Below, one piece after another: positions 1 through 64,000 of a stretch of DNA of 64,000 nucleotides (within the stretch, counting starts at the first letter, position 1; every line of letters starts with the position of its first letter). The DNA is taken from the sequence record OY726582; one strand, written 5' to 3'. The translations under genes were made by a program, and so were the position numbers. The stretch comes from Escherichia phage vB_Eco_NicPhage. Under the pieces are notes generated by a model. The model was not told the origin of the DNA. It saw only the letters and a program-made list of their open reading frames with translations, and did no database searches.

Positions 1-240
<240 letters not shown>

Positions 241-241
241 T

Positions 242-877
242 ATGGCAACATACTACAGATTGTATATTACAACATTTGAAACATCCACCGGTATAAAGAT
301 TTATGGTGGTAAACACAAATCAGTTTACGAAGACCCTTCAAAAGACCCTTATACTGGGTCTGGTACCTTTATACGAAGGGCCAAAAGAAAATACGGTCCG
401 TCTTGTATAAAAGAAATTATATGGTCTAAGCCATTTGAATCTAAAGCTCTAATGGACGAAGCTGAAGAGTTACTGGTAGATGAATTATCCATTTTAGAAA
501 ATTGCGCAAATCTTGTTAAAGGTGGTGCAGGCGGAAGGTCGTATATTAACCCAGAAGATAATCCATCTATAGGACAAAAACGTTCAGCCCAATCTAAAAA
601 GAAAATGTCTGACGCCGCAAAATCAAGAAAATGGACTGAAGAAGGGTTAAGAAAACGTAAAGAATCTACAGCAAGAATGTGGAAAGATTTCAAACATAGA
701 CATCCTGATTTTTCTGGTTCAAAAAATCCGGCAGCTCGAAAAGTTAGTGTAAATGGTAAAATATTTAACACCTGCAAAGAATGTGGTGAAGAATTTAATA
801 TCACATCAAGCGCGGTTATAGGCCGATGCAAAAACAACAAACCTAAATGGGCAGGATGGAATTATGTCGACGTATAA
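242..877 (+). CDS. free-standing GIY-YIG homing endonuclease (Seg-like)
   Basis: 211-aa ORF; N-terminal YRLYIT...KIYGGKH and [16 protein letters not shown] motifs match the GIY-YIG/Seg pattern also seen in the 18205 ORF; basic C-terminal region; inserted between genes 13 and 14 and overlaps gene 14 start by 14 nt. Confidence 0.7.
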
Positions 878-1628
878 TTCAAATTTATTTGCAAAGTTAG
901 AAAACCGAGAAGGCTATTCTAAAACTAATGAAACCGAGATTTTAAACAAATACGTGAACTTCAACAAATACGAAAATAGTCAAACCCTAGCTGATGTGTT
1001 AGTAGCAGAAAGCATACAGATGCGCGGTATTGAATGTTTTTATGTTCCACGTGAATATGTTGCCGTGGACCTTATCTTTGGTGAGGACCTTAAAAATAAA
1101 TTTACTAAAGCATGGAAATTTGCTGCATATCTGAACTCTTTTGAAGGTTATGAAGGAGCGAAATCGTTCTTCAGCAACTTCGGAATGCAAGTTCAAGACG
1201 AAGTTACATTATCTATTAACCCAGGTCTTTTCAAACACCAGGTCAACAATCAGGAGCCTAAGGAAGGTGATTTAATATACTTCCCAATGGACAACAGTTT
1301 GTTTGAGATTAACTGGGTTGAACCATATGACCCATTCTATCAAGTAGGTAAAAATGCGATTCGTAAAATTACTGCAGGCAAGTTTATTTACTCTGGCGAA
1401 GAAATCAATCCGGTGCTTCAGAAAAATGAAGGTATCAATATACCTGAATTTAGTGACTTGGAACTTAACCCTGTTAGAAATCTTGACGGTATCCATGACA
1501 TTAATATCGATGAATATTCTGAAGTTGAGCAAATCAATTCAGAGGCAAGTGAATACGTTGAGCCGTATGTAGTAGTTAACAACCGTGGTAGACAAAATTC
1601 ACCATTTGACGATGGGTTTATGAATTAA
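864..1628 (+). CDS. 14: neck protein gp14
   Basis: 254-aa ORF, T4 gp14-like length and position upstream of gene 15. Confidence 0.8.
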
Positions 1629-1677
1629 TAAATAGATAAGATAAAGCAAACACCGGTCGAAAGGCCGGTTAGGAGAA

Positions 1678-2629
1678 ATGATGTTTGGTTATTTTTACAA
1701 CTCGTCGTTCAGGCGATATATCACAATGATGGGCGATTTGTTTTCAAATATCCAAGTTAACCGTCAATTGTCTACAGGCAATAAATTAATTAGAGTTCCT
1801 ATTACGTATGCATCTAAAGAGCACTTTATGATGAAACTTAATAAATGGACCTCTATAAACTCACAAGAAGATGTGGCTAAAGTCGAAACTATTCTACCAC
1901 GTATAAATCTCCAAATGGTGGATTTCGTTTATAACCCAACGTTTAAAACGAATATATTGAATAACTCTCTTTTGAGTAAATCGACTAAGGATATTGTAGA
2001 CCAATACAACCCATCACCAATTAAAATGATTTTTGAACTGAGCATCTTTACTCGTTATGAAGATGATATGTTCCAAATCGTTGAGCAAATTATTCCATAT
2101 TTTCAGCCGCATTTTAATACGACTATGATTGAGCAATATGGGCAGGATATTCCATTTGAAAGGGATATTAAAGTCGTATGGATGGCAGCAGCAATGGATG
2201 AACAAATAGACGGTGATAATTTATCTCGTCGACGTTTAGAGTGGTCATTAACATTTGAAGTAAATGGATGGATGTATCCTCCGGTAGGCGCAGCTGAAGG
2301 CCTTATTAAAACGACTTATCTTGATTTTCATGCTAAACGGTGATAATTTATCTCGTCGACGTTTAGAGTGGTCATTAACATTTGAAGTAAATGGATGGAT
2401 GTATCCTCCGGTAGGCGCAGCTGAAGGCCTTATTAAAACGACTTATCTTGATTTTCATGCTAATGAACGAGACCTTCAAACAGCCGCCAGTGTTTTTGAA
2501 TCAGTTGATACAGAAATTAAACCGAGAGACGTTGAAGCACAAGATTGGAATGGTGAAGTTGAACAAACTTATACTCATGATATTCCAATCCCGTCTCCAC
2601 CAACCCCTCCTGGTCCTAGAAAACAATAA
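1678..2629 (+). pseudogene. 15: tail sheath stabiliser/completion protein gp15, frameshifted by a 127-bp tandem duplication
   Basis: ORF 1678..2343 (221 aa) ends at TGA created at the duplication junction; the rest of the gp15 C-terminus continues in another frame to 2629; removing one copy gives one ~274-aa ORF matching T4 gp15 length. Confidence 0.75.
2210..2463. repeat. perfect direct tandem duplication, 2 x 127 bp
   Basis: 2210-2336 and 2337-2463 are identical base for base; flanking bases differ, so the boundaries are exact. Confidence 0.95.
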
Positions 2630-2638
2630 GAGGTAAAT

Positions 2639-4952
<2,314 letters not shown>

Positions 4953-4982
4953 ATAAAATAAAGCAAATTAAGAGGAATTAAA

Positions 4983-6965
4983 ATGTCACTTCTCTCTCCG
5001 GGCGTTGAGCTCAAAGAAACTACCGTACAGAGTACTGTAGTTAATAACTCCACTGGTACTGCTGCCCTGGCTGGAAAATTCCAATGGGGACCTGCATTCC
5101 AGATTAAACAAATCACTGATGAAGTTGCATTAGTTGATATGTTTGGTACTCCTAATACGGATACAGCAGATTATTTCATGTCTGCTATGAACTTCCTTCA
5201 ATATGGTAATGACCTTCGTGTTGTACGCGCAGTTGACCGTGATACTGCTAAGAACTCATCTCCTGTAGCGGGCAATATTGAATTCACAATCTCTGCTGCT
5301 GGTAGTAACTATGCAGTTGGTGATAAAATTATCGTTAAGTATTTGACCGAAACTGTTGAAGCAGATGGTTATGTCACTTCAGTTGATGTCGATGGTAAAA
5401 TTCTTAACATTTATATCCCAACCGGTAAAATTATTGCTCGTGCAAAAGAAATTAATGAATATCCGGCATTGGGTTCTAACTGGACCGCCGAAGTTGCCAG
5501 TTCTTCTTCTGGACTCTCTGGCGTTATTACAATTGGTTCTATCGTAACCGATTCGGGTATTCTGTTAACTGAAGTTGAAACTTCTGAAGAAGCTATTACT
5601 TCTCTAACTTTCCAAGAATCTATTAAAAAATATGGTGTCCCAGGCGTAGTTGCTCTTTATCCTGGTGAACTTGGCGACCAGCTCGAAATTGAAATCGTAT
5701 CTAAAGCAGACTACGACAAAGGTGCTTCAGCCCAGTTAAAAATTTATCCTGATGGTGGTACTCGTGCATCTACTGCTAAAGCAATCTTTGGGTATGGCCC
5801 ACAAACTGATGACCAATATGCAATTATCGTTCGTCGTAACGATGCTGTAGTTCAGAGCGTAGTTCTTTCTACTAAACGTGGTGAACGCGATATTTATGGT
5901 AGTAATATCTTTATTGATGATTTCTTTGCTAAAGGCGCAAGCAATTATATTTTCGCTACTGCACAAGGTTGGCCAAAAGGTTTCTCTGGCGTAATCAAAC
6001 TGGGCGGTGGTTTATCATCTAATGAAACGGTTGACGCTGGTGATTTAATGGAAGCTTGGGATTTGTTTGCTGACCGCGAATCTGTTAATGCGCAGTTGTT
6101 TATTGCCGGTTCTTGTGCAGGTGAATCTTTAGAAGTTGCTTCTACAGTTCAGAAACATGTTGTAGCAATTGGTGATTCTCGCCAAGATTGCTTGGTTCTT
6201 TGCTCACCGCCACGTGCAACTATAGTCGGTATTCCTGTTAATCGTGCAGTTGATAATCTGGTTGATTGGCGTACTGCATCAGGATCTTACACTGATAATA
6301 ACTTTAATGTAAGTTCTACTTATGCTGCTATTGACGGTAACTATAAATATCAATACGACAAATATAACGATGTGAATCGTTGGGTTCCGTTAGCTGCTGA
6401 TATTGCCGGTCTTTGTGCTCGCACAGACAATATTTCTCAGCCTTGGATGTCTCCGGCCGGTTATAACCGTGGACAAATTCTTAACGTTATTAAGCTTGCA
6501 ATTGAAACTCGTCAACCACAACGTGATCGTTTGTATCAGGAAGCTATTAACCCTGTTACTGGTACCGGTGGTGATGGATATGTTCTGTATGGTGATAAAA
6601 CTGCCACTTCCGTTCCTTCACCATTTGACCGTATTAACGTTCGTCGTTTGTTCAATATGGTTAAAACGAACATTGGTTCAGCATCTAAATATCGCCTGTT
6701 TGAATTGAACAACGCATTTACCCGTTCTTCTTTCCGTACAGAGACTTCTCAATATCTACAGGGTATTAAAGCTCTCGGTGGTGTATATAACTTTAAAGTT
6801 GTTTGTGATACTACCAATAACACCCCAGCAGTTATCGACCGTAATGAATTTGTAGCTACTTTCTACTTACAACCTGCCCGCTCGATAAATTATATTACGT
6901 TGAACTTTGTAGCAACAGCAACTGGTGCCGATTTCGACGAACTAATTGGTGCTGTAGGTGGCTAA
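4983..6965 (+). CDS. 18: tail sheath protein gp18
   Basis: 660-aa ORF, T4 gp18 length and synteny. Confidence 0.95.
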   Translation: MSLLSPGVELKETTVQSTVVNNSTGTAALAGKFQWGPAFQIKQITDEVALVDMFGTPNTDTADYFMSAMNFLQYGNDLRVVRAVDRDTAKNSSPVAGNIEFTISAAGSNYAVGDKIIVKYLTETVEADGYVTSVDVDGKILNIYIPTGKIIARAKEINEYPALGSNWTAEVASSSSGLSGVITIGSIVTDSGILLTEVETSEEAITSLTFQESIKKYGVPGVVALYPGELGDQLEIEIVSKADYDKGASAQLKIYPDGGTRASTAKAIFGYGPQTDDQYAIIVRRNDAVVQSVVLSTKRGERDIYGSNIFIDDFFAKGASNYIFATAQGWPKGFSGVIKLGGGLSSNETVDAGDLMEAWDLFADRESVNAQLFIAGSCAGESLEVASTVQKHVVAIGDSRQDCLVLCSPPRATIVGIPVNRAVDNLVDWRTASGSYTDNNFNVSSTYAAIDGNYKYQYDKYNDVNRWVPLAADIAGLCARTDNISQPWMSPAGYNRGQILNVIKLAIETRQPQRDRLYQEAINPVTGTGGDGYVLYGDKTATSVPSPFDRINVRRLFNMVKTNIGSASKYRLFELNNAFTRSSFRTETSQYLQGIKALGGVYNFKVVCDTTNNTPAVIDRNEFVATFYLQPARSINYITLNFVATATGADFDELIGAVGG

Positions 6966-6976
6966 TAAGACGCCTG

Positions 6977-6998
6977 ATGGGCTATTTCGGTAGCCCAT
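6977..6998 (+). other. stem-loop after gene 18 (8-bp stem ATGGGCTA/TAGCCCAT, loop TTTCGG)
   Basis: Perfect inverted repeat read directly; no downstream T-run, so probably an RNA stability or processing element rather than a strong terminator. Confidence 0.4.
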
Positions 6999-7005
6999 AT
7001 AAATA
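6998..7005 (+). promoter_or_regulatory. late promoter TATAAATA upstream of gene 19
   Basis: Exact T4 late-promoter core about 70 nt upstream of the gene 19 ATG. Confidence 0.6.
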
Positions 7006-7077
7006 TACTATATCGTTTAAAAATTAATTCTATGGGCATCAGGTTAATCCTAAGCCCATATTACTACAGAGGCTAAT

Positions 7078-7569
7078 ATGTTTGTAGATGACGTAACTCG
7101 TGCCTTCGAATCAGGTGATTTCGCTCGCCCTAACCTGTTCGAAGTAGAAATCTCTTATCTTGGGCAAAACTTTAGCTTCCAGTGTCGTGCTACGGCTCTT
7201 CCTGCTGCGATTGTTGAAAAGGTTCCTGTTTCTTATATGAACCGTAAAATTAACGTGGCCGGTGATCGTACATTCGATGATTGGACTATTACAGTAATGA
7301 ACGATGATGCTCATAGCATTCGTCAGAAATTTGTTGATTGGCAAGGTATTGCAGCAGGACAAGGTAATGAAATTACCGGTGGTAAACCTGCTGAATATAA
7401 AAAGTCTGCTATCGTTCGTCAATTTGCCCGTGATGCTAAAACGGTCACTAAAGAAGTTGAAATTGTCGGCTTGTGGCCTACTAACGTTGGCGAAGTATCT
7501 CTTGACTGGGACAGCAATAACGAGATTGAAACGTTCGAAGTAACTCTTGCTCTTGATTGGTGGGAATAA
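7078..7569 (+). CDS. 19: tail tube protein gp19
   Basis: 163-aa ORF, T4 gp19 length and synteny. Confidence 0.9.
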   Translation: MFVDDVTRAFESGDFARPNLFEVEISYLGQNFSFQCRATALPAAIVEKVPVSYMNRKINVAGDRTFDDWTITVMNDDAHSIRQKFVDWQGIAAGQGNEITGGKPAEYKKSAIVRQFARDAKTVTKEVEIVGLWPTNVGEVSLDWDSNNEIETFEVTLALDWWE

Positions 7570-7575
7570 TCTGGT

Positions 7576-7591
7576 TGGGGAGAAATCCCCA
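7576..7591 (+). other. stem-loop TGGGGA-GAAA-TCCCCA after gene 19
   Basis: 6-bp stem with GNRA-type tetraloop read directly. Confidence 0.4.
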
Positions 7592-7617
7592 GCTTCCCGT
7601 GATGACGGAGAAGTCCA

Positions 7618-7625
7618 TATAAATA
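7618..7625 (+). promoter_or_regulatory. late promoter TATAAATA upstream of gene 20
   Basis: Exact TATAAATA about 30 nt upstream of the gene 20 ATG. Confidence 0.6.
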
Positions 7626-7653
7626 TAACTATAATTCCCATTCGGAGAATACA

Positions 7654-9225
7654 ATGAAATTTAATATCTTAAGTTTGTTTGCTCCATGGGCAAAAATGGA
7701 CGAACGTGATTACAAAGACCAAGAAAAAGAAAATTTAGAATCTATCACCGCACCAAAATTAGACGACGGCGCTAAAGAATACGAAGTATCTGAAAATGAA
7801 GCACAGCAAACATATAATGCTATGTTTCAGAGAATGTTCGGTAGTCAAGAACCAGGGCTCAAATCAACCCGTGAATTAATCGATACGTATCGAAATTTGA
7901 TGACGAACTATGAAGTGGATAATGCAGTCTCTGAAATAGTTTCCGATGCTATCGTGTATGAAGATGATACAGAAGTCGTTTCTATAAATTTAGACAACAC
8001 AAAATTTAGTCCAAATATCAAATCAATGATGTTGGATGAATTTAACGAAGTGTTAAATCATTTATCTTTCCAACGTAAAGGTTCAGATCATTTTAGACGT
8101 TGGTATGTAGATTCTCGAATTTTCTTCCATAAAATTATTGACCCTAAACGCCCTAAAGAAGGTATTAAAGAGCTTCGTCGTTTAGATCCACGTCAAGTTC
8201 AATATGTCCGTGAAGTTATTACAACCACTGAAGCCGGTGTTAAAATAGTCAAGGGTTATAAAGAATATTTCATTTATGACACATCACACGAATCTTACGC
8301 TTGTGATGGTCGCATATATGAAGCTGGCACAAAAATAAAAATCCCTAAAGCCGCGATTGTTTATGCCCATTCTGGTTTAGTTGATTGTTGTGGTAAAAAT
8401 ATCATTGGTTATTTGCATCGGGCTATTAAGCCGGCGAACCAATTAAAACTTCTTGAAGATGCCGTCGTAATTTATCGTATTACTCGTGCTCCTGATCGTC
8501 GTGTATGGTACGTTGATACAGGTAATATGCCTTCAAGAAAAGCAGCAGAACATATGCAACATGTTATGAATACGATGAAAAACCGTATTGCATATGATGC
8601 TACTACAGGCAAGATTAAAAACCAGCAGCATATTATGTCGATGACCGAAGATTATTGGTTACAACGACGTGATGGTAAAGCAGTAACAGAAGTTGATACA
8701 TTACCAGGTGCAGATAATACCGGAAATATGGAAGATGTACGTTGGTTCCGTAATGCGCTTTATATGGCTTTACGTATTCCTATTACCCGTATTCCAAGTG
8801 ACCAAGGTGGTATACAGTTTGATGCTGGTACTTCTATTACACGAGATGAATTATCATTTGGTAAATTTATTCGTGAGCTGCAACATAAATTTGAAGAGAT
8901 ATTCCTAGACCCGCTTAAAACTAATTTAATTCTTAAAGGAATTATTACAGAAGATGAGTGGAATGATGAAATAAATAATATTAAGATAAAATTTCATCGG
9001 GATAGTTATTTCTCGGAATTAAAGGATGCTGAGATTCTGGAGCGTCGCATTAATATGCTTCAGATGGCCGAACCATTTATTGGTAAATATATTTCTCACA
9101 GAACAGCTATGAAAGATATTCTTCAGATGTCTGACGAGGAAATTGAACAAGAGGCTAAGCAAATTGAAGAAGAGTCGAAAGAGGCTCGTTTCCAAGACCC
9201 CGACCAAGAACAAGAGGATTTTTAA
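7654..9225 (+). CDS. 20: portal vertex protein gp20
   Basis: 523-aa ORF; N-terminus [18 protein letters not shown] and overall sequence closely match remembered T4 gp20. Confidence 0.95.
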
Positions 9226-9458
9226 TGGACGATTTAATTCAAGCTATTAAATCAAACGACCTCGTTGCTACTCGAAAGTTTTTTGAAAGTGCAATGGCAG
9301 AAAAAACGGTTCGTTTGATTGAAGCACGCAAAGCAGAAATCGCGTCTCAATTTTTGATTGAAGGCGAAGAACCTGAAGAAGAAGAAAAGAAAGCTTCGGA
9401 AGACGACGCTGATGAAGGCGATGACGACGAAGACGAAGATGATGAGGACGATGAATAA
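9225..9458 (+). CDS. 67: prohead core protein gp67
   Basis: 77-aa ORF with strongly acidic C-terminus; position between 20 and 68. Confidence 0.8.
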
Positions 9459-9883
9459 TGTATCTTATCCCTGAATCTTATGAATTGGTACTCGAAAATG
9501 TCGAAGCACTTATTCCTGAAGCACAGGGCCGAATCGATGCATTGTCTTCTGCTCTCGATATTGACGATATAAATACTATTATCGAGAACATGCTTGAAAC
9601 TGAAACGGATTTAGCTGTTGCAATGGCTTCCATTATTAATGAAGAACAGTTAAATGAGTTTATCGTTAAACATGTTTCTTCTCGTGGTGAAGTCACCCGC
9701 ACTAAAGACCGTAAAACTCGTGAACGTAACGCGTTCCAAACAACCGGACTTTCTAAAGCAAAACGTAGACAAATCGCTCGTAAGGTCGTTAAAGCTAAAA
9801 AAGCTAACCCTTCAGGCCAAGTTAAAGGCTTGCGTAGGCGTAAAAAGGCTCTTAAACGTCGTAAAGCATTAGGATTAAGCTAA
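9458..9883 (+). CDS. 68: prohead core protein gp68
   Basis: 141-aa ORF with basic C-terminus; T4 gp68 length and synteny. Confidence 0.8.
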
Positions 9884-10524
9884 TGAATAAACCCGAGTTA
9901 CTTATTGAAACTTGGGGTCAACCCGGTGAGATTATTGATGGCGTTCCAATGTTGGAATCTCATGATGGAAAAGATTCTGGCTTAAAACCAGGGCTTTATA
10001 TAGAAGGTATTTTTCTTCAGGCAGAGGTTGTTAACCGAAATAAACGTTTATATCCTAAACGCGTTTTGGAAAAAGCAGTAAGTGACTATATTAAAGAACA
10101 AGTCGCAACCAAACAAGCCCTTGGAGAATTAAACCATCCACCTCGTGCAAATGTTGACCCTATGCAAGCCGCTATCATTATTGAAGATATGTGGTGGAAA
10201 GGAAACGATGTATATGGACGTGCTAGAATTATTGAAGGCGACCATGGTCCCGGCGATAAATTAGCTGCTAATATACGAGCTGGTTGGATTCCAGGTGTTT
10301 CCTCTCGTGGTCTTGGTTCTTTAACCGACACCAATAAAGGGTACCGTATCGTGAACGAAGGATTTAAATTAACCGTCGGTGTAGATGCCGTATGGGGTCC
10401 TTCTGCTCCAGATGCTTGGGTTACTCCTAAACAAATATCAGAATCAGAAAATTCGGTGGAAATCACCAAAAACAGTGCTGATGAAGCATTTAAAGCTCTC
10501 GCAGAGAGTTTAAAAGCATTATAA
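9883..10524 (+). CDS. 21: prohead core scaffold protease gp21
   Basis: 213-aa ORF, T4 gp21 length and synteny. Confidence 0.9.
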   Translation: MNKPELLIETWGQPGEIIDGVPMLESHDGKDSGLKPGLYIEGIFLQAEVVNRNKRLYPKRVLEKAVSDYIKEQVATKQALGELNHPPRANVDPMQAAIIIEDMWWKGNDVYGRARIIEGDHGPGDKLAANIRAGWIPGVSSRGLGSLTDTNKGYRIVNEGFKLTVGVDAVWGPSAPDAWVTPKQISESENSVEITKNSADEAFKALAESLKAL

Positions 10525-10527
10525 ATA
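10520..10527 (+). promoter_or_regulatory. late promoter TATAAATA upstream of gene 22
   Basis: TATAAATA overlapping the gene 21 stop codon, 30 nt upstream of the gene 22 ATG. Confidence 0.55.
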
Positions 10528-10557
10528 ATAATGTAATCTAAACCACAGGACACTAAA

Positions 10558-11370
10558 ATGATCAAAGAACAACTTTTGAAAGAAGCTCAGAATATCGAGA
10601 CTTCAGTTGCTCTTAATAGTGTTTTCGAATCAGTAGAACTGTCTCCGGACGTTAAAGCTAATTTCAGCACTGTATTCGAAGCCACCGTTAAGCAGGAAGC
10701 AGTCAAACTAGCTGAATCTCATATCAAAGCTATCGCCGAAAAAGCCGAAGAAGAAGTTGAAAAGGCTAAAGAAGATGCTGAAGAGAAAGCTGATAAAAAA
10801 TTGGCTGAACAAGCTTCTAAATTCCTGGACCATCTTGCAAAAGAATGGCTCGCAGAAAACCAAATCGCAGTTGATAAAGGCATTAAAGCTGATTTGTTCG
10901 AATCCATGCTTGGTGGTCTGAAAGAACTGTTTGTTGAACATAACGTTGTTGTTCCAGAAGAATCTGTAGATGTTGTAGCAGAAATGGAAGAAGAGCTGGC
11001 CGAACATAAAGAAGAAACCGCTCGTTTGTTCGAAGAAGTTACCAAACGTGATGCATATATCAATTACGTTCAGCGTGAAACCGCTATTAATGAAAGCGTA
11101 AAAGACCTGACTGAATCTCAGAAAGAAAAAGTTATTGGCCTGGTTGAAGGTATGGATTATTCTGACGCATTTGGTACTAAGTTAACTGCTATTGTAGAAA
11201 TGGTTAAAGGTTCTACTAAAGAAGAAGCCGCTATTACCGAAAGTATAAATACAGTTGACAATGACGCTGCCGGTCTTAATTTTGTTGCCGAAGCAGTTGA
11301 CACTACCACAACTCAGGTAGAACAGAATTCTAATGTAAGTTTATATGCGAAAGTCGCATCTCGTTTCTAA
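10558..11370 (+). CDS. 22: prohead core scaffold protein gp22
   Basis: 270-aa acidic, coiled-coil-like ORF; T4 gp22 length and synteny. Confidence 0.9.
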   Translation: MIKEQLLKEAQNIETSVALNSVFESVELSPDVKANFSTVFEATVKQEAVKLAESHIKAIAEKAEEEVEKAKEDAEEKADKKLAEQASKFLDHLAKEWLAENQIAVDKGIKADLFESMLGGLKELFVEHNVVVPEESVDVVAEMEEELAEHKEETARLFEEVTKRDAYINYVQRETAINESVKDLTESQKEKVIGLVEGMDYSDAFGTKLTAIVEMVKGSTKEEAAITESINTVDNDAAGLNFVAEAVDTTTTQVEQNSNVSLYAKVASRF

Positions 11371-11387
11371 TTTAAAGGTTAACACAA

Positions 11388-12956
11388 ATGACTACTATCA
11401 AAACTAAAGCTCAGCTCGTAGACAAATGGAAAGAACTGCTGGAAGGTGAAGGCCTGCCGGAAATCGCTAATAGCAAGCAGGCTATTATCGCTAAAATCTT
11501 CGAAAACCAGGAAAAAGATTTCGAAGTATCCCCTGAATATAAAGACGAGAAAATCGCTCAGGCATTTGGTTCTTTCTTGACCGAAGCTGAAATTGGTGGT
11601 GACCATGGTTATAATGCTCAGAACATCGCAGCAGGTCAAACCTCTGGTGCAGTAACCCAAATTGGGCCGGCAGTTATGGGTATGGTTCGTCGTGCTATTC
11701 CTAATCTAATCGCTTTTGATATTTGTGGTGTTCAGCCTATGAACAGCCCGACCGGTCAGGTATTTGCTCTCCGTGCAGTATATGGTAAAGACCCTATCGC
11801 TGCTGGCGCTAAAGAAGCTTTCCATCCGATGTATGCCCCAGACGCGATGTTCTCTGGTCAGGGTGCTGCTAAGAAATTCCCAGCTCTGGCTGCTGACACT
11901 ACTACTGTTGTAGGTGATATCTATACTCACTTCTTCCAAGAAACTGGTACTGTATATCTGCAAGCTTCTGCTGTCGTAACACTTGATTCTGGTGCAACTG
12001 ATGCAGCTAAATTAGATGCAGAAGTTAAGAAACAAATGGAAGCTGGTGCACTGGTAGAAATCGCTGAAGGTATGGCTACTTCTATCGCTGAACTCCAGGA
12101 AGGTTTCAACGGTTCTACCGATAACCCATGGAATGAAATGGGCTTCCGTATCGATAAACAAGTTATCGAAGCTAAATCTCGCCAGCTGAAAGCTGCTTAC
12201 TCTATCGAATTAGCACAAGACCTCCGTGCAGTACACGGTATGGATGCTGATGCTGAACTGAGCGGTATTCTGGCTACAGAAATTATGCTAGAAATCAACC
12301 GTGAAGTTGTTGATTGGATTAACTACTCAGCACAGGTTGGTAAATCTGGTATGACCCTGACTCCGGGTTCTAAAGCTGGTGTATTTGACTTCCAGGACCC
12401 GATTGATATCCGTGGTGCTCGTTGGGCCGGTGAAAGCTTTAAATCTCTGTTGTTCCAGATTGATAAAGAAGCAGTTGAAATTGCTCGTCAAACCGGTCGT
12501 GGTGAAGGTAACTTCATTATCGCTTCCCGTAACGTAGTTAACGTACTGGCTTCAGTTGATACTGGTATTTCTTACGCTGCACAGGGCCTGGCTTCTGGTT
12601 TTAATACCGACACTACTAAGTCTGTATTTGCCGGTGTACTTGGTGGTAAATACCGCGTATACATCGACCAGTATGCTAAACAGGATTACTTCACCGTTGG
12701 TTACAAAGGCGCTAACGAAATGGATGCAGGTATTTACTATGCTCCTTACGTTGCACTTACCCCGCTGCGTGGTTCCGATCCTAAGAACTTCCAGCCGGTA
12801 ATGGGCTTTAAAACTCGTTACGGTATCGGTGTTAACCCGTTTGCTGAAAGTTCCCTGCAGGCTCCAGGTGCTCGCATCCAGTCCGGTATGCCATCTATCC
12901 TGAACAGCCTTGGTAAGAACGCTTACTTCCGCCGTGTATATGTAAAAGGCATCTAA
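11388..12956 (+). CDS. 23: major capsid protein gp23
   Basis: 522-aa ORF highly similar to remembered T4 gp23 (for example LLEGEGLPEIANSKQAIIAKIFENQEKDF). Confidence 0.97.
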   Translation: MTTIKTKAQLVDKWKELLEGEGLPEIANSKQAIIAKIFENQEKDFEVSPEYKDEKIAQAFGSFLTEAEIGGDHGYNAQNIAAGQTSGAVTQIGPAVMGMVRRAIPNLIAFDICGVQPMNSPTGQVFALRAVYGKDPIAAGAKEAFHPMYAPDAMFSGQGAAKKFPALAADTTTVVGDIYTHFFQETGTVYLQASAVVTLDSGATDAAKLDAEVKKQMEAGALVEIAEGMATSIAELQEGFNGSTDNPWNEMGFRIDKQVIEAKSRQLKAAYSIELAQDLRAVHGMDADAELSGILATEIMLEINREVVDWINYSAQVGKSGMTLTPGSKAGVFDFQDPIDIRGARWAGESFKSLLFQIDKEAVEIARQTGRGEGNFIIASRNVVNVLASVDTGISYAAQGLASGFNTDTTKSVFAGVLGGKYRVYIDQYAKQDYFTVGYKGANEMDAGIYYAPYVALTPLRGSDPKNFQPVMGFKTRYGIGVNPFAESSLQAPGARIQSGMPSILNSLGKNAYFRRVYVKGI

Positions 12957-12980
12957 TCTTAATTGATTAAATCTTATTTT

Positions 12981-13004
12981 GGGAGACTTCGGTCTCCCAT
13001 TTTT
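12981..13004 (+). terminator. intrinsic terminator after gene 23 (GGGAGAC-UUCG-GUCUCCC plus U-run)
   Basis: 7-bp GC-rich stem with UUCG tetraloop followed by ATTTTT. Confidence 0.75.
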
Positions 13005-13008
13005 GGTT

Positions 13009-13278
13009 TTATTTCTGTGCAATTTCGATGTAAGTTTTCAAAATATTTTGCCAATTAGGCATACCTTCTTGGACATATGCCGGAGAACCATCTTTGTTTT
13101 TGAATGATGCAAGTTTATCAGTGGCCCAATAACCTTTAGCTCGAGCTTCAGAATCAACTTTCATCCATACTTTGTTGAAGGCATTACCATTAACTTTTGC
13201 ACCATATTTTTCTACTAACTTAACTGCTTCAGCTTCCAGAACTTTTAAAGTATCTCGTAAGAAACGTGCTTTAGTCAT
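13009..13278 (-). CDS. hypothetical protein, orphan early gene between capsid genes 23 and 24
   Basis: 89-aa ORF with GAGGAG ribosome-binding site and its own sigma70-like promoter upstream; no recognisable domain. Confidence 0.55.
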   Translation of the reverse strand: MTKARFLRDTLKVLEAEAVKLVEKYGAKVNGNAFNKVWMKVDSEARAKGYWATDKLASFKNKDGSPAYVQEGMPNWQNILKTYIEIAQK

Positions 13279-13308
13279 TTTGTTTACTCCTCTGTAGTTG
13301 ATAAGTCT

Positions 13309-13338
13309 ATAGTATCACATACTAAATACGTTGTAAAC
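13309..13338 (-). promoter_or_regulatory. early sigma70-like promoter (-35 GTTTAC, 18-nt spacer, -10 TACTAT)
   Basis: Minus-strand GTTTAC...TGATACTATAGAC about 25 nt upstream of the 13278 ATG. Confidence 0.55.
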
Positions 13339-13344
13339 AATCTT

Positions 13345-13352
13345 TATAAATA
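13345..13352 (+). promoter_or_regulatory. late promoter TATAAATA upstream of gene 24
   Basis: Exact TATAAATA 28 nt upstream of the gene 24 ATG. Confidence 0.6.
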
Positions 13353-13379
13353 ATCTATATCACATAAGGAAAAAATGCA

Positions 13380-14663
13380 ATGAGTAAAATCCAAAAATTA
13401 TTGCGTGAATCTACAACGTCTACTAGCAACTCAATTGGTCGCCCAAATCTCGTTGCTTTGACTCGCGCTACGACTAAATTAGTATATTCTGACATTGTAG
13501 CAACACAAAGAACTAATCAACCTGTTGCTGCTTTTTATGGTATCAAATATCTTAACCCAGATAATGAATTTACATTTAAAACTGGTGCTACTTATGCTGG
13601 CGAAGTTGGATATGTAGACCGAGAAAAAATTACTGAACTCACAGAAGAATCAAAAGTCACACTAAATAAAGGTGATTTTTTCAAATATAATAATATCGTC
13701 TATAAAGTGTTAGAAGATACACCATTTGCAGATATTCAAGAAAGTGATCTAGAATTAGCTCTTCAGATTGCAGTCGTTCATTTAAAGGTACGGTTATTTT
13801 CAGATGCAGCGGTAACAAGCAAATTTGAAAGCTCTGATAGCGAAATTTCTGATGCAAGATTCCAGATTAATAAATGGCAAACTTCAGTCAAATCTCGTAA
13901 ACTTAAAACTGGCCTCACGGTTGAATTAGCGCAAGATTTGGAAGCGAATGGATTTGATGCCCCTAACTTCTTAGAAGATTTGCTTGCTACTGAAATGGCT
14001 GATGAAATTAATAAAGATATTCTTCAGTCTTTAATTACTGTATCGAAACGTTATAAAGTTACTGGAATTACTGACACCGGATTTATTGACTTGAGCTATG
14101 CATCCGCTCCAGAAGCAGGTCGTTCATTATATCGAATGGTGTGTGAAATGGTATCACACATTCAAAAAGAGACAACTTATACTGCAACGTTTTGTGTAGC
14201 CTCAGCTCGTGCAGCTGCTATTCTTGCTGCTTCTGGTTGGTTAAAACATAAGCCAGAAGATGACAAGTATCTTTCACAAAATGCTTATGGATTCTTGGCA
14301 AATGGATTACCTCTTTACTGCGATACCAACAGTCCGTTAGATTATGTTATTGTGGGTGTTGTAGAAAATATCGGCGAAAAAGAAATTGTAGGGTCCATCT
14401 TTTATGCTCCATACACTGAAGGAGTAGATTTAGATGACCCGGAACATGTCGGTGCATTTAAAGTTGTAGTTGATCCGGAAAGTTTGCAACCGTCTATCGG
14501 ATTATTGGTTAGATATGCTTTATCAGCAAATCCTTACACAGTAGCAAAAGACGAAAAAGAAGCGAGAATAATTGATGGTGGGGACATGGATAAAATGGCA
14601 GGACGTTCAGACTTGTCTGTTTTACTCGGTGTTAAATTGCCTAAAATTATTATAGATGAATAA
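13380..14663 (+). CDS. 24: capsid vertex protein gp24
   Basis: 427-aa ORF (T4 gp24 is 427 aa); gp23-paralogous fold expected; synteny. Confidence 0.9.
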   Translation: MSKIQKLLRESTTSTSNSIGRPNLVALTRATTKLVYSDIVATQRTNQPVAAFYGIKYLNPDNEFTFKTGATYAGEVGYVDREKITELTEESKVTLNKGDFFKYNNIVYKVLEDTPFADIQESDLELALQIAVVHLKVRLFSDAAVTSKFESSDSEISDARFQINKWQTSVKSRKLKTGLTVELAQDLEANGFDAPNFLEDLLATEMADEINKDILQSLITVSKRYKVTGITDTGFIDLSYASAPEAGRSLYRMVCEMVSHIQKETTYTATFCVASARAAAILAASGWLKHKPEDDKYLSQNAYGFLANGLPLYCDTNSPLDYVIVGVVENIGEKEIVGSIFYAPYTEGVDLDDPEHVGAFKVVVDPESLQPSIGLLVRYALSANPYTVAKDEKEARIIDGGDMDKMAGRSDLSVLLGVKLPKIIIDE

Positions 14664-14670
14664 ACAAAAA

Positions 14671-14696
14671 AAGGGACCTTACGGTCCCTTTTTTCG
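14671..14696. terminator. bidirectional intrinsic terminator between gene 24 (+) and rnlB (-)
   Basis: AAGGGACC-TTAC-GGTCCCTT hairpin flanked by an A-run upstream and a T-run downstream. Confidence 0.7.
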
Positions 14697-15695
14697 TTAT
14701 GATACTAATTCAATCCATGCAGGACGCAGAACATCTTGCACCATTCGGACTAATTCTTTCTTAACAAGATTCGGATTATCAGATGATGTTAATACAATAC
14801 CTTCACGAGAAGTTTCTTCCAGAATATCTTGAACAGTCAATCCCATCACTTTGCCAAAATCTTTTGGCGTTACAGTCCCAATCTTAGAAATAACATTATT
14901 AACACGATTTAATGTAACATAACAAGCTAGAACATCAAGCAAGTTTTTGTCAATTTCGGTTAATGGAACCTGAGTTTTAATAGGCTTATCAGACTTTTTC
15001 TTTTCACTGAATTTAGAGTTCTTGCACTTAATAGCTACACGAGTACCGTTTGGCAGCCATTTAGGAAAACAAGGCTTCAGAACATAACCTTCTGCTGTAT
15101 TATCGCCAATAACATTAGCATCAAATACACAATTATTTGCTTCTACAAGGTCTTCTGACGCAGTAGCATTATAAGCGGCTAAGACAGAATCAAGGTCGTT
15201 TGGAATCATGATAAGAGCATCAAATGTGCCACGTCCAAGCATTGGTGCCATTTTAAAACCGAATTCATTACAGAAATCTTGCATTTCGTAATCGGTCAAA
15301 TACGTATTATCACCACTTTCTGTATTGATAAGGATATCGAACACATAAAAATCTTTTTCACCGTAGTCAACACCTTTCTGGATTCCACCACCAGCGAATT
15401 CACCAAAGACCTGATATGATACAGCTCGAGAACTACCCATTACTTCTTGAACGTTTTTAATAGCCTTATCATACTTCTTGAGTACAATTTCATAACCATA
15501 AAAATCTTCTGCTGGAAGAATAGGGCCTGTGCGCTTGGCGCATGTGACGTTGTCACGTTCAATTATTAACGAGAAGTTAGTCCCATGGATTTTCTCACGT
15601 GCTACCCAAACACCAGTAGTCAAACCATTAGTGTAGAGTTTTTCAATAAACTTAGAGTTGTAGTGGTTTTCAAGACTGCTGTATTTCTTAAACAT
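14697..15695 (-). CDS. rnlB: RNA ligase 2 (Rnl2)
   Basis: 332-aa ORF near-identical in long stretches to remembered T4 Rnl2 ([27 protein letters not shown] nucleotidyltransferase motif). Confidence 0.92.
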
Positions 15696-15814
15696 AAATC
15701 ACCATTATAAATAATAATATCAAAATAATTAGCAGAGACTCTATCTCTGACCGGATGTTTAATTTGAATGGATAGAACCTAGATTCATTATACCATCAAA
15801 AATTGTAAAGCATA

Positions 15815-16066
15815 TTAGAACTTGATTTCTATCCAATGACCATCACGCTGGTCGTGATTAATTTTGTACTGAAAGCCGTTATCACGAAGCCATTGACCGA
15901 CTTGTTCAGTTATAGTTAAATCATTCTTTGACGGATAGTACGTGAATTGTGTCTGGCCTTTATCAGCGGCTTTCTCTGCCATCACAGAGAAGTTAGTAAT
16001 AAAATCACTCAACAAATTAGCTTTAGTGGCCAGCGCCCTTTCTCTTAATTCCTGTGCAAAACTCAT
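15815..16066 (-). CDS. hypothetical protein (T4 24.2-like position)
   Basis: 83-aa ORF between rnlB and hoc. Confidence 0.5.
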   Translation of the reverse strand: MSFAQELRERALATKANLLSDFITNFSVMAEKAADKGQTQFTYYPSKNDLTITEQVGQWLRDNGFQYKINHDQRDGHWIEIKF

Positions 16067-16263
16067 TTCTTCACCTTTTTGTTAATCAAACGTTTACGGT
16101 ATACAACTTTTTCTTTTGCTTTAAACTTTGACCGAGCTGTCTCGGCTTTAGTCCATAGTAATCCAACTTCTTTAGGTTGTAAACCAATTTTTTGAGCAAT
16201 TTCTACGAATGAAAATCCCGCCTCATGTAATGTATAAACTTCAACTTCAGCTCTCATAATCAA
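16063..16263 (-). CDS. hypothetical small basic protein (T4 24.3-like position)
   Basis: 66-aa ORF; 4-nt overlap with the downstream gene. Confidence 0.5.
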   Translation of the reverse strand: MIMRAEVEVYTLHEAGFSFVEIAQKIGLQPKEVGLLWTKAETARSKFKAKEKVVYRKRLINKKVKK

Positions 16264-16324
16264 TCCCGTATTATTTGGTTTGTGCCATTATATACATAAA
16301 TCTCAAGTTGTGTTTTGTATGCTT

Positions 16325-16353
16325 TAAAAACGAAGAAAGGGGCCGAAGCCCCT
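16325..16353 (-). terminator. intrinsic terminator after hoc (GGGGC-UUCG-GCCCC plus U-run on minus strand)
   Basis: Hairpin at 16338-16353 followed on the minus strand by a T-rich run. Confidence 0.6.
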
Positions 16354-16358
16354 TACGA

Positions 16359-17489
16359 TTATGGATACGTATAGATGATACCAGTTTCCAAAGCAGTTTT
16401 ATGGATGATGTATCCATTACGTGATTCTTGAACATCAACTTCCGGATAGTCTTTCATCATCTTCTGAAGAGTGTAACGATGCAGGTAGTATTTACTATCT
16501 GGATCTTCAGTTTTCCAATCTTTACCTTCTTCAGTCATTTTTTGGATTTCATCCATAACCCACCAACCGCACCAGATGTAAGCTGAAGTACGATGTGGAA
16601 GAGGATGAACATAAGGTAGTTCACCTTCTGGTTCTGGAGCAACTTTATCAGTTACCTGAACTTGACCTTCTGCTGTAATAGTTTTGCTATCGTAATCAGT
16701 TGCAGTAATAGTTGCAGTAACTTCAATAGTTTGACTTCCAATAGACGAGGTATCAACGGTATATACATTAGTTGACCCTTCTACAGGAGAAGAATCTTTC
16801 TTCCATGAATACGCAATTTGCGCTTCTTCTGGAGCATCCGTAACATTAGCCGTAAATGTAGCCGAAGCATCTTGTTGAACATTAATAGAAGGAGGAGTCA
16901 ATGTAACCTGTGGATTCATTGTCTTCTTATTAACCGTTAATGATACTTCATTCGAAGTAACTTCCTTTGCATCATAATCTGTCGCAGTTACTTGGGCTAC
17001 ACATTTAATTCTTTTTACTCCACTTGTAGTTGGAGTATAGCTAAATGTAGAGTTAGTTTCTCCACCAACCTGTGAATCATCTACATACCACTGATACGTA
17101 GCAGACGCTCCAGCTGGTTGAGAAGCTAAGGCAGCAGTAAATTGAACTGGGGTTCCAATTACTCCAGCTGAAGGACTATTGGGAGTTACAGCTAAGGTAG
17201 TCGTTTGTGTCTTGTTTTGAACTGTGATGGTTGTAGAAGCTTCTGCTGTTTCAGCTTCAGCTTCTGGAACTGTATTTGTTGCAACTACTTTAATAGTCTT
17301 TTGACCGGCAGGTCCTTTTAGTACATAACTAAAAGTTGCTTCAGCTCCATCTTGCGGAACATCATCTACAGACCAAGCATATGTAATAGTTCCACCTCCA
17401 GTTTCACCACTGGGAGTAGCAGTAAACTGCTTAGTCTCATCTATAACTCCAGTAGGTGTTTTAGGAGTTATATCAACTGTAAAAGCCAT
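16359..17489 (-). CDS. hoc: Hoc outer capsid decoration protein (Ig-like domains)
   Basis: 376-aa ORF closely matching remembered T4 Hoc (FTVDITPKTPTGVIDETKQFTATPSG..., C-terminal capsid-binding region). Confidence 0.92.
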   Translation of the reverse strand: MAFTVDITPKTPTGVIDETKQFTATPSGETGGGTITYAWSVDDVPQDGAEATFSYVLKGPAGQKTIKVVATNTVPEAEAETAEASTTITVQNKTQTTTLAVTPNSPSAGVIGTPVQFTAALASQPAGASATYQWYVDDSQVGGETNSTFSYTPTTSGVKRIKCVAQVTATDYDAKEVTSNEVSLTVNKKTMNPQVTLTPPSINVQQDASATFTANVTDAPEEAQIAYSWKKDSSPVEGSTNVYTVDTSSIGSQTIEVTATITATDYDSKTITAEGQVQVTDKVAPEPEGELPYVHPLPHRTSAYIWCGWWVMDEIQKMTEEGKDWKTEDPDSKYYLHRYTLQKMMKDYPEVDVQESRNGYIIHKTALETGIIYTYP

Positions 17490-17498
17490 AAGTTATCC

Positions 17499-18167
17499 TT
17501 ATTTTAATGTTACGAAAGAAGAATTACGAGTTTCACGAATTAGAACTGATCCATCGCGATTAATATAATAAATTAAGCTAAATAATGTTTGGTGAGCAGA
17601 AGCATGCACAAAACTAGTTGGGCGAGATTTCCAATCTGGGGTTTCGGCTATCCATTGATAAATCCACCAAGGAACAGTAACATATCCTGGGCCTTTGCCT
17701 AATTTAATGAGTGTAGGACTAAAATTTTCAGGCAGAACAAATTTTACTTCTTTATTTACCTCTGGCTCCGGCTCTTTTTCAGATTCAACAACCTGAGTAA
17801 TTGCTTCTTCGAATTTATCATGGTCGAATTCTTTTTCTTGTTCGACAACTTCTAATACTTCAACTTGTTCTGTTGGAGAATCAAACAACAGAATAGCTTC
17901 TTCTTTAACTTCTTCGTTGGTGAAATTAACACCGTCCACATCATCTGCGGCAGTAATTAAATCGGTGATAGATAATCCATCGGTTTCAGGTAATGGTTCA
18001 TCAGCCAGTGCGTTAAGAGCTTCTTCGATATCAATAACAATATTATCGAATGATTTTGTTTTCTTAACACTAATGCCAAATTGTTCCGCATATTCAAACA
18101 GTTTAGCTTTGGCTTCCTTTTTATCAGAAAGAGCACGTAACTCTTCAATATAGTCTTTATCGATCAT
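17499..18167 (-). CDS. inh: Inh-like protein (inhibitor of prohead protease), acidic
   Basis: 222-aa acidic ORF immediately after hoc as in T4; assignment mainly by synteny. Confidence 0.55.
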   Translation of the reverse strand: MIDKDYIEELRALSDKKEAKAKLFEYAEQFGISVKKTKSFDNIVIDIEEALNALADEPLPETDGLSITDLITAADDVDGVNFTNEEVKEEAILLFDSPTEQVEVLEVVEQEKEFDHDKFEEAITQVVESEKEPEPEVNKEVKFVLPENFSPTLIKLGKGPGYVTVPWWIYQWIAETPDWKSRPTSFVHASAHQTLFSLIYYINRDGSVLIRETRNSSFVTLK

Positions 18168-18180
18168 GGTATTTCCTCAT

Positions 18181-18188
18181 TATAAATA
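18181..18188 (+). promoter_or_regulatory. late promoter TATAAATA upstream of the SegE-like endonuclease gene
   Basis: Exact TATAAATA 17-29 nt upstream of candidate ATGs at 18205 and 18217. Confidence 0.55.
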
Positions 18189-18204
18189 TAACTATATTTA
18201 TTAC

Positions 18205-18948
18205 ATGGAAAAGAGTATGTATCACTTTGTTTATGAGACCGTAAATTTAATTAATGGTAAAAAGTACATTGGCAAACATTCTACAGAAAATTTAAATGAT
18301 TCGTATCTAGGGTCAGGTGTTGCCTTAAATCGCGCTATCAAAAAATACGGAGAAGAATCATTTAAACGTTCAATAATTAAACAATTTGAAACTTCCGCTG
18401 AAGCTTTAGAATACGAAGCTCAGTTAGTAACAGAGGATTTGGTCAAATCTAACGAGTATTATAATATGCGCCAAGGCGGTGAAGGTGGAAGGTATAAGTA
18501 CACCGAAGCTGATAAGACTAAAATGTCTAATAGTGCTAAAGAACGAATAAAGAGGCTTGGTCATAATCTTTTAGGAAAACACAGATCGGAAGAAACAAAA
18601 AGAAAACTATCTGAAACAAATAAACGTCGATACTCTGAAGACCCAACATGCCACGGGCGGTATGGTACAGGAAAGCCAAAGATTGATAAAATTAAAGGTC
18701 CTAAAAATCCTACAACTCTAAATAAAATTTGTGTTAACAACGGTAAAGAAAACAGATTTATATCAGCCGAGGACCCGATGCCTGAAGGATTTGTAAAAGG
18801 AATGGTCCAACTTAATAGAAAATCTAGAAAGGGCTGTGAAGTAAAACCTACGACCACCGGCAGAATATGGGTAAATAACGGGGCTATAAATAAATTAGTA
18901 AATCCGTTATCCATCCCAGATGGATATGTTAAAGGCCGTTTAAGGTAA
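18205..18948 (+). CDS. GIY-YIG homing endonuclease, SegE-like by position (between inh and uvsW)
   Basis: GIY-YIG motifs (HFVYETVNLINGKKYIGKH, YLGSGVALNRAIKKYG, R...GGEGG) and a basic C-terminal half; track ORF starts at 18166 but the late promoter lies inside that extension, so start placed at 18205 (18217 also possible). Confidence 0.75.
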   Translation: MEKSMYHFVYETVNLINGKKYIGKHSTENLNDSYLGSGVALNRAIKKYGEESFKRSIIKQFETSAEALEYEAQLVTEDLVKSNEYYNMRQGGEGGRYKYTEADKTKMSNSAKERIKRLGHNLLGKHRSEETKRKLSETNKRRYSEDPTCHGRYGTGKPKIDKIKGPKNPTTLNKICVNNGKENRFISAEDPMPEGFVKGMVQLNRKSRKGCEVKPTTTGRIWVNNGAINKLVNPLSIPDGYVKGRLR

Positions 18949-18953
18949 TTATT

Positions 18954-20468
18954 ATGACAGATATTAAAGTACATTTTCACGATTTTAGCCATGTAAGAAT
19001 TGAATGCGACGAAAGCGTGTTCTATGAATTACGCGACTTTTTTAGCTTTGAAGCCGATGGGTACAAATTCAACCCGCGTTACAAATATGGGAACTGGGAT
19101 GGTAGAATTCGACTTTTAGATTACAACCGTTTGTTACCATATGGACTTGTAGGACAAATAAAAAAGTTCTGTAGCAATATGAGTTATTCTGTATGGGTTG
19201 ACCCTAAAATCTTTGAGACCGAAGACCTTACCAGAGAAGATTTTGACGCATGGCTTTCTAAACAAGAAATTTATTCGGGCAACGCCAAAATCGAACCACA
19301 TTGGTATCAAAAAGATGCAGTATATGAAGGACTAGTTAATCGTCGTCGAATTTTAAACCTTCCGACATCAGCAGGTAAATCACTAATCCAAGCACTTTTA
19401 GCTCGATATTATCTAGAGAACTATGAAGGTAAAATTCTCATTATCGTCCCTACAACAGCATTGACAACCCAGATGGCTAATGATTTTGTTGATTATCGCT
19501 TGTTTAGTCATTCGATGATTAAGAAAATTGGCGGTGGTGCTGATAAAGCAGACAAATCTAAAAACGACGCTCCAATTATTGTTGGCACATGGCAAACAGT
19601 AGTTAAGCAGCCTAAAGAATGGTTCTCTCAGTTCGGTATGATGATGAACGATGAATGCCACTTAGCAACAGGCAAAAGTATTTCTTCAATCATCGCAGGA
19701 TTAAATAATTGTATGTTTAAATTCGGTTTATCTGGCTCATTAAGAGACGGAAAGGCCAATGTAATGCAGTACGTAGGTATGTTCGGCGAAATCTTCCGTC
19801 CTGTTAGCACGTCTAAATTAATGGAAGATGGACAGGTAACTGAGCTTAAGATTAATAGTATTTTCCTTCGTTATCCAGACGAATTCGCCACCAAATTAAA
19901 AGGTAAAACATACCAAGAAGAAGTTAAAATTATTACCGGACTAAAACGACGTACAAAGTGGATTGCTCAACTTTCAGTCAAATTGGCTAAGAAAGACGAG
20001 AACGCTTTTGTAATGTTTAAACACGTTACACACGGTAAAGAAATATTTGAAGCTATTAAAGAGCTTGGATACGAAAAAGTTTATTACGTATCAGGTGAAG
20101 TTGATACTGAAACACGTAACGCGCTTAAAGTCATGGCAGAAAATGGTAAAGGCATTATTATTGTCGCATCATATGGAGTATTCTCTACTGGTATTTCAGT
20201 CAAGAATCTTCATCATGTTATTTTTGCCCATGGTGTTAAATCAAAAATTATCGTACTTCAAACCGTAGGTCGCGTGCTTCGTAAGCATGGTTCTAAATCT
20301 GTTGCTACAGTTTGGGATCTCATCGACGATGCAGGTGTAAAACCTAAATCATTAAATACTAAAAAGAAGTATACTCATCTTAATTACTTGTTAAAACACG
20401 GTATTGATCGTATCCAACGTTACGCTGATGAGAAATTTAACTATGTAATGAAAACAATTAATTTATAA
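18954..20468 (+). CDS. uvsW: UvsW helicase (SF2, recombination/repair)
   Basis: 504-aa ORF with helicase motifs (PTSAGKS Walker A, DECH box), T4 UvsW length. Confidence 0.9.
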   Translation: MTDIKVHFHDFSHVRIECDESVFYELRDFFSFEADGYKFNPRYKYGNWDGRIRLLDYNRLLPYGLVGQIKKFCSNMSYSVWVDPKIFETEDLTREDFDAWLSKQEIYSGNAKIEPHWYQKDAVYEGLVNRRRILNLPTSAGKSLIQALLARYYLENYEGKILIIVPTTALTTQMANDFVDYRLFSHSMIKKIGGGADKADKSKNDAPIIVGTWQTVVKQPKEWFSQFGMMMNDECHLATGKSISSIIAGLNNCMFKFGLSGSLRDGKANVMQYVGMFGEIFRPVSTSKLMEDGQVTELKINSIFLRYPDEFATKLKGKTYQEEVKIITGLKRRTKWIAQLSVKLAKKDENAFVMFKHVTHGKEIFEAIKELGYEKVYYVSGEVDTETRNALKVMAENGKGIIIVASYGVFSTGISVKNLHHVIFAHGVKSKIIVLQTVGRVLRKHGSKSVATVWDLIDDAGVKPKSLNTKKKYTHLNYLLKHGIDRIQRYADEKFNYVMKTINL

Positions 20469-20482
20469 GGGCTTCGGCCCTT
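20467..20482 (+). other. stem-loop AAGGGC-UUCG-GCCCUU between uvsW and uvsW.1
   Basis: Perfect hairpin with no U-run, directly followed by the AGGAG ribosome-binding site of uvsW.1. Confidence 0.45.
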
Positions 20483-20493
20483 AGGAGATAAAA

Positions 20494-20724
20494 ATGGTAC
20501 TTGAATTTAAACAATTTTTATACGAAGCATCTATTGACGAATTCATGGGTAAAATTGCTAGTTGTCATACCCTAGAAGGGCTTGAAGAATTGGAAGCTTA
20601 TTATAAGAAACGTATAAAAGAAACGGAATTAAAAGATACAGATGATATTTCTGTCAGGGATGCCTTAGCAGGTAAGCGTGCCGAACTTGAAGGCGATGAT
20701 GAGGATGTGGAAGAAGACTTCTAA
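20494..20724 (+). CDS. uvsW.1: UvsW.1 small acidic protein
   Basis: 76-aa ORF immediately downstream of uvsW, same size as T4 UvsW.1. Confidence 0.7.
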   Translation: MVLEFKQFLYEASIDEFMGKIASCHTLEGLEELEAYYKKRIKETELKDTDDISVRDALAGKRAELEGDDEDVEEDF

Positions 20725-20726
20725 TT

Positions 20727-20756
20727 AAAAAAAGGCCCGACCTTTTTGGAAGGGCC
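20727..20756 (-). terminator. terminator hairpin GGCCC...GGGCC with flanking A/T runs between uvsW.1 and the uvsY operon
   Basis: Inverted repeat at 20734-20756 followed on the minus strand by TTTTTTT. Confidence 0.5.
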
Positions 20757-20782
20757 AAAAACCATAGGCAAAAAAGGTAACA

Positions 20783-20950
20783 CTATAGTAAAAGTTGGGT
20801 TTCATTCAATTGCTCTTCTGAACTTTCTGAAACCGGCAATTGTTGGACATAATTATAACAAGGACCAGGATGTGCTGGACCTTTGTCTGTTTCAACAACC
20901 AATGCAGAATCGATTGGAGTTTTACAGACAACACAAATCTTATCTGACAT
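20783..20950 (-). CDS. small Cys-containing protein (uvsY.-2-like position), 55 aa
   Basis: Own translation: MSDKICVVCKTPIDSALVVETDKGPAHPGPCYNYVQQLPVSESSEEQLNETQLLL, preceded by GGAGG; below the 60-aa cutoff of the ORF track. Confidence 0.45.
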   Translation of the reverse strand: MSDKICVVCKTPIDSALVVETDKGPAHPGPCYNYVQQLPVSESSEEQLNETQLLL

Positions 20951-20982
20951 GATTGCCTCCTAAGTTGAAATTACATATCTAT

Positions 20983-21207
20983 TTATACCACTCGCATGCA
21001 CATATCGATACCCATATCTTTTGTATAAAAATACTCGTCGATGTACCCAGCAAACTTCCCTTTAATATAAAGGACGTCTTCGCCACAAGGGTGGTCTGCC
21101 AGGATACGAATATCCTGACGACGTAGACGATACTTTTCCATTAAGAATTTAATTTCAGTTTCAAATTCTTCGTCATTATTAAAGGCATCTTCAATTGAAT
21201 AACGCAT
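20983..21207 (-). CDS. hypothetical protein (uvsY.-1-like position)
   Basis: 74-aa ORF abutting the uvsY stop. Confidence 0.55.
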   Translation of the reverse strand: MRYSIEDAFNNDEEFETEIKFLMEKYRLRRQDIRILADHPCGEDVLYIKGKFAGYIDEYFYTKDMGIDMCMRVV

Positions 21208-21620
21208 TATTGCCCCGCTTCAAATTCTCGCATATCCTGGATATGTTTAAGTGCAAAACTACGAGACTTAACTGCGTCAAGTGCACCACTACAGAACTCA
21301 AGTAAAATTCCCCAGTATTGTAAAGTAGTCTCTATTTTAAGCACATCTTTATCTGCAGCCAGGACAGTTTTCATTTCAGATTTCTCGTATCGGTCCATAC
21401 TGAATTCATCACCGTCACCTCGTCCCGAGTAGTAGTCTAATCTTGCTTTTAGAGCAGTTTTCTTCTGAGTCTCTATACGCAACATTTCTTTACGAATAAA
21501 TGAGTGCTTACGTAGCCATTTGCTGTATAACTTAACATTATTCGCCGTCTCATATTGCAACTTTGTCATATCAATAGCTAAGTCTGCGTCTAACTCTTCC
21601 TGTAAATCTTCCAGCTTCAT
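21207..21620 (-). CDS. uvsY: UvsY recombination mediator
   Basis: 137-aa ORF closely matching remembered T4 UvsY (LEDLQEEL..., RLDYYSGRGDGDEFSMDRYEKSEMKTVL). Confidence 0.92.
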   Translation of the reverse strand: MKLEDLQEELDADLAIDMTKLQYETANNVKLYSKWLRKHSFIRKEMLRIETQKKTALKARLDYYSGRGDGDEFSMDRYEKSEMKTVLAADKDVLKIETTLQYWGILLEFCSGALDAVKSRSFALKHIQDMREFEAGQ

Positions 21621-21674
21621 AATATTCTCTCTTTAACTAATAATCTCCCGGCTGTATCGGAAGGACCTAAAACC

Positions 21675-21700
21675 ATTATACATAGGTTGCCTTGAAGCAT
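21675..21700 (-). promoter_or_regulatory. MotA-dependent middle promoter for uvsY (MotA box ATGCTTCA, 12 nt, -10 TATAAT)
   Basis: Minus-strand aATGCTTCAaggcaacctatgTATAAT about 55 nt upstream of the uvsY ATG; matches the T4 middle-promoter architecture. Confidence 0.5.
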
Positions 21701-22098
21701 TACACTCTATTGCTTGACGCTAACTGAAGTTTAATTTGTTCAATATCGTCAGGGTTGTCTACGACCGAAAATCTAATCTCTACTATAACCGTATAGTCAT
21801 CATATACTGGCGTTACACTTACAGAAAGTTTGTCGATGCGTGGCTCATAGTTACGAACAGCTGCCTGGATATTACGCTCAATCGTATCGGCTGTAAGTGG
21901 TGTCATGTTCTCGAAAAGTTCATCAACCAAATCGCATCCAAATTCAGGGTCGAAGGGGCGTGAGCCTTTTCTAGTTGTCACTATACCAAGAAGACTATTT
22001 TTAATAGAACGAAGTCCTACAGAACGAGCAACGTCCTTGTTCCAATCCATACGCATTTCTGGATCGATATCTGAATAAAGTTTATTGATATTAGACAT
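21700..22098 (-). CDS. 25: baseplate wedge protein gp25
   Basis: 132-aa ORF, T4 gp25 length and synteny. Confidence 0.9.
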   Translation of the reverse strand: MSNINKLYSDIDPEMRMDWNKDVARSVGLRSIKNSLLGIVTTRKGSRPFDPEFGCDLVDELFENMTPLTADTIERNIQAAVRNYEPRIDKLSVSVTPVYDDYTVIVEIRFSVVDNPDDIEQIKLQLASSNRV

Positions 22099-22724
22099 TA
22101 TAGTAACTCAAAGAATTCTTTGAGGCCTCGTATTGTGTGAACGTGTGACGCCCCACATTTGGGACATTTAATAGGGGTTGCCAGATAAATTGATGGCGAC
22201 ACCAAAAGATTTTTAATATTGATCATATCATCTTCTGTTATAAGGCCGTAAAGGTCGTTTATTTCTGCTTCAGTTAAATCTTCAACAGGGATGGACTCTC
22301 CATTGACAAAAACGGCCTCAATACATGAAGCAATCATTAATGCGATATTTTTATCGTCAAATAATTTAGGTTGACGGAACTTAATTTTAATACCACTGAA
22401 CGAATACCAGGGATCGGCCTGTTCATCTAATTGAGTGTGCAATAAATTCATATAGACTTGAAATGAATGCCCACAGGAACAATTCCAGGTGTGTTCTTGA
22501 TTCACTTCACCTAATGAATGGGCCCACAGATTTACCAACAATAACTCGGCTTCTTGTTTAGTCAAGTTTTTAGCGTTAGAGCAATTAGTGATAATATTGT
22601 TCACTGCTGATTCAATAGTACCGGTAGCCCGTGCACCTATGAGTCCTAAATATTCTTTTAAAGTAAAGGCTCTACAATTCACTTCTTTATCGCCTAAACG
22701 TACGGTAAACGTATATTTGTACAT
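22098..22724 (-). CDS. 26: baseplate hub protein gp26
   Basis: 208-aa ORF, T4 gp26 length; divergent from gene 51. Confidence 0.85.
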   Translation of the reverse strand: MYKYTFTVRLGDKEVNCRAFTLKEYLGLIGARATGTIESAVNNIITNCSNAKNLTKQEAELLLVNLWAHSLGEVNQEHTWNCSCGHSFQVYMNLLHTQLDEQADPWYSFSGIKIKFRQPKLFDDKNIALMIASCIEAVFVNGESIPVEDLTEAEINDLYGLITEDDMINIKNLLVSPSIYLATPIKCPKCGASHVHTIRGLKEFFELL

Positions 22725-22742
22725 GTTAACTCCTTTATTGTG

Positions 22743-22750
22743 TATTTATA
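22743..22750 (-). promoter_or_regulatory. late promoter TATAAATA (minus strand) for genes 26/25
   Basis: Plus-strand TATTTATA is TATAAATA on the minus strand, about 20 nt upstream of the gene 26 ATG. Confidence 0.55.
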
Positions 22751-22754
22751 AATA
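22747..22754 (+). promoter_or_regulatory. late promoter TATAAATA (plus strand) for gene 51
   Basis: TATAAATA 18 nt upstream of the gene 51 ATG; overlaps the minus-strand late promoter. Confidence 0.55.
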
Positions 22755-22771
22755 ATAGAAAAGGAGTAATT

Positions 22772-23524
22772 ATGGCTAATATAATTCGTTGTAAATTACC
22801 GGATGGTGTTCATCGTTTTAAGCCGTTCACCGTAGCGGATTATAGAGACTTTTTACTAGTTAGAAATGATATCGAACATCGTTCGCCGCAAGAACAAAAA
22901 GAAATAATTGCCGATCTGATTGATGATTATTTTGGCGAGTACCCTAAAACATGGCAACCATTTATATTCCTGCAAGTTTTTGCAGGCTCTATAGGCAAAA
23001 CAAAAGTTCCCGTTATTTTCACTTGCCCTAAATGCTCTAAAGAAAAAACTGCACCATTTGAGATATATCAAAAAGAACTAGTCGAACCTGAACTTGATGT
23101 TGCTGGTATAAAAATACGTTTTTCTTTCCCTGAAAAGTTTTATGACAACAAAGCATTAATGATAAGTGAAAACATAAAAGAAATATATTATAATGACGAA
23201 TGGTACCCATGGAATGATTTGACTGAAGAGAACCAAATCCAAGTAATAGAAGCAATAGACATTGACTCGCTCGAGAAGGTTATTGCTTCTATGAATCCTA
23301 TTAATTTGACCCTTAGATTAGGATGTTGTGAACGACATGTTAAAACATATACTGATATCTTAGAGGTTTTTAAATTGTTAGTTAACCCTGATGAGATTTT
23401 TACATTCTATCAGATAAACCATTCACTGGTAAAGAGTCAATACACATTGGATTCTATTATGCAAATGATTCCTGTTGAACGTGGTATTGCTTTAACATTA
23501 GTAGAAAAGGACCATAAAAAATGA
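22772..23524 (+). CDS. 51: baseplate hub assembly protein gp51
   Basis: 250-aa ORF, T4 gp51 length and synteny. Confidence 0.85.
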
Positions 23525-24693
23525 AAGTATTCCAACGTCCAGGATATCCTAACTTAAGCGTTAAATTATACCAAGATTATTCGGCTTGGCAAGAAAATAG
23601 ATACGTTGAACTCGCGGCAACAATAACAACTTTAACCATGCGAGATTCGCTATATGGAAGAAATGAAGGGATTCTTCAATTTTATGACACTAAAAACATC
23701 CACACTAAAATGGACGGTAGACAGATAGTTCAAATCTCTGTTTCAAATTCAAACACACCTCTCCAAGTTAGAACTCGAATTTACGGATGCAGACATTATT
23801 CTGTGTCTGTGGACTCAAAAGGTGACAATATTATTGCAATTGAGCTTGGAACAATACATTCTATAGAGAACCTTAAATTTGGGCGTCCATTCTTCCCGGA
23901 TGCAGGCGAATCTATACGTGAAATGTTAGGTGTCATATACAAAGACCGTGCGTTAATTACTCCGCCAATAAACACTATTAATGCTTATGTTCCTGATATC
24001 CCTTGGACAAGCACATTTGATGATTATTTGGCATATGTCAGAGAATTAGGACTTGCTACAGCGAGTGATAAGTTCGTATTCGTATGGCAAGATATTTTAG
24101 GCGTAAACATGATTGACTACGATACTCTTATTGGTCAGGAAGGCATTAAGATGATTGTAGGTGAGCCAAATACTGTAGGTCAGTATATTCAAGAGCTTGA
24201 GTATCCATTAGTATGGGATTTTACCTGGATGACTAAAGCCAACCAATTTACAAGAGACCCTATTAAAAACGCCACGATATTCGCTCATTCATTTTTAGAT
24301 ACATCTATTCCGGTTATTGTTACAGGCGATGGTGATAATGCTATTCTTGTGTCAAGATCCGGTGGATATTCCGAAATGACCTATCGTAATGGATTTGAAG
24401 AAGCAAGTCGTCTTCAGACAATGGCTCAATATGACGGATATGCTAAATGCACTACTACAGGTAATTTTAACATAACGCCTGCTACTAAAATTATATTTGT
24501 TGACCAAAAGAACCAATTCAAATCCGAATTTTACGTCGATGAAGTTATTCATGAGTTATCAAATAACAACTCACAAACTCATCTGTACATGTTTACCAAC
24601 TCAATGGTGTTAGAACCTGTTAACCCAGTTAAGGTTAAAAATGAACTTAAATCTGATTCTACCTCTAAAGAAAATAATTCTACCACAGTCTAA
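23521..24693 (+). CDS. 27: baseplate hub protein gp27
   Basis: 390-aa ORF, T4 gp27 length and synteny. Confidence 0.9.
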
Positions 24694-25174
24694 TAAAAAG
24701 GTAATGATTCCCAAATTAGGGCTCAAACATTATAATCTTTTAAAGGACGTTAAAGGCCCTGATGAAAACATGAAAATCTTAGCTGATTCTATTTGTAAAA
24801 ATATGAGTCCCGCAGATTTTGATTTTGCATGTCTACACATATTGGAATTTAATAACAAACTTAAGTCTGAAGTTGAAAAAGATGGATTCACTTATAAACT
24901 AGATGACGTCTATGTATGCCAACGAACAGAATTCCAATTTCAAGGTAATACTTTTTATTTTAGACCCCCAGGCAAATTTGAACAATTCGCTACAATCAGT
25001 GAAATGCTATCAAATTGCTTAATAAAAGTTAATGACGAAGAGAAAGAAATTTCTTTCCTTGAGATGCCTGCTTTTGTAATCAAATGGGCAGAAGACCTTT
25101 CGACAACTATTGCTATTCCAGGCCCTAATGGTCCTATTAAGGGTATAGCAGAAATTATTGGATTGCTTGAATGA
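24641..25174 (+). CDS. 28: baseplate hub distal subunit gp28
   Basis: 177-aa ORF, T4 gp28 length; overlaps the gene 27 3' end. Confidence 0.8.
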
Positions 25175-26943
25175 AACCTGAAGAAATGAAATCCATGCGT
25201 AGAAATAAGGTCATTGCCGATAATAAACCACAAAAAGTAGCTGCAACAGCAGCTACCGATTCATTAGAAGCATTGAATGACATTTCATCAAAACTAGACG
25301 ATGTCCAAGCCGCGTCTGAACTCACATCACAAAGTGTAGAAGATAAAGGCAATGGAATTATTGAATCAATTGGAGACTTAAAGAATTCGACAGATAATAC
25401 TGCTGAAGGCACAGAGCTTATCGCAGAAGTTATTGAAAAACAAACTGAAGTCACTAAAAGTATAAACGAAGTTTCTAGTGCAATAAGCTCTAAGTTAGAC
25501 CGATTAGCTACATTATTAGAGCAAAAATTACAAACATCTACCGCTATTCAAAATACAGGAGGCACCTCTCTTGAAGTAATTGAGAACGCAATACCTGTTA
25601 AAGTTGTTGAGAATGAAACTTCTGATGAGCTGTTTAAAGCATTCCCTACACCTGAAAAGATTGATAATAAGCCGGACGAAGATTTCTTCCCGGCTCCGGT
25701 TCAAGAAAGTGCTAATTCTACTTCTGATTCTAAAGGCGGAATTAGCTTTAAATTGAGCGATAAAATTGCAATGCTCACCAAAACAGTTCAAACCGGGTTT
25801 AATAAATCAATATCAATTTCAGACAGAATTGCTGGAATGCTTTTCAAATACACTATAACAGCTGCTATTGAAGCAGCAAAAATGGCCGCACTTATTCTTG
25901 GTATTGTTATCGGTATTGATTTATTGATAGTCCATTTCAAATATTGGACAGACAAGTTCACTTCTGCCTGGGATTTATTTGATGAAAACTTTACTAAATT
26001 CTCCGATGAAGCTAAAGAGTGGGGTAAATTCTTAAGTGATATATTCACTTCTATTGACTCTATAAAACAATTGTGGGAAGCTGGAGACTGGGGTGGTTTA
26101 ACCGTTGCTATTGTCAAAGGTGTAGGAACAGCATTAATGAACTTAGGTGAACTAATTCAATTAGGAATGGCTAAACTCTCTGCGTCTATATTGCGTGCTA
26201 TAGGTTTTGGCGATACCGCGGACGAAATAGAAGGACGTGCTTTAGAAGGATTCCAAGAAACTACTGGGAACAAATTAAAGAAAGAAGACCAAGAGAAAGT
26301 CGCTAAATATCAAATGAAACGTGACGATGGGGAATTAGGAACCGTTTCTAAAGGTCTTGATATGTTACAACGCGGCAAAACATTCGTTACTAACTGGGTT
26401 CGTGGTAATGACAATAAAGAAGAGTTTAGTACAAGCGATGAGCGTGCTGCGGAATCAGCAAAATTAAAAGAGTTACCTGAAGAGGAGCGTAAAGAGGCGT
26501 ATATAAAAGCTAATGAAACTCGTGCGGCACTAGTTAGATTTGAGGATTATATCGATAAAATCGATATGACTAATCCGGAAAATGCTAAAAACGTCGAGAA
26601 GTCTTATGCTGATTTAAGTAAACTTATTAAAGACCCTGAACTTAATAAAACTCCTGTTATTAAAAAGGAATTAGATGCTAGATTTGAAAAGCTAAATAAT
26701 AAAATGACTGAAGCCAAAAAGGCTCAGACAACAGTTAAGCCTGAATCTTCGTCTAAATCTCCAGAAGCAAAACAAGTTCAGTCAATAGAGAAAGGACGTG
26801 CTTCTGAATCTAAACAACAGCAACCGGTAGCGGCGATTAGTAACACAAATAATGTCGTCAAAAAGAATACCGTAGTCCAGAATATGACCCCTGTAACAAG
26901 TACAACGGCTCCTGGAATTTTCCATGCCACCGGTGTTAATTAA
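25171..26943 (+). CDS. 29: baseplate hub / tail length determinator gp29
   Basis: 590-aa ORF, T4 gp29 length and synteny. Confidence 0.9.
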   Translation: MKPEEMKSMRRNKVIADNKPQKVAATAATDSLEALNDISSKLDDVQAASELTSQSVEDKGNGIIESIGDLKNSTDNTAEGTELIAEVIEKQTEVTKSINEVSSAISSKLDRLATLLEQKLQTSTAIQNTGGTSLEVIENAIPVKVVENETSDELFKAFPTPEKIDNKPDEDFFPAPVQESANSTSDSKGGISFKLSDKIAMLTKTVQTGFNKSISISDRIAGMLFKYTITAAIEAAKMAALILGIVIGIDLLIVHFKYWTDKFTSAWDLFDENFTKFSDEAKEWGKFLSDIFTSIDSIKQLWEAGDWGGLTVAIVKGVGTALMNLGELIQLGMAKLSASILRAIGFGDTADEIEGRALEGFQETTGNKLKKEDQEKVAKYQMKRDDGELGTVSKGLDMLQRGKTFVTNWVRGNDNKEEFSTSDERAAESAKLKELPEEERKEAYIKANETRAALVRFEDYIDKIDMTNPENAKNVEKSYADLSKLIKDPELNKTPVIKKELDARFEKLNNKMTEAKKAQTTVKPESSSKSPEAKQVQSIEKGRASESKQQQPVAAISNTNNVVKKNTVVQNMTPVTSTTAPGIFHATGVN

Positions 26944-26951
26944 GGATTATT

Positions 26952-28061
26952 ATGATTAGTGTAAAAGAAATAGTAGTAGATGCAAAGGATTTAAATAAAG
27001 CAATCCCAGTCTCAGAAAGTGCTGGGCAAAGCACTAAAACCGAAACAACTACTAAAACTTATGTTGCTCAATTTCCTACAGGAAGAGCAGCCGGAAATGA
27101 CTCCACAGGAGACTTCCAGGTAACAGACCTTTATAAGAATGGATTATTATTTACCGCGTACAATATGTCTGCACGCGATTCAGGATCCCTCAGGAATTTA
27201 CGTCCGGCATATGCCGGTACTTCATCTAATGGTATCATATCAGATTTAACTGATAATGTTAAAGATGCAGTGACTAAATTCTCTAATGGATTGCTTCCTG
27301 CCGGGGCTAATAAATCTACTATAAATAAAACTCCTGTTGCTAATATACTTTTGCCACGTTCCAAATCTGACGTCGATACAACTTCACATCGTTTTAATGA
27401 TATCGGTGATAGCCTTATTACTAAAGGTGGAGGTACTGCTACGGGTGTTTTAAGTAACATTGCTTCTACTGCAGTCTTTGGTGCATTAGATTCTATTACT
27501 CAAGGGCTTATGGCTGATAATAACGAACAGATTTATACGACTTCTCGTAGTATGTACGGTGGTGCTGAGAACCGTACCAAAGTCTTTACATGGGATTTAA
27601 CTCCGCGTTCAACTGAAGACCTTATGGCTATTATAAACATTTACCAGTATTTTAACTATTTCTCATATGGTGAGACCGGTAAATCACAGTACGCCCAAGA
27701 GATTAAAAGTTATTTAGACGAATGGTACCGTTCAACGTTTATTGAGCCTATGACACCGGACGATGCAGTAAAAAATAAGACATTGTTTGAAAAGATTACT
27801 GCGTCATTAACAAATGTATTAGTTGTAAGCAACCCTACAATTTGGATGGTTAAAAACTTTGGTTATACGTCTAAATTTGATGGATTAACTGACGTATTTG
27901 GTCCATGTCAAATTCAAAGCGTACGTTTTGATAAAACTCCAAATGGACAATTTAATGGTCTCGCTGTTGCTCCTAACTTACCATCAACATTTACGTTAGA
28001 GATAACAATGCGAGAAATTATTACATTAAACCGTTCTTCACTTTATGCGGGGACTTTCTAA
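26952..28061 (+). CDS. 48: baseplate tail tube cap gp48
   Basis: 369-aa ORF, synteny 29-48-54. Confidence 0.85.
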   Translation: MISVKEIVVDAKDLNKAIPVSESAGQSTKTETTTKTYVAQFPTGRAAGNDSTGDFQVTDLYKNGLLFTAYNMSARDSGSLRNLRPAYAGTSSNGIISDLTDNVKDAVTKFSNGLLPAGANKSTINKTPVANILLPRSKSDVDTTSHRFNDIGDSLITKGGGTATGVLSNIASTAVFGALDSITQGLMADNNEQIYTTSRSMYGGAENRTKVFTWDLTPRSTEDLMAIINIYQYFNYFSYGETGKSQYAQEIKSYLDEWYRSTFIEPMTPDDAVKNKTLFEKITASLTNVLVVSNPTIWMVKNFGYTSKFDGLTDVFGPCQIQSVRFDKTPNGQFNGLAVAPNLPSTFTLEITMREIITLNRSSLYAGTF

Positions 28062-29023
28062 TGTATTCTTTAGAAGAATTTAATAACCAAGCTATAAATG
28101 CAGATTTCCAACGAAACAATATGTTTAGTTGTGTATTTGCTACTACACCATCGACCAAATCATCTTCACTAATTTCGTCAATTGGTAGTTTTGCTTATAA
28201 TAACTTAGGGTTGGATTCAGATTGGCTAGGATTGTCTCAAGGTGATATCAATCAGGGCGTAACAACCCTGATTACAGCAGGAACACAGAAATTAATTCGA
28301 AAATCAGGTATAAGTAAATATCTGATTGGAGCAATGAGTCAACGTACGGTACAAAGCTTGTTAGGTGAGTTCACAGTAGGAGCTTATCTGATAGACTTCT
28401 TCAATATGGCATATAATAATACAGGTTTAATGATTTATTCTGTAAAAATGCCTGAGAACCGATTATCTTATGAAACGGATTTCAACTATAACTCCCCGAA
28501 CATCCGAATTACAGGCCGTGAAATGGACCCGTTAGTAATAAGCTTTAGAATGGATTCTGAAGCATCTAACTTTAGAGCAATGCAAGACTGGGTAAACTCG
28601 GTCCAAGACCCTGTAACAGGTCTTCGCGCTTTACCACAAGATGTCGAAGCAGATATTCAGGTTAATTTACACGCACGAAATGGTTTACCACATACCGCTG
28701 TCATGTTCACAGGATGTATTCCTGTTAGTGTCTCTTCTCCTGAATTAACGTATGATGGTGATAATCAGATAACAGTTTTTGATGTAACATTTGCTTATCG
28801 CGTTATGCAATCAGGTGCTGTAAATAGACAGGCTGCTTTAGAATGGCTGGAATCAGGACTTATTAGTAGTGTTTCAGGAATGTTTGGAAATAATCAGAAT
28901 GATTCTGGACTAGGAAGTGCAGTATCAAGACTTTCTAGATTAGGTGGGACTGCCGGTGGTGTGTCTAATATAAACACATTGACAGGTGTTGTGAATTCTG
29001 CGTCAAGAGTTTTAGGACTATAA
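28061..29023 (+). CDS. 54: baseplate tail tube initiator gp54
   Basis: 320-aa ORF, T4 gp54 length and synteny. Confidence 0.85.
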   Translation: MYSLEEFNNQAINADFQRNNMFSCVFATTPSTKSSSLISSIGSFAYNNLGLDSDWLGLSQGDINQGVTTLITAGTQKLIRKSGISKYLIGAMSQRTVQSLLGEFTVGAYLIDFFNMAYNNTGLMIYSVKMPENRLSYETDFNYNSPNIRITGREMDPLVISFRMDSEASNFRAMQDWVNSVQDPVTGLRALPQDVEADIQVNLHARNGLPHTAVMFTGCIPVSVSSPELTYDGDNQITVFDVTFAYRVMQSGAVNRQAALEWLESGLISSVSGMFGNNQNDSGLGSAVSRLSRLGGTAGGVSNINTLTGVVNSASRVLGL

Positions 29024-29028
29024 GAAAA

Positions 29029-29047
29029 AGGGAGACGTTGTCTCCCT
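29029..29047. terminator. hairpin AGGGAGAC-GUUG-GUCUCCCU between gene 54 (+) and the alt operon (-)
   Basis: 8-bp stem; T-run on the minus-strand side, A-run on the plus side. Confidence 0.55.
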
Positions 29048-29055
29048 TTAGTGGT

Positions 29056-29349
29056 TTATTTACGGAATGAAAGGAATGCTGGTGCTCGGAATGGAGTATC
29101 ATCTTTAGAGTATTTAACTAATACGACCATTGGTACCTCTGTTTCTAAATGACCTGTCACTACACCGATAAAAATTTGATCAGTGTGCTCAGGGTCACGA
29201 AAGTTTTTAAGAGGTTCCATAGCAATATGGAATGCACCTGGGAATACTCGATTCAATTCGTCAATCACAGCTTCGTTAAAAACATCATCCGCTGGGATAG
29301 CATCTTCAACTACTAGTTCTTGACCATTAAAGCGAAGCATAGATTTCAT
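29056..29349 (-). CDS. hypothetical protein (alt.-1-like position)
   Basis: Start placed at MKSMLRF, which has a GAGGA ribosome-binding site; the longer track ORF to 29421 would include the promoter -10 and overlap alt. Confidence 0.5.
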   Translation of the reverse strand: MKSMLRFNGQELVVEDAIPADDVFNEAVIDELNRVFPGAFHIAMEPLKNFRDPEHTDQIFIGVVTGHLETEVPMVVLVKYSKDDTPFRAPAFLSFRK

Positions 29350-29378
29350 AACGTTTTCCTCATGTTGTTGATGGGATG

Positions 29379-29408
29379 ATAGTATCACACATCCGTGTGT
29401 TTGTAAAC
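29379..29408 (-). promoter_or_regulatory. early sigma70-like promoter (-35 GTTTAC, 18 nt, -10 TACTAT)
   Basis: Minus-strand GTTTACaaacacacggatgtgtgaTACTAT, 30 nt upstream of the 29349 ATG. Confidence 0.55.
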
Positions 29409-31495
29409 TATCCTTGGACAAATTTAAACGGAACTGATTCTAAATCCATTAAAGATGCTAACAATTTCAAACCTTTAGGTGCACTAGTTTTTTCTACAAA
29501 TGAGGCAAAAGATACCGGCTCATCTGATTCGATTTCACCCGTCATAGCAACTACCTCGCCTGTTTCCATGAGAACATCACCATCGTAAATGACAGCTTCG
29601 TCCAACTGGTCCGAGGACATGACTTCAGCTTGAATAAATTTAAGGTTGGATTCTAAACCTGCACCAGTGTCAGATGACGCATCTGTAATTTTATTTATCT
29701 GCAAGAGAATGCCTCTAGGCAAAATAATTTCTTGCTCATTAGGGTGATTACTCAACTGTCCGGGATAAATCACGTTAACTTTATGAGCGCCATCAATAGC
29801 CCATCCAACATTAACACGAATTTGTTCTGGCGCATGCATAGCGGTACGTGCCAGGCTAGGAGAAATAGTAACACCTTCGTCATTATTGTCAATGTTAAGC
29901 TCTTTGCGAACTTCTTCAGGAGCAAGTCCAAGGGCAACGTTCTCTTTAAACCCACCAAAAATAATAGGAGCTAATGAAGTAGAAACATAGTTTCTGAAGT
30001 AGAATACCTTATTTTTAACCATTGCTTCGTAAATAGGCATTCTGATAGACTGGGCTCTATACAACGTTAGTCCTTCAGGTAAACGGTCTCCATTTAAAAA
30101 CGCCGAATCAAGACCATCAATAGCGCGTTTAACTTCATCTTCATCTGCAACATCATAAAAATCCGGTTTATAACGGCCTAACAACATATTATTGATATCG
30201 GTATACGCAGAAGAGGCATATTCGCGAATAGCTCGTTTTTCAGCAACAGAGTATTGTTTAGGGTCCCGATTCATTGTTATATTAAAGGTGCCTCTAGCCG
30301 ATTCTCGTGCATAAGTATACATCACATTAGACAAGAACGCTGATTTACGTTGTTTCCAAGTTTTTTCAGATACTTCAGCTAAAACATCGTCGGCCAGTTG
30401 GAAATTATCACGTCTAAAATCTTCAAACCATTCGTCTTTAATAGAGTCCGCAATTTCGTTTGCAGCTTCAACAAAAGCAGCTAATGCTTTAACAGATGTT
30501 GTTTTTTCAGTTTTAATTTTCTTAGCAAACTTTTCTAAAGTTGGCTTAATAACACTACCATAAGAAACTTCATCAGCAAATCTAAAGGATTCATCAATAC
30601 GATTATAAATCTTATTTTCGATATCAGCAACTAAAGTGCCTTTTGCTGTGGATGATGCTTGGGCTAGTACGATTTCATATGCTTCAGGAAGTAATTCGGC
30701 TGTAGCCGGGCCACTAACTTCTTTAGCAGAATTTTCGTATTTCTGGAATAACTCACCTTCTTGGCGGTCAGCTTCTAAAGATTGGCTTGCGGCAATAGCA
30801 CGACGAGAAATTTTAGTACGAGCAATAACAGGCTTATCTTTACGTTTTTCTTCTACAGCAGCAATAGAACCAGCGATAGCCGTTTCTTTGGTGACTTTTT
30901 CGCCGGTCTTTTTACTCACATAAACTTCGCCAACATCAGAATCTACTTTCGTGTACAACTCTGTGTTAATGTTAGGGATGCCTTTAATATCTTCAATGTT
31001 GGCATTTTTACGAACCATCATCACATAGGTGTGTTTACCTGTGAATTGATACATTGCCGACAATACTTTAAAACGACCACCGGTTTTAGTAGAAACTAAA
31101 CGAGCAAGAAGAGTTTGAAGCTGTTGTCCACGTCCTTTCAATTTCTTGGTAGGGAATCGGAACAGAACTGCATCCATACGAAGAGCTTTAACCTGTTCAT
31201 ATACCGTATTGAAAATGGTGTTGATTGCATCAATAGGAGCAGGACCAAGGCCATTTTTCAATTCAGCGAGATTACCCTTTTCAGACAGACTCATAATAAC
31301 AACATGAGCGTATTTGTCGCCAAGTTTAACTTGTTTTACAGCATCGCCTTCAGAAAGGTAAGAGAATAAGCGAACTACGATGTTTGTATCGATATCACCA
31401 ATTTTCCAGACTTGTGGAACTTTAGCTTTAGGGTTCAAATTGACGACAGGAAGACTGCCTTCAGATTCAAACACTTCATTTAATTGTTCAGACAT
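29408..31495 (-). CDS. alt: Alt ADP-ribosyltransferase (head-packaged, modifies host RNA polymerase)
   Basis: 695-aa ORF; size and position (between gene 54 and ligase gene 30) as T4 alt. Confidence 0.8.
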   Translation of the reverse strand: MSEQLNEVFESEGSLPVVNLNPKAKVPQVWKIGDIDTNIVVRLFSYLSEGDAVKQVKLGDKYAHVVIMSLSEKGNLAELKNGLGPAPIDAINTIFNTVYEQVKALRMDAVLFRFPTKKLKGRGQQLQTLLARLVSTKTGGRFKVLSAMYQFTGKHTYVMMVRKNANIEDIKGIPNINTELYTKVDSDVGEVYVSKKTGEKVTKETAIAGSIAAVEEKRKDKPVIARTKISRRAIAASQSLEADRQEGELFQKYENSAKEVSGPATAELLPEAYEIVLAQASSTAKGTLVADIENKIYNRIDESFRFADEVSYGSVIKPTLEKFAKKIKTEKTTSVKALAAFVEAANEIADSIKDEWFEDFRRDNFQLADDVLAEVSEKTWKQRKSAFLSNVMYTYARESARGTFNITMNRDPKQYSVAEKRAIREYASSAYTDINNMLLGRYKPDFYDVADEDEVKRAIDGLDSAFLNGDRLPEGLTLYRAQSIRMPIYEAMVKNKVFYFRNYVSTSLAPIIFGGFKENVALGLAPEEVRKELNIDNNDEGVTISPSLARTAMHAPEQIRVNVGWAIDGAHKVNVIYPGQLSNHPNEQEIILPRGILLQINKITDASSDTGAGLESNLKFIQAEVMSSDQLDEAVIYDGDVLMETGEVVAMTGEIESDEPVSFASFVEKTSAPKGLKLLASLMDLESVPFKFVQG

Positions 31496-31529
31496 AGTGT
31501 TTTCCTTTTAGTAATAATTTATATTTATG

Positions 31530-31550
31530 CCAAAAAGAGCCCGAAGGCTC
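31530..31550 (-). terminator. hairpin GAGCC-UUCG-GGCUC plus U-run upstream of alt
   Basis: Minus-strand hairpin followed by TCTTTTTGG. Confidence 0.5.
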
Positions 31551-31739
31551 TTAATCCACAATCGGGAGCAAAGTACGATAAACTTCAAAATTAGGACCTT
31601 TTTCGTACTTATCGAAATTGTCCATAAAAATATGATAGGAATCGTTATTAGGAAAATCTAATATAATCTGAGAGCAAGAGGTGGAAACATCTCCACCATC
31701 CTTCTTAGCTACAATAACTGTTTCTAAATAAGCTTTCAT
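31551..31739 (-). CDS. hypothetical small protein
   Basis: 62 aa from the ATG that overlaps the ligase stop (TAATG). Confidence 0.4.
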   Translation of the reverse strand: MKAYLETVIVAKKDGGDVSTSCSQIILDFPNNDSYHIFMDNFDKYEKGPNFEVYRTLLPIVD

Positions 31740-33232
31740 TATAAACCTGTCTGGGACCACGGTCCAAATACGTCTTCAAACGAATCCGCTTCTGTTTTAT
31801 CAAAACGGAACCCTTTAATAATTGGGAGGAAAATACCTACAGTGCCTTCACGTCCTTTAGAATGAACCCAACCATTACATTCACAATCAGCAATACGTCC
31901 AATCAATTTACCTTCACGAGCTTCGGCCATTAATCGTTCACGGTCCAAATCATGTCGCTCATCTAAAGGAATAAGAACCTTTACACCATCAACTGTTTTA
32001 TGAGTTGTATCTTTAAACCCTGAACCACAATCGGTTGTAATACGACGACAACGTGATACGAGTTCGACACCACCTAATTTGTTAGGGTCTTTAGAGTGTT
32101 CATAGTATCCTACAACTTCTAAAGCGATATCAATAACTTCTTTAAATTTAATTAGGTTCTTAGAACGTTTGTTTTCCCAATATGAATCACGGTTTTTAAG
32201 GATAATACCTTCAAGACCTTGGTCAACATATTTTTTATAAACCACTTTAGCTTCGTCAAGATTACGAACTAACTGATTTTCAATTGGCTCAATTCGTTTA
32301 AAGCCTTCAGCCATATTTTCAAGAGCAGCAAAACGAACATCGTATTTCTGACCTTTAATTTTGCCATCAGAATAGACTTCATCTAAAGGAACATAGTCCC
32401 AGGCTTGAAGAACCATACCTTCAGCTTCTTTAGGAGAAATAGTCCCTTGAAGAGATTTATTTGCTAAACCGTTTGAAGTGCTACGGTCCGCAACTTGTAC
32501 TTCTTCGGATTCTTCATTATCACCAAATAAGAACGACAGGTCATTTCCTGAGCTCACAGCCTTTTTAATATCAAATGAATGGTAAACTAATTCACCGTCG
32601 ATTAAAACCCCATTATGGTGTCTTTCACGAGCTTCTTTAGTCATTTCCATTAGTTCATCCGCTAATAGAGTAAGACCATGATATTCGTTGCCGGCACGAG
32701 AAAAGAATTGAACACCATCATCGCGAACTTCAGCGAAACAACGAGCACCATCTGCTTTTAATTGGGCAAATGCGGGCCATTTAATATTTTTAGTAATCAA
32801 TTTCTCGTCATATGCAGATGCTAACATCTGTGGTTGCAATTGAATAAGTCCAGGCCACACCTTATTCGCGATAGACACTGAAGCACCTACTTCAAGGTCG
32901 CGCATCATTACACGACGAAGGACTTCTACATCATCAGGTTTACCATCAGCGATATAACCCATGAGCTCTTTAATTGCAGCATTACCAGTGAGTTTACGAG
33001 TGGCTAATGTGAACTCAATAAAATCCAACATGTCATCTAATTCAAGAAGACCATACGCTTGAGACCTTTCACCTGGTCCTGGCCATTTCTTAATATAATA
33101 CTGGATACCACGTGCATATGTTAAACGATACACACGTTCAAGTAATTTGTTGTCCTTATTTTTCTTAAGGATTTCCTGTTTTGTTTTAGTAGAACCGATC
33201 GCAGCTATTTGGTTTAAAATATCTAAAATCAT
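31739..33232 (-). CDS. 30: ATP-dependent DNA ligase gp30
   Basis: 497-aa ORF with adenylation motif I KADG (QLKADGARCF); T4 gp30-like length and position. Confidence 0.93.
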   Translation of the reverse strand: MILDILNQIAAIGSTKTKQEILKKNKDNKLLERVYRLTYARGIQYYIKKWPGPGERSQAYGLLELDDMLDFIEFTLATRKLTGNAAIKELMGYIADGKPDDVEVLRRVMMRDLEVGASVSIANKVWPGLIQLQPQMLASAYDEKLITKNIKWPAFAQLKADGARCFAEVRDDGVQFFSRAGNEYHGLTLLADELMEMTKEARERHHNGVLIDGELVYHSFDIKKAVSSGNDLSFLFGDNEESEEVQVADRSTSNGLANKSLQGTISPKEAEGMVLQAWDYVPLDEVYSDGKIKGQKYDVRFAALENMAEGFKRIEPIENQLVRNLDEAKVVYKKYVDQGLEGIILKNRDSYWENKRSKNLIKFKEVIDIALEVVGYYEHSKDPNKLGGVELVSRCRRITTDCGSGFKDTTHKTVDGVKVLIPLDERHDLDRERLMAEAREGKLIGRIADCECNGWVHSKGREGTVGIFLPIIKGFRFDKTEADSFEDVFGPWSQTGL

Positions 33233-33498
33233 TTGATGTCCTCGATTTTGGTTACGGTTCTATTATAAGCCACTTCATCTAGAAGCGATTTCAGCGTTTT
33301 CTGATAAGTTGTAATCCATTTACCGAGTCCTTCAACATAGTATTCTGAAATGTAGATGAACCCTTGTTCAACACACTCTTTAAATATTTCTGCGTCTTTT
33401 ACTGAACGAAACAATGGTCAGTCTCGAAAGAACATGTTAACGTGACCGTAGTCACGTGTGGTATTTTTGCCATCTGTAATATCATGAACTACAAACAT
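33229..33498 (-). pseudogene. small early ORF interrupted by an in-frame TGA (opal) codon
   Basis: ATG at 33498, 26 codons, TGA at 33418-33420, then 62 further sense codons in the same frame to 33229; the downstream part has no ATG (track start is TTG). Confidence 0.45.
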
Positions 33499-33507
33499 AA
33501 TTAACCC

Positions 33508-34332
33508 TTAACAATTTATAGACCAAGTCCATTTAGACGAATCTAAAGGAAAGTTTTGAATCGTCCACCACGGCTGCATATCAGTTGGTCCTGGGGTTCG
33601 CCAGGTATATGGAGTACGTGTTGTCGAGGGGCCACCAATTTGATTGGGCCATGCACCTGGACTTGTTGCACCAGATTCTTTAAGCAAATCCGCCAATCGT
33701 TTTAAAAGGTCTTCACGATCTGAATCTGAATTATTCTTAGGCAGAACCAAACGAGATTCAATATCATCCCACGTGTGTACACGTTGTGCAGTACGAGGAA
33801 TGGCATCACGTTCACCACGAGCCAACCAATAAATCGGTACATTAAGAATTTCTGCCGCATGGTCACAATGATGAGCTAAATCGTCAACGTAACAAATTAC
33901 GTTATATTTTGTTTTAGCTAGTTCGAATAATTGTTCCTTTGAAGAATCATGACCACACATCATTACTTCAGAGAAAGCGCCTGGGAACAAAGCATTCAAA
34001 TTAAATTGTCTATTCAATCGAGCATCAATTGAATCACCTAGCGCCGTCACGGCTACAAAATTATAGTCTTCTTTTAGTTTATTGATAACTCGAAGAGCAT
34101 CAGAATAAGGCGCTAAGTAACGAATAAAATCAGAGCTATTATATTTTTCTATTAATTGTTTACCAAGGTTATCGTCGGTATTGAACAGTTTACCAGGAGA
34201 AATAAATTTTTCGTCCTGAATCATTTTTAAAATATGTTCTAATGGAAGGTTATATTTTTGGGCAAAATAAGGAAGTCCAGATTGCCAGCTTAAACATACA
34301 CCATCAATATCAGTCAAAATAGTAGGCTTCAT
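33508..34332 (-). CDS. HAD-superfamily hydrolase-like protein (T4 30.2-like position)
   Basis: 274-aa ORF; N-terminal ILTDIDGV (HAD motif I) and YVDDLAHH (motif IV-like); unusual Trp/Pro-rich C-terminal tail. Confidence 0.5.
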   Translation of the reverse strand: MKPTILTDIDGVCLSWQSGLPYFAQKYNLPLEHILKMIQDEKFISPGKLFNTDDNLGKQLIEKYNSSDFIRYLAPYSDALRVINKLKEDYNFVAVTALGDSIDARLNRQFNLNALFPGAFSEVMMCGHDSSKEQLFELAKTKYNVICYVDDLAHHCDHAAEILNVPIYWLARGERDAIPRTAQRVHTWDDIESRLVLPKNNSDSDREDLLKRLADLLKESGATSPGAWPNQIGGPSTTRTPYTWRTPGPTDMQPWWTIQNFPLDSSKWTWSINC

Positions 34333-34796
34333 AAAGAGTCTCTTAATAGGTTTAACACGTCAATAAATTCATCTTCAGTTAGTATTGTATCATCTTTTGT
34401 TAGGTGGCTGGCCATGCTGTGCTTCAAAATTTTTCCTTTAGAGGCTTGTAAGGCATCACGAAACCCCTTGTTTTGGATCGCGGCTTCAAAATATGCATTT
34501 GTGTATAATTCTTTCCACGCTTCGGAGTATCTTGAAAATGGAACTCCTAACCAGAAGAGAGTCCCACGGTCCTGAGCTCTTGCGTAAGACCTTCCAGCTT
34601 GCTGTGCGGCCAGTCCTGACAGCCCAAATATACGTCTTTGTTGTTCAACATTTTTCACCTTACATCCTTGGAGAAATCCTTCAAGACCTCCGAATTGAAT
34701 ACCATCCATAACAAAAGGCCATTGAGCAAAGTTACTTAATGCACATGACGGCCATTTGAAATTACTTCTTATTTCTAATTCAGACATCTTTAACAC
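34329..34796 (-). CDS. NADAR/YbiA-like (DUF1768) protein (T4 30.3-like position)
   Basis: 155-aa ORF; SNFAQWPF...DG...F.S.EGFLQ motif block aligns with E. coli YbiA DFSNFAAWPIKVDGKTWPTSEHYFQ. Confidence 0.6.
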   Translation of the reverse strand: MLKMSELEIRSNFKWPSCALSNFAQWPFVMDGIQFGGLEGFLQGCKVKNVEQQRRIFGLSGLAAQQAGRSYARAQDRGTLFWLGVPFSRYSEAWKELYTNAYFEAAIQNKGFRDALQASKGKILKHSMASHLTKDDTILTEDEFIDVLNLLRDSL

Positions 34797-34998
34797 TTAT
34801 AATTTCAACATCAGCCCAATGTCCGTATCCAGGTATACGGTCTTCGATAGATAAATTTCTGTCATTTTTAGGCATTTTAATTGACGTAACGTATGGTTCT
34901 AAACGGTTTTCCGCGTAATATGGAAAAACGTCGGTTACACGATAAGTAACTTCAATCATTTCCGTACCAAACAATTTCTGGATTAATTTATTCAACAT
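34780..34998 (-). CDS. hypothetical protein
   Basis: 72-aa ORF with ATG start, in the co-directional early cluster. Confidence 0.4.
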   Translation of the reverse strand: MLNKLIQKLFGTEMIEVTYRVTDVFPYYAENRLEPYVTSIKMPKNDRNLSIEDRIPGYGHWADVEIISVKDV

Positions 34999-35185
34999 GT
35001 TTCAACCCTTTAATAGGAGATAACTCTTTACCCATACGTATGTCAGAAGTCCCATCAACCCATTGAACAGCATACGCTTCATTGATAATTCCAACGGCAG
35101 TTTTAAATTCTTTGAGAACTTTAAAAATCATCCCAGGGATTCCAACACCTTTTAATTGGACTGTTTGTGCTATTAAAAATTTCAT
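34988..35185 (-). CDS. hypothetical protein
   Basis: 65-aa ORF with ATG start, in the co-directional early cluster. Confidence 0.4.
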   Translation of the reverse strand: MKFLIAQTVQLKGVGIPGMIFKVLKEFKTAVGIINEAYAVQWVDGTSDIRMGKELSPIKGLKHVE

Positions 35186-35239
35186 ATTTTTCCACTTACT
35201 AAAGAAATCATTATACTCTAATCCGTCCTTGGATGTACA

Positions 35240-35854
35240 CTACTTAATGAAATTAATTTCTACCGGATGAACAACAGGTTGAGCAGTGATATATTGAGTA
35301 ATTGCTTTCATGACTAGAGCTTCAGAACCAGGATTTTTCTCAACGAATTCACGTGCTAGGTTATGAGCTTCGAGTTCACTCAATAAACCGGAACGCTGGC
35401 ATCGGCGGTCTTGAGTACCCTGTTCAGATAAAAGGACTACTACATATTTTTCATCGTCGTAGGGCTTAGCCAGTTGAGCAAATGTTCCTTTACTTCCAAA
35501 AGGAGAGTTATGTCGCCACATCACGCCGTGAGGAGTTTCAACCTTCGTATATTCGTGCGGTCCATTTTTCTTAGTTTCTTGATGTGGAACTTCATAGACC
35601 TTAGGGTTAGGACATTCAATAAAATGCTCATCTAAATCGGTCGAGAATATTAAAGTAAAACAATTACTGAATTTACCAACACCGGCCTGATAAATTTTAC
35701 CTTCAGAAGTTCTAATTTCACAAACTGAGCCGGCATCAGTAACTTCTAAAACTTCAAAAGGCTCAATAAGGTCATATGAGAACATGTTTTTAAGGCGTGG
35801 AGTAATATCCCCATTTTTAAAATTCATTTTATAAAAAGTATTAACTTTAAACAT
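35240..35854 (-). CDS. hypothetical protein
   Basis: Start placed at MFKVNTFY (GAGGA ribosome-binding site just after a hairpin); about 204 aa. Confidence 0.5.
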   Translation of the reverse strand: MFKVNTFYKMNFKNGDITPRLKNMFSYDLIEPFEVLEVTDAGSVCEIRTSEGKIYQAGVGKFSNCFTLIFSTDLDEHFIECPNPKVYEVPHQETKKNGPHEYTKVETPHGVMWRHNSPFGSKGTFAQLAKPYDDEKYVVVLLSEQGTQDRRCQRSGLLSELEAHNLAREFVEKNPGSEALVMKAITQYITAQPVVHPVEINFIK

Positions 35855-35889
35855 AATTTCCTCAGTGGGAGCCGAAGCTCCCAATTAAT

Positions 35890-36255
35890 TTAGATATCAA
35901 ATTCGTTAAGAACTACATCAAAGATTGCTTCGAGATGTTCAGGTTTAGCTCGGTTGCTCAGGATATGACGAATCCAAGTTTTAACCAGAAGTTTACGATT
36001 AACACCATTCCAGCAAGGATGAATACCTAAATCACGCTGACGGAAATCATCATCTAATGCAATTTTAAAATTTGAACCTTCCATCGTGATTGAAACCGTG
36101 ATACCATTTTCAAATCGCATATAAACGTAATTAGGAGTCATGCACTGTTCGATTTCACAAACTGTACCGTTTTCGTGTTTCCATAAGCAAATAACTTCAG
36201 AAGAACCAGCAATACCGTTAGAAACATATTTACGTTCGAAGTTGGTGTAGTTCAT
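35890..36255 (-). CDS. hypothetical protein
   Basis: 121-aa ORF preceded by an early promoter. Confidence 0.5.
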   Translation of the reverse strand: MNYTNFERKYVSNGIAGSSEVICLWKHENGTVCEIEQCMTPNYVYMRFENGITVSITMEGSNFKIALDDDFRQRDLGIHPCWNGVNRKLLVKTWIRHILSNRAKPEHLEAIFDVVLNEFDI

Positions 36256-36296
36256 TTTATTCTCCAGATGTTTAAGTTGTTTGTTGGTACAGGTCT

Positions 36297-36325
36297 ATAA
36301 TAACATAACCTGTACCAAAGTAAAC
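36297..36325 (-). promoter_or_regulatory. early sigma70-like promoter (-35 GTTTAC, 17 nt, -10 TATTAT) flanked by the inverted repeat GGTACAGG/CCTGTACC
   Basis: Minus-strand GTTTACtttggtacaggttatgtTATTATagacctgtacc upstream of the 36255 ATG. Confidence 0.5.
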
Positions 36326-36329
36326 TGTT

Positions 36330-36698
36330 TTATGCAACTTTAATCCAATTGTCTAAATTTAAAACACCTTTGGCTTTCATTTTTTCGATCAGGTTATCTG
36401 CTGTAATGCGTCCATTTTGATACCATGTAACATCTTCAGAGTAACCAGTTTCTTCGTCAACATATGTTTCTGAACGAATTTTACCGGTAATAATAGTTTT
36501 TAATTCATATGTGTCACCTGTGAAAAAGTTTGCTAACACAATTTTCCAAGAGAAATCATCTGAAGGACCTTCAGGGGTCATACAACCTACGAACTCAAAT
36601 TGCTCTTTGTATAACATCCACTGGAATTCTTTAATTTCGATAGCTTTATAACCGTCGTGGTCTTTACATTTGATGTATGAGTTCAGATTGATTTTCAT
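36330..36698 (-). CDS. hypothetical protein
   Basis: 122-aa ORF preceded by an early promoter. Confidence 0.5.
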   Translation of the reverse strand: MKINLNSYIKCKDHDGYKAIEIKEFQWMLYKEQFEFVGCMTPEGPSDDFSWKIVLANFFTGDTYELKTIITGKIRSETYVDEETGYSEDVTWYQNGRITADNLIEKMKAKGVLNLDNWIKVA

Positions 36699-36740
36699 TT
36701 TGTTCTCCGGTTTGTTTTATCGATTAGGTGGTACAAGTCT

Positions 36741-36769
36741 ATAGTAACACATCCTACAGGAGAGTAAAC
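36741..36769 (-). promoter_or_regulatory. early sigma70-like promoter (-35 GTTTAC, 17 nt, -10 TACTAT)
   Basis: Minus-strand GTTTACtctcctgtaggatgtgtTACTATagac, about 40 nt upstream of the 36698 ATG. Confidence 0.55.
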
Positions 36770-36796
36770 ATCTTTTTTAAACTTTTTCTGCCCTAA

Positions 36797-36824
36797 ACGC
36801 ACAAAAGGGAGACCGAAGTCTCCC
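36797..36824 (-). terminator. intrinsic terminator GGGAGAC-UUCG-GUCUCCC plus U-run (minus strand)
   Basis: Same 18-nt hairpin as at 12981, in minus orientation, followed by CTTTTGTGCGTTT. Confidence 0.7.
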
Positions 36825-36829
36825 TAAAA

Positions 36830-37009
36830 TTATGCAACAACCTTTCCAAAACGAGAAGCATCATCTCGAAGAACTGCACGTGCTCTGCGCATGATCTTCT
36901 CAACTGTTTGATTAATACGAGAGTTCGACCCACGCTTGTATCCAGCGCGTTTAGAGGTACCATCAACTTTCTTTTCAACTGCTTTCTTTGCTTTAGCTTG
37001 TTTTGCCAT
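36830..37009 (-). CDS. small lysine/arginine-rich protein, 59 aa (possible nucleic-acid binding)
   Basis: Own translation: MAKQAKAKKAVEKKVDGTSKRAGYKRGSNSRINQTVEKIMRRARAVLRDDASRFGKVVA; below the 60-aa cutoff of the ORF track; followed by the terminator. Confidence 0.4.
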   Translation of the reverse strand: MAKQAKAKKAVEKKVDGTSKRAGYKRGSNSRINQTVEKIMRRARAVLRDDASRFGKVVA

Positions 37010-37304
37010 TATAAATTCTCTTTAAATGAAAATGCAGGACTTATTGACATTGCCTGCGCAAGCCCTCAAGGGGAACATAGGTTTTGGATATTTAACGACA
37101 GGATAACCATAAACCCGTCATCATACCAACCACGACTTAGACAGATAACCTTTTTCTGACGCGTGATAGTACAAAATACATTCAAGAGGTACACCGTAAA
37201 ACTGCCGGGGCCTTAAAACTATAATGATTCGCAAATCATTAATCAGACAGTTCGACGGCTCCTCGATTTTCTAGCCGCACTTAAGGTAGCGAATCACCTA
37301 AAAC

Positions 37305-37553
37305 TTATTTAAGGGTAATAACAAAATGACGTACTGCTTTACGAGCTGCAGAAGCCAAAGGCTTAGCATATTTCAGTTCATCTTTTGCTTCCAGTTCAGA
37401 GGCCAAAGCTGCCTGTACCGGGTTCAGATGTTTGAAATAATGCAGGATTTCCAGTGCTTCGGCTTCAACATCAATCGACGCGCCGTAGTTTTCGTGACCG
37501 TTATTCCATGCGTTTCGTTGCAGTTCAAGAGCGTGTTGTAATTGTTTAATCAT
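37305..37553 (-). CDS. rIII: rIII lysis inhibition accessory protein
   Basis: 82-aa ORF (T4 rIII is 82 aa) immediately downstream of gene 31 as in T4. Confidence 0.7.
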   Translation of the reverse strand: MIKQLQHALELQRNAWNNGHENYGASIDVEAEALEILHYFKHLNPVQAALASELEAKDELKYAKPLASAARKAVRHFVITLK

Positions 37554-37669
37554 TTTAAATTCTCAATTCGAGATAATATTTAGTAGCCACGTTCGTCTGA
37601 ATTTCACCTTCTTTCGACAAGTCTCTCAGTTGTAGGCTACCGCTTAGAAGAGTGTTCTCTTCATATAGT

Positions 37670-37677
37670 TATTTATA
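37670..37677 (-). promoter_or_regulatory. possible late promoter TATAAATA (minus strand) upstream of rIII
   Basis: Plus-strand TATTTATA overlapping the gene 31 stop, about 120 nt upstream of the rIII ATG. Confidence 0.35.
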
Positions 37678-38010
37678 TCACTTATAAAGACACGGAATAG
37701 CTTTATAGTGGCATGTTACGAATTTCTGTTTAATTTCTTTAGGTTGTTTAAGTCCCAAAGCCACAAATGGATGTGGAACATTTCGAATTTGTCCAACTGG
37801 TAGTGGAGTCAAATCACCGACTTCAACAAAACCTTCAGGAACATCAGGACCTACAGAATGAACTACACATAGTTCAGGAACTTCACCTTGAACACGTTTA
37901 CCAATCACAAGTCCTGATTCGGTAACTTCTTCATCACCTGCTTGAGCGGGTTCAGAAACCAGAATGACATATTCACCAACAGCACGAATTGGGAGTTGTA
38001 CTTCAGACAT
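37678..38010 (-). CDS. 31: co-chaperonin gp31 (GroES-like, capsid folding)
   Basis: 110-aa ORF (T4 gp31 is 111 aa), Gly/Val-rich GroES-like composition, synteny with rIII and cd. Confidence 0.85.
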
Positions 38011-38067
38011 CTTATTTCCTTGTTGTTTGACGATAGATTAATAATACCATACTATTCGTAAAGCATA

Positions 38068-38376
38068 TTACATAAGAAGCAAACGTTCTACCGGAGTACC
38101 ATCAACCGAAATTACTTTATCAAGGCGGAAAGAACGCCACTGACCTAACTTGGTATCGAATGCTCGAACTGATTCACGAGGTTCAGAACGAACTTCTGAT
38201 GCCGGATTGTTATTTTCATATTTGACTTCAAGTTCATCGCGAGAAGCAAACATAGTGCGTACCTCACCGTTAGCCTTTTCAAATACAACACAATGAACGC
38301 CTACAGACAGAATAGTTTTAATACGTTCACGAAGAACCATAGTTTCTTGTTCAGTTAAAATCATATTATTCACCAC
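38068..38376 (-). CDS. hypothetical protein (31.1-like position)
   Basis: 102-aa ORF between cd and gene 31. Confidence 0.5.
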   Translation of the reverse strand: MVNNMILTEQETMVLRERIKTILSVGVHCVVFEKANGEVRTMFASRDELEVKYENNNPASEVRSEPRESVRAFDTKLGQWRSFRLDKVISVDGTPVERLLLM

Positions 38377-38947
38377 AAAAGTTTCGGATTTGTTCCCAAT
38401 TCAGAGAACGAAGATTATTACGAGAGTACTGAATTACTTCAATACCGGCTTGTTTTAGAATGTCTGCCCAATTTTCAGGAGATCGGTCGTATAATTCTGC
38501 ATATACAACCTTTTTAATACCTGACTGTGTAATAGCTTTAGTGCAATCAGGACACGGAGAAAGCGTCGTATATAACGTAGCACCTTCAATAGAATTACCT
38601 TTACGAGCTGCAAATAAAATTGCATTCAGTTCAGCATGGATTTCATTATTAGCAGACCATGCACTATGAGCGGCCCGATGTTCTTTAGCCAAAACAAAAT
38701 TATCCACCCGTCCAAATGCTGTAGTGCCTTCTTTATGCCCAGCAACGATGACCGGGCTTGGTTTATTCTTCAACCAACCGTTTTCGGATGCATGTTCGCA
38801 ACAGTTTGTACCACCTGAAGGAGAGCCATTATAACCTGTAGAAATAATGCGTCCATCTTTTTCAATGACGGCACCAACTTTCCATGAACAACATTTTGAT
38901 TCTTGAGAAATCAAATAAGCAATTTGAAGATATGTGCTAGCTTTCAT
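38366..38947 (-). CDS. cd: dCMP deaminase
   Basis: 193-aa ORF (T4 Cd is 193 aa) with zinc-binding deaminase motifs (HAE, PCxxC). Confidence 0.9.
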   Translation of the reverse strand: MKASTYLQIAYLISQESKCCSWKVGAVIEKDGRIISTGYNGSPSGGTNCCEHASENGWLKNKPSPVIVAGHKEGTTAFGRVDNFVLAKEHRAAHSAWSANNEIHAELNAILFAARKGNSIEGATLYTTLSPCPDCTKAITQSGIKKVVYAELYDRSPENWADILKQAGIEVIQYSRNNLRSLNWEQIRNFCGE

Positions 38948-39939
38948 TATTGAACCTTATTAATATAAGTTAACAGCTCTTTAGTTTGTTCCCAACTGAT
39001 GCACGCATCGGTAACGGAAACGCCATAGGACATATTATCAGAAATTTTTTGATTTCCTTCATGTAGGAATGATTCTATCATAATTCCTTTGACCAAATCA
39101 TTAGCTGCTAAATTTTTACCAATACCAATTTGATTGCTATAATGCCCAGCAGCGTTTGCATGGCTACAGTCAACCATTACATAATGATTCAGACCTACTG
39201 CACTTGCTTTGTTAGAAGCTTCTTGAATATCAGAAGAATGATAGTTCGGGCCGTTGGTCCCGCCACGCAATACGATATGCGTATTCTGATTACCTTCAGC
39301 TTCAACAATGCCTACAGTACCATCGACGTCCATACCCATATACCGATGAGGCCTGGCGGCACTATACATCGCGTCTGTAGCTACTTTAATAGAACCATTG
39401 GTTGCGTTCTTGAAGCCTACGCACATCGGTAGACCTGAAGCAATTTCACGATGTGTCTGACTTTCAGTCGTACGGGCGCCAATAGCAACCCATGAGAAAA
39501 TACCAGAAAGATACTTAATCGTGAATGGGTCTAATACTTCAGTTGCTAATGGAAGTCCCATACGTAGAAGTTTACGACACAATGTTCGTGCAACTATAAG
39601 ACCGTGGTTCATATCAAAACTTCCGTCAAGATATGGATCATTTACAAGACCTTTCCAACCTACGGTAGTTCGAGGCTTTTCAAAATAAACGCGCATCACT
39701 AACAGAACATTAGGAAGACGAGTTTGAAGTTCAGCTAGACGTTTGCCGTATTCAACAGCAGCAATAGGGTCATGAATTGAACAAGGACCTACAACAATAA
39801 GTTTGCGTGGGTCTTCACCGTTCATAATCGAATTAACTTGTTCGCGATGAGAAGCCACTTGTGATGCGTAAGCTTCCGACAAAGGAATAATCTCAGCCAG
39901 TTCTTTTGGAGAAATAAGTTTTCTGACGACAGGTAACAT
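38947..39939 (-). CDS. 3-deoxy-D-arabino-heptulosonate-7-phosphate (DAHP) synthase, class I-alpha (AroG/AroF/AroH-like)
   Basis: 330-aa ORF aligning along its length with remembered E. coli AroG (VVGPCSIHDP, MRVYFEKPRTTVGWKGL, AIGARTTESQ.HRE.ASGL, GFKN.T.G.IKVA, RGG..PNY, ESHL.EGNQ); stop overlaps the cd ATG (TAATG). Confidence 0.9.
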   Translation of the reverse strand: MLPVVRKLISPKELAEIIPLSEAYASQVASHREQVNSIMNGEDPRKLIVVGPCSIHDPIAAVEYGKRLAELQTRLPNVLLVMRVYFEKPRTTVGWKGLVNDPYLDGSFDMNHGLIVARTLCRKLLRMGLPLATEVLDPFTIKYLSGIFSWVAIGARTTESQTHREIASGLPMCVGFKNATNGSIKVATDAMYSAARPHRYMGMDVDGTVGIVEAEGNQNTHIVLRGGTNGPNYHSSDIQEASNKASAVGLNHYVMVDCSHANAAGHYSNQIGIGKNLAANDLVKGIMIESFLHEGNQKISDNMSYGVSVTDACISWEQTKELLTYINKVQ

Positions 39940-39947
39940 AACAATCC

Positions 39948-40073
39948 TTAGGAGATATAAACAGATTCTGATTCAACAATACCTTTAACCGGATTAGACA
40001 GGCTAAGTTGGTAGTGCTCAGATTTATGACCATTCTCGATAGTAATGAGATAGCTCTCATTATAGTGTTCCAT
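39948..40073 (-). CDS. hypothetical 41-aa peptide
   Basis: Own translation MEHYNESYLITIENGHKSEHYQLSLSNPVKGIVESESVYIS; ATG overlaps the 3' end of the upstream ORF; weak support. Confidence 0.3.
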   Translation of the reverse strand: MEHYNESYLITIENGHKSEHYQLSLSNPVKGIVESESVYIS

Positions 40074-40296
40074 ATACTCGAGTTGCTTCAACAAGACCAT
40101 CACTGCCTAATTTAAGATTAGTAATTTGGTCACCATCTTTAGGATTAACGATTATGAGAAAAGAACGTGGAGATTCTTGAATAACTCGTAATGTTGCATC
40201 TTGGAAACGTTCAGACACTTTATTGATGAGTGCTTGAGCAAATTCTTTTACTTTAATCTGAAATTCGTGTACTGTAATTGGGTTTTCACTTAGCAT
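40060..40296 (-). CDS. hypothetical protein
   Basis: 78-aa ORF with GAGGA ribosome-binding site and early promoter upstream. Confidence 0.45.
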   Translation of the reverse strand: MLSENPITVHEFQIKVKEFAQALINKVSERFQDATLRVIQESPRSFLIIVNPKDGDQITNLKLGSDGLVEATRVYGTL

Positions 40297-40334
40297 TTCT
40301 ATTTCCTCATTTGTTGGTAGAGTTATAGTATCAC

Positions 40335-40364
40335 AACTCCACCACGTTGTAAACCATTAAATTG
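40335..40364 (-). promoter_or_regulatory. early sigma70-like promoter (-35 GTTTAC, 18 nt, -10 TACTAT)
   Basis: Minus-strand GTTTACaacgtggtggagttgtgaTACTATaactc upstream of the 40296 ATG. Confidence 0.55.
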
Positions 40365-40632
40365 CTTTGCATTCAATTTTTTGTGTACCGAAATTGATAT
40401 CACATTGGATAACTAAATCGCCGTCAAGATCAAATACCACGATGACGTGTGCAGACCCAGGGAGAAGAGTAATAGCAATAGAATCTACTTGGTCTGGGAG
40501 CAAAGCATTGAGTACATGAGTTACTTGAGCATGAACTCTGAGTTCGGCTGCATTATCAAGCACTTCAAACATATTATTAGCAATAATCTGACTGAAGACT
40601 ACCTTTACAATTTCAGAATAAGTTGGGAACAT
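40357..40632 (-). CDS. hypothetical protein
   Basis: 91-aa ORF in the co-directional early gene array. Confidence 0.45.
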   Translation of the reverse strand: MFPTYSEIVKVVFSQIIANNMFEVLDNAAELRVHAQVTHVLNALLPDQVDSIAITLLPGSAHVIVVFDLDGDLVIQCDINFGTQKIECKAI

Positions 40633-40639
40633 AATTACC

Positions 40640-40864
40640 TCAGTGCACAGTATTTACTTTAACTCGAACAACAAATCGCTCGGTTGGATCACCTACAGGA
40701 ACAAACTCTACATGATATTCACCTTTGTAACGAGTATTCAGATCATTACGAATTCCTGCGAGTTTGTTGATTAATGTAGGACTCATATTAAGTCCCACTA
40801 GTTTACGAAGCATTTTGTATGCTTCATCTTCGATTTCATGATGTTTATCGTACATAGTTTTCAT
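40640..40864 (-). CDS. hypothetical protein
   Basis: 74-aa ORF in the co-directional early gene array. Confidence 0.45.
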   Translation of the reverse strand: MKTMYDKHHEIEDEAYKMLRKLVGLNMSPTLINKLAGIRNDLNTRYKGEYHVEFVPVGDPTERFVVRVKVNTVH

Positions 40865-41036
40865 TTAACCATTCAATTGCCTGGTCGACGTTATCAAATA
40901 TCCCGCCGTCCAAACGTTCTTCATGCTCATAGTCCAGCACATCAATACCGAACTGTCCATTTACTAAAGGCCAGGCAACAAACAAATATTCTTTATGCTG
41001 TTCGATGGCCTCAATCACTTCATATAATCGTTTCAT
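40845..41036 (-). CDS. hypothetical protein
   Basis: 63-aa acidic ORF. Confidence 0.4.
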   Translation of the reverse strand: MKRLYEVIEAIEQHKEYLFVAWPLVNGQFGIDVLDYEHEERLDGGIFDNVDQAIEWLNENYVR

Positions 41037-42123
<1,087 letters not shown>

Positions 42124-42124
<1 letters not shown>

Positions 42125-42423
42125 TATTTTATTCCTAAGAAAATTTCAAGAATACGAATGTTATGCTCGCGCCGGTCTTTATTAATTTCAGCAACGTTTT
42201 TATTAATTGACGTACTTCTAACGTTTGAAGAAATAAATTTAATCATATGACTTTTGAGTTGTTGCAAATCCAACCCTTTTTCTTTAGCAGCTTTACGAAG
42301 AGCTTTACCTGCTTCATCTAGTGCCTTTGCTGCATCTTTGTCATAATTGCCAAGTGACATTCCACGACAGATATCAATATACTCATCAGACCGTTTGATG
42401 TAATTCTCTAGTAATGTTTTCAT
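42124..42423 (-). CDS. hypothetical protein
   Basis: 99-aa ORF. Confidence 0.45.
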
Positions 42424-42480
42424 TTAGATTTCCTCAATTATCCATAGGAGCATTATACTCTGCTCCTGAGAGTTTGTAAA

Positions 42481-42705
42481 CTATTTTACTAAAGATTCAA
42501 TATACTCGTGAAGAGCTTTAGTCGCTACTGCCCACTTATTCTGATATTCATTTTTCAGATTAGCACGAGACTGAACTAACAATCGGTCATTAGTCGGAGG
42601 CAAAGATTCTAATCGTTGAATCTGGCGCCCATAAATCATAGCCGCCATTTCAGATTCATAGATAAGCCCTTTAATGTATTCATGCTGTTCTTTAGTCATT
42701 GGCAT
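42481..42705 (-). CDS. hypothetical protein
   Basis: 74-aa ORF. Confidence 0.4.
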   Translation of the reverse strand: MPMTKEQHEYIKGLIYESEMAAMIYGRQIQRLESLPPTNDRLLVQSRANLKNEYQNKWAVATKALHEYIESLVK

Positions 42706-42986
42706 TTTTCCTCTTTTAAACCACTACGATAATAACATAACATAGTCTTCTGGTCATGTATATATCTTTTTACGTCGTTTAACCAGATACGAAATTCTTG
42801 AGAGTCTTCAAATGGCATTCCAACCCACGGATTACCATCAATAACCTTTACTTGCCATTTCTGGTTGTATTCGGAAATAGGCGTAGGCCATGAAGGATGT
42901 AAAGTTTCTTTAGGGCTTACTGGCACATCCTGAGTACATCCAACTAGGAGACCAATAGATAATACAGCCACAGTTAATTTAATCAT
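42696..42986 (-). CDS. o-spanin-like outer-membrane lipoprotein (T4 PseT.2-like)
   Basis: 96-aa ORF with signal peptide and lipobox LLVGC; immediately downstream of an i-spanin-like gene. Confidence 0.55.
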   Translation of the reverse strand: MIKLTVAVLSIGLLVGCTQDVPVSPKETLHPSWPTPISEYNQKWQVKVIDGNPWVGMPFEDSQEFRIWLNDVKRYIHDQKTMLCYYRSGLKEEKCQ

Positions 42987-43339
42987 TCTGAGAGCTTCCT
43001 GAGGTCTTCTGCAAAGGAATCGAAGGACCTGTTGATTTGTTTTTCGACCAATCCTGGCTTACTTGCCACCACGTTCTTCTTCTTCGAATCCTTACGGAGC
43101 TTTTCATTTTCAGCCTTAAGTTGGTCAACTAAAACACGGTTCTTATAAGTCATTTCTTCGATTGACTGATATTGAATCTTGAAGTCGTCTAATACTTTAG
43201 CATTGTTTTTAGCAGTCTCTTTAACAGAAGCCAATTCAGTATTCAGCGAATCGACTTTATGGTTCAGAAATGCTATTGTTACAGTAGCAACAACTGCAAA
43301 AGCTGCCACTACAATATATGATGCATTTACTTTAAGCAT
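42983..43339 (-). CDS. i-spanin-like inner-membrane protein (T4 PseT.3-like)
   Basis: 118-aa ORF with N-terminal hydrophobic transmembrane segment (IVVAAFAVVATVTIAFL) followed by a coiled-coil-like periplasmic region. Confidence 0.55.
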   Translation of the reverse strand: MLKVNASYIVVAAFAVVATVTIAFLNHKVDSLNTELASVKETAKNNAKVLDDFKIQYQSIEEMTYKNRVLVDQLKAENEKLRKDSKKKNVVASKPGLVEKQINRSFDSFAEDLRKLSE

Positions 43340-43827
43340 GTTTGAATAATCTCAATGATTTCGTCTCGGGATAATCCATTGATAAGAACTGTTTTAGGCC
43401 CGTCAGTTTGGATTTTGTATGATTCAAACAATACACACAACTCTTCTGCTGTATGATATGGGCTTGAGATTCCGAGACGGTTGAATTTGTCGGTAAGAGG
43501 GTCGCAAATAATATAGAATTTGATACCTGCGATATGTACGTTTGGTTGACTAATATTAATGAACACATTAGCGTCATATTTAGTCAAATTGTTTTGAAGA
43601 AATTCTACCATAGAATTAACTGCTTCTGGCATCGCTTCGCGTTTCTCTTCAGCGTATCGGGTTGAATACTCTTTTTGTTTTACTTTCTTTTTAAGATTTT
43701 TGGCCAGTGTAACACGTAGGTCAGTAAGATAACCAACTGGACGTCCTTTCTTAAAGACCCGGATTCCGTCAGTTGTGTCTCCAAAAGCGTTTACGATCAT
43801 ATCGTTAGTAATCAATTGCATATTCAT
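43327..43827 (-). CDS. alc: Alc-like protein (host transcription shutoff on cytosine DNA)
   Basis: About 166 aa from MNMQLITN (T4 Alc is 167 aa); position between pseT.3 and rnlA as in T4; start chosen downstream of the promoter. Confidence 0.55.
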   Translation of the reverse strand: MNMQLITNDMIVNAFGDTTDGIRVFKKGRPVGYLTDLRVTLAKNLKKKVKQKEYSTRYAEEKREAMPEAVNSMVEFLQNNLTKYDANVFINISQPNVHIAGIKFYIICDPLTDKFNRLGISSPYHTAEELCVLFESYKIQTDGPKTVLINGLSRDEIIEIIQTCLK

Positions 43828-43856
43828 AATTTTCTCCTCGTGTTGTTGATAAACCC

Positions 43857-43886
43857 ATAGTATCACCATCCTTGGTGTTTGTAAAC
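43857..43886 (-). promoter_or_regulatory. early sigma70-like promoter (-35 GTTTAC, 18 nt, -10 TACTAT)
   Basis: Minus-strand GTTTACaaacaccaaggatggtgaTACTATgggt about 30 nt upstream of the alc ATG. Confidence 0.55.
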
Positions 43887-43888
43887 CG

Positions 43889-45022
<1,134 letters not shown>

Positions 45023-45040
45023 TCAGTTAGTTTTTTTTAA

Positions 45041-45070
45041 ATTGTACCACAATCCTTGTGGTATGTAAAC
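45041..45070 (-). promoter_or_regulatory. early sigma70-like promoter upstream of rnlA (-35 GTTTAC, -10 TACAAT) with embedded inverted repeat ACCACAA/TTGTGGT
   Basis: Minus-strand GTTTACataccacaaggattgtggTACAAT about 30 nt upstream of the rnlA ATG. Confidence 0.5.
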
Positions 45071-45480
45071 TACTTTTTCTTATGTTGGATATTCCAAGGC
45101 GGGTTGAACTTTTTGATAAAAAGTGGTTCTTCAAGGTCCATTGTTGCGATGGTCATTGAACCAAGTTCGTTGGTGACTGAAAGGTCAAAACATTGGCGGG
45201 CCCAGAATTCAACCTTTTTGCCTTGCATTAAGGCATCCAAAATCATAAGTGATTTTCTTGAATCTGAAGTCTGGTCTTTTCGATTTATGGCTGTTCGATA
45301 ATAGTTAATGCGTTTCTTTAAATTCTTGGTTTTACCAATATACACGAGTTCGTCATCTATAGCAATAGCATATATGACATTTTTCTTATTAGGGACATCA
45401 ACTGTTTTAATTGTTGCATCTTCTAATAGCTCCAATTCTGTATATTTAATAAAGGAATATTCGGCGGCGATATCTTTCAT
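45070..45480 (-). CDS. denA: endonuclease II (DenA)
   Basis: 136-aa ORF (T4 DenA is 136 aa), GIY-YIG-like core (VIYAIAIDDELVYIGKTKNLKKR), located between nrdB and rnlA. Confidence 0.88.
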   Translation of the reverse strand: MKDIAAEYSFIKYTELELLEDATIKTVDVPNKKNVIYAIAIDDELVYIGKTKNLKKRINYYRTAINRKDQTSDSRKSLMILDALMQGKKVEFWARQCFDLSVTNELGSMTIATMDLEEPLFIKKFNPPWNIQHKKK

Positions 45481-45487
45481 AATAAAG

Positions 45488-45501
45488 TGGGACCGAAGTC
45501 C
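45488..45501 (-). other. hairpin GGGAC-UUCG-GUCCC between nrdB and denA
   Basis: Perfect 5-bp stem with tetraloop; weak U-run. Confidence 0.4.
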
Positions 45502-45506
45502 CGTCC

Positions 45507-46685
45507 TTAGAAATATTTTTTGTATGAATTGATTACATTTTGGTCTACATCATTATCAATTTGTGCGACAAGATAAGAACTGATTTCAACTTCCTGAGGA
45601 GCTGCTTGAACTAAATCAGAGTTCAGATATTCACGAATCCAAGGATACGGATGCTTGGTCGGAGCATCCGTAATTGGACATGGCAAACCACACTGTTTCA
45701 TACGAGACACAGTCAAGTAATCAACAAAAGCACACATACTCTGCGTATTGATACCTGGACATGTACCATCTTTAAAGAGGTGTGCAGCCCATTCCTTCTC
45801 TTGACTATTTACTTCCATAAAAATGTCAACTGCTTCTTGTTCACATTCTTTAGCAATTTGAACCCACTCATCACCGTCAGTACCAGATTGAAGTTGACGG
45901 ATAATGTACTGAGTACCCTTGAGATGGAGTTGTTCGTCACGAGCAATGAACTTCATAATCTTTGCATTGCCTTCCATAATTTCCATATTTTTATGGAAGT
46001 TAAAGGTACATGCAAATGATACGTAAAAACGAATAGCTTCCAAGGCGTTAATTACATGAAGGCAAAGATAAAGAGATTTCATTAGCTCACGCTTCCAATA
46101 TGTCTCATGCTCAATAGCATCTTCAATAACGTCTTCGTCTGCATTAATTTCTTTTTGGTATTCGATATCGGCTTTAGCGTTTTCCCAATAACGAGTTTTA
46201 ACCAGAACATCATCGTAATATTTACCTATTGATTCAGCTCGTTTCATGATTGCTTCGTCTAATACAATCTCATCAAATACTTTGGATGGATCGGTATAAA
46301 GATTTCGCATAATATGAGTGTACGAACGAGAGTGAATAGTTTCACTGAATGTCCATGTTGCAACCCACGTATCTAATGAAGGGTCGGAAATCAGTGCCAT
46401 AAGTACCGCAGATGGGGCCCTGCCTTGGATAGAATCTAATAATGATTGATACTTAAGATTGTTTGTAAAGATGTCCTGTTGGAACTGAGGAAGCTTATTG
46501 AACTGCGCAGAGTCCAACATCAAGTTTACCTCTTCTGGGCGCCAGAAAAATGACAATTGCTTTTCAATAAGTTCTTCAAAAACTTTATGTCGCTGAATAT
46601 CATAACGTGCGAGGCCAAGACCAGAACCAAAGAACATTGGTTCATTCAAAACATCGACTTGTTGTGTGTTAAAAACTGTACTCAT
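45507..46685 (-). CDS. nrdB: ribonucleotide reductase small subunit NrdB (aerobic class Ia), uninterrupted
   Basis: 392-aa continuous ORF (T4 NrdB is 388 aa). Confidence 0.93.
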   Translation of the reverse strand: MSTVFNTQQVDVLNEPMFFGSGLGLARYDIQRHKVFEELIEKQLSFFWRPEEVNLMLDSAQFNKLPQFQQDIFTNNLKYQSLLDSIQGRAPSAVLMALISDPSLDTWVATWTFSETIHSRSYTHIMRNLYTDPSKVFDEIVLDEAIMKRAESIGKYYDDVLVKTRYWENAKADIEYQKEINADEDVIEDAIEHETYWKRELMKSLYLCLHVINALEAIRFYVSFACTFNFHKNMEIMEGNAKIMKFIARDEQLHLKGTQYIIRQLQSGTDGDEWVQIAKECEQEAVDIFMEVNSQEKEWAAHLFKDGTCPGINTQSMCAFVDYLTVSRMKQCGLPCPITDAPTKHPYPWIREYLNSDLVQAAPQEVEISSYLVAQIDNDVDQNVINSYKKYF

Positions 46686-46740
46686 TATATTTTCTCACTT
46701 AGTTATTAACTCATCCATGAGTAAATTATAATCAAAAGTC

Positions 46741-48996
46741 TTAAAGCTTACAAGCAGAACAATCTTCAGCTTTAGGTGTTTCTAATTCATAGTCATCTGT
46801 ACCTGACCCATCACGAGTGTTATGATAGTAGAGGTTTTTTCCGCCAAAGTACCAGAAGTAAAGCAGATCGTCAAGCATTACCGACATTGGCACTTTACCT
46901 TTCTCAAATACTGCAGGGTCATAGTAAGTATTAGCAGAAGCAGATTGGCACACCCATTTCAACATGATAGCAACTTGGGTCAAATAAGGTTTATTACCTT
47001 TCTTAGCAAGTTTCCACGCGTAGTCGTAAAGACTCATGTTATGTTCTATATTAGGAACAACCTGACGGAAGTTGCCTTCTTTAGATTCTTTAATACTCAC
47101 TGGACCGCGTGGGGGCTCAATCCCGTTTGTAGAGTTCGATACTTGACTGCTTGACTCACAAGGCATGAGTGCAGACAACGTTGAGTTACGAATTCCATGT
47201 TCTTTGAGTTCAGCTCGAAGTTCTTCCCAATCACATACGTAGTTCGGGGCTGCGATTTGGTCAATCTTTTTATTGTACCAGTCGATAGGTAATTCGCCTC
47301 TAGACCATTTAGTGTCTGAATAATACTCGCAACATCCTTTTTCTTTGGCGAGTTTGATTGAAGCTTTGATAAGGCCATATTGCAATCTCTCAAACAATTC
47401 ATGAGTCAAATCGTTAGCGTCTTCATATGAAGCGAAGTTAGAAGCTAACCATGCAGCATAGTTCGTAACACCAACACCAAGATTACGACGCTTTTTGGCT
47501 TTTAAAGCTTCTGGAACCGGATAATCTTGATAGTCTAACAGGTTATCAAGTGCACGTACTTGTACTTCAGCAAGTTCATTAATTTTATCTTGGTCTTGCC
47601 AATCAAATTTATCTAACACGAATGCAGATAACGTGCATAAACCAATTTCAGCATCAGGACCATTCACATCATTAGTTGGAATAGCGATTTCACAACATAA
47701 GTTACTCTGACGAATTGGAGCTTTTTCACGAATAAACGGAGTGTAGTTATTCGTGTTATCAACAAACTGTGGATAAATTCGAGCAGTACCAGAGCGTTCA
47801 GTCATGAACAATTCAAAGAGTTCTAGTGCTTTGATTCTTTTCTTTCTGATTGTTGGGTCTTTTTCAGCTTTCTCATAAAGCTCACGGAATTTATCTTGAT
47901 CTTCAAAGAACGAGTAGTATAGTTCGCCTGACATTTCGTGAGGGCTAAATAAAGTAATATAATCATTTTTACCAAGGCGTTCCATCATAAGGTCATTAAT
48001 CTGAATTCCGTAGTCCATATGTCGAATACGGTTTTCATCCACGCCTTTGTTATTTTTCAGAACTAATAGGTTCTCTACTTCTAAGTGCCACATCGGATAA
48101 TACGCTGTAGCAGCACCACCACGAATACCACCTTGAGAACAAGATTTTACTGCAGTTTGGAAATGTTTCCAGAATGGAATAACACCCGTATGTCGAACTT
48201 CACCCATACCGATCTTAGAACCTTCTGCACGAAGCATACCAACGTTTATACCAATACCAGCTCGTTTAGAAATATATTCAATAATTGATGCTGAAGTTTT
48301 GTTAATAGATTTTAACGAATCACCGGCTTCAATAACTACACAACTAGAGAACTGGCGAGTTGGAGTACGAGCACCTGCCATAATTGGGGTTGGCAATGAA
48401 ACTTGATGAGTAGAAACGGCATTATAAAAACGAATAATATGTTTCAAACGGTCATGAGTTTCGTTTTGGTGTAAGGCCATGCCAATAGCCATGATAGCAA
48501 ACTGGGGAGTTTCATAAATCTTCCCAGTTGTTTTATCTTTAACTAGATATTTTTCTTTAAGCTGCATAGCACCAGCATAAGTCAGGTCAAAGTCTCGTTC
48601 ATGTTTAATCTGTGAATCGAGATAAATGATTTCTTCTGCTGAATATTGAGACAACAGCTCAGGGTCATATTTGCCTTCATTAACACAATAAGAAATATGG
48701 TCGATAAAAGCAGGCGGTTCAAACTGCCCATATACATCTTTACGAAGTGCAAACATTAGCCCTTTGGCGGCGACATACTGATAATCAGGTTCTTCGACAG
48801 AAATCGAGTTAGCTGCAACTTTAATACAAATCTTCTGGATATCTTTGGTGCTCATCCCGTCGACAAGATGGGTCTTAATTTCTTCATACAATTCATATGG
48901 GTCAATTTGTGTTCCTTCACATTGCCAAGTTAAGACTTGAATAATTTTCTGTGCATCAAAATTTTGTGATACACCACTGCTCTTAGTTACTTGCAT
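46741..48996 (-). CDS. nrdA: ribonucleotide reductase large subunit NrdA
   Basis: 751-aa ORF (T4 NrdA is 754 aa); C-terminal redox cysteines; synteny. Confidence 0.95.
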   Translation of the reverse strand: MQVTKSSGVSQNFDAQKIIQVLTWQCEGTQIDPYELYEEIKTHLVDGMSTKDIQKICIKVAANSISVEEPDYQYVAAKGLMFALRKDVYGQFEPPAFIDHISYCVNEGKYDPELLSQYSAEEIIYLDSQIKHERDFDLTYAGAMQLKEKYLVKDKTTGKIYETPQFAIMAIGMALHQNETHDRLKHIIRFYNAVSTHQVSLPTPIMAGARTPTRQFSSCVVIEAGDSLKSINKTSASIIEYISKRAGIGINVGMLRAEGSKIGMGEVRHTGVIPFWKHFQTAVKSCSQGGIRGGAATAYYPMWHLEVENLLVLKNNKGVDENRIRHMDYGIQINDLMMERLGKNDYITLFSPHEMSGELYYSFFEDQDKFRELYEKAEKDPTIRKKRIKALELFELFMTERSGTARIYPQFVDNTNNYTPFIREKAPIRQSNLCCEIAIPTNDVNGPDAEIGLCTLSAFVLDKFDWQDQDKINELAEVQVRALDNLLDYQDYPVPEALKAKKRRNLGVGVTNYAAWLASNFASYEDANDLTHELFERLQYGLIKASIKLAKEKGCCEYYSDTKWSRGELPIDWYNKKIDQIAAPNYVCDWEELRAELKEHGIRNSTLSALMPCESSSQVSNSTNGIEPPRGPVSIKESKEGNFRQVVPNIEHNMSLYDYAWKLAKKGNKPYLTQVAIMLKWVCQSASANTYYDPAVFEKGKVPMSVMLDDLLYFWYFGGKNLYYHNTRDGSGTDDYELETPKAEDCSACKL

Positions 48997-49292
48997 ATGT
49001 CCTCTATATTAAATTCGTCTTTAAAAAGTTTATTAACCACTAGAGCTATTATATCACCATGACAGGCTTTTGGTTTACATGTGCATCCCAGACGCATACC
49101 ACGTAAAGGTTCTAGATGAGCTTTTGTGATTTCTCCACACTTAATTCTCTTAATAAAATCCTTTTTGAAAAGCTCAATAGCTTCTTCTCGGGAAGAGGCA
49201 TCCTTGCCTACATAATTTCCCCAGAATGTGCCACGATGAATATTAACATCAAAATCGGATTTATATTTATTCACAACGCGGCACATTTTCAT
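48987..49292 (-). CDS. hypothetical protein (nrdA.1-like position)
   Basis: 101-aa ORF between td and nrdA. Confidence 0.5.
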   Translation of the reverse strand: MKMCRVVNKYKSDFDVNIHRGTFWGNYVGKDASSREEAIELFKKDFIKRIKCGEITKAHLEPLRGMRLGCTCKPKACHGDIIALVVNKLFKDEFNIEDICK

Positions 49293-49546
49293 TACATGTC
49301 CTCTGCAATAATTTCTTCGTATTCTTTAGGAGTCAAGACCGTGATATTAAAATAAACCAACGGTTCTTTTTCTATACCGAATCCACCACAGAATTCACGA
49401 TATTCATAAATTCGTTCATGTGAATAACAAATGAATCGTTCACCTTTAACTGTGATTTCACTATTTGGTGAAGGGATATCCAGTTCACTTGGATTTTTCA
49501 TTTCAAAAATTGTGGTGCCATATGAATTAATAAAACGTAAAATCAT
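49292..49546 (-). CDS. hypothetical protein (nrdA.2-like position)
   Basis: 84-aa ORF. Confidence 0.45.
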   Translation of the reverse strand: MILRFINSYGTTIFEMKNPSELDIPSPNSEITVKGERFICYSHERIYEYREFCGGFGIEKEPLVYFNITVLTPKEYEEIIAEDM

Positions 49547-50407
49547 TTATACCGCCATTTTAGCTTTGATAGTTGGATGAGATTCGTAATTTTTAAGAAC
49601 GAAATCAGAATGTGTCATCGTTCCAGTAACCCAGTCCATTTGGATTTTTGTAGGCCAATTCTCAAAATTACTAGGCCAATTAATTTCAAGAGAACATAAC
49701 TCTTTAGGTTCACGACGAAGAACTTCTTTGCATTGTTCTACATGATTGCTGTAGATATGCGTGTTGCCGCCTGAGAACACTAAATCACCTGGGATAAGGT
49801 TACACATCTTCGCTACAATATGCGTCAAGGCAGCGTACGAGGCAATGTTGAACGGCAGGCCCAAGAAAACATCTACACTGCGTTGATACCATTGTAAATC
49901 AAGATGCCCATTACGCACATTAAATTGATAGAACATATGACAAGGAGGAAGAGCCATTTGGTCAATTTCGGCTGGGTTCCATGCAGAAACTATTTGACGA
50001 CGATCATTAGGAAGAGCTTTAATACGGTCGATAGTTTTGACCAATTGGTCTACACCACCAAAATCACGCCATTGCTTACCATAAATAGGACCAAGTTCGC
50101 CGCTATGATATCCAAGGTCTTTTGCCTGATTTTCATAGTTGTCGTCCCAAATAGTTTTACCTTGAATAAGACTACCATGAGTACGAATACGCAAATCATT
50201 AACATTGGTAGAACCAGACATGAACCACAGTAACTCGGCAATACAAGCTTTCCATGCTAATTTCTTAGTTGTTACCGCAGGGAATCCTTTAGTCAGATCC
50301 CAACGTAATTTAGTTCCGAACAGGGCAATAGTGCCGGTACCTGTACGGTCGTCTGTTTCGTAGCCATTTTCTAGGATATCATTAATCAGGTATTGGTATT
50401 GTTTCAT
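49547..50407 (-). CDS. td: thymidylate synthase, uninterrupted
   Basis: 286-aa continuous ORF (T4 Td is 286 aa after intron splicing); thymidylate synthase-like sequence (PPCH, active-site region). Confidence 0.95.
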   Translation of the reverse strand: MKQYQYLINDILENGYETDDRTGTGTIALFGTKLRWDLTKGFPAVTTKKLAWKACIAELLWFMSGSTNVNDLRIRTHGSLIQGKTIWDDNYENQAKDLGYHSGELGPIYGKQWRDFGGVDQLVKTIDRIKALPNDRRQIVSAWNPAEIDQMALPPCHMFYQFNVRNGHLDLQWYQRSVDVFLGLPFNIASYAALTHIVAKMCNLIPGDLVFSGGNTHIYSNHVEQCKEVLRREPKELCSLEINWPSNFENWPTKIQMDWVTGTMTHSDFVLKNYESHPTIKAKMAV

Positions 50408-50991
50408 TTATAAACGCTCTCAGTAATTTCGGTGAGTTCATCGATTCTGTAGTAATGAGATTCTACCATAGAACGTTGAAGCATAATATCTTGGACGAAA
50501 TCTTTATCAAGTTGAACATCGGAATTAACACGACATTTCTTAATGATTTTAGTCATCACGATTTCATCGGCATAAGGCAGTGCTTGTTTAAGTAGAGCAG
50601 GACCGCCGATAACAGATACATTAACATGTTCAGTAGAAAGTTTAAACGGTACATCAGTTGCAGGGCTAAACAGGTTAATTTCACCACCTGTTACCAAGGT
50701 AATAAATTCAGATTGGGTGATATAGAACCGTGCAAGTTCATCAGTTTTAGTCCTAGGCAGTTTTCTGGCCATATCAGTGACAACCACATGAGTACGATCT
50801 GGGAGTAGACGAGGTAATGATGCAAAAGTCTTAGCACCCATAACCATTACAGTGTTTTTAGTGCGAGCAACAAAGTTACTCATATCTTGTTTGATATGCT
50901 TCCATGGAAGTCCATCACCTAATCCAAAAGCATATTCCAGTTTATCATCAACTGTTTTAGATGGTGCGCATGCGAATACTAATTTAAGCAT
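50404..50991 (-). CDS. frd: dihydrofolate reductase
   Basis: 195-aa ORF directly upstream of td with 4-nt overlap; T4 Frd is 193 aa. Confidence 0.88.
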   Translation of the reverse strand: MLKLVFACAPSKTVDDKLEYAFGLGDGLPWKHIKQDMSNFVARTKNTVMVMGAKTFASLPRLLPDRTHVVVTDMARKLPRTKTDELARFYITQSEFITLVTGGEINLFSPATDVPFKLSTEHVNVSVIGGPALLKQALPYADEIVMTKIIKKCRVNSDVQLDKDFVQDIMLQRSMVESHYYRIDELTEITESVYK

Positions 50992-51232
50992 TTTTAAGTC
51001 CTTTAATAACTTTTTGGATTTGTGATTTAGACGAAACTAGTTCTGTCTGAATTTCCAAACCATCGGTTTGGTCAAATGTTGTAACACAAACACGGGGTTT
51101 TGTTGTGTATCGTCCAGACAAATCAAATGCATCACCAATGAATTCGGCCAAATCCGGATGGTCTAAATTAACTGAAGTATAAACTTCATATCCGACATCA
51201 GCGCCTTGAGAGTATTCAACAACAACATTCAT
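50984..51232 (-). CDS. hypothetical protein (frd.1-like position)
   Basis: 82-aa ORF. Confidence 0.5.
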   Translation of the reverse strand: MNVVVEYSQGADVGYEVYTSVNLDHPDLAEFIGDAFDLSGRYTTKPRVCVTTFDQTDGLEIQTELVSSKSQIQKVIKGLKNA

Positions 51233-51234
51233 AA

Positions 51235-51483
51235 TTATTTCCTCAGATTTTTCTTAACAACTTTCCAATCGGCTTTGAACATTTCAACATCAGAGTGGCA
51301 AATCCAGAATCCTGCACTTTCACCATCTTCGTAGAGTGGACATCCATCACATTCTTCGTTCCAACCCATTTCGCGTAAAGCTTCTTCAGCTTGTTCAAGG
51401 AGTTCAGCATCTTTACCAACGATGTTGAAGTACCATTTACCTCTAACTTCCGAATCTTTGATGCTCTGGCGTTGCAATCTCAT
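51235..51483 (-). CDS. hypothetical protein (frd.2-like position)
   Basis: 82-aa ORF with four Cys (CDGC...C.H). Confidence 0.5.
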   Translation of the reverse strand: MRLQRQSIKDSEVRGKWYFNIVGKDAELLEQAEEALREMGWNEECDGCPLYEDGESAGFWICHSDVEMFKADWKVVKKNLRK

Positions 51484-51546
51484 TTTATTCTCCTCTTCAC
51501 TTTTATTTTATAGGGCTACTATAACATAGCCCTATCTTGTTATAAA

Positions 51547-51939
51547 CTACTTTTTAAAAGTTTTTTGCAAAAGTTTGATGATTTCGTCGACGTTAGTTTC
51601 ATCTACGATACAATGGATTTTTGTTACACCTAAAGTTATACCTTCGTTAGTAGGTTGAGGCTTTACTAAATCTACCTCAGTAAAGTATTTGAACTCGTCA
51701 GGATAAATCTCAAAATAAGTTTCAATTTCATCACCGGCAGAACATACAGTACCATCTTCCATAGTTACACTTACTACGTTTGACGTATCGCTATCATAAT
51801 CAGGTTCCATTCCGTTTACAACAAAACTAGGCCCGTGGAGTTCAATCAATTTTAACATCTTAGCGTTATTATGTGGTGCTTCTTGAACAAAGTCGTCTTT
51901 AAATAAAGGGTTAATGATATAAGATTTTCCGATTTCCAT
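51547..51939 (-). CDS. hypothetical protein (frd.3-like position)
   Basis: 130-aa ORF preceded by an early promoter. Confidence 0.5.
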   Translation of the reverse strand: MEIGKSYIINPLFKDDFVQEAPHNNAKMLKLIELHGPSFVVNGMEPDYDSDTSNVVSVTMEDGTVCSAGDEIETYFEIYPDEFKYFTEVDLVKPQPTNEGITLGVTKIHCIVDETNVDEIIKLLQKTFKK

Positions 51940-51968
51940 TTTGATTTCCTCATGTTGTTAATAGGTCT

Positions 51969-51997
51969 ATACTAACACATCCAGGGAAGAAGTAAAC
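51969..51997 (-). promoter_or_regulatory. early sigma70-like promoter (-35 GTTTAC, 17 nt, -10 TAGTAT)
   Basis: Minus-strand GTTTACttcttccctggatgtgtTAGTATagac, about 30 nt upstream of the 51939 ATG. Confidence 0.55.
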
Positions 51998-52020
51998 AAC
52001 TTTTTCGGCAATTTACAGAT

Positions 52021-52046
52021 ACTCAAAAGGGAGACCGAAGTCTCCC
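52021..52046 (-). terminator. intrinsic terminator after gene 32 (GGGAGAC-UUCG-GUCUCCC plus U-run)
   Basis: Same 18-nt hairpin as at 12981 and 36807, followed on the minus strand by TTTTGAG. Confidence 0.7.
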
Positions 52047-52052
52047 AATTTA

Positions 52053-52955
52053 TTATAGACCGGCTAACAGGTCATCGAGGTCACCATCATCAGAGGACGA
52101 GGTAGAACTCATGAAGTCATCTTCAGTTTTTGCAGAACTAAAGGCTTCCATGTCTTTATCGAAATCGTCAAGGTCAGAAGCAACTTTATCTGCAACAGAA
52201 GCTGCTGCGGCTGCTGCACCACCAAGAGCGGCAGTACCAAGAACCTTAGCGAAAGATTCATTTAATTTTTCAAAGGATTTGAACTGGTCTTTAGCCGTCA
52301 AAGTAGTAAGGTCTACCATCTGGTCATATAGTTCTTTCTGGAATGCTTCATCATTAATACGAGGAATTTCAGATTGACCCAAGAATTTAGATTCGTCATA
52401 GTTGCTAAAACCGGAAACCTGCTTAGCTTTCAGAACGAAGTTGGCACCTTCAAACGGACAAGTAACATCAACTGGAGTTTCACCCATTTCGGTATCAACA
52501 GCAATCATTGCATTGATTTTGTCCCAAATCTTTTTACCGAAACGATATTTAAATACTTTACCTTCGTTATCTGGAGCTTGAGGGTCTTTAACAACCAGAA
52601 TATTAGCCCAATAAGAAGTTTTACGTTTCAGTTGAGAATATTCATTTTTGTTGGTATTGTACAGGTCATTTTTACTAATGTACTGACATACAGGACAAGA
52701 GTCATAATCACCATGTGTAGAAGAGCAATTTTCAATATACCATTTACCATTTTTCTTGAAACCGTGGTTAACAAGAATTGCAAATGGTAGTGCATCATCA
52801 GTTTTTGCTGGCAAGAAACGAATTACCGCTTGACCATTACCGGATGCATCTAGCTTCAGCTTCCATTCGCCTTTATCTTCTGAAGAGAAACCTTTGTTAC
52901 CATTCAGTTTAGCCATTTGAGCAGCGAGGTCAGCAGTAGATTTACGTTTAAACAT
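52053..52955 (-). CDS. 32: single-stranded DNA-binding protein gp32
   Basis: 300-aa ORF closely matching remembered T4 gp32 ([23 protein letters not shown], acidic C-terminal tail). Confidence 0.95.
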
Positions 52956-53073
52956 GGATTATTACCTTTTATTTAGATTATTTAATTTATTTACAGTTGG
53001 TTGCTACGACACTTATACCTCGTAGCTGGTATGATTTATTTATAAAGTAATTTTAACACACAAGAAATAAAGC
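52956..53073 (-). promoter_or_regulatory. gene 32 leader: autoregulatory translational operator with A/U-rich repeats and candidate pseudoknot, plus late-promoter-like TATAAATA
   Basis: Minus-strand leader contains ccagcuacgagguauaagugucguagc (paired GCUACG/CGUAGC) followed by a UUAAAU-rich tract ending at the gene 32 ATG; a TATAAATA lies upstream. Confidence 0.5.
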
Positions 53074-53727
53074 TTAATACTTACATGATTTGATTGTTTC
53101 TATGAACAATTTCTTAGCAACATTTCCATCGATTTGAAGTATTTTTCGATATGCCTTTAATTTGGTAGAATAATTTTGCCAGACTAAGTTATCGGTGAGT
53201 TCGTCGTGCTTATCTATAATATTCAAAAACGAGTCCAACAATAAGAAAGTTTCAAATGAAATTATATTGCTTTGTAGCAATTTAAATATGTAGCTCGACT
53301 GAACGTTGTTATTATAATCAAATATCTCTTGAAGCGCACTAACTTCAACTTTCTTACTGAAATAGTAGATGTTACGTACGTCTTCAGCAAACGTCTCCTT
53401 GGCTTGTTTGAGACGTCCAATATATTCCCTATAGAAAACTAATGCATCAGCGTCTGATATCTCACCAATCCATGCGTCTTGGTTAGCAACTAAGTTGCTT
53501 ATGAATATCAAGGTGAGTTCCTTCAATTTATATTTCTCTGCTAGTTTTTCAAAGAAATATTTATCTCGGCGTTTTTGATACGCATTATCCGAAACACGCA
53601 TGCACCAGTTATATTTGATTACGTCATACCGACCATTAAAATGTTGTTTGCACATCAAGTATAGTTTGTATACCGATTTTCCGTTAATATAACGTTCTCC
53701 ATCAGGAGGCATGCGTATTTTAATCAT
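53074..53727 (-). CDS. 59: helicase loader gp59
   Basis: 217-aa ORF (T4 gp59 is 217 aa), immediately upstream of gene 32. Confidence 0.9.
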   Translation of the reverse strand: MIKIRMPPDGERYINGKSVYKLYLMCKQHFNGRYDVIKYNWCMRVSDNAYQKRRDKYFFEKLAEKYKLKELTLIFISNLVANQDAWIGEISDADALVFYREYIGRLKQAKETFAEDVRNIYYFSKKVEVSALQEIFDYNNNVQSSYIFKLLQSNIISFETFLLLDSFLNIIDKHDELTDNLVWQNYSTKLKAYRKILQIDGNVAKKLFIETIKSCKY

Positions 53728-54062
53728 AATAAGAAATCTAACGTATTAGTTTTTTCACCACGAGCAACTGATGGGCGAAGCATGTTTTCGTCAATTGCTT
53801 CGCTTGTAATTTTTTCAACAATTCCTGTAGGAATAAATTTAGCAAATTGTGTTTCTGGAATAGAATTTTCTTCCAAGAAAGCAGTTGTTGCTTCTAAATA
53901 AGACATACCAAATTGTTCAACCATGGATTCGATAATGAATCCGTTTTCTTGTCGGTCAAGCAATTTAGCGATATCATCTTTATCGTGTTTTACTGCTAAT
54001 TCTTGTTCAGATAAACCGGCCTCATCAACCGGTTTAATATCACTTAGTGAAAACTGTGTCAT
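53724..54062 (-). CDS. 33: late transcription co-activator gp33
   Basis: 112-aa acidic ORF (T4 gp33 is 112 aa), synteny. Confidence 0.85.
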   Translation of the reverse strand: MTQFSLSDIKPVDEAGLSEQELAVKHDKDDIAKLLDRQENGFIIESMVEQFGMSYLEATTAFLEENSIPETQFAKFIPTGIVEKITSEAIDENMLRPSVARGEKTNTLDFLL

Positions 54063-54309
54063 AAAGCTCGACTACCTCTTCGTTTTCAGCTTCAAATTGA
54101 TCACGAGCGTCTTTATGATAAAGAGCTAACAAACGATTAAACATTTTTCCATCGACACCAAGCTCTTCTTTAGCACGAGTACGAATGTCTTTAATCAGTT
54201 CATTATAACCAGAAATTTTAAGTTTGTTATCGGAAGCTTCCTTGACTAGTTTAGCCAGTTCTTCACCATGCACATCTTGATTAAATTCAACTGCTTCTTT
54301 CTTAGCCAT
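54040..54309 (-). CDS. dsbA: DsbA double-stranded DNA-binding protein
   Basis: 89 aa from MAKKEAV (T4 DsbA is 89 aa); the track ORF has 6 extra N-terminal codons. Confidence 0.7.
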   Translation of the reverse strand: MAKKEAVEFNQDVHGEELAKLVKEASDNKLKISGYNELIKDIRTRAKEELGVDGKMFNRLLALYHKDARDQFEAENEEVVELYDTVFTK

Positions 54310-54316
54310 GTTTACC

Positions 54317-55234
54317 TCAGAATTCATTAATTACACTTGTTAATTTAGAAAGACCAGATTTTACAAAGTATGAATAAATCTTGCCTTTAGGTTGTTGTTT
54401 ATATGAGTTATAATACTCTATAATGGTTGAAGCAATATTATCAGGGATATAATCAAAATCAATGAGAACCAAATTTTCTTGATACCGTTTATATTCTTCT
54501 GCACTTAATAATACTTCAGCTTGAGAACGGTCATTGGCAATTGCTTCAATAATCGATGTTTTCATACTCGGAGTTCGTTCACCATCAACTCTGGTAAACC
54601 AGAAGTCGCCACGAACTCGAACAGATGCAACACCATCCTTACGGTCACCTTTAAGAATTTTAGTCATGCAATCAATTTCAGCAGAACCATTCTTAATTTT
54701 AACCCATTTTTTCTGTGGTGGCGACCACTGTTTAACGTTAGGATATTTGTGTAATTGTGTAAAGTCACCATCTGATGCAACAATACATACTTTATGTCCA
54801 GCTAATGACAAATATTTAGTTAATACACCGATATGGTCATCCGCTTCATACTTGTCAATATCCATTACAACGTATGGCATGTATTTCTTAATCTCATCAA
54901 CAACTTGATGGAGTGCAGTAAAATATCCTTCCCAATCCCACTTTGAAGCTTCACGATCGGTTTTACGATTTTTCTTGTAATAGTAAGCAAAGTCTCGACG
55001 CCAATAACCCGAAGTAGCATTATCCATACACAATACAAATTTTGTATAGCCTTGCTTACGGAACATCACTACGTTTTTACGAATTGAATTCAAGATTACA
55101 TGGCGAACCATTGGAACTGTAATTTTATCGCCGTCTTCAAAGTTGTTTAATGCGGCTGCCAGTGCAATGTTACTAAAGTCGGCAAGTGCAATACCTTCTT
55201 TGTAATCTTCATCCAACATCATTTCTAAATCCAT
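54317..55234 (-). CDS. rnh: RNase H (5'-3' exonuclease / flap endonuclease)
   Basis: 305-aa ORF (T4 RNase H is 305 aa), synteny upstream of dsbA. Confidence 0.9.
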   Translation of the reverse strand: MDLEMMLDEDYKEGIALADFSNIALAAALNNFEDGDKITVPMVRHVILNSIRKNVVMFRKQGYTKFVLCMDNATSGYWRRDFAYYYKKNRKTDREASKWDWEGYFTALHQVVDEIKKYMPYVVMDIDKYEADDHIGVLTKYLSLAGHKVCIVASDGDFTQLHKYPNVKQWSPPQKKWVKIKNGSAEIDCMTKILKGDRKDGVASVRVRGDFWFTRVDGERTPSMKTSIIEAIANDRSQAEVLLSAEEYKRYQENLVLIDFDYIPDNIASTIIEYYNSYKQQPKGKIYSYFVKSGLSKLTSVINEF

Positions 55235-55265
55235 ATGAACCTCTTGTTCAGTTAGTCAACTTGTC

Positions 55266-55295
55266 TATAGTAACACACTCATTTGAAAGCGTAAA
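55266..55295 (-). promoter_or_regulatory. early sigma70-like promoter for rnh (-35 GTTTAC, 18 nt, -10 TACTAT)
   Basis: Minus-strand GTTTACgctttcaaatgagtgtgtTACTATagac about 30 nt upstream of the rnh ATG. Confidence 0.55.
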
Positions 55296-55298
55296 CTG

Positions 55299-55306
55299 GT
55301 ATAAAT
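55299..55306 (+). promoter_or_regulatory. late promoter TATAAATA upstream of gene 34
   Basis: TATAAATA 32 nt upstream of the gene 34 ATG; divergent from the rnh early promoter. Confidence 0.6.
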
Positions 55307-55337
55307 AAGTATTATTGAAACAATAAAGGAAAAACGA

Positions 55338-58300
55338 ATGGCCGACATCAAACGTAAGTTCAGAGCCGAAGACGGTCTGGACGCCGGTGGCGACAAGATT
55401 GTTAACGTAGCATTAGCCGACCGTACAGTAGGTACTGATGGCGTAAACGTTGACTTCCTGGTACAAGAAAACACCGTTCAAGTATATGATTCTACGCGTG
55501 GATATAACAAAGGATTTGTTGTTCTTTATGACAACCGTTTATATCAAGCAATAAATGATATCGTGTCTCCTTCCGGGGCATTTAACCTTTTACAATGGCG
55601 TGCAGTTCGTACTGATGCACAATGGATAACTGTCGCTTCTGGGACTTATCAACTTTCTTCAGGTGAATCGATTTCGGTTAACACTGGGGCCGGCAATGAT
55701 ATGGTTTTCACGTTGCCGAATACGCCGGTTGATGGCGATACTGTTGTTTTGGCTGATATTGGCGGAAGAACCGGGACAGTTAAAGTACAGATTAACGCGT
55801 CTGTGCAGAGTATTTTAAACTTTAGAGGTGAACAGGTTCGTACGGTTTTAATGACGCGTCCGCGTTCACAACTATTGTTTGTGTTTAGTAATCGTTTGTG
55901 GCAGATGTATATTATCGATTATGGTAAAGAATCAATCACTGTTACACCTGCGACACCATATCAAGCACAAGCAAATGATTTTATCGTTCGTCGTTTTACT
56001 AGTGCAGCACCAATCAACATTACACTTCCACGTAATGCTAACAATGGTGATATAATCCACCTAGTTGATTTAGATAAATTAAACCCACTGTATCATACAA
56101 TTGTTAAAACATTTGATGATACAACGTCTATTGGTGAAGTCGGGACTCATATTGCCGAAGGCAGAAATGACTCTGACGCGTTTTTTGTTTTTGATGCTGC
56201 AAGTAGTTTATGGCGTATATGGGAAGGCGACCAGAAATCGCGTCTTCGTATTATCCGGGCGGATTCAAATATTCGTCCAAATGAAGAAGTTCTTATTTTT
56301 GGCACAAATAACGCTACAACCGGAACTATTAATCTTACGCTGCCTACCGGAATTTTGAGTGGTGACACTGTTAAAATTTCAATGAACTACATGCGTAAAG
56401 GCCAAACAGTAAAAATTAAAGCTGCCGAAGGTGATACAATTGCTTCTTCTGTTGCGTTGCTTCAGTTCCCTAAACGTTCTGAATATCCACCTGATGCTCA
56501 ATGGGTCTCTGTTACTGAACTAGAATTCAATGGCACTACTTCATATGTTCCTGTATTAGAATTAGCGTATATCGAAGACACCGTTGCTGGTACACGTTAT
56601 TGGGTTGTGCAACAGAATGTCCCTACGGTAGAACGTGTTGATGCTGGATCTGATGCTACACGAGCTCGTTTAGGTGTTATTGCTCTTGCTACTCAAGCGC
56701 AAGCAAATGTTGATTTAGAGAATACTCCAGCTAAAGAAGTGGCTATTACTCCTGAAACGTTGGCAAATCGTACAGCAACTGAAGCTCGACGTGGTATCGC
56801 TAAAATTGCTACAACAGCACAAGTTAATCAGAATTCCACTGCAACATTTGTGGATGATACTATTGTTACGCCTAAAAAACTAAATGAGCGTACAGCAACT
56901 GAAACTCGTCGTGGTCTTGCTGAAATTGCTACTCAGGTTGAAACAGATGCTGGTCTTGATGACACAACGATTATTACACCTAAGAAATTGCAGGCACGTC
57001 AGGGTTCTGAAACACTATCTGGTATAGTTAAATATGTATCAACTACTTCTGCTACTCCTGCTGAAACTCGTGGGGCCGCAGGCACTAACATTTATAATAA
57101 AACCGTAAATAATTTAACTATTTCTCCTAAAGCCCTTGACCAATATAAAGCAACTTATGCTCAACAAGGTGCAGTAATTTTAGCTGTTGATAGTGAAGTA
57201 ATTGCTGGTCAATCTCAAGCAGGTTATTCTCATGCTGTAGTAACTCCTGAAACACTACATAAGAAAACTTCTACTGATGGACGTATTGGCTTAATTGAAA
57301 TTGCTACGCAAGCAGAAACTAATGCTGGGACTGATTATACTAGAGCAGTAACGCCTAAGACATTAAATGATAGGAAAGCTACGGAAGGATTATCCGGCAT
57401 AGCCGAACTTGCTACGCAAGTTGAATTTGATACTGGAACTGATGATACTCGTATCTCGACTCCACTGAAAATTAAAACTCATTTTGATTCTTCTGACCGT
57501 ACCAGTGTTAATTCTGATTCCGGACTTATTGAAGAAGGAACCTTATGGAACCATTATACTCTTGATATTTCTAAAGCAAATGAAACACAACGTGGTACAC
57601 TTCGAGTAGCGACCCAGGCAGAATCTAATGCAGGAACTTTAGATGATGTTCTTATTACTCCTAAAAAGCTTTTAGGGACTAAGTCCACTGAAACGTCTGA
57701 AGGCGTAATTAAGGTTGCTACTCAGGCTGAAACTGTAACAGGAACTTCTGCTAATACTGCTGTATCTCCTAAGAATTTAAAATGGATTGTCCAGAATGAA
57801 CCAACATGGGCTGCTACTACAGCAATTCGCGGATTCGTTAAAACTTCATCTGGTTCTATTACATTTGTTGGTAATGATACAGTTGGTTCAACACAACCTT
57901 TAGAATCATATGAGAAAAATAGCTATGCGGTATCACCATATGAATTAAACCGTGTACTTGCTAACTATTTGCCATTAAAAGCAAAAGCTGCTGACGCAAA
58001 TTTATTAGATGGTCTAGATTCATCTCAGTTCATTCGTAGGGACATTGCACAGACGGTTAATGGTTCACTAACCTTAACCCAACAAACGAATCTGAGTGCC
58101 CCTCTTGTATCAACTAGTACTGCTACGTTTGGTGGTTCAGTTTCGGCAAATAGTACATTAACTATTTCTAATACTGGAACGGCAACTCGTCTGATTTTTG
58201 AGAAAGGACCTCAAACTGGAACTAACCCAGCACAGACGATGACTATCAGAGTTTGGGGAAATGAATTTGGTGGTAGTGGTTCAGATACAACACGTTCTAC

Positions 58301-59216
58301 TGTATTTGAAGTTGGTGATGAAACATCTAATCACTTTTATTCTCAACGTAATAAAGCTGGGAATATAACGTTTAGCATTAATGGTACTGTGATGCCAATA
58401 AACATTAATGCTTCCGGTTTGATGAATGTTAATGGCGTTGCAACATTTGGTCGTTCAGTCACAGCCAATGGTGAATTCATTAGCAAGTCTGCAAATGCTT
58501 TCAGAGCAATTAGCGGTGATTACGGATTCTTTATTCGTAATGATGCTGCTAATACCTATTTTATGCTTACTGCATCCGGTGATCAGACCGGTGGATTTAA
58601 TGGATTACGTCCTTTGGCTATTAATAATGCATCTGGCCAAGTAACGATTGGTGAAGGCTTAATCATTGCCAAAGGTGCTACTATAAATTCAGGTGGTTTA
58701 ACTGTTAACTCGAGAATTCGTTCTCAGGGTACTAAAGCATCTGATTTATATACCCGTGCGCCAACATCTGATACTGTAGGATTCTGGTCAATCGATATTA
58801 ACGATTCAGCCACTTATAACCAGTTCCCGGGTTATTTTAAAATGGTTGAAAAAACTAATGAAGTGACTGGGCTTCCATACTTAGAACGTGGCGAAGAAGT
58901 TAAATCTCCTGGTACATTGACTCAGTTTGGTAATACACTTGATTCGCTTTACCAAGATTGGATTACTTATCCAACAACTCCAGAGGCACGTACAACCCGT
59001 TGGACACGTACATGGCAGAAAACTAAAAATTCTTGGTCAAGTTTTGTTCAGGTATTTGATGGTGGAAACCCTCCTCAACCTTCTGATATTGGTGCTTTAC
59101 CTTCTGATAATGCAACAATCGGAAACTTGACAATAAGGGATTTCTTAAGGATTGGTAATGTCCGCATTATTCCAGACCCTGTGAATAAATCTGTTAAATT
59201 CGAGTGGATTGAATAA
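55338..59216 (+). CDS. 34: long tail fibre proximal subunit gp34
   Basis: 1292-aa ORF (T4 gp34 is 1289 aa) with internal repeats; synteny 34-35-36-37. Confidence 0.93.
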   Translation: MADIKRKFRAEDGLDAGGDKIVNVALADRTVGTDGVNVDFLVQENTVQVYDSTRGYNKGFVVLYDNRLYQAINDIVSPSGAFNLLQWRAVRTDAQWITVASGTYQLSSGESISVNTGAGNDMVFTLPNTPVDGDTVVLADIGGRTGTVKVQINASVQSILNFRGEQVRTVLMTRPRSQLLFVFSNRLWQMYIIDYGKESITVTPATPYQAQANDFIVRRFTSAAPINITLPRNANNGDIIHLVDLDKLNPLYHTIVKTFDDTTSIGEVGTHIAEGRNDSDAFFVFDAASSLWRIWEGDQKSRLRIIRADSNIRPNEEVLIFGTNNATTGTINLTLPTGILSGDTVKISMNYMRKGQTVKIKAAEGDTIASSVALLQFPKRSEYPPDAQWVSVTELEFNGTTSYVPVLELAYIEDTVAGTRYWVVQQNVPTVERVDAGSDATRARLGVIALATQAQANVDLENTPAKEVAITPETLANRTATEARRGIAKIATTAQVNQNSTATFVDDTIVTPKKLNERTATETRRGLAEIATQVETDAGLDDTTIITPKKLQARQGSETLSGIVKYVSTTSATPAETRGAAGTNIYNKTVNNLTISPKALDQYKATYAQQGAVILAVDSEVIAGQSQAGYSHAVVTPETLHKKTSTDGRIGLIEIATQAETNAGTDYTRAVTPKTLNDRKATEGLSGIAELATQVEFDTGTDDTRISTPLKIKTHFDSSDRTSVNSDSGLIEEGTLWNHYTLDISKANETQRGTLRVATQAESNAGTLDDVLITPKKLLGTKSTETSEGVIKVATQAETVTGTSANTAVSPKNLKWIVQNEPTWAATTAIRGFVKTSSGSITFVGNDTVGSTQPLESYEKNSYAVSPYELNRVLANYLPLKAKAADANLLDGLDSSQFIRRDIAQTVNGSLTLTQQTNLSAPLVSTSTATFGGSVSANSTLTISNTGTATRLIFEKGPQTGTNPAQTMTIRVWGNEFGGSGSDTTRSTVFEVGDETSNHFYSQRNKAGNITFSINGTVMPININASGLMNVNGVATFGRSVTANGEFISKSANAFRAISGDYGFFIRNDAANTYFMLTASGDQTGGFNGLRPLAINNASGQVTIGEGLIIAKGATINSGGLTVNSRIRSQGTKASDLYTRAPTSDTVGFWSIDINDSATYNQFPGYFKMVEKTNEVTGLPYLERGEEVKSPGTLTQFGNTLDSLYQDWITYPTTPEARTTRWTRTWQKTKNSWSSFVQVFDGGNPPQPSDIGALPSDNATIGNLTIRDFLRIGNVRIIPDPVNKSVKFEWIE

Positions 59217-59224
59217 GAGGTATT

Positions 59225-60352
59225 ATGGAAAAATTTATGGCTAAGTTTGGACAAGGATACGTCCAAACGCCATTTTTATCGGAAAGCAATTCAGTACGAT
59301 TTAAATTAAGCATAGCGGGCTCTTGTCCGCTATCAACATCTCCTGCTTATATTAAGTTCCAGGATAATCCACTCGGGTCCCAGGTTTTTTCCGTTGGATT
59401 AAACGTTCGTATAATAAATCCTACAACAGGTGCAGTAGTTGAATCTAAGTCATATAATTTCTCTACTGAAAACGACGCCACGTCAAGTGCATTTGTTACT
59501 TTCATGGACACATACGCTTCAAATTTTATATTTGCTCTTGTTACTAACGCTAAAACAAACTTTCCTCCTGAAGTTCTTGCATGGTTTACCAAAGCTGGGA
59601 GTTCTGTTATTCCATTAGCTCAACAAGTTTTAAATATAGTGGACATTTCTTATTCGGCATTTTATATTTCTGGTAAGAATGCTATAGCACTAGAACATAT
59701 TAAGTATAGTAATAAGAAAACTTCAACCGACTATAGTACACCACTTGATGTTGTGTACGACACGATCGATGATATTGGTGCTACCGGCTTCCCTAGTCGT
59801 ACGTACGAATCGACAGACACATTTTTATCTGCTGTTGGAGGTACTAATAATGAAATTAAAAGGATGCCTACAACATCCATTATTACACCTCTCGCTGGGT
59901 ATAAATTGAAGCCTGGAGATTTCCTTTATATGAAATTCCAACTAATGGCCAATGCTGATTTGTTAGCACAAGGGACGACACGACTTTCTATTCGTTTCTT
60001 TAAATCTCCTTCTACTTCACCTATTTCATTTAAGGATATAAACTTTGATGGGGCTGCAGGTGAATGGAAGATATATGAAGACTACATAGAAATTCCTGCT
60101 GGTGCTGACGGGTTCACGATTTATTGTTATCGTACAGCTCCAGTCGGGCAAGGTGGATTAAGAAACGTTATATTCACTGAAGTATCATGTAATGGAAGCG
60201 TTTCAAAACCTGCTGAGTTTGGTATAAATGGTATTCGTGTAAATTATGTTTCAGAATCTTTAAGTGCTCCAGACATAATGACATTACCTACTCAATCTTC
60301 AACTGATACTGGTAAGGTATTTGGACAAGAATTTAAAGAAGCATCAGAATAA
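59225..60352 (+). CDS. 35: long tail fibre hinge connector gp35
   Basis: 375-aa ORF, synteny. Confidence 0.85.
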   Translation: MEKFMAKFGQGYVQTPFLSESNSVRFKLSIAGSCPLSTSPAYIKFQDNPLGSQVFSVGLNVRIINPTTGAVVESKSYNFSTENDATSSAFVTFMDTYASNFIFALVTNAKTNFPPEVLAWFTKAGSSVIPLAQQVLNIVDISYSAFYISGKNAIALEHIKYSNKKTSTDYSTPLDVVYDTIDDIGATGFPSRTYESTDTFLSAVGGTNNEIKRMPTTSIITPLAGYKLKPGDFLYMKFQLMANADLLAQGTTRLSIRFFKSPSTSPISFKDINFDGAAGEWKIYEDYIEIPAGADGFTIYCYRTAPVGQGGLRNVIFTEVSCNGSVSKPAEFGINGIRVNYVSESLSAPDIMTLPTQSSTDTGKVFGQEFKEASE

Positions 60353-60357
60353 ATTTA

Positions 60358-60381
60358 GGGAGACTTCGGTCTCCCATTTTT
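60358..60381 (+). terminator. intrinsic terminator after gene 35 (GGGAGAC-UUCG-GUCUCCC plus U-run)
   Basis: Identical hairpin to 12981-12998, followed by ATTTTTG. Confidence 0.75.
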
Positions 60382-60382
60382 G

Positions 60383-60390
60383 TATAAATA
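60383..60390 (+). promoter_or_regulatory. late promoter TATAAATA upstream of gene 36
   Basis: TATAAATA 25 nt upstream of the gene 36 ATG, directly after the terminator. Confidence 0.6.
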
Positions 60391-60414
60391 TGGTATACAT
60401 ATAAGGAGACAACT

Positions 60415-61080
60415 ATGGCCGATTTAAAAGCTGGTAGTACAACTGGTGGTGCCGTTATATGGCATCAAGGTAATTTCCCTTTAATGCCAGCAGGTGATGA
60501 CGTCCTGTATAAAACGTTTAAACTCTATTCAGAATATAATAAACCGCAAGCTGCTGATAACGATTTCGTTTCTAAAGCTAATGGTGGTACTTATGCATCA
60601 AAGGTAACATTTAACGGCGGCGTTCAAGTCCCGTATGCTGTAAACAACACAAACCCGTGCGGTATTTATCCAGGTAACGGTGATAATGCTACTTTTGCTG
60701 TAGCAAATATCGATATTGTTTCATGGAATGGTATTGGTTTTAAATCATCGCAAGGTTCAGCAGCCCGAACTGTTGTAATTAATGCACGTAATGGTGATAT
60801 TAATACAAAAGGTGTTGTGTCTGCGGCAGGTCAAGTAAGAAGTGATGCAGCTGCTCCTATAGCAGCGAATGACCTTACTAGAAAGGACTATGTTGATGGA
60901 CGAATAAATATTGTTACGGATAACGCAAATTCCCGTGTATTGCGTAAAGGCGATACCATGACTGGTACTTTAACAGCACCAAACTTTTTCTCACAGAATC
61001 CGGCGTCTGAGGCTAATCATGTTCCTCGTTTCGACCAGATTGTAATTAAAGATTCTGTTCAAGATTTCGGCTATTATTAA
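60415..61080 (+). CDS. 36: long tail fibre distal connector gp36
   Basis: 221-aa ORF (T4 gp36 is 221 aa), synteny. Confidence 0.85.
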
Positions 61081-61088
61081 GAGGACTT

Positions 61089-64000
61089 ATGGCTACATTA
61101 AAACAGATACAATTTAAAAGAAGCAAAGTAGCAGGAGTTAATCCTACTGCAGCACAATTAGCCGAAGGCGAATTAGCGATAAACTTAAAAGATCGAACTC
61201 TTTTTACTAAAGATGACCTCGGTAATATCATTGACTTAAGCATTTCTGCTGGCGGTAATATCAGTGGAAACGTAACTATTGATGGAACTTTACGCGTCAA
61301 TGGACCAATAAACAATTTTGGAAATTTTTCCACAAGTGGCCAGATTACCTCTGGTGGTAGTATTTCAGCTCAAGTTTTTAGAGCATTGCAAGGTTCGTTT
61401 TATACAAGAGCTTCAACCGGTGAAACAGCAAATGCTCATTTATGGTTTGAAAATGCTGATGGCACTGAACGAGGCGTTATGTATGCCCGTCCTCAAACTA
61501 CAACTGATGGTGAAATACGCCTTAGGGTTAGACAAGGAACAGGAAGCACTACTAATAGTGAATTCTATTTCCGCTCTATAAATGGAGGCGAATTTCAGGC
61601 TAACCGTATTTTAGCATCAGATTCGTTAGTAACTAAACGCATTGCAGTTGATACAGTTATTCACGGTGGCAAAGCCTTTGGTGTATATGATACAGATTCA
61701 TTAGTTAACTATGTATACCCAGGCACCGGTGAAACGAATGGTGTAAACTATCTTCGTAGAGTTCGTGCCAAATCCGGTGGCACTATGTGGCATGAGCTTT
61801 GTACTGCTCAATTAGGCCAAGCTGATGAAATGTCTTGGTGGACAGGTAATACTCCACAGTCAAAACAGTATGGTATTCGTAATGATGGTCGAATGGCTGG
61901 CCGTAATAGCCTTGCATTAGGTACATTCACTACAGATTTCCCGTCTAGCGATTATGGTAACGTCGGTGTAATGGGCGATAAGTATCTTGTTCTCGGTGAC
62001 ACTGTAACAGGTCTGAAATATATTAAACAAGGAGTTTATGATTTAGTTGGCGGTGGTTATTCTGTTGCTTCTATTACTCCTGACAGTTTCCGTAGTACTC
62101 GTAAAGCGTTATTTGGACGTTCAGAAGACCAAGGCACTACATGGATTATGCCTGGTACTAATGCTGCATTTTTATCAGTCCAAACTCAAGCGGATGTGAA
62201 TAACGCAGGGGACGGTCGGACGCATATTGGCTATAACTCAGGCGGAAAAATGAACCACTATTTCCGTGGTAAAGGCAAAACTAATATTAATACTCAAGAA
62301 GGCATGGAAGTTAACCCGGGTATTTTGAAATTGGTAACTGGCTCTAATAATGTAATGTTTTATGCTGATGGCGGTATTACATCTGTTAAGCAGCTTTCAA
62401 TATATAATGGCATATATTTAGCAGCTAATAATTCTACTGCTGGGCTAACATTCGCTCCAACTACTACAATTGATGGCACTAAGCAAATTTTGTGGGAAGG
62501 CGGTACTCGTGCTGGTCAGAATAAAAGCTATGTAACTGTTAAAGCATGGGGTAATTCATTTAACGCATCCGGCGATCGTAATCGTGAAACTGTATTTGAA
62601 GTTAGTGACGGGCAAGGATATTATTTTTATTCACAGCGTGTGGCTCCAAGTGGCTCTGAAACTACTGGGCCTGTTGTAACCCAGTTCAATGGACAAGTTA
62701 ATGCTAGAGGAAGTATTATTACTGACGGAAGTCTTAGAGTTAACGGATTAAGTACATTATCCGGACAAGTTACTATGGATAACGGGCTTGTTTTATCCGG
62801 CGGTGGTTCTATTACCGGTCAAGTTAAAATCGGTAATACCGCAGATGCTTTCCGTATTTACAATGCTGAATATGGAGCTATTTTCCGTCGTTCTGAAGCG
62901 TCTTTGCATATTATACCTACACTTAAAGATGCAGGTGAAAGTGGTGGTATTTCTAACCTTCGCCCATTGAGTGTTTCTCTTAACAACGGTATGGTTCAAA
63001 TGCGCCATTCTGTTACGTTAGGTGATGATGGTGCTGGCGGTAATATGGTGACCGTTGATAATGATAATAAACTTGTTGTTATAACTAGTCATAGTCGCAT
63101 TTCTCCTAATTACCGTATGCAATTAGGACAATCGGCATATATCGACGCTGAATGTACTGATACTGCACGACCTGCTGGAGCCGGTTCTTTTGCTTCACAA
63201 AATAATGAAAACGTTCGTGCTCCGTTCTATATGAATATTGATAGAACAGATACAAGCACTTATGTTCCTATTGTGAAACAAAGATACGTTCAAAATAATA
63301 GTTGCTATTCTATTGGTACTTTAATTAATGGTGGTAACTTTAGAGTTCATTATCACGAAGGTGGTGACGGCGTTTCTACTGGTGCTGTTATAAAGGATCT
63401 TGGATGGGAATTTAATAAAAACGGTGATTTTTATTCTCCTGGTAAATTAGGCGCTGGTAATGTTCGTATTGGTACTGATGGTAATATCACTGGTGGTTCT
63501 GGTAATTTTGCTAACTTGAATACAACAATAAATAACCTTAAGACGGATATTGTCTCAAGTTATCCTATTGGTGCTCCGATTCCTTGGCCTACTGATACAC
63601 CTCCTGAAGGTTATGCCATAATGGAAGGTCAAACATTTGATGCTGACTTGTATCCTAAGTTAGCTGCGGTGTATCCTTCCGGCACTCTGCCTGATATGCG
63701 TGGTCAAACTATCAAGGGTAAACCATCTGGGCGTGCTGTATTGAGTACAGAAGCAGACGGTGTTAAGTCACATAGCCATAGTGCAAGTGCATCAAGCACA
63801 GATTTGGGTACTAAGACCACTTCTAGTTTTGATTACGGTAGCAAAACGACTTCAAGCTTTGATTATGGTACTAAGACCAGTAATACCACTGGCAACCATA
63901 ACCATACAGTGAGTGGTAATACTAGTGCCGCTGGTAACCACCAGCACTCACAGACAGGCCCAAGAGGACCTAGTAACCAACCGACCGGGATATTTCCTAA
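61089..64000 (+). CDS. 37: long tail fibre distal subunit gp37 (receptor-binding), 3' end beyond window
   Basis: Frame open from ATG at 61089 ([43 protein letters not shown]) at least through 63837 where I checked it; His-x-His motifs (NHNH, NHQH) near the window end. Confidence 0.9.

Follow-up and report, generated by a model that had tools for sequence, protein, structure and literature searches.

The window, by which we mean the entire 64,000-nt stretch of Escherichia phage vB_Eco_NicPhage DNA (sequence record OY726582) that was analyzed, begins within the neck genes of a T-even phage. Megablast places it in the genus Mosigvirus (RB69-like T-even phages), with Escherichia phage 308Ecol101PP as the closest record (99.6%); in this relative, the gene corresponding to our gene 13 is annotated as gp13. 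One base after the TAA stop codon of gene 13, the ATG codon at position 242 opens an ORF for a 211-residue protein, and the distal end of this ORF overlaps gene 14 by exactly 14 nt (864–877). It is flanked by two distinct genes, 13 and 14, each of them a complete ORF of its own (Table 1). A preliminary description of this DNA had already placed a 211-residue ORF between genes 13 and 14, with its last 14 nt extending over the start of gene 14, and had stated that the two neck genes are adjacent in T4. Our reading of the ORFs bears out these coordinates, and a single base indeed separates genes 13 and 14 in T4 (TAA-T-ATG).

We judge the ORF to be a genuine gene and not a chance reading frame, since it recurs with 99–100% identity in 12 public phage records and has full-length homologues of 53–64% identity in which its motifs are conserved. 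An antisense ORF of 163 codons with a TTG start (349–840, minus strand) is wholly contained in it and is presumed to be spurious. T-even phages are known from textbooks for their free-standing Seg endonucleases, and it is to this class of enzymes that the gene very probably belongs: we regard it as a free-standing (not intron-borne) T4 Seg-type GIY-YIG homing endonuclease gene that is present as an optional insertion and whose homing we infer. As such, it is a new, uncharacterized member of a well-known class, and about a dozen public genomes of phages already have this gene annotated as an endonuclease. The endonuclease gene on its own matters little, being real but ordinary.

Table 1. Features at the junction between genes 13 and 14; positions are those of the window.
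Feature	Position	Strand	Details
Gene 13, 3' end (neck / head-tail adaptor)	1–240	+	Stop codon TAA 238–240; PHROG 211, head-tail adaptor Ad2, 3.2e-13
Ancestral gene 14 translation start, now that of the endonuclease	233–244	+	TAGG, 5-nt spacer, ATG 242–244
Homing endonuclease ORF	242–877	+	ATG start, 211 aa, TAA stop 875–877
GIY-YIG nuclease domain, N-terminal	242–535	+	Residues ~1–98; Tyr8, Tyr21, Gly23, Glu75, Asn90
NUMOD3-like linker motif	554–610	+	Residues 105–123; Pfam NUMOD3 6e-3, below threshold; NUMOD3 in 19 of 35 relatives
I-TevI-type helix-turn-helix DNA-binding domain, C-terminal	716–865	+	Residues 159–208
Replacement gene 14 start	853–866	+	AGGA 853–856, 7-nt spacer, ATG 864–866; read from the sequence
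Gene 14 (neck protein / head closure)	864–1628	+	254 aa; Pfam T4_neck-protein 2e-127; PHROG 679
Recoded tract, gene 14 5' end	867–911	+	Gene 14 nt 4–48; 16 substitutions relative to the empty allele

Members of the GIY-YIG superfamily are characterized by two N-terminal motifs with a conserved Tyr, which lie about 10–12 residues apart on adjacent beta-strands, by a catalytic Glu (E75 in I-TevI), by an Asn with a structural or catalytic role (N90), and by a conserved Arg on the first helix (R27 in I-TevI). In the ORF protein, the counterparts of the GIY and YIG motifs are R-L-Y8 and I-Y21-G-G23, which align to Y6 and Y17-x-G19 of I-TevI, and in the profile alignment its residues E75 and N90 fall onto E75 and N90 of I-TevI. 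The AlphaFold structure model has strands at residues 4–14 and 17–27, and the protein displays the alpha/beta fold of the GIY-YIG superfamily. Y21, G23, K50, Y51, E75, N90, G94 and G95 are invariant across an alignment of 35 relatives. The catalytic Arg has no clear counterpart: the segment around I-TevI R27 appears as an insertion in the profile alignment, and the model has a loop at residues 28–41 where helix alpha1 is expected. K24, K26 and R46 are candidate basic residues.

The HMM search for the GIY-YIG domain suggested in the preliminary description, when taken literally, was negative: in a single-sequence scan of the ORF protein against Pfam and NCBIfam, neither GIY-YIG model (PF01541 or PF19835) matched at E ≤ 1, and the matches obtained were sub-threshold, namely I-TevI_DNA-bd (1e-4), NUMOD3 (6e-3) and, in the C-terminal half of the protein, TIGR01453 (4e-6; 27 bits vs a cutoff of 56). 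The corresponding single-sequence search of the PDB sequences returned noise, plus a weak match to 1i3j. With a search profile derived from 12 close homologues, proteins that carry PF01541 or PF19835 come within reach, and these two models are matched by 15 and 13, respectively, of the 35 aligned relatives; the I-TevI_DNA-bd and NUMOD3 modules are weak on the single sequence but significant by profile. The alignment profile also finds the catalytic domain (1ln0; 1.2e-9, residues 4–92) and the DNA-binding domain (1i3j; 2.7e-6) of I-TevI. Together with the match of the ORF protein to PHROG 314 "homing endonuclease" (2.6e-37) and its end-to-end identity of 33% to T4 SegC (2e-16 in the pairwise comparison), these results sustain the earlier designation of the ORF as Seg-like and GIY-YIG.

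I-TevI is the endonuclease of the td intron of T4, with PDB entries for its catalytic (1ln0/1mk0) and its DNA-binding domain (1i3j/1t2t). It resembles the ORF protein in that a GIY-YIG nuclease is followed by a long linker and a C-terminal helix-turn-helix, and both domains were recovered by profile and fold search. The two proteins differ in that I-TevI is encoded inside an intron whereas the window gene is not, in that the linker of the ORF protein shows no evident zinc finger, and in that our model has a loop in the place of helix alpha1, the helix with R27 and H31 in I-TevI. T4 SegC, the gene for which sits between genes 5.1 and 5.3, has the same succession of motifs as the ORF protein, IY..KIYxG.HK...D.Y.GSG..I..A.KKYG ... 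E ... N..GG, followed by NUMOD3 and an I-TevI-type helix-turn-helix, and its sequence layout in the region of I-TevI R27 is the same, including the "HK" that follows the YxG motif. Like the window gene, the gene for SegC is free-standing between conserved genes, but its insertion site, and presumably its target, are different; furthermore, SegC passes the PF19835 threshold while the ORF protein does not. SegC is listed among the active free-standing GIY-YIG enzymes (Edgell et al., 2010, Table 1; PMC2988022).

How the endonuclease gene is seated between the neck genes can be read from an alignment of the window with the carrier L001 and with the empty-site relative BEU50 (L002). Up to the junction, the identity of the flanks is about 99%, with 3 differences to the empty-site allele in 249 nt on the upstream side, and the net extra DNA in comparison with the empty-site relative amounts to 622 nt, i.e., the ORF minus its overlap. 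In the empty allele, gene 14 begins with TAA-T-ATG GCA ACT TAT GAT, whereas in the window the same TAA-T-ATG GCA AC opens the endonuclease (M-A-T-Y-Y-R-L-Y) instead. We deduce from this that the endonuclease took over the former ribosome site and start codon of gene 14; both proteins begin with M-A-T-Y. At their 13/14 junction, Mosigvirus phages with an empty site, T4 and Kanagawavirus phages have the sequence TTGGTAGGTTAATATGGC(A/T)AC. Most homologues of the endonuclease begin with M-(F/H/Q/K)-(F/Y)-Y-R-L-Y and are started from a spacer of their own. The notion that the ORF is inserted between genes 13 and 14 consequently stands as far as its position is concerned, but the insertion is not a clean one, as its left edge falls within codons one to four of gene 14 in its ancestral form.

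At the other end of the insertion, the ATG codon of gene 14 spans the Tyr208 codon of the endonuclease and one base of the codon after it, within the conserved C-terminal W-N-Y of the enzyme, and the AGGA preceding it probably serves as the gene 14 ribosome-binding site. A purine-rich GGA(A/G)GGA ... T(A/T)TATG arrangement was found in all family members examined, with an overlap of 8 or 14 nt. Nothing statistically notable was seen in terms of RNA structure at the start site of either the endonuclease or gene 14. An 8-bp hairpin at 859–880 (GAAUUAUG / UAUAAUUC, loop UCGACG) encloses the gene 14 AUG and the endonuclease UAA; it is statistically indistinguishable from shuffles, and gene 14 initiation could through it be coupled to translation of the endonuclease.

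A presence/absence comparison of the 13–14 junction across T4-like genomes reveals the scattered occurrence envisaged in the preliminary description. Among the approximately 152 phage records of Mosigvirus that match the flanks at ≥95% identity, 12 cover the ORF (11 phages, as F2 is listed twice), and the gene is thus absent from about 92% of the close relatives. In the other records, gene 14 follows directly upon gene 13. This empty 13/14 junction is represented by 141 records at ≥95% identity and by about 500 more, including T4, at 80–90%. Given the near-identity of the gene among its carriers, the 12 records may represent few independent transfer events. When the Mosigvirus records are ranked by flank identity on either side of the gene, carriers and non-carriers are interleaved, a pattern that is better explained by transfer or recombination than by one clean clade, without constituting proof.

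Outside of Mosigvirus, full-length homologues of 204–214 aa and 53–64% identity occur in the gene order wac-13-HEG-14-15 in Gaprivervirus (RZ), Slopekvirus (phT4A) and Klebsiella T4-like phages (Kiwi_ER50). The same order is present in six metagenomic or genomic contigs, those encoding P0002, P0003, P0005, P0007, P0008 and P0009, which include the cultured phage vB_EcoM_G37-3, whose protein is identical to that of G5211. In the RZ, phT4A, Kiwi_ER50 and six contig loci, the overlap of the endonuclease gene with gene 14 is 8 or 14 nt. The 'segC' or endonuclease genes of Shigella phage SP18, vB_EcoM_RZ, phT4A, Klebsiella phage Kiwi_ER50 and G5211 have the same locus and orientation as the window gene (55–60% identity) and overlap the gene 14 start likewise (8 or 14 nt). 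They differ in that the junction endonucleases of other genera are followed by other gene 14 N-termini; the M-A-T-Y start is found only in the window, RZ and P0007. Among the cultured-phage matches at E ≤ 1e-30 (n = 44), a neck (head-closure) gene lies under the match in all annotated records but three; six more cultured-phage records are without annotation under the match.

These findings bear on the question whether the gene still encodes an active enzyme. It seems unlikely to us that the ORF specifies a decayed or domesticated endonuclease that no longer cuts DNA and is kept for the ribosome site and start codon which it provides to gene 14, or as a DNA-binding regulator. A loss of activity would be in line with the failure of the ORF protein to match a GIY-YIG model directly and with the catalytic Arg for which there is no clear counterpart, and the dual-coded 3' end of the gene would make its clean loss costly. 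Yet, the active-site Tyr, Tyr, Glu and Asn residues are invariant across both the 53–64%-identical and more distant homologues, the full-length ORF is intact in every copy seen, and the motif layout is that of T4 SegC, which is reported to be active. Moreover, the patchy spread of the gene on interleaved backgrounds argues for ongoing mobility.

The same distribution might alternatively be attributed to an ancestral accessory gene that was lost by deletion from most Mosigviruses and from T4, and hence not to a mobile insertion. The presence of homologues at the 13/14 junction in many genera is compatible with such a history, and so is the moderate correlation between the identity of the endonuclease and that of its flanks (r = 0.58 with gp13 and 0.72 with gp14). 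We nevertheless consider it very unlikely. The empty junction TAATATGGC(A/T)ACTTATGAT is common to Mosigvirus, T4 and Kanagawavirus, and independent deletions would neither regenerate a common empty junction nor restore gene 14 codons 2–16. In close pairs, the endonuclease is far more diverged than the genes next to it: between the window and the P0007 contig, gp13 and gp14 are 85% and 90% identical but the endonuclease 58%, and between phT4A and Kiwi, both gp13 and gp14 are 99% identical but the endonuclease 74%. Divergence of the endonuclease is thus decoupled from that of its flanks. Furthermore, two unrelated endonucleases reside at the 13/14 junction elsewhere, an HNH enzyme in the phages NR1 and Pu-Krd-SF1, and a Seg protein of 28% identity ('segC') in Phi1. 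From these comparisons, the 13/14 junction emerges as a hotspot that has repeatedly served as a landing site, with at least three different endonucleases found there among the T4-like genera.

The HNH-type gene (Pfam HNH_4, 270 aa) of the Tequatroviruses Escherichia phage vB_Eco_NR1 (L010 691–1503) and Pu-Krd-SF1 (L011 691–1503) shares the junction with the window gene but belongs to an unrelated nuclease family. It overlaps the end of gene 13 by 4 nt, and the T4-like 5' end of gene 14 stays identical to that of T4. In Phi1, a 66-nt spacer (L006 1435–1500) between gene 13 and 'segC' contains a promoter-like TTGACT...TATGAT pair and also, shortly before a GGAG ribosome site, an inverted repeat, GTTCTCGT...ACGAGAAC. 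Unlike the window gene, Phi1 'segC' could therewith have a regulated expression signal of its own.

That the ORF is an intron-encoded endonuclease, as some annotations in GenBank ('intron-associated endonuclease', 'group I intron endonuclease') and the weak TIGR01453 match in its C-terminal half would have it, or else a conserved structural gene, can practically be dismissed, since no Rfam family, including the group I introns, matches window positions 1–3200 at E ≤ 1, genes 13 and 14 each have a complete ORF of their own with the endonuclease ORF between them, and a gene so sporadic, absent from about 92% of close relatives, is not a structural component conserved in all of them. Based on the Rfam result, we regard the gene as free-standing and the intron-related labels as misnomers.

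No T4 late promoter (TATAAATA) is present in window positions 1–4947 or in the 5.6-kb L001 relative locus; matches to it with one mismatch were at chance level, and so was the outcome of a scan for sigma-70 promoters and terminators. As it is without a late promoter of its own, the endonuclease gene presumably depends on a longer late transcript that also covers the neck genes. In window positions 4948–60390, the T4 late promoter core TATAAATA has 19 exact matches vs 7.4 expected, with 14 of the 19 on the plus strand.

In addition to the insertion itself, the carriers are set apart by a recoded tract in the 5' end of gene 14, with synonymous changes in eight codons and non-synonymous ones in four relative to the empty allele. 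Differences in gene 14 amount to 16 of 51 positions in the tract region vs 5 of 714 in the remainder (Fisher p = 2e-16), and this version of the tract is confined to the 12 endonuclease-carrying records. A second diverged patch, as it might mark a distant cleavage site, was found neither in the 1.7 kb upstream nor in the 3.2 kb downstream. No donor of the tract was detected among all fetched loci or by blastn, the best matches being 39 of 51 positions, and 86% over 42 nt to a Kanagawavirus gene 14. The tract is likely to represent a self-immunity or a co-conversion tract, two readings that are compatible with each other; it could also simply be donor DNA that was dragged in with the endonuclease gene.

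Because a carrier must differ from the target of its own enzyme, and differences nearby are concentrated in the tract and the insertion alone, the empty junction plus gene 14 codons 1–16 are the likely candidate for the recognition site. In T4, the cleavage site of a free-standing endonuclease usually lies hundreds to thousands of bp away from the gene of the enzyme (PMC2988022), and the placement of the target at the adjacent recoded tract is for this reason a guess.

The behavior of the enzyme family and the comparison of the alleles suggest the following course of events. In a mixed infection, the endonuclease would bind to the endonuclease-free 13/14 region of a related phage and introduce a double-strand break, for which the empty junction and codons 1–16 of gene 14, or their vicinity, are the most likely place. 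Repair of this break from the genome of the carrier would then copy in the endonuclease gene and, along with it, neighboring neck-gene markers, thereby causing a localized marker exclusion. The DNA of the carrier itself should escape cleavage because its site is split by the insertion and recoded. Cleavage, the position of the target, homing and marker exclusion are all derived here from what is typical of the family and from the differences between the alleles.

Gene 14 is an essential neck gene. With the ribosome site and ATG of gene 14 in use by the endonuclease, and the replacement encoded within its own C-terminal codons, one may tentatively speculate that the endonuclease has become entrenched, a form of addiction-like retention that would be separate from homing. 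The codons that hold the replacement start specify the conserved K-W-x-x-W-N-Y, which is found family-wide and in several genera. Should entrenchment be true, most simple deletions of the endonuclease gene would silence gene 14, and translation of gene 14 may be coupled to termination of endonuclease translation 11 nt downstream of the gene 14 ATG. The locus offers a compact example of a selfish gene that re-wires the translation start of an essential neighbor.

The carriers and their empty-site relatives represent a natural pair of alleles, with flanks that are 99% identical and that differ only by the 622-nt insertion and the 45-nt recoded tract. This pair should be usable for mapping the target and for a test of self-immunity. 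With respect to phage therapy cocktails that contain Mosigvirus members, a biased inheritance of neck-gene markers is predicted in mixed infections.

Two minor observations concern DNA outside of the junction. On a metagenomic contig (L019 2501–3310), the gene for P0018 has only the N-terminal nuclease domain in common with the window gene (44% identity over 58% of the query); the C-terminal region of P0018 is different, and the gene is located downstream of nrdD/nrdG-like genes and not at the 13/14 junction. This constellation resembles a domain shuffling that would retarget the nuclease, and it fits with a role of the C-terminal domain in setting the target. The second observation pertains to gene 15 (tail sheath stabilizer) of the window, in which 127 nt are duplicated in tandem (2207–2460; copies at 2207–2333 and 2334–2460, 99% identical). 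Since 127 cannot be divided by 3, the duplication breaks gene 15 up into two ORFs (1678–2343 and 2321–2629), whereas the closest records have an intact gene 15 of 822 nt. The contiguous duplication junction is present in no record among 50,697 phages, and the duplication reflects an artefact of assembly or else a true mutant, which would probably be lethal or rescued.

Follow-up and report, generated by a model that had tools for sequence, protein, structure and literature searches.

Tail terminator and assembly overlaps in known systems

T4-like genomes are circularly permuted, and terminal redundancy of the T4 type measures kilobases. Tandem duplications arise in T4; the spontaneous ones known from classical genetics have no preferred length, usually involve short homologies and persist only if they are tolerated or selected. 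Illegitimate recombination can also leave blunt junctions. The in-situ structure of T4 assigns residues 209–272 of gp15 to a C-terminal domain, which is paired with the top ring formed by the sheath protein gp18, and its authors call this domain essential for the interaction with the sheath (PMC12929629). Phage-genome papers document a contig-end overlap of 127 bases, the largest k-mer of SPAdes, and note that the 127-bp SPAdes end overlap of circular or circularly permuted contigs needs manual trimming; in one phage assembly the last 127 bp were cut off as a k-mer artefact (PMC12007190). According to a 2026 review of the INPHARED database, SPAdes yields artefactual terminal repeats in deposited genomes.

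Structure of the gene 15 locus

The whole stretch of DNA analysed here (64,000 nucleotides, the window) is a slice of the genome of a Mosigvirus (T4-like) phage. The local order is gp13 (cut by the start of the window), a 211-aa endonuclease-like ORF, gp14, gp15, gp16, gp17 and gp18. The gene 15 locus (1678–2629, + strand) lies between gp14, the neck protein (864–1628), and gp16, the small terminase (2639–3133), both identified from the ORF list and the annotation of relatives.

Within this locus, two head-to-tail copies of a 127-bp unit were found on the + strand, at 2210–2336 (copy 1, corresponding to native gp15 codons about 178–219) and at 2337–2463 (copy 2). The copies are identical at each base, and TRF returned a period of 127, 2.0 copies, 100% matches and a score of 508. 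The period-127 identity (base i equal to base i+127) spans exactly 127 positions, and the microhomology at the boundaries is 0 bp on both sides. The duplication is the sole long perfect direct repeat in the window, and a perfect repeat of 127 bases cannot arise by chance. Between 2336 and 2337 (+ strand) the copies meet in a novel junction, where CATGCTAA is followed directly by ACGGTGAT; the 40-mer centred on it consists of TATCTTGATTTTCATGCTAA joined to ACGGTGATAATTTATCTCGT.

As written, gene 15 reads as two ORFs on the + strand, each of which matches Pfam PF16724 (T4-gp15_tss). The first (1678–2343) is a shortened gp15 of 221 aa, made up of native residues 1–219 followed by Lys-Arg. Its frame is shifted at the junction and stops after 221 codons at a TGA (2341–2343); the product covers profile positions 1–209 of 245 (E = 2e-86). 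The second ORF (2321–2629) holds native residues about 178–274, with a length of 102 aa when read from TTG 2321 and 99 aa when read from ATG 2330, and covers profile positions 167–242 (E = 6e-23). A 42-residue peptide, GDNLSRRRLEWSLTFEVNGWMYPPVGAAEGLIKTTYLDFHA, is common to both. The first ORF is preceded by an AGGAG Shine-Dalgarno motif; such a motif was looked for before the second ORF and none was found, whereas all neighbouring genes have one. A member of the gp15 family is expected to have one uninterrupted ORF of about 272–274 aa, with the C-terminal sheath-binding domain in it; the gene as written lacks this arrangement, and only because of the duplication. The preliminary description had reported the identical tandem copies, the junction TGA that ends the frame from 1678 after 221 codons, the continuation of the C-terminal part in another frame to 2629 and a peptide present in both ORFs; base comparison and TRF, the ORF list and the two translations bear these points out.

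The consequences for gp15 as written would be severe. The 221-aa product ends at T4-equivalent residue 218, and T4-equivalent residues 219–272 are lost, which amounts to about 54 of the 64 residues of the C-terminal domain. Since most of the sheath-capping domain is thereby missing, a plaque-forming phage with this lesion as its consensus genome is unlikely.

Gp15 with one copy removed

Deleting one copy of the unit yielded an 825-nt gene with one ORF of 274 aa. The repaired protein is collinear with T4 gp15 (PDB 3J2M, 4HUD) over residues 2–272 (E = 3.8e-146), and the gene occupies the position between gp14 and gp16 that it has in T4-like phages. By sequence and position, the gene can be assigned to the T4 gp15 tail-terminator family (PF16724). 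Both the identification of the locus as gene 15 and the restoration of a T4-sized protein of some 274 aa upon removal of one copy had been proposed before, and they agree with this alignment and with the repaired ORF.

The endonuclease-like ORF of the same neighbourhood (211 aa, 242–877, + strand) is free-standing and resembles homing endonucleases. It lies between gp13 and gp14, overlapping the start of gp14 by 14 nt, and corresponds to an insertion of 613 bp (250–862) relative to NBG1 and APCEc01. An identical protein is found in phiEC1, RPN187 and many metagenome and Logan contigs; with its absence from NBG1 and APCEc01, this indicates that the presence of the ORF is polymorphic in the genus. 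In Pfam, the ORF gave weak matches only, to the I-TevI DNA-binding domain and to NUMOD3, both below the cut-off.

Search for the duplication in relatives and collections

A 1,161-base query across the locus matched 651 phage records, and the best 40 of these span 1,034 bases, that is, one copy of the unit. With a 100-base query centred on the junction, 150 records were matched, solely as two separate 50-base halves, which in those records are the opposite ends of one 127-bp unit. At an E-value limit of 1e-25, set so that only contiguous junction matches would be admitted, no such match was present in 50,697 phage records. An exact search with a 44-base junction string gave no hit in IMG/VR, JGI metagenome contigs or GTDB genome contigs; the novel junction is thus missing from all public collections searched. 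Likewise, an exact look-up of the split products (221-, 220-, 102- and 99-aa versions) found none in an index of 153 billion genes.

The 20 closest independent loci were reached by searching for exact copies of the nearby endonuclease and gp17 proteins; they lie in NCBI genomes, ENA metagenome assemblies and Logan assemblies of sequencing runs. Each of the 20 carries a gp15 of 273 aa, and gapless alignment with the one-copy gene gives 99.0–99.9% identity. Logan SRR11808698, the closest of these loci, has 99.34% identity to the one-copy window over 13,000 gapless bases; its gp15 differs by 1 base, and it has a single exact copy of the 127-base unit, as is the case in the closest relatives generally. 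It was considered as a possible sequence of the same strain; at 99.34% identity it was judged a near relative instead. Among the relatives and collections searched, the duplication is private to this sequence.

Quality of the rest of the window

The window is collinear with phage NBG1 at 96–98% identity. Small indels relative to NBG1 occur as compensating pairs in divergent stretches, as multiples of three, or in intergenic homopolymers. In this comparison gp15 is the only conserved gene, among 98 ORFs, that is broken by a frameshift. A generally low-quality, error-prone assembly was rejected as the origin of the duplication, because the indels are of these kinds and no other conserved gene is frameshifted.

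One further apparent defect was seen. An in-frame stop at 33418–33420 (− strand) replaces Trp27 of an 89-aa hypothetical protein (ORF region 33232–33507) that adjoins the DNA ligase gene and is intact in NBG1 (vBEcoMNBG1_205). Either a true nonsense mutation in a small accessory gene or an erroneous base could explain it.

The window also differs from NBG1 in gene content. An extra ORF of 101 aa (48987–49292, − strand; MKMCRVVNKYKSDF...CHGDII...) lies just upstream of the gene for the ribonucleotide reductase alpha subunit, at a site where NBG1 has only about 86 bp, and represents a small accessory-gene insertion. Between conserved blocks, about 136 bp at 37170–37304 have no NBG1 counterpart (about 4 bp there). 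The segment 61232–64000, homologous to the tail-fibre block of NBG1 (locus tags 249–251), shows 86–93% identity, as against 96–98% elsewhere, and includes an unaligned stretch at 61233–62468; this divergence is as expected for host-range determinants. Finally, a family of 46-nt direct repeats, with 74% identity between copies, was found at 29344–29389, 43822–43867 and 51934–51979. These repeats end in CCTCAT/GAAA-type translation-start regions of minus-strand genes, and the family may be a conserved promoter or translation-initiation element.

Origin of the duplication

The duplication is very probably a finishing artefact of de Bruijn-graph assembly and not phage DNA; we put the probability of this reading at about 0.8. 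Judged from the length of the repeat alone, the assembler was almost certainly SPAdes with a final k of 127. Because T4-like genomes are circularly permuted, their short reads would assemble into a loop, which SPAdes would output as a linear contig with its first 127 bases repeated as its last 127; contigs adjacent in one graph would likewise share an overlap of k bases. If such ends, or two such contigs, were joined untrimmed and the sequence was afterwards rotated so as to begin at a conventional start, the overlap would become internal, as two perfect head-to-tail copies of exactly k bases whose boundaries are arbitrary. We infer this step from end overlap to internal repeat for the present sequence. 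The contig end would have fallen within gene 15 by chance, and its position there would produce the apparent frameshift in the record.

In every feature that sequence can test, the duplication fits the documented SPAdes overlap artefact. Its length equals the maximum k of SPAdes, there are two copies only, their identity is 100% and there is no microhomology. The combination of exactly 127 bp, 2.0 perfect copies and 0 bp of microhomology is the hallmark of an overlap with k = 127 and strongly favours an assembly artefact, which is favoured as well by the absence of the junction from the relatives and collections searched, by a window that is otherwise clean and by the expected loss of gp15 function. 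A point on the other side is that the window is not wholly free of other apparent defects, given that a small non-essential ORF contains a single in-frame stop. The preliminary description had named four possible causes. An assembly artefact was among them and is now the strongly favoured one; no choice had been made between the four, and the clue offered by the SPAdes k-mer had been missed.

A real tandem duplication of 127 bp that arose very recently in gene 15 of the sequenced stock, as a defective or sub-population genotype, would also account for a repeat that is, after all, present in the sequence as given, and the zero divergence between the copies fits a recent event. Such a genome could persist with the help of co-infecting wild type, or could be a mutant in which recombination between the copies readily brings about reversion. 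The length could then be a coincidence, but a genuine event offers no reason for exactly 127 bp, the value of an assembler constant. The end points have 0 bp of microhomology, where short homology is typical though not obligatory; most of the sheath-capping domain of the essential gp15 is lost, which is unexpected in the consensus of a plaque-purified lysate; and the duplication is missing from all relatives and collections searched. We therefore regard a genuine duplication as unlikely, and the earlier headline, that the repeat 'frameshifts essential tail gene 15', is unsupported as probable biology. Perfect identity and blunt boundaries would also result from a copy-paste error, so that a sequence edit unrelated to the assembler has to be weighed, either as an engineered construct or as an editing or concatenation error in the preparation of the record or the window. 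The junction carries no vector, scar, restriction-site or marker sequence, an engineered gp15 frameshift would lack a rationale, and the value of 127 is specifically explained by the assembler; such an edit is very unlikely.

In principle, the two ORFs could form a native, functional split terminator, with an N-terminal ring part and a C-terminal sheath-binding part, the latter translated by reinitiation at ATG 2330. Both ORFs are open, this ATG precedes the TGA at 2341 by 12 nt and adjoins the stop of the first ORF, and each fragment matches its own part of PF16724. The gene is intact, however, in every relative examined, which refutes the native split raised earlier as an alternative; the second ORF is without a Shine-Dalgarno motif, and both pieces would carry the 42 duplicated residues, unlike in evolved split genes. 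Moreover, because the copies are identical, there has been no time for selection on a split gp15, and we consider a native split scarcely credible. Very improbable, too, is that the duplication is physically present and the phage survives with gp15 as a 221-aa ring core plus a reinitiated C-terminal piece of ~99 aa, or that this lineage can do without the C-terminal domain. Programmed frameshifting was rejected, as the relatives are all intact and the copies identical. A real terminal redundancy or pac-related repeat was rejected as well; the repeat lies within a structural gene, whereas redundancy of the T4 type is kilobases long.

Implications

The duplication carries little biological weight, because gp15 of this phage is very probably ordinary and intact. 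The untrimmed assembler overlap would have made two false ORFs out of an essential structural gene, added 127 bp to the genome length and introduced a false 'tandem repeat'. An artefact of this kind would give misleading results in annotation, in pangenome and pseudogene counts, and in the safety review of therapeutic phages. The value of the duplication is then that of a quality flag for the source record, and phage records could be checked at little cost by scanning them for perfect internal tandem repeats with a length of 127, 99, 77 or 55 (SPAdes) or 141 (MEGAHIT). Should the duplication be real, it would provide a test of whether the C-terminal domain of gp15 acts in trans or is dispensable.

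Comparison with known systems

The repaired gp15 resembles that of T4 in its collinearity and in the gp14-gp15-gp16 position, and the one-copy gene is 99–99.9% identical in DNA to the gp15 genes of Mosigvirus. As written, the locus differs from T4 in that the frame is broken after residue 219, so that the ring core and the greater part of the C-terminal sheath-binding domain are separated. With spontaneous T4 tandem duplications the repeat shares the head-to-tail arrangement, the T4-like genome and the identity of the copies; in contrast to them, its length equals an assembler constant, its boundaries have 0 bp of microhomology and it disrupts an essential gene. The 127-bp terminal overlap of SPAdes agrees with it in length, perfect identity, number of copies, arbitrary blunt boundaries and a type of genome that would be expected to assemble as a circle. 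The one difference is in placement: the copies of the usual overlap lie at the two ends of a contig, whereas those found here are adjacent and internal, and would have come to lie so through an additional, untrimmed step of joining or rotation.

Follow-up and report, generated by a model that had tools for sequence, protein, structure and literature searches.

There are four exact copies of the 18-mer GGGAGAC-TTCG-GTCTCCC (GGGAGACTTCGGTCTCCC) in the window, by which we mean the whole stretch of 64,000 nucleotides from Escherichia phage vB_Eco_NicPhage (sequence record OY726582) that was analysed. They are located at 12981-12998 (+), 36807-36824 (-), 52029-52046 (-) and 60358-60375 (+), and their characteristics indicate that they very probably function by intrinsic termination combined with protection of the mRNA 3' end, both of which would be conferred by a C(UUCG)G hairpin and the U-tract that follows it. 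The four hairpins are of the long-known T4 "CUUCGG" terminator type, and are already known both in kind and at these loci. Their identity to one another most likely has mixed causes, comprising an old shared allele after genes 23 and 32 and at the gene 35/36 junction, the recombinational replacement of a hairpin with its spacer at 36807, and a narrow, asymmetric design space.

Sequence, position and fold of the four copies

A sequence search agrees with the preliminary description of this DNA, which had listed these four exact copies, and no further site appears in the window even when up to three mismatches are tolerated. There are no matches in 100 dinucleotide-preserving shuffles of the window, and the four copies are also present in the records of the phages moha, G2469 and mar005P1. 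Chance or a sequencing or assembly artefact is thereby refuted, and we assign it practically no probability. GenBank record MK327934, which represents the near-identical phage G2469, gives each of the four as a 'putative transcriptional terminator' (-16.1 to -17.3). The copies and the features beside them are as follows.

Copy 1, 12980..13010 (+): U-GGGAGAC-UUCG-GUCUCCC-A, then the U-tract AUUUUUGGUUUU; MK327934 terminator 109207-109226
Gene 23, 11388-12956 (+): major capsid protein; copy 1 starts 24 nt past the stop
89-aa ORF, 13009-13278 (-): convergent with gene 23, on the other side of copy 1
Copy 2, 36795..36825 (-): A-GGGAGAC-UUCG-GUCUCCC-U, then UUUGUGCGUUU; MK327934 terminator 132297-132314
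59-aa ORF, 36830-37009 (-): phrog_1427, in the position of T4 gene 30.9, upstream of copy 2
Early (sigma-70-type) promoter, 36741..36769 (-): GTTTAC-N17-TACTAT, 37 nt downstream of copy 2, with an A-rich tract before it
Copy 3, 52017..52046 (-): the 18-mer, then UUUUGAGUAUCU; MK327934 terminator 149387-149404
Gene 32, 52053-52955 (-): single-strand DNA-binding protein; copy 3 lies 9 nt from the first base of the stop codon
Early promoter, 51969..51997 (-): GTTTAC-N17-TAGTAT, 31 nt downstream of copy 3
Copy 4, 60358..60382 (+): the 18-mer, then AUUUUUG; MK327934 terminator 157706-157723
Gene 35, 59225-60352 (+): long tail fibre connector; copy 4 is directly 3'
Late promoter, 60383..60390 (+): TATAAATA, adjoining the U-tract of copy 4, with the start of gene 36 (60415) 25 nt downstream

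The stem is self-complementary, and the strand of the 18-mer can be distinguished by its loop only. TTCG appears on the coding strand of the directly upstream gene in all four cases. The copies had been described as lying after gene 23, gene 35, gene 32 and minus-strand genes, and this placement is borne out by stop codons located 7-24 nt upstream of every copy, with copy 2 starting 7 nt from where the 59-aa ORF stop codon begins. The 3' flanks, in the order of the copies, are ATTTTTGG, TTTTGTGC, TTTTGAGT and ATTTTTGT. The number of T residues in the 8 nt that follow the 18-mer is 5, 5, 5 and 6, of which 4-5 are consecutive, in agreement with the U-run that had been noted after each copy.

RNA folding, which had been proposed as a check, yields a hairpin with a UUCG loop in all four copies. 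The predicted stem has 7-8 bp and includes five G-C pairs. The minimum free energies of the 50-nt contexts range from -13.6 to -19.2 kcal/mol (z -1.9 to -4.8 versus shuffles), and the hairpin by itself accounts for -12 to -13.6 kcal/mol. For copy 1, the sense form with its UUCG loop (-16.1 kcal/mol) is 2.6 kcal/mol more stable than the antisense form with its CGAA loop (-13.5 kcal/mol). The four copies, as well as five shorter variants discussed below, carry CTTCGG at the apex and are thereby members of the C(UUCG)G class. The four copies also exhibit the anatomy of intrinsic terminators, wherein the transcribed strand carries a G/C-rich stem with a 4-nt loop and a 3' U-rich tract where a transcription unit ends. 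A new promoter follows three of the four copies, which is early after copies 2 and 3 and late after copy 4. The late-promoter motif TATAAATA is the T4 late-promoter consensus. A scan of the whole window with Rfam 15 gave no family at or above its gathering score.

The T-even early-promoter consensus is TTTACW-N17-TAYWAT (PMC4122927). There are ten early-promoter-like sites in the window, located at 13337, 16183, 29407, 36324, 36768, 40353, 42480, 43885, 45069 and 51997, and all are on the minus strand, which fits the orientation of early genes. Nine of them match TTTACW-N16-18-TAYWAT and the tenth (51997) has TAGTAT instead, and many of the ten carry an extended GTG(A/T)TACTATAGAC -10 region.

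Escherichia phages vB_Eco_mar005P1 and moha, which are T-even phages of the genus Mosigvirus (RB69 group), match the window at 99.9% identity, and at least 150 Mosigvirus records have 95% identity or more. The complete moha genome (168,676 bp) was pieced together from four segments, and it carries the 18-mer at the same four loci only. There are 23 C(UUCG)G hairpins with a stem of at least 5 bp in the moha genome, and these represent a small purine-rich repertoire with several other coincidences of 14-17 nt. The loop reads UUCG in the mRNA sense in 22 of the 23 (binomial P about 3e-6), and in all nine of the hairpins in the window. The earlier statement that every transcript carries UUCG is therefore accurate for the window and very nearly so for the whole genome. 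This bias in loop orientation suggests a function in RNA rather than in DNA. A main role at the DNA level, such as a cruciform or a protein site, is unlikely given that the loop tracks the transcribed strand so consistently.

The sole hairpin of this class in moha whose loop is antisense is found after gene 8, outside the window (MN850590, 21527-21544). Its mRNA reads GGGAGCC-CGAA-GGCUCCC followed by AUUUUUG, and it too corresponds to a terminator in MK327934 (-18.9).

Relationship to previously described terminators

T4 terminators consist of a GC-rich stem, a 4-nt loop and poly(U) (PMC2988022), and CUUCGG hairpins are abundant in the intergenic regions of T4 (Tuerk et al. 1988, as cited in PMC8948821). 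The copies described here resemble those hairpins in the C-G-closed UUCG loop, the short G/C-rich stem, the intergenic location, the sense orientation and the abundance. Nothing essential is different, except that T4-type phages bear other stems at the same sites. Nolan et al. 2006 studied T4 alongside RB69 and four other T4-like genomes and predicted, for RB69 and its relatives, conserved terminators 3' of genes 23 and 32 and between genes 35 and 36 (PMC1524935). The genus Mosigvirus is thus covered by that study and by MK327934, in which all four copies are putative terminators. The sections of Nolan et al. 2006 and of MK327934-type records that concern these sites give positions and do not mention the fourfold sequence identity. 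A literature search for Term-seq or 3'-end data on this phage or on T4-type phages found none.

Generic intrinsic terminators of the E. coli type likewise have a GC-rich stem, a 4-nt loop and a 3' U-tract. Compared with strong E. coli terminators, the U-tracts of the four copies are shorter and UUCG loops are unusually frequent. Bacterial intrinsic terminators are biased towards a G-rich 5' arm and a C-rich 3' arm, and the 18-mer exhibits the same asymmetry.

These classical T4 CUUCGG terminators have been found again at predicted and annotated sites, and they carry little weight as a discovery. The mildly interesting point is the reuse of one stem sequence at several unrelated loci.

Shorter variants of the hairpin

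The five shorter variants of the same design that had been noticed in the window do exist, but the coordinates given for them were 1-3 nt off. Their positions are as follows.

16337-16354 (-): AAGGGGC-UUCG-GCCCCUU, then UCUUCGUUUUU; after hoc (16359-17489); terminator-like; a terminator in MK327934
31535-31552 (-): AAGAGCC-UUCG-GGCUCUU, then UUUGG; upstream of alt (29408-31495); terminator-like
20466-20483 (+): UAAGGGC-UUCG-GCCCUUA; overlaps the uvsW stop codon; without a U-run
35866-35883 (-): UGGGAGC-UUCG-GCUCCCA; without a U-run; then GAGGAAAUUAUG (Shine-Dalgarno sequence and start codon)
45489-45502 (-): GGGAC-UUCG-GUCCC; after nrdB (45507-46685); without a U-run; 'terminator, -12.40' in MK327934

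A conserved terminator upstream of alt is among those listed by Nolan et al. 2006 (PMC1524935). Three of the five variants (20466, 35866 and 45489) lack a U-run and two of these (20466 and 35866) are directly followed by a Shine-Dalgarno sequence, and they are accordingly not canonical terminators. The sequence directly 3' of the hairpin at 20466-20483 is GGAGAUAAAAAUG, which comprises a ribosome-binding site (Shine-Dalgarno GGAG) and the start of uvsW.1. A role of this hairpin in mRNA stability or in translation, possibly in translational coupling, is more likely than one in termination. The existence of three UUCG hairpins without a U-run indicates that the hairpin design alone does not imply termination.

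Proposed mechanism of the four copies

In the mechanism that we propose, host RNA polymerase would pass the stop codon of gene 23, the 30.9-like gene, gene 32 or gene 35, whereupon the nascent RNA would form a G/C-rich stem of 7-8 bp, capped by the extra-stable UUCG tetraloop and its closing C-G pair. The stem and the next 4-5 U residues would destabilise the elongation complex and the transcript would be released, after which the terminator hairpin would shield the 3' end of the mRNA. The U-tracts contain only 4-5 consecutive U residues, and termination may therefore be partial. A promoter follows the hairpin at 36807 and 52029 (an early promoter 31-37 nt on) and at 60358 (a late promoter directly), which suggests that these three copies might serve as insulators between adjacent transcription units. 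The preliminary description had already read the copies as terminators, and several features argue for this reading, namely the anatomy, the sense orientation, the conservation of a hairpin and U-run at orthologous sites (see below), the GenBank annotation and the predictions of Nolan et al. 2006.

One alternative is that the hairpins are mainly mRNA 3'-end stabilisers, RNase barriers or processing signals, and not sites at which polymerase terminates. The UUCG hairpins at 20466, 35866 and 45489, which have no U-run and are located between co-transcribed genes, would be accommodated by this explanation, as would the short U-tracts of the four copies, and roles of CUUCGG hairpins in mRNA stability are documented (summarised in PMC8948821). 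However, a U-run is present directly 3' of the stem in all four copies, a further promoter lies after three of them as would be expected at the end of a transcription unit, and the orthologous sites of the T4 family are predicted terminators (PMC1524935). We therefore regard a mainly stabilising function as improbable, and note that the terminating and stabilising roles are not mutually exclusive. If the hairpins indeed act as terminators, the terminator/early-promoter and terminator/late-promoter junctions have the practical use of marking the boundaries of transcription units in the window.

Orthologous sites in related phages

Loci of relatives were taken from IMG/VR, and the most stable hairpin within about 100 nt 3' of the stop codon was chosen for each. 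A G/C-rich hairpin followed by a T-run is present in almost every phage both after gene 32 (about 45 loci, from 100% to 38% protein identity) and after gene 23 (about 55 loci, from 95% to 32% protein identity). A hairpin with a U-run is also found after the 59-aa ORF in essentially all sampled relatives. The stems at these three sites vary among relatives by paired changes. UUCG is the commonest loop after genes 23 and 32, where CUAGA, GCAAU, GAAA and other loops occur as well. For example, in T4-type phages such as vB_EcoM_G8 the sequence is AAGGGACC-UUCG 3' of gene 23 and GGGGACC-CUAGA 3' of gene 32, and T4-type phages have GAGGACUCC-UUCG at the 30.9 site.

Many genomes whose gp23 is 81-85% identical, among them JS98-type phages, CHI14 and EcS1, have the exact (AU)GGGAGAC-UUCG sequence 3' of gene 23, and genomes whose gp32 is 64-66% identical have the exact GGGAGAC-UUCG stem 3' of gene 32. 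The gene 35/36 site was compared on the basis of 18-mer matches, since gp35 is too divergent in IMG/VR (two loci). At this junction, two other lineages carry the same hairpin with the same ATTTTTGTATAAATAT flank. The occurrence of one stem at these three sites in several Tevenvirinae genera indicates, from sequence comparison, that three of the four copies represent an old allele that is widespread within the subfamily.

The situation is different for copy 2. Nearly all lineages (60-96% identity, including T4-type phages) carry GGGACUCC-UUCG-GGAGUCCC after the 59-aa ORF, and among the sampled relatives GGGAGAC is present there only in the lineage of the window and in phage EcS1. The 59-aa ORF has about 95% nucleotide identity with T4-type phages, but the alignment breaks at the last three codons, and everything from this break to the promoter -35 box, including the spacer and the hairpin, differs from the T4-type sequence. 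Thus, the segment at 36807 with the ancestral GGGACUCC stem and the downstream spacer has been replaced, and there is no run of compensatory point mutations. A search for recombination breakpoints at the copies had been proposed, and copy 2 sits at one.

EcS1 (LC371242) has at least four copies of the 18-mer, located after gene 23, in the gene 52 region, after gene 32 and at the 30.9 site. A stretch of 34 nt, ATGGGAGACTTCGGTCTCCCATTTTTGTATCTGT, is identical between its gene 32 copy and its 59-aa ORF copy, which looks like genuine copying.

Occurrence beyond T-even phages

The 18-mer is present in at least 120 IMG/VR contigs and in at least 120 bacterial contigs from many phyla. Among the IMG/VR matches listed, 42 of 120 loci have no tblastx similarity to a T-even genome, and 112 of 122 occurrences have at least five T residues in the next 9 nt in the UUCG orientation. 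A 30-nt query of an annotated phage collection identified 465 records with 1573 places, wherein several Tevenvirinae genera have 3-7 places per genome and unrelated phages have single copies, some of them annotated as terminators. A search for the 18-mer in the whole genome and in related phages, as had been suggested, therefore reveals the same four loci in moha and wide recurrence elsewhere.

Two control sequences are informative about the design. When the arms are swapped to give GTCTCCC-TTCG-GGGAGAC, which preserves the same pairs and the same C(UUCG)G cap, only five viral contigs are found. The permuted purine-rich stem GGAGGAC-TTCG-GTCCTCC is found in 108 viral contigs, which is about as frequent as the 18-mer itself. 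The 18-mer is consequently neither a unique optimum nor a phage-specific element, and it is a member of a favoured design class in which the 5' arm is rich in G and A, the 3' arm is rich in C and U, and the cap is C(UUCG)G. The suggestion that selection favours one optimal hairpin is compatible with the wide recurrence, conflicts with the abundance of the permuted stem, and is not established. The compact 25-nt element can be viewed as a widely reused natural terminator design with a strong asymmetry of its arms.

Two copies of the exact 18-mer are also located within about 0.7-3.6 kb of each other in Gallionellaceae, Sideroxydans and Nitrosomonadales metagenome-assembled genomes (six loci). 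These pairs in iron-oxidising betaproteobacteria indicate that reuse of a hairpin within a genome is not limited to phages.

Possible origins of the fourfold identity

When the 160-nt contexts of the four copies are aligned, identity is confined to the hairpin and U-run. Copies 2 and 3 also resemble each other about 30-60 nt downstream, and this likeness corresponds to the early-promoter consensus GTTTAC-N17-TA(C/G)TATAGAC, which is present at 13305 and 55263 as well. A larger mobile repeat around the copies is excluded, given that nothing else is common to them. Under a position-independent model based on the other 19 hairpins, which is a crude null, about 0.09 GGGAGAC stems would be expected among 23, and the probability of observing at least four is about 2e-6. 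A narrow design space alone therefore does not explain the fourfold identity.

Matching of stems within genomes was examined at the gene 23, gene 32 and 59-aa ORF sites of 25 genomes with distinct profiles, with permutation of the genomes within each site. The numbers of identical hairpin pairs are as follows.

All 25 genomes: observed 8, expected 2.25, P = 0.0004
Window excluded: observed 5, expected 1.4, P = 0.005

The permutation test ignores phylogenetic relatedness and there are few independent events, so these values are only suggestive of a homogenisation of terminators within genomes.

T4-type phages are known to carry PeSLs, which are cassettes that combine a terminator stem-loop with an early promoter (Arbiol 2010, PMC2839356; Comeau 2014, PMC4122927). 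The order of elements in a PeSL is stem-loop, A-rich tract, sigma-70-like early promoter, Shine-Dalgarno sequence and ATG, and the stem is often formed by a G-run and a C-run. PeSLs terminate transcription in reporter assays, recur in T4-like genomes, recombine with one another, and are found at the junctions of indels and replacements (PMC2839356, PMC4122927). In addition, some PeSL crossovers lie inside the stem-loop, and recombination in T4 needs less than 50 bp of homology (Arbiol et al. 2010, PMC2839356). The 'modular terminator cassette' of the preliminary description is essentially this published PeSL hypothesis. In architecture it agrees with copies 2 and 3, whose elements are arranged as in a PeSL, and copy 2 also shares the association with a breakpoint. 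In contrast, the promoter part is absent at copies 1 and 4, which close late structural operons, and copy 4 leads into a late promoter. Moreover, the whole cassette is a near-identical repeat in RB49 and phi1, where it is dense in hyperplastic regions, whereas only the 18-25 nt of the hairpin and U-run are identical here, and the defining repetition of a whole cassette is thus not observed.

One possibility is that the copies are nevertheless parts of PeSL-type mobile cassettes, wherein the conserved sequence serves as a DNA-level recombination linker and the identity arises by homologous or short-patch copying between loci and phages. We entertain this tentatively. The layout of copies 2 and 3 is as required, copy 2 is located exactly at a breakpoint where most lineages have GGGACUCC-UUCG, the two EcS1 copies have their 34 nucleotides in common, stems match within genomes more often than in the permutations (with and without the window), crossovers within the stem-loop of PeSLs are documented, and less than 50 bp of homology is enough in T4 (Arbiol 2010, PMC2839356). 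Against this, copies 1 and 4 are located after late genes and lack an early promoter, no homology unites the four copies outside the hairpin and U-run, and the downstream likeness of copies 2 and 3 is a general promoter consensus. Furthermore, a stem-loop is located within 40 nt of only two of the ten early promoters in the window, a tract of 18-25 bp is very short for homologous recombination, and the permutation test is blind to kinship among few independent events. The claim that a cassette was spread by recombination therefore gains from the breakpoint at 36807, from EcS1 and from the layout of copies 2 and 3, loses from the lack of any common sequence beyond the hairpin and U-run (other than the promoter consensus at copies 2 and 3), and is not established.

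Alternatively, without any copying, each site might have separately reached GGGAGAC-UUCG-GUCUCCC as the optimal or near-optimal design of a short terminator for an AT-rich genome. Such pure convergence would be consistent with the recurrence of the 18-mer in viral contigs that have no T-even similarity and in bacteria of many phyla, with the strong asymmetry of the arms that is evident from the rarity of the arm-swapped control, and with the small purine-rich repertoire from which the 23 UUCG hairpins and their other coincidences are drawn. However, a permuted stem of the same composition is similarly common, which argues against any single optimum, and four identical stems among 23 are scarcely expected under the weight-matrix model described above. 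In addition, the conversion of GGGACUCC into GGGAGAC requires several paired changes and a paired deletion, the spacer changed simultaneously, and different stems work at the same sites in T4-type phages. On balance, we consider convergence by itself to be rather unlikely. The combination of an old allele, a replacement at 36807 and a constrained design space is the explanation that we consider most likely.

Perhaps terminator hairpins at non-homologous loci of T-even phages evolve in concert, with a 'house' stem in each lineage that is copied between sites by short-patch recombination or gene conversion. This mechanism of copying, which we infer from the hairpin sequences, is put forward as a speculative possibility. 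House stems may include GGGAGAC in Mosigvirus, EcS1 and CHI14-type phages, GGAGCC in the 2974573174/2706796299 group and GGGAACC-CUAGU in 2974496990-type phages. If this is true, the hairpins would be both regulatory signals and sites of micro-homology for genome shuffling, and the PeSL idea would be extended to late-gene terminators and to units of 18-34 nt. Confirmation of homogenisation within genomes would be a small addition, of modest interest, to the understanding of how T4-like genomes shuffle modules.

Additional observations

G2469 differs from the window at two genes. The nrdB gene of G2469 is split by an inserted ORF (MK327934, 141444-143234), and is intact in the window (45507-46685, 392 aa). 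Similarly, the td gene of G2469 contains an intron with an endonuclease ORF (MK327934, 145888-147764), and is intact in the window (49547-50407, 286 aa). These differences show that mobile introns or homing endonucleases are variably present within the species.

A 9-bp hairpin, AUGGGCUAU-UUCG-GUAGCCCAU, is located at 6977-6998 (+), after the tail sheath gene (4983-6965). Its loop is closed by a U.G pair and it lacks a U-run. The last base of this hairpin is the first base of a late-promoter motif TATAAATA (6998-7005), which makes this a further hairpin/late-promoter junction, similar to that of copy 4.

The sequence GGAG is present in the 5' arm of the 18-mer and in about nine of the 23 UUCG hairpins of the moha genome. 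The phage endoribonuclease RegB cleaves at GGAG, and the annotation of moha includes regB-like genes. Within these UUCG hairpins, the GGAG sequence would be base-paired.

Follow-up and report, generated by a model that had tools for sequence, protein, structure and literature searches.

The small minus-strand open reading frame (ORF) between the capsid genes 23 and 24 of this phage is best explained as a monocistronic early accessory gene of Mosigvirus, the product of which would act as a stoichiometric binder; for this statement as a whole we estimate a probability of around 0.6. The two parts of it are not equally firm. It is highly probable that the locus is a real, early-promoted accessory gene. 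The role of the protein, i.e. that it from the first minutes of infection binds a host macromolecule or nucleic acid and modulates host takeover or competition, and not virion assembly, is a tentative suggestion to which we would give slightly less than half of our confidence. The course of events that we propose is that a sigma-70 promoter of the T4 early type, placed back to back with the late promoter of gene 24, would drive a short leader, a strong ribosome binding site and the ORF, and that the unit would end just before the terminator hairpin of gene 23. The small basic protein would then bind its host target stoichiometrically early in infection, and the binding would modulate host takeover or competition. 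The gene would also be exchanged between phages, sometimes as a two-gene cassette together with a SegD-like homing endonuclease.

By the window we mean the whole stretch of 64,000 nucleotides that was analysed; the region shares 99.9% identity with phages of Mosigvirus (RB69-like T-even), for instance p000y, mar005P1 and moha. A plus-strand head module with the genes 20-67-68-21-22-23, in the same order as in T4, precedes the ORF. After it comes gene 24, also on the plus strand, followed by a minus-strand group of rnlB, 24.2, 24.3, hoc and inh. The features of the locus are as follows.

11388..12956, plus strand: gene 23, major capsid protein, the convergent flank (ORF list and annotation of near-identical phages)
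12980..13004, plus strand: intrinsic terminator of gene 23, GGGAGAC-ttcg-GTCTCCC followed by a T-run, with the hairpin at 12980-12999 (scan)
13009..13278, minus strand: the 89-aa ORF, a small basic protein with an ATG start (ORF list)
13287..13292, minus strand: Shine-Dalgarno sequence GAGGAG, 8 nt 5' of the ATG at 13278 (read from the sequence)
13309..13338, minus strand: predicted T4-type early (sigma-70) promoter (scan, footprint over nine loci and pattern enrichment)
13345..13352, plus strand: late promoter of gene 24, TATAAATA (read from the sequence)
13380..14663, plus strand: gene 24, capsid vertex protein, the divergent flank (ORF list, annotation and tblastn)

The 89-aa frame, its GAGGAG site, a promoter at 13309-13338 and the gene 23 hairpin had been described in an earlier note on this DNA, and all four are present at these positions. 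The GGAG core of the ribosome binding site is kept at the equivalent position in all T4-like orthologous loci. The hairpin, which is conserved in most of the orthologous loci, serves both convergent genes as a 3' hairpin, and lies 9 nt past the stop codon of the ORF. On the ORF strand of the window it is followed by AAAATAAG, without any U-run, so that only for gene 23 does it form a canonical intrinsic terminator. For the same reason the 3' end of the ORF transcript is uncertain. The orthologue in phage VR20 has a T-run on the ORF strand after the hairpin. On the other side, the 101-bp intergenic region between the ORF and gene 24 contains two divergent promoters back to back, with only 6 bp between the early -35 box and the late promoter of gene 24. 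The complement of the latter, TATTTATA(A)A, is invariant in nine of nine aligned loci.

The early promoter consists of a -35 box, GTTTACA (13338-13332), a spacer of 17 nt and an extended -10 box, TGaTACTAT (13317-13309), which would place the start of transcription near 13302 and give the messenger a predicted 5' leader of about 23 nt. A generic sigma-70 scan is not significant on its own, with 2 sites found versus 1.9 expected. The pattern GTTTAC-N17-19-TAnnnT has 13 matches in the 64-kb window, versus 3.4 expected, a number that was not reached in any of 100 shuffles, and all 13 are on the minus strand. The other 12 (at 16155, 28569, 29379, 36297, 36741, 40325, 42452, 43857, 45041, 51969, 55267 and 55420) probably show where the early promoters lie in this portion of the genome, and several of them share the extended consensus GTTTACAA...GTGATACTAT with the promoter of the ORF. 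The upstream regions of eight orthologues of the ORF and of T4 segD, together nine divergent loci, were also aligned as a footprint, and the -35 box and a TGnTAnTAT -10 box are conserved across all nine, with a 17-nt spacer that is essentially randomised between them. The orthologous site in RB69 was predicted as the early promoter Pe:109605 (109555-109605, minus strand) by Nolan et al. 2006 (PMC1524935, Additional file 3), with a score of 29.9 bits in a range from 4.9 to 40.3 among 58 sites (PMC1524935). The GTTTAC -35 box, the TAnnnT -10 box with an upstream TG, the position and the orientation are all those of an early promoter, and judged by its sequence the site belongs to the phage's own early class. 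The 89-aa ORF would accordingly be expressed early in this phage. Together the footprint, the 13 minus-strand matches and Pe:109605 bear out the view, put forward in the earlier note, of a separately promoted early-strand gene inside the late head block. The literature on Mosigvirus and RB69 transcriptomes, searched also by gene name, yielded no functional, transcript, proteomic or genetic data for the ORF.

The ORF is named "hypothetical" in all database entries, which come from about 240 phage genomes. With tblastn its protein is found in 239 phage records, about 120 of them at 80% identity or more, all Mosigvirus, and the other 119 at less than 60%. It matches PHROG 6003, which has no assigned function, over its whole length (E=2.1e-45, residues 1-89 against profile positions 1-90 of 90). 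In RB69 the orthologue is RB69ORF188c/RB69ORF189c (NP_861878, NP_861879), in the same family and behind the same promoter, Pe:109605, and the annotation of PhAPEC2 uses the name RB69ORF188c. PhAPEC2 and the BASEL phage ChristianSchoenbein (MZ501056) are among the Mosigvirus phages that carry the same allele as the window. Distant copies occupy the same slot on the same strand in Gaprivervirus VR20 and in Dhakavirus QL01 and 04086, as well as in the metagenomic T4-like contigs L006, L008, L011 and L013, so that the order gene 23, ORF, gene 24 holds in at least three genera (Mosigvirus, Dhakavirus and Gaprivervirus) and in unclassified relatives. The copy in L006 (P0006, 4001-4273), a phage protein of 90 aa, has been given the JGI name "NADPH-dependent curcumin reductase CurA", an evident mis-annotation.

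For the pairs of copies that are not saturated, dN/dS is 0.14 (QL01 and 04086), 0.25 (QL01 and L013) and 0.11 (04086 and L013), ratios that show purifying selection on the 89-aa ORF. Together with the same confident fold in two divergent alleles, these values of 0.11-0.25 exclude a chance ORF. The earlier note had left room for a frame that is non-conserved in close relatives and has no coding signature; the ORF is in fact kept in its relatives and has such a signature. At the same time it evolves much faster than its neighbours: when the Dhakavirus, Gaprivervirus and unclassified loci are compared with the window at the amino-acid level, the ORF is 29-35% identical, versus 83-90% for gp23 and 67-70% for gp24. 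The composition is native: the GC content is 35.2%, where the window as a whole has 38.1% and gene 24 has 36.6%, and the GC3 is 23.3% versus 22.7% in gene 24. This composition and the synteny across genera rule out a recent foreign origin. With some 240 records, native GC and GC3 and the same slot in distant copies, the gene is neither an orphan, as it had been called, nor a compositionally foreign moron. We read the sequences as those of a non-core, exchangeable accessory gene that evolves fast and has long resided in the 23/24 slot within the clade of Mosigvirus, Dhakavirus and Gaprivervirus.

What is left of the earlier description as a moron-type gene is the promoter of its own and the patchy, accessory family in unrelated phages; the recent acquisition falls with the native composition and the occupation of one slot in at least three genera. 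Like a lambdoid moron, the gene is an autonomous unit between late structural genes, is present in some related phages and absent from others, and has a family spread over unrelated phages. Unlike lambdoid morons, it has a typical composition, is ancient and is syntenic across genera, is expressed, as its promoter suggests, early in the lytic cycle and not from a prophage, and in the window has no terminator with a U-run of its own. A better comparison is with the novel ORFs of Nolan et al. (PMC1524935), which likewise are small, lack a T4 orthologue, have native GC and a predicted early promoter of their own, and for which it was explicitly argued that the small novel ORFs of T4-like phages are not morons of the lambdoid type (PMC1524935). 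About 90% of those are, however, clustered among early and middle genes and co-oriented with their neighbours (PMC1524935), whereas the ORF in the window stands alone and antisense in the late head block.

The ORF encodes a soluble and cysteine-free protein of 10 kDa, with a pI of 9.6, a net charge of +5.5 and no catalytic motif. Given this small size and the lack of a catalytic motif, stoichiometric binding is a more reasonable mode of action than catalysis, and since the protein is basic, its partner would more likely be a nucleic acid or an acidic protein, and a mechanism of the DNA-mimic kind is disfavoured. An AlphaFold2 model (pLDDT 89, pTM 0.76) predicts helices at residues 3-25, 31-48 and 76-88, and strands at 56-60 and 66-70 that form a β-hairpin (56-70). 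The Dhaka-type allele, which is 33% identical, has the same predicted topology (pLDDT 93.5). All three subfamilies of the protein are hydrophilic, and 11 of 12 tested members have a clearly basic character, with a pI of 9.2-9.9 and a net charge from +3 to +7.6; only P0021 departs from this, with a pI of 8.0 and a charge of about +1. Cysteine is absent from all tested members except one. The residues M1, K3, F6, G31, N32, N35 and Q70 are invariant across all subfamilies, and a G-N-x-x-N motif caps helix 2.

Remote homology searches and structure prediction, which had been proposed as a check, gave this confident fold and no characterised relative. No Pfam family scores above threshold, in agreement with the earlier statement that there is no recognisable domain, and there is no significant match in NCBIfam, PADLOC or to a PDB sequence profile. 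The sub-threshold Pfam match to DUF4859 (17.9 bits vs a cutoff of 22.6) is a chance match, since it falls below the cutoff and is seen in only one of 12 family members. Foldseek against PDB gave no informative neighbour (best E 0.49), and the fold search against BFVD returned only the ORF's own family. A winged-helix fold was not recovered either; the Foldseek matches of that kind were only the ORC2 winged-helix domain, the DnaD N-terminal domain and MarR-like proteins, at a probability of at most 0.18 and a TM of at most 0.27.

The family is small. An exhaustive HMMER search of 1.84 billion representatives returned nine matches, which after the removal of three false ones (see below) are all of this family, and word-indexed searches gave 27 clusters in all. 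A third subfamily, of 83-88 aa (P0021, P0023 and P0067-72), is found outside the T4-like phages, where its members sit in long same-strand arrays of small genes in the Acinetobacter phage ABPH49 (Vequintavirinae) and in similar contigs of up to about 140 kb. The same subfamily is also found in the replication/nin region of a phage contig of about 46 kb, between a primase-polymerase gene and genes of the Ead/Ea22 and NinX types. In a novel, distantly T4-like contig (L012, 3724-4259) the homologue has a place other than the 23/24 slot, namely at the head of a cluster of early type, and the next gene after it is spackle-like and has a near-consensus early promoter of its own. From these homologues in early, accessory and replication regions it follows that the function of the ORF is not tied to the capsid genes. 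Three of the nine HMMER matches were rejected. P0022 (E=1e-15) and P0024 (E=5e-7) are giant repeat proteins in which each repeat scores at most 12 bits, with individual E-values above 1e4, and both are spurious because the significance arises only from the summing of near-identical Ig-like repeats, a case that calls for caution in profile searches with short queries. P0020 is an assembly chimera on a 701-bp contig.

The comparison of the 23-24 junction across T4-like phages, another check that had been proposed, gave five states of the slot.

Empty, with a gap of 83-85 bp: Tequatrovirus RB32 and Karamvirus EnC15
segD alone, on the minus strand: T4
ORF alone, Mosig-type allele: the window and contig L011
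ORF alone, Dhaka-type allele: VR20, QL01 and contig L013
Dhaka-type ORF together with a SegD-like endonuclease: Mosigvirus LF82-9 and AV116, Tequatrovirus F2 and JK45, Dhakavirus 04086

In RB32 and EnC15 the late promoter is retained and the early promoter is lost. Given that there are empty slots and yet synteny in three genera, an old residence with later loss or replacement fits at least as well as insertion. In addition to the empty slots there are two broken copies. The frame of the RB69 reference (L018 5292-5532) is split into ORF189c and ORF188c by two indels (+1 and -1), which are accompanied by clustered substitutions, whereas the window has the intact 89-aa form of most Mosigvirus genomes, and in phage mogra (L024 301-569) the frame is split by the loss of 1 nt in an A5 run. 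These copies are either natural null alleles or sequencing errors. As the one in mogra is a homopolymer indel and the RB69 record is an old Sanger sequence, we do not take them as proof of dispensability, but together with the empty slots they hint that the 89-aa ORF may be dispensable.

The cassette has an identical geometry in the three genera where it occurs, with the ORF followed, after 3 nt and on the same strand, by a GIY-YIG gene (L014 1471-2400 in LF82-9; L019, L020 and L021; L003 3001-3950). The endonuclease is 57.5% identical to T4 SegD, and about 38 records have an endonuclease that is at least 80% identical. A comparison of the window with LF82-9 is especially clear: gp24 is 97.9% identical and the ORF only 32%. 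When LF82-9 is set beside 12980-13345 of the window, it is the same upstream, with one mismatch, as far as the GAGGAG; there the Dhaka-type allele begins, and the two sequences rejoin at the terminator hairpin. Replacement in LF82-9 seems to have taken in the whole ORF allele together with the endonuclease, and the pattern is what one would expect from homing with co-conversion of a non-homologous neighbour.

T4 segD resembles the ORF in its slot, its strand and its upstream promoter region. It differs in that SegD is a nuclease of 223 aa, unrelated to the 89-aa protein, and some phages carry both genes in tandem; a homology of the ORF to SegD was tried and rejected (hhalign probability 1.2%). 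The flanks of segD in T4 are near-identical to those of the ORF in L013, including a promoter remnant, so that in T4 it is segD that lies behind the promoter by which the ORF is driven in other phages. Upstream of segD (L017 7234-7315, minus strand) there is an ATTTACA-17-TATTAT that abuts the complement of the late promoter of gene 24. According to a review of the T4 mobile elements no promoter specific for segD could be identified (PMC2988022), and this site is a candidate that may be the missing one. Omics data from T4 class segD as an early RNA and a middle protein, and the SegD protein has been detected (PMC9697503 supplements). The early RNA of segD is the best evidence, by analogy and indirect, for early minus-strand transcription of the slot.

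A role for the 89-aa protein in anti-defence, which the earlier note had raised, is possible but unsupported. In its specific form, where the protein is a dedicated factor that inhibits a bacterial immune system early in infection and the two divergent allele classes reflect an arms race, we consider it unlikely, although a good deal of what has been described is in line with it: the early class of the promoter, a divergence far above that of the flanks, alongside purifying selection inside both allele classes, the patchy distribution with spread to unrelated phage families, and the replacement of alleles in near-identical backbones, as for the window and LF82-9 (gp24 98%, ORF 32%). The allele swap is, on the other hand, fully accounted for by hitch-hiking with the homing endonuclease. 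Inhibitors such as Ocr and Arn are acidic DNA mimics, and the protein is basic. It does not match any solved structure, published anti-defence proteins included; among the known anti-defence proteins with solved structures there was no similarity in sequence or fold to a characterised inhibitor, and the literature gave no experimental link. A more far-reaching version, which we find improbable, is that this is a new family of small basic early proteins, common to T-even, Vequintavirinae-like and smaller phages, that hits a conserved host process or immune system, and that alleles of about 32% identity would differ in specificity and be swapped between genera by the SegD-like endonuclease. If that were true, a homing endonuclease would be a vehicle for the exchange of counter-defence alleles.

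It is very unlikely that the ORF is instead a partner of the homing endonuclease, i.e. a part of a seg-type mobile cassette that aids homing or regulates or protects against the endonuclease. The cassette of identical geometry in Mosigvirus, Tequatrovirus and Dhakavirus, with its roughly 38 records of an endonuclease at 80% identity or more, and the presence of T4 segD in the same slot behind the same promoter would agree with such a partnership. Most genomes with the ORF have no endonuclease there, however (for example the window, VR20, QL01, L006, L008, L011 and L013), T4 has segD without the ORF, and at the loci L005, L010, L022 and L023 outside the T4-like phages no annotated or Pfam-recognisable endonuclease adjoins the homologue. 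The lack of sequence relationship between the ORF and SegD (hhalign probability 1.2%) also speaks against it.

The locus could also act at the level of RNA or DNA, with the ORF being secondary. Late expression would then be tuned in one of two ways: early antisense ("anti-late") transcripts would run into gene 23, or the abutting early promoter would occupy the late promoter of gene 24. The invariant arrangement with the early -35 box 6 bp from TATAAATA invites this thought, read-through antisense to gene 23 is plausible as there is no U-run on the ORF strand, and T4 keeps the promoter though the ORF is missing. But the strong purifying selection acts on a protein, with a confident fold that is conserved, homologues occur in contexts without capsid genes, and RB32 and EnC15 have lost the early promoter and yet exist as isolated phages, so that we give this explanation hardly any credence. 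A factor in head morphogenesis, for instance a chaperone or regulator of gp23 or gp24 in prohead assembly, is equally hard to believe in, even if the g23-g24 synteny is strict in at least three genera and there is a weak, non-significant PHROG match to an internal virion protein (E=0.09), since the promoter is of the early and not the late class, late promoters were found only 5' of conserved late-gene orthologues in five T4-like genomes including RB69 (PMC1524935), the ORF is absent from Tequatrovirus phages with about 95% identical gp24, and the homologues elsewhere sit in early or replication regions.

As an early accessory gene with a binding product, the ORF alone would be just another uncharacterised member of the small early ORFs of T-even phages, and parts of what we describe are already known, as the ORF is annotated as hypothetical in hundreds of genomes and the promoter was predicted in 2006. 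The value of the locus lies in the 23/24 slot, which is compact and well delimited and occurs in five states in otherwise near-identical backbones. It is a natural experiment, both for the role of the protein and for how homing endonucleases move neighbouring accessory genes between genera. The most interesting by-products of the analysis are the five-state slot, the endonuclease-linked replacement of alleles across genera, and the candidate promoter of T4 segD.

Two minor observations concern gene 24. The gp24 of the window shares about 95% identity with its counterpart in many Tequatrovirus phages, with 520 records at 95-99%, but only 67-70% with that of the Dhakavirus, Gaprivervirus and unclassified loci, where gp23 is at 83-90%. 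As far as a comparison of sequences can tell, this suggests that Mosigvirus and Tequatrovirus have exchanged head genes in a mosaic manner around the 23/24 slot. Finally, gene 24 is present as two tandem paralogues (vertex protein I and II) in Gaprivervirus, in Dhakavirus and in two unclassified T4-like contigs (L001 330-2894, L002 336-2899, L006 1337-3901 and L008 1338-3897), and as a single gene in the window, in T4 and in the Mosigvirus loci that were examined (PhAPEC2, RB69 and LF82-9).

Follow-up and report, generated by a model that had tools for sequence, protein, structure and literature searches.

A predicted SegE-family homing endonuclease gene between inh and uvsW of a Mosigvirus-type T4-like coliphage

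The inh-uvsW locus and the start of the endonuclease gene

The stretch of DNA analysed here (the window; 64,000 nucleotides) contains an open frame of 260 amino acids on the plus strand at 18166-18948, which was confirmed. The frame lies head-to-head with inh (17499-18167, minus strand) and ends 5 nt before uvsW (18954-20468, also plus strand), the helicase gene that adjoins the insertion described below (Pfam UvsW_N, 1e-45; ResIII, DEAD and Helicase_C). These coordinates agree with a sequence-only reading of the window, which had described a GIY-YIG homing endonuclease gene of the SegE type between inh and uvsW and divergent from inh. Its family assignment is supported by Pfam matches and by the position of the gene at the same locus as segE of phage T4. 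We identify the gene from its sequence as an intact, selfish SegE-family homing gene in a Mosigvirus-type T4-like coliphage.

In-frame ATGs are present at 18166, 18205 and 18217. Comparison with related alleles identifies ATG 18217 as the true start, giving a coding sequence of 18217-18948 (plus strand; stop codon TAA at 18946-18948) for a 243-amino acid endonuclease. This codon aligns with the annotated ATG of T4 segE, where the start context is alike (CGGAAAATAGTATG vs TGGAAAAGAGTATG), and with the GTG of the allele in Yersinia phage MHG19. It is preceded by a purine-rich, Shine-Dalgarno-like stretch, GGAAAAGAG (18207-18215, plus strand), at the place where T4 has CGGAAAATAG; no purine run was found ahead of ATG 18166 or ATG 18205. 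NCBI holds an identical 243-amino acid protein under the name 'GIY-YIG nuclease family protein', and in phages NBG1, KAW3E185 and KMB38 the 243-amino acid protein is annotated from the equivalent start. The sequence-only reading had doubted position 18166, correctly so, as T4 has no ATG there. It had proposed 18205 or 18217 instead, and only the second of these is conserved in T4 and MHG19; ATG 18205 is absent from T4.

Translation from ATG 18205, yielding 247 amino acids with the N-terminus MEKSMYHF..., is quite unlikely. That codon is in frame, lies past the predicted start of the late transcript, and is used in the JM17 and ESh27 records and by the gene caller on contig SRR19777222_29265. 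However, this position is TCG in T4 and is not an ATG in MHG19 either. A leader beginning at about 18194 would measure only ~11 nt, and GIY-YIG enzymes of the SegE-type family begin 4-5 residues ahead of the first beta-strand. ATG 18205 also occurs in phages that lack the gene, where it opens a frame of just 3 codons, and it is therefore a leftover of the ancestral spacer. The main value of the analysis lies in the annotation: a start at ATG 18217, a SegE-family homing endonuclease, and a uvsW that would stay late-expressed through one captured and one embedded promoter.

Domain architecture and relation to other endonucleases

The GIY-YIG catalytic domain spans residues 1-95 (18217-18501, plus strand) according to Pfam, a family alignment and an AlphaFold model. 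The domain search that the sequence-only reading had proposed as a check returned two N-terminal matches above the Pfam cut-offs, SegE_GIY-YIG (PF19835; 29.7 bits vs a cut-off of 25) and GIY-YIG (PF01541; 25.8 bits vs 22.6), and the protein also matched PHROG 314, 'homing endonuclease' (5.5e-43). In the family alignment, all 117 relatives have Y6, Y17, G19, Y30, G32, N83 and G88, and H21 and E67 are almost invariant; Y6, Y17, G19, E67 and N83 are all identical in the active T4 SegE. A counterpart of I-TevI's catalytic residue Arg27 was not found in the SegE-type subfamily.

Residues 1-80 were modelled with pLDDT values of 97-98, and the predicted structure contains the three-stranded sheet/helix fold of the catalytic domain of I-TevI, the T4 td intron endonuclease and structural prototype for the GIY-YIG homing endonucleases. 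Structures of that domain, 1mk0 and 1ln0, were the best PDB matches of the model (probability 1.00, target TM 0.63), with a sequence identity of ~21% in the structural alignment. A sequence search of the PDB gave chance matches only (E ~0.6-0.7), and a fold search was therefore required to reach I-TevI. The two proteins also share a modular layout in which a linker joins the catalytic domain to DNA-binding modules. In contrast to the intron-encoded I-TevI, the gene described here is free-standing; Pfam detected no zinc finger or helix-turn-helix domain, and no operator or autorepression is evident. Late expression has been described for I-TevI (PMC2988022) and is predicted here from the sequence.

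The C-terminal half was expected to be basic, and residues 96-243 indeed contain 34 Lys and Arg vs 15 Asp and Glu (pI 10.2). The first part is a basic helical linker (18493-18612, plus strand) with the NUMOD3-like motif LGKHRSEETKRKLSE, which scored 17.1 bits against NUMOD3, under the Pfam cut-off of 20.4; PF07460 matches are precomputed for many relatives of the protein. Helices are predicted in the AlphaFold model at residues 97-114 and 125-140. Two related modules follow on the plus strand. The first, 'C/W-V-N-N-G ... P-E-G-F-V-K-G' (18712-18816), is presumed to be a DNA-binding unit and has a predicted beta-hairpin at residues 170-183. The second, 'W-V-N-N-G-A-I-N-K ... P-D-G-Y-V-K-G-R' (18847-18945), has a predicted beta-hairpin at residues 217-228 (pLDDT ~95), is matched by PHROG 10820 over residues 229-259 of the 260-amino acid frame, and is also found in the C-termini of phage HNH endonucleases.

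T4 SegE (205 amino acids; segE was formerly hoc.2) shares the site between inh (hoc.1) and uvsW, the orientation, the GIY-YIG domain and the two C-terminal NNG modules. The insertion of segE between inh and uvsW, with uvsW as its target, has been listed previously (PMC2988022 Table 1), and T4 SegE homes with an efficiency near 100%, with co-conversion (PMC2330249). The two proteins are 49% identical in a tblastn comparison and 61% identical when aligned columns are counted, with about two-thirds identity in residues 1-95. The proteins differ in a segment of ~50 residues, including the NUMOD3-like linker, that falls in an alignment gap of T4 SegE, and in an 11-residue C-terminal tail found only in T4 SegE. 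The phages differ in genus as well (Mosigvirus here, Tequatrovirus for T4).

The alleles of MHG19 (216 amino acids) and of contig SRR19777222_29265 (187 amino acids as called) are also located between inh and uvsW. Over 18217-18615, which includes the NUMOD3-like linker, the contig allele and the gene described here share 84% DNA identity. Both alleles have one C-terminal NNG module instead of two, and their sequence is unrelated where our gene resembles T4 segE (73% DNA identity over 18723-18939). The window allele is therefore a mosaic of the two types. A recent recombinant origin was rejected, because identity to the nearest relative is only 84% for one half and 73% for the other. Given the mosaic and the architectural differences from T4 SegE, we regard the protein as a family member that is not orthologous to T4 SegE. 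A search of the literature on Mosigvirus homing endonucleases returned nothing specific. The gene is a further case of a well-known kind that leaves the current understanding of homing endonucleases unchanged, and it provides a natural example of several distinct alleles of one endonuclease family that use a single site across different genera of T4-like phages.

In GIY-YIG enzymes, the length of the linker fixes the distance from the binding site to the cleavage site. If the protein were a functional hybrid, with a catalytic domain and long NUMOD3 linker of the SRR19777222_29265 type joined to a T4-type double module, its cut position may thus differ from that of T4 SegE. We consider such a hybrid possible but unlikely. 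If it exists, genomes that resist other SegE alleles, or already contain one, could be open to its attack, and the inh-uvsW spacer would be a contested site for at least four endonuclease alleles.

The insertion and its presumed traces in uvsW

Comparison with T4 segE and with genomes lacking the insertion, as the sequence-only reading had recommended, placed the gene at the same site as in T4 and revealed a spacer of 50 nt in the empty loci. Related empty-site phages lack a 737-nt segment with exact boundaries at 18209-18945 (plus strand); the alignment gap against phage OLB35 spans 18209-18952. Both ends of the insertion are at a GG. The GG of the Shine-Dalgarno-like stretch ahead of ATG 18217 comes from the ancestral spacer, so that the cassette takes its ribosome-binding site from a GG that was already there and restores an AAGG to uvsW. 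This AAGG (18942-18945, plus strand) is contributed by the last endonuclease codons and lies 8 nt before the uvsW ATG at 18954; in the empty-site phage Mizar, the annotation assigns the uvsW ribosome-binding site to the equivalent GGT.

The gene is present in 10 of 530 phage records that have the inh-uvsW locus, and the 10 carriers fall among roughly 145 records with flanks at least 95% identical. Presence/absence polymorphism at a fixed site was thus found among close relatives, and the empty loci examined (six from Mosigvirus, and RB32) retain the promoter in their 50-nt spacer. The rarity of the gene fits a recent invasion and equally a gene that is being lost.

Immediately downstream of the insertion, the uvsW 5' end carries a cluster of substitutions (18953-18998, plus strand), presumed to be a remnant of the homing site together with a co-conversion tract. 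Relative to OLB35, these 46 nt contain 10 differences and the final 214 nt of left flank contain none (Poisson P = 5e-9 for the cluster against the uvsW background rate). Positions 18953, 18959 and 18962 are fixed differences between carriers and non-carriers, and a 70-nt uvsW 5' variant occurs at 90% identity or more in just 10 records, in linkage with the gene. Several of the substitutions are identical in T4 and in the carrier allele of contig SRR19777222_29265. The ends of the tract vary among seven carriers, as BEU50 and ESh27 show, with BEU50 back to the empty-type haplotype by 18978. In the same seven carriers the gene differs by at most 4 nt, whereas the hoc and uvsW backgrounds are far more divergent. 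A near-identical gene in divergent backgrounds, combined with varying tract ends, points to recent movement, and the clustered, gene-linked substitutions of variable extent are consistent with a signature of homing with co-conversion. The locus is also a natural example of presumed co-conversion tracts of unequal length. All seven carriers have an intact reading frame with 0-1 amino acid changes each; the two amino acid changes among about eight variable sites are too few for a test of purifying selection.

Late promoters and the proposed homing cycle

An exact T4-type late promoter octamer, TATAAATA, was confirmed at 18181-18188 (plus strand), just upstream of the gene as the sequence-only reading had reported. 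In T4-type late genes this octamer is expected some 20-40 nt before the start codon, and the distance to ATG 18217 is 28 nt. The window contains 19 such octamers vs 7.4 +/- 2.5 expected, and 0 shuffles reached 19. T4 segE has the same upstream octamer, and the element is kept at the equivalent position in 14 of 14 related loci (seven carriers, two empty sites, T4, RB5, AV120, MHG19 and one metagenome contig). In empty sites it is found 29 nt upstream of the uvsW ATG. Because genomes without the insertion have it there, the promoter is ancestral to uvsW; by this comparison it is not endonuclease-specific and was captured from uvsW by the 737-nt insertion. Transcription of T4 segE begins at a promoter in the non-coding DNA ahead of it (PMC2988022), and a late promoter drives uvsW (PMC3016281); together with the sequence, the T4 precedent leads us to infer that the endonuclease gene is driven by this late promoter.

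A near-consensus late promoter, AATAAATA, faces inh at 18195-18202 (minus strand), and the same element is present in T4 (locus 3036-3043). The two elements form a divergent promoter palindrome within an inverted repeat (18172-18190 / 18193-18211). We infer that the minus-strand element is a promoter for inh; a late promoter upstream of T4 inh has been described (PMC2988022). A search of the plus strand from 17683 to 20133 gave no sigma-70-like promoter, and the MotA-box core TGCTT is absent from 17901-18960.

A second exact TATAAATA is embedded in the gene at 18885-18892 (plus strand), in the Ala-Ile-Asn-Lys codons of the last module and 61 nt before the uvsW ATG. The sequence-only reading did not mention this element. 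It is present in 7 of 7 carriers, and the MHG19 and SRR19777222_29265 alleles, which have the upstream octamer too, have it 58 nt before uvsW, whereas T4-type alleles, including T4 itself, have AATAAATA at this position. T4 segE is known to contain an embedded promoter for the downstream gene (PMC2988022). The embedded octamer is a candidate replacement late promoter that probably serves uvsW. It is possible, though unlikely, that this second role constrains the Ile-Asn-Lys codons. A host-gene promoter within the 3' part of an endonuclease frame is likewise seen for T4 segG and gene 32, an arrangement that has been described with segE listed among the cases (PMC2988022); here there is a single candidate late promoter that coincides with a conserved coding motif. 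With the captured and embedded promoters uvsW would stay late-expressed, and the locus offers a clean natural example of a homing cassette that separates a host gene precisely from its promoter and ribosome-binding site.

In a rival reading, the endonuclease is retired or domesticated and has ceased to home, and the sole reason for its retention is that a deletion would remove the embedded promoter and ribosome-binding site of uvsW. Both the embedded TATAAATA and the AAGG do lie within the gene, the same retention argument has been made for T4 seg genes (PMC2988022), and the gene is rare among related phages. We nevertheless judge this reading improbable: all seven carriers have an intact frame with the few changes given above, every residue invariant in the 117 relatives is still present, and the gene is near-identical in divergent backgrounds with varying co-conversion tract ends. 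Moreover, the large majority of relatives lack the gene and their uvsW thrives, so a pressure to retain the gene would be insufficient by itself to explain its acquisition.

We consider it highly likely that the 243-amino acid protein is a SegE-type free-standing endonuclease, encoded by a cassette between the uvsW promoter/ribosome-binding site and the uvsW start, that homes with co-conversion. Insertion between the uvsW late promoter and uvsW accounts for the ancestral TATAAATA ahead of the gene. Late in infection, gp55-dependent late RNA polymerase would initiate at about 18194, and the mRNA would be translated from AUG 18217. Since no terminator was found in 17400-20800, and hence none between the endonuclease gene and uvsW, the mRNA would read on into uvsW. 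In a cell co-infected by a relative without the gene, the C-terminal modules would bind the intact inh-uvsW spacer or uvsW 5' end through the basic NUMOD3-like helix and the two 'NNG...PxGFxKG' hairpins, and the GIY-YIG domain would cleave near the bound site. Recombinational repair off the carrier genome would then copy the gene together with a variable length of flanking uvsW. In the carrier itself, the splitting of the site by the insertion and the adjacent substitutions at 18953, 18959 and 18962 would both give protection.

Hairpins that block early read-through translation are known for I-TevI and T4 gene e. Masking of the ribosome-binding site by such a structure was not supported here: the hairpin at 18165-18225 has just -10.8 kcal/mol (z = -1.5), and RNA structure was unremarkable in the late leader and at the uvsW junction. 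These values also bear on the suggestion that the upstream TATAAATA chiefly drives uvsW while the endonuclease is poorly or never translated, a silent cargo. The promoter is older than the insertion, seg ribosome-binding sites are poorly spaced, and homing endonucleases are generally low in expression (PMC2988022). Against this, there is no significant RNA structure over the start (z = -1.5 and -0.15), the promoter-to-start distance of 28 nt nearly equals the 29 nt to uvsW in empty sites, and the co-conversion signature requires that the nuclease was expressed at some time. A silent gene thus seems very unlikely, and an expressed, homing endonuclease is preferred.

The sequence-only reading had also pointed to a second homing endonuclease, at position 242, with different regulation. 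The frame at 242-877 is indeed a second Seg-like gene, with a match to PHROG 314 (2.6e-37). It begins 2 nt past the stop of its upstream gene, and an exact octamer scan found no TATAAATA at window positions 1 to 4947, a region that includes this frame; regulation that differs from that of the SegE-type gene is plausible from these features. The two proteins are 32% identical across the N-terminal 147 amino acids.

A SegE-family endonuclease gene between inh and uvsW

The window belongs to a T4-like coliphage of the genus Mosigvirus, and four phages (JM17, NBG1, mar005p1 and NRG-P0074) are 99.0-99.4% identical to it over 17500-19400. As the sequence-only reading had described, the flagged ORF (18166-18948, + strand) is divergent from inh (17499-18167, -) and precedes uvsW (18954-20468, +). 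Beyond these lie hoc (16359-17489, -) on the inh side and uvsW.1 (20494-20724, +) on the other. Its assignment as a SegE-type GIY-YIG homing endonuclease was borne out by domain searches: Pfam SegE_GIY-YIG (29.7 bits, cut-off 25) and GIY-YIG (25.8 bits, cut-off 22.6) were both detected and PHROG 314 'homing endonuclease' matched at 5.5e-43, with a NUMOD3 match that was weak (17.1 bits, under the cut-off of 20.4). The C-terminal part (residues 96-243) is indeed basic, with a pI of 10.2. Sequences identical to the gene are already in databases under a homing endonuclease annotation, and NCBI holds the identical 243-aa protein as 'GIY-YIG nuclease family protein'. In an AlphaFold model based on 117 relatives (mean pLDDT 83, and 97-98 across the first 80 residues), a compact N-terminal domain, for which the I-TevI catalytic domain (1mk0, probability 1.00) is the top PDB hit, is followed by a pair of long helices (97-114, 125-140), a disordered stretch and two small beta-hairpin modules.

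T4 segE lies on the uvsW strand between inh and uvsW (PMC2988022 Table 1), exactly the place that the window gene occupies. The two proteins align well at both ends (window residues 1-95 and 166-243), with 61% identity of aligned columns (49% by tblastn), but the window protein has about 50 additional middle residues, including the NUMOD3-like LGKHRSEETKRKLSE, and lacks the 11-residue tail of T4 SegE. Two further family alleles are encoded between inh and uvsW, in Yersinia phage MHG19 (216 aa) and a metagenome contig (SRR19777222_29265; 187 aa). At the DNA level the window gene is a mosaic that resembles the contig allele over 18217-18615 (84% identity) and T4 segE over 18723-18939 (73% identity), and no extended match of the latter segment to the MHG19 or contig alleles was found. 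A recent recombinant origin was rejected since both parts are too diverged. Among the 117 relatives the family is modular, with a SegE-type catalytic domain, zero to several NUMOD3 repeats and then one or two C-terminal 'W-x-N-N-G ... P-x-G-F-x-K-G-R' modules; the window gene is a new mosaic member of this well-characterised family.

Three in-frame ATGs are available, at 18166, 18205 and 18217. The proposal that the start is not 18166 but 18205 or 18217 is supported for 18217 but not for 18205. The annotated T4 ATG (in ...TATAAATATAGATATATTTATTACTCGGAAAATAGTATGTACCACTTT...) aligns with 18217, as does the GTG start of the MHG19 allele, which is preceded by GAGGAAAT; T4 has ATA at the 18166 position and TCG at the 18205 position. 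ATG 18166 is upstream of the promoter and overlaps the opposite-strand inh start codon. Translation from 18205 is disfavoured by this comparative evidence: ATG 18205 is a remnant of the ancestral spacer because phages lacking the gene also have it, in a frame that reads just ATG-GTA-ATT-TGA. A purine-rich stretch (GGAAAAGAG) precedes 18217 alone among the three. We therefore take the gene as 18217-18948, 243 aa. GenBank records of near-identical phages disagree, with the 18217 equivalent in NBG1, KAW3E185 and KMB38 (2218-2949 in L001, L011 and L013) and the 18205 equivalent in JM17 and ESh27 (2206-2949 in L010 and L012); the gene is variously named 'hypothetical protein', 'group I intron endonuclease' and 'homing endonuclease' across these records.

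Insertion boundaries and late promoters

The gene is present in only 10 of 530 phage records matching the locus, and the next-best records align as two separate pieces that cover 61% of the query. In the non-carrier loci that were examined, those of OLB35, RB32 and five further Mosigviruses, a 50-nt spacer separates inh from uvsW and has the late-promoter octamer TATAAATA 29 nt ahead of the uvsW ATG; late-promoter expression of uvsW is known (PMC3016281). The insert (18209-18945, 737 nt) starts directly after GG and ends with GG. Bounded in this way and placed after the promoter, the cassette would be served by the resident promoter and the resident GG. The promoter-to-ATG spacing for the endonuclease gene is 28 nt, nearly that of uvsW in empty sites, and the cassette supplies a new AAGG 8 nt ahead of the uvsW ATG. 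The late promoter noted just upstream of the gene is present as an exact TATAAATA at 18181-18188 (+), and the same octamer in empty-site spacers shows it to be the captured uvsW promoter, older than the gene and not brought by it. With these refinements of start, promoter origin and embedded promoter, the sequence-only interpretation is supported.

A second exact TATAAATA lies inside the cassette at 18885-18892, 61 nt ahead of uvsW, where the last presumed DNA-binding module has the codons GCT-ATA-AAT-AAA (Ala-Ile-Asn-Lys) that spell it. It is found in all seven carriers examined and, at 58 nt, in the MHG19 (L008 3076-3083) and contig (L009 2477-2484) alleles; T4-type alleles have AATAAATA instead. 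Among the four types of SegE-family allele at this locus, three have an exact octamer 58-61 nt before uvsW, in conserved Ile-Asn-Lys codons. The embedded promoter probably serves uvsW, and its codons may be under a dual coding and regulatory constraint. The layout matches that published for T4 segE, whose own promoter is in non-coding DNA ahead of it and which has the downstream gene's promoter embedded within it (PMC2988022). A search for a terminator, sigma-70-like promoter or MotA-box core that would alter this picture found none. A minus-strand AATAAATA (18202 to 18195) is directed towards inh, and the result is a small divergent promoter palindrome that T4 has too. In phage AV120, a T4-type carrier, a 6-nt tandem repeat (L006 1459-1472, TATAAATATAAATA) doubles the late promoter upstream of segE into two overlapping TATAAATA octamers.

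Probable traces of homing

Relative to the non-carrier OLB35, the last 214 nt of the left flank show no differences, the first 46 nt of uvsW (18953-18998) show 10, and the remainder of uvsW differs by 1.6%, a background against which this cluster has a Poisson probability of 5e-9. A 70-nt query over the stretch reached ≥90% identity in just as many records (10) as have the gene. Mosigvirus (OLB35) and Tequatrovirus (RB32) empty sites have identical ATGACTGACATTAAAGTACATTTTTATGATTTTAGTCACGTG, and the three carrier lineages with an aligned counterpart (window, T4 and the contig) have GAC->GAT, TAT->CAC/CAT (Tyr9His) and CAC->CAT in common. Only 18953, 18959 and 18962 are fixed between seven carriers and six non-carriers; the carrier BEU50 has returned to the empty-type haplotype by 18978, and uvsW codon 9 is still TAT in the carrier ESh27. 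The gene itself differs by ≤4 nt among the seven carriers, with no amino-acid change in five and one each in JM17 and KAW3E185. Repeated double-strand-break repair with co-conversion would be expected to leave such variable-length tracts beside a near-invariant gene, and the tracts put the likely target at the spacer/uvsW 5' end, the region that T4 SegE is reported to cleave (PMC2330249; PMC2988022). The intact ORF and the variable tracts disfavour the possibility that the gene is a retired one, kept for the uvsW promoter and ribosome-binding site now inside it. For a further rival, that the endonuclease is silent cargo on a uvsW message, an occluding RNA structure was looked for and none was found. 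In the most likely mechanism, a late transcript would begin about 6 nt past the octamer, near 18194, be translated from 18217 and continue into uvsW. The C-terminal modules would then bind the uninterrupted site of a co-infecting non-carrier, the GIY-YIG domain would cleave it, and repair off the carrier would copy the cassette with some flanking uvsW sequence. The carrier would escape cutting through both the splitting of the site by the insertion and the adjacent substitutions.

The carriers' hoc genes differ heavily; for instance, hoc accounts for 69 of the 93 positions at which the window and NBG1 differ over 16667-20700. Among these otherwise ~99% identical phages hoc is much more variable than its neighbours, and it has indels relative to OLB35.

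Other features of the window

The second homing endonuclease proposed at 242 was also recovered, as a Seg-like free-standing gene (242-877, +) with a PHROG 314 match of 2.6e-37 and 32% identity to the SegE-like protein over the N-terminus. Pfam GIY-YIG was not detected in it, and an I-TevI DNA-binding domain scored 22.6, below the cut-off of 27. It begins 2 nt past the stop of a head-tail adaptor gene (end at 1-240; taken to be gene 13) and overlaps by 14 nt a neck-protein gene (864-1628; taken to be gene 14), and no TATAAATA lies upstream of it within the window. Farther on, gene 15 (tail sheath stabilizer) contains a 127-nt head-to-tail duplication (2207-2333 and 2334-2460, 99% identical). 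As 127 is not a multiple of 3, ORF 1678-2343 stops after 221 aa, and what remains (2321-2629) lies in a different frame. The best relatives listed lack the duplication, since they cover 574 nt against the 701 nt of the query. Candidate explanations are an assembly artefact, a genuine mutant of an essential gene or a case needing a frameshift.

The TATAAATA octamer is enriched in the window (19 copies versus 7.4 +/- 2.5 expected). One exact copy at 15706-15713 (+), just beyond the start of rnlB (14697-15695, -), is directed into a minus-strand gene block (24.2, 24.3, hoc and inh); it could be an antisense late promoter or a match by chance. At 22743-22754, exact octamers overlap on both strands (22743-22750, -; 22747-22754, +) as a compact divergent late-promoter palindrome, an arrangement that T4 also has between genes 26 and 51 (L005 7451-7462).

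Follow-up and report, generated by a model that had tools for sequence, protein, structure and literature searches.

Gene 30.1 of the T-even phages T4 and RB69 lies between gene 30.2 and gene 30, is 270 nt long and overlaps the start of gene 30 by the four nucleotides ATGA. Its product belongs to the family DUF3045, for which our literature search found no paper by name. In T4, transposon insertions were obtained at 21 of 21 TA sites in 30.1, which was classed as 'Non-essential', while the essential gene 30 was disrupted at 7 of 115 TA sites and classed as 'Essential'; these data describe an orthologue about 55% identical to the protein considered here (a figure inferred from T2 30.1) in one host (HIDEN-SEQ, bioRxiv 10.1101/2025.11.20.689424, supplementary file 7). 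Knock-down of T4 30.1 by CRISPRi-ART was scored as 'Semi-Fit' (PMC11879866 supplement). Across Mosigvirus, the 30.1 protein is almost invariant despite synonymous differences between the genes, a clear sign of purifying selection, and taken together with the 'Semi-Fit' score this suggests that the loss of 30.1 may cost something in nature.

The reading of UGA by the translation machinery of Escherichia coli has also been described in some detail. Read-through of UGA arises from the competition between Trp-tRNA-Trp and release factor RF2, and in K-12 reporters it rises from about 2% at 37 °C to about 4% at 25 °C (PMC10570021). Native UGA read-through products have been seen with the K-12 RF2 allele and were absent with the B-type allele (PMC5373646), and as such the leakage depends on the RF2 allele of the host, the temperature and the level of tRNA-Trp (PMC10570021, PMC5373646). 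According to the citation of Poole et al. (1995) in PMC9841425, UGA followed by C is the weakest termination signal of E. coli. In phage Q-beta, low-frequency reading of UGA by host tRNA-Trp yields A1, a longer protein in the same frame as the coat; there the stop is conserved, a complete functional protein precedes the extension and the long form is required. Another comparison is offered by opal mutants of the T-even phages obtained in the laboratory and by accessory phage genes that have spontaneously become nonsense pseudogenes; in these, a TGG to TGA transition leads to a truncated product.

The locus described here can be compared with each of these systems. It shares the position, the ATGA overlap and the length of 30.1 in T4 and RB69, and its protein is 98% identical to RB69 gp30.1 and 55% identical to T2 gp30.1, but codon 27 is TGA, in place of the sense codon present in all other members examined. 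As in laboratory opal mutants, a TGG to TGA transition would truncate the product and any residual phenotype would be set by host suppression and RF2 activity; those mutants, however, were selected, whereas this one was found in a deposited genome, and no conditional-lethal phenotype is expected because 30.1 is non-essential. Any suppression would involve the same contest between Trp-tRNA-Trp and RF2 that operates at nudL and pheL of K-12 (PMC10570021, PMC5373646), although leakage at those genes extends complete proteins past their natural stops and here it would rescue an internal nonsense codon. In contrast to Q-beta, the stop occurs in this genome alone and splits a single domain.

The window, that is, the whole stretch of 64,000 nucleotides analysed (Escherichia phage vB_Eco_NicPhage, sequence record OY726582), comes from an RB69-like T-even phage of the genus Mosigvirus, as judged by comparison with phage records. 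A query of 451 nt around the TGA matched 149 phage records at 95% identity or more, the best of them at 99.8% identity, equivalent to one mismatch, and vB_EcoM_WFK is 99.1% identical to the window along 22 kb. On the minus strand, an ORF runs from the ATG at 33498-33496 through 26 sense codons (MFVVHDITDGKNTTRDYGHVNMFFRD) to a TGA that is followed by C at 33417. Beyond this stop, 62 further sense codons follow in frame (PLFRSVKDAEIFKECVEQ...KIEDIK; PLFRSVKD...EDIK) before a natural TGA at 33231-33229. The preliminary description had reported the short ORF with its good ribosome-binding site, the open frame behind it and the UGA-C context, and all of these are borne out by the sequence. It had also stated that the downstream part contains no ATG; a scan of the frame from the premature stop to 33229 confirmed this, but an alternative start does exist, an in-frame TTG one codon past the stop that opens a 61-aa ORF in the program-made ORF list. 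The interrupted frame lies between 30.2 and the gene for the ATP-dependent DNA ligase, gene 30, and shares their strand, which identifies it as gene 30.1. In the nine annotations compared (APCEc01, phage 55, SA79RD, RB69, WFK, KAW3E185, JK45, G53 and JK42), 30.1 is one unbroken CDS of 270 nt encoding 89 aa. The features of the region are collected in Table 1.

Table 1. Features in and around the interrupted gene 30.1, with positions in the window
Feature	Position	Strand	Remarks	Basis
Gene 30.2	33508..34332	-	274 aa, PHROG 420, intact, directly upstream of 30.1	Sequence, PHROG
Shine-Dalgarno-like AAGGG of 30.1	33505..33509	-	6 nt before the ATG	Sequence; RBS annotation in phage 55
Gene 30.1 (DUF3045 / PHROG 2054)	33229..33498	-	Broken at codon 27	Pfam, PHROG, relatives' annotation
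N-terminal 26-codon ORF	33421..33498	-	Predicted to hold b1, b2 and a1	Sequence; structural model
Premature opal stop TGA	33418..33420	-	Codon 27	Alignment, codon table, probes
In-frame TTG	33412..33414	-	Only conceivable re-initiation codon; weak GAG before it	Sequence, ORF list
Rest of the 30.1 frame	33229..33417	-	62 sense codons and natural TGA; predicted to hold a2-a4 and b3-b4	Structural model
Putative middle promoter GCTT-N15-TATAAT	33262..33286	-	In the 3' part of 30.1	Annotated in SA79RD
ATGA overlap	33229..33232	-	Natural 30.1 stop and gene 30 start codon	Sequence
Gene 30, ATP-dependent DNA ligase	31739..33232	-	497 aa, intact, directly downstream of 30.1	Sequence, gene mapping

Profile searches assign the two pieces to one protein. 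When they are joined with Trp at codon 27, the product matches the Pfam family DUF3045 (PF11243) with an E-value of 1.4e-26 and 92.8 bits against a cut-off of 27, residues 1-84 aligning with profile positions 1-83 of 88, and it matches PHROG 2054, a family of unknown function, with an E-value of 1.3e-40. Taken separately, the N-terminal piece covers profile positions 1-26 and the C-terminal piece positions 31-83. This end-to-end match of the joined product argues that the pieces form one domain and are not a chance open frame. Members of the family have an uninterrupted frame of about 81-92 codons, which here is interrupted by the TGA at codon 27, and as the frame is unbroken in the homologues and in the relatives that were fetched, the locus is best described as a disrupted copy of a family member. 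Among the 28 homologues, 67-92 aa in length, that a search of the protein database yielded, there is no C-terminal-fragment ORF; the only one of 67 aa is an N-terminal piece on a contig of 631 nt.

The position of the stop within the domain can be considered in the light of a structural model. An AlphaFold model built on a database protein that is 98% identical (P0001; mean pLDDT 88.7) predicts two strands and one helix before the stop (b1 3-8, b2 11-16 and a1 20-26) and three helices and two strands after it (a2 28-33, a3 37-45, b3 47-55, b4 60-66 and a4 69-88), with residue 27 placed at the kink between helices a1 and a2. Since the stop would divide the four predicted strands two and two, neither fragment is expected to fold alone, and each would probably be inactive by itself. 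The most conserved motifs of the family (MFVVH, D16, G18, H19, V20, N21 and F23) all lie in the N-terminal piece. Column 27, on the other hand, is among the most variable, with W, R, C, N, Y, K, A, Q and others, and distant homologues carry an insertion of 5 aa there. Because this column is so variable, a protein made by read-through of the stop would probably be active, which keeps a reading of low-level expression alive.

Comparison with relatives traces the stop to one base. Alignment with APCEc01, phage 55 and SA79RD places TGG opposite the TGA of the window, and the rest of the gene equals that of APCEc01; the difference is a private G to A transition at 33418, the third codon position (C to T on the plus strand, where the window has T). 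The preliminary description had singled out the T at the first codon position as the base to be checked, which was mistaken, as the relatives differ at the third. Its suggested alignment with orthologues did reveal a sense codon at the site: codon 27 is TGG (Trp) at 15 of 17 Mosigvirus loci, CGG (Arg) at the other two, namely RB69 and one Logan assembly, and a stop at none, and one cluster representative has Cys. No orthologue among the relatives examined terminates at codon 27. At 9 of the 17 loci, including those of APCEc01, WFK and JK42, the stop is the single mismatch to the 270 nt of the window, and thus the rest of the gene, identical base for base to several relatives, has undergone no secondary decay. 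Along the 3,058 nt from gene 30.3 to gene 30, the A at 33418 is the only base private to the window in comparison with 17 relatives.

Searches for a second genome with the same stop were negative. A 41-nt megablast probe was centred on the A with flanks of 20 nt; as these flanks are shorter than the seed word of 28, the TGA probe cannot seed on sequences that carry TGG. It matched none of 50,697 phage records, while the corresponding TGG control probe matched 99 phage records, 67 of them at 100% identity. Exact TGA patterns had no match among the contigs of IMG/VR, the JGI metagenomes or the GTDB genomes, and when the variable base was left as N, a single IMG/VR contig matched, with TGG at the site. 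The exact ligase of the window is encoded on 12 contigs listed in the gene-position index of public assemblies, and the 30.2 protein of the window is indexed in 49 collection blocks, from which 24 contigs were read; at all 12 loci listed for contigs with an identical ligase or an identical 30.2 protein, an intact 89-aa DUF3045 gene adjoins. No independent assembly with the same TGA was therefore found in the phage records or in the viral, metagenome and bacterial-genome collections. One disabling substitution, no further decay and restriction to a single lineage together make up the pattern of a recent nonsense pseudogene.

These observations are best explained by a real, recent and strain-private TGG to TGA nonsense mutation in a non-essential 30.1, subject to background leakage only, and we consider this reading probable. 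An artefact is less likely, and a designed read-through or a split gene very unlikely. The suggestion in the preliminary description that the gene is freshly inactivated is thereby supported, given that relatives have a sense codon at the site and the remaining gene is identical to that of several of them. The proposed course of events begins with a recent single-base transition that would have turned the Trp codon 27 into TGA. Translation would start at the normal ATG (33498), and host RF2 would release the chain after 26 residues, leaving a peptide that corresponds to the first beta-hairpin and a single helix from a compact domain predicted to have four strands and four helices. As the peptide would hold only these elements, 30.1 would be effectively knocked out.

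The phage would tolerate such a knock-out if 30.1 is dispensable in laboratory conditions, as the transposon data from T4 suggest, and if the essential ligase is provided for separately. The ligase gene has a ribosome-binding site and probably also a middle promoter of its own; the former is a GAGG at 33243-33240, which ends 7 nt before the ATG. The putative promoter motif in the 3' part of 30.1 is likened to a T4 middle promoter in the annotation of SA79RD and is invariant in comparison with three relatives; ligase transcripts could arise from it whether or not 30.1 is translated. With both elements in place, the ligase need not starve when 30.1 is untranslated. At the upstream end, the AAGGG of 30.1 overlaps the TAA stop of gene 30.2.

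It is plausible that some full-length protein with the ancestral Trp is made, in a small quantity that varies with the host. Host Trp-tRNA-Trp could read the UGA-C, and from the figures for K-12 we infer a level of leakage at codon 27 of a few percent of ribosomes at most. Such leakage would restore the exact ancestral protein, with Trp at codon 27, and would be a generic process that depends on the host strain, with no evolved property of the locus behind it. This is all that survives of the proposal that the gene is expressed as short and read-through isoforms: it is not supported as a designed feature, and only an unselected background leakage at UGA-C is plausible.

The best of the alternatives is that the TGA is an artefact of sequencing, base calling or consensus building, or that the consensus has captured a variant from a minority or from laboratory passage; the phage population would then carry TGG and 30.1 would be intact. 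The DNA of T-even phages carries modified cytosines, and C to T changes on modified DNA are an error class of some sequencing platforms. The case for an artefact is that one base is changed, that it is unmatched in all public relatives and is the only private base in 3 kb, and that on the plus strand the change is C to T. Against it, an internal stop occurs only in 30.1 among the genes mapped (68 with the annotation of APCEc01 and about 70 with that of WFK), so that the other genes, about 70 in all, are unbroken and free of frameshifts. A 1-nt gap relative to WFK made uvsY a candidate for a second broken gene, which was rejected, since the gap is an intergenic indel located before the point where UvsY truly starts, and the CDS annotated in WFK is over-extended. 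Over the 44,044 nt aligned to six close relatives, 74 substitutions are private to the window, of which 51 are synonymous, 21 nonsynonymous, one nonsense and one noncoding; because 69% of this private spectrum is synonymous, it points to real divergence under selection and not to random error. Furthermore, a single substitution error in a high-coverage consensus is rare. The clean gene set and the substitution spectrum lower the probability of an artefact, and the change is presumably carried by the phage stock itself and not a product of base calling. We hold the artefact to be unlikely, though well ahead of the readings that follow.

If the TGA is real, 30.1 might be more than a casualty of mutation and could be a host-conditional, host-tuned natural hypomorph, maybe retained by selection for low dosage. 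Hosts with weak RF2 of the K-12 type or with high tRNA-Trp would then yield a few percent of wild-type protein, and hosts with efficient RF2 would yield none. We regard this as highly improbable. A further proposal holds that the UGA-C has been selected as an opal read-through site in the style of the Q-beta coat and A1 proteins, kept for the production of a 26-aa peptide and a little full-length gp30.1. Several points are in its favour, namely that UGA-C is held to be the weakest E. coli signal (Poole et al. 1995, via the citation in PMC9841425), that near-cognate tRNA-Trp would put in the ancestral Trp, that many residues are tolerated at position 27, and that TGAC is avoided at natural gene ends, where it is the rarest stop signal of the window, closing 1 of 65 genes. 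The coding sequence downstream of the stop is indeed conserved among relatives, but the stop itself is conserved in none, by which the proposal is essentially refuted. The stop also lies inside a single domain and not between a core and an extension. No stimulatory context or structure was found apart from the C at +4: the 121 nt that surround and follow the stop do not fold better than shuffled sequences do (z = +0.28), and the only Rfam match has an E-value of 4.9, far under its gathering score. As the flanks are identical to those of relatives that carry TGG, nothing has co-evolved with the stop. TGA, moreover, is an ordinary terminator in this genome. The read-through isoforms of the preliminary description are thus not supported as a designed feature, and we consider selected read-through very unlikely.

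An equally doubtful proposal is that the gene has been split, with ribosomes re-initiating at the in-frame UUG 3 nt past the UGA so that fragments of 26 aa and 61 aa form a two-piece protein. Termination-reinitiation across such short distances occurs in bacteria, which gives the proposal a precedent. The TTG lies one codon past the stop and is preceded, at a distance of 8 nt, by a weak GAG, and the break would fall at a variable helix-helix kink where distant homologues tolerate the insertion of 5 aa. This organisation, however, is seen in no relative, the 61-aa product is absent from the gene-position index of public assemblies, and the homologues include no ORF for a C-terminal fragment. 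The TTG and its context are older than the stop and, being already present in relatives that carry TGG, are not adaptations to it. Initiation at a UUG that has a poor Shine-Dalgarno sequence is weak, and efficient fragment complementation of so small a domain is unlikely.

Reassignment of TGA to Trp, or insertion of selenocysteine at codon 27, could be entertained because the TGA aligns with Trp in close relatives and with Cys in one cluster representative, a pattern that elsewhere can flag recoding or selenoproteins, but its probability is negligible: TGA closes 14 of the 65 genes in the window, the natural stop of 30.1 included, from which the standard code follows, the window holds no tRNA gene, no SECIS-like hairpin or Rfam match was found around the stop, and the close relatives all have E. 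coli or Shigella as host, in which the standard code applies. TGA usage, folding, Rfam, tRNA and flank results together leave programmed read-through, selenocysteine and reassignment alike unsupported.

A recent nonsense mutation in 30.1 would be an ordinary case, which raises no new translation question and has its main consequence in annotation. The locus should be labelled as 30.1 (DUF3045) broken by a nonsense codon, either in the form of a pseudogene or as a site for sequence verification, and neither as two small ORFs nor as a recoding site. For the biology of the T-even phages, it would represent a naturally occurring knock-out, or a hypomorph, of a gene that is conserved but has no known function, in agreement with the dispensability of 30.1 in the T4 transposon data, and the isolate could be used as a ready-made mutant for the study of DUF3045.

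Within Mosigvirus, most of the amino-acid variation in gp30.1, the DUF3045 protein encoded between gene 30.2 and the ligase gene 30, is held by residues 26-29 (D26E, W27R, W27C, P28S, L29V and L29S), and the only changes seen elsewhere in the protein are A36T and W61R. Distant homologues carry an insertion of five amino acids at the same spot, and this part of gp30.1 is a tolerant surface kink. The nonsense codon of the phage, a TGA at codon 27 that is private to it, sits inside this mutable spot.

Two genome-wide screens of the T4 gene are in mild disagreement. Transposon saturation classed T4 30.1 as non-essential, with 21/21 sites disrupted (bioRxiv 10.1101/2025.11.20.689424), whereas in CRISPRi-ART it is one of five function-unknown genes scored 'Semi-Fit', with the essential ligase gene 30 scored as 'Not Fit' (PMC11879866).

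Across the whole window, the 65 mapped genes end in TAA (45 genes), TGA (14) or TAG (6). When the base after the stop is included, TGAC occurs once and TAAC twice among these genes, a scarcity that would fit with C being avoided as the base following the stop. Two further elements lie within gene 30.1 (see table). The GCTT-N15-TATAAT motif, a putative element likened to a T4 middle promoter in the annotation of the relative SA79RD, is without variation in the aligned relatives. The terminator-like hairpin is probably due to chance, since one was observed and 0.3 were expected from shuffled sequences.

Features in and around gene 30.1 and elsewhere in the window
Feature	Position	Strand	Location or basis
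Variable spot, codons 26-30 of gene 30.1	33409-33423		gp30.1 amino-acid changes within Mosigvirus
GCTT-N15-TATAAT motif	33262-33286	minus	within 3' portion of 30.1; ligase ATG is 30 nt downstream
Terminator-like hairpin, then T-run	33440-33457	plus	antisense to 30.1
1-nt indel relative to phage WFK	~21631	minus	between gene 25 (22098-21700) and uvsY (~21619-21207)
hoc region	~17499-16359		gene after prohead-protease inhibitor; Hoc/PKD-domain head outer capsid protein
Two WFK insertions missing from window	~49300-48975 and ~46012-45977		comparison with WFK

Comparison with the close relative WFK also revealed differences elsewhere. An apparent frameshift in uvsY was rejected, as the 1-nt indel has this appearance solely through a spurious 27-codon 5' extension in the WFK uvsY annotation, and the UvsY of the window (MKLEDLQEEL...) is intact. 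The hoc gene aligns only partially with that of WFK; annotated hoc lengths of 495, 1035, 1131 and 1419 nt among relatives span a wide range, which suggests variation in domain number. Furthermore, the window lacks two ORFs that WFK carries as insertions. One, a 'group I intron endonuclease' ORF, lies on the upstream side of nrdA; the other splits nrdB, whose halves are contiguous in the window, as in the relative APCEc01. These nrdA and nrdB differences reflect homing-endonuclease or intron elements that some close Mosigvirus relatives carry and others lack.
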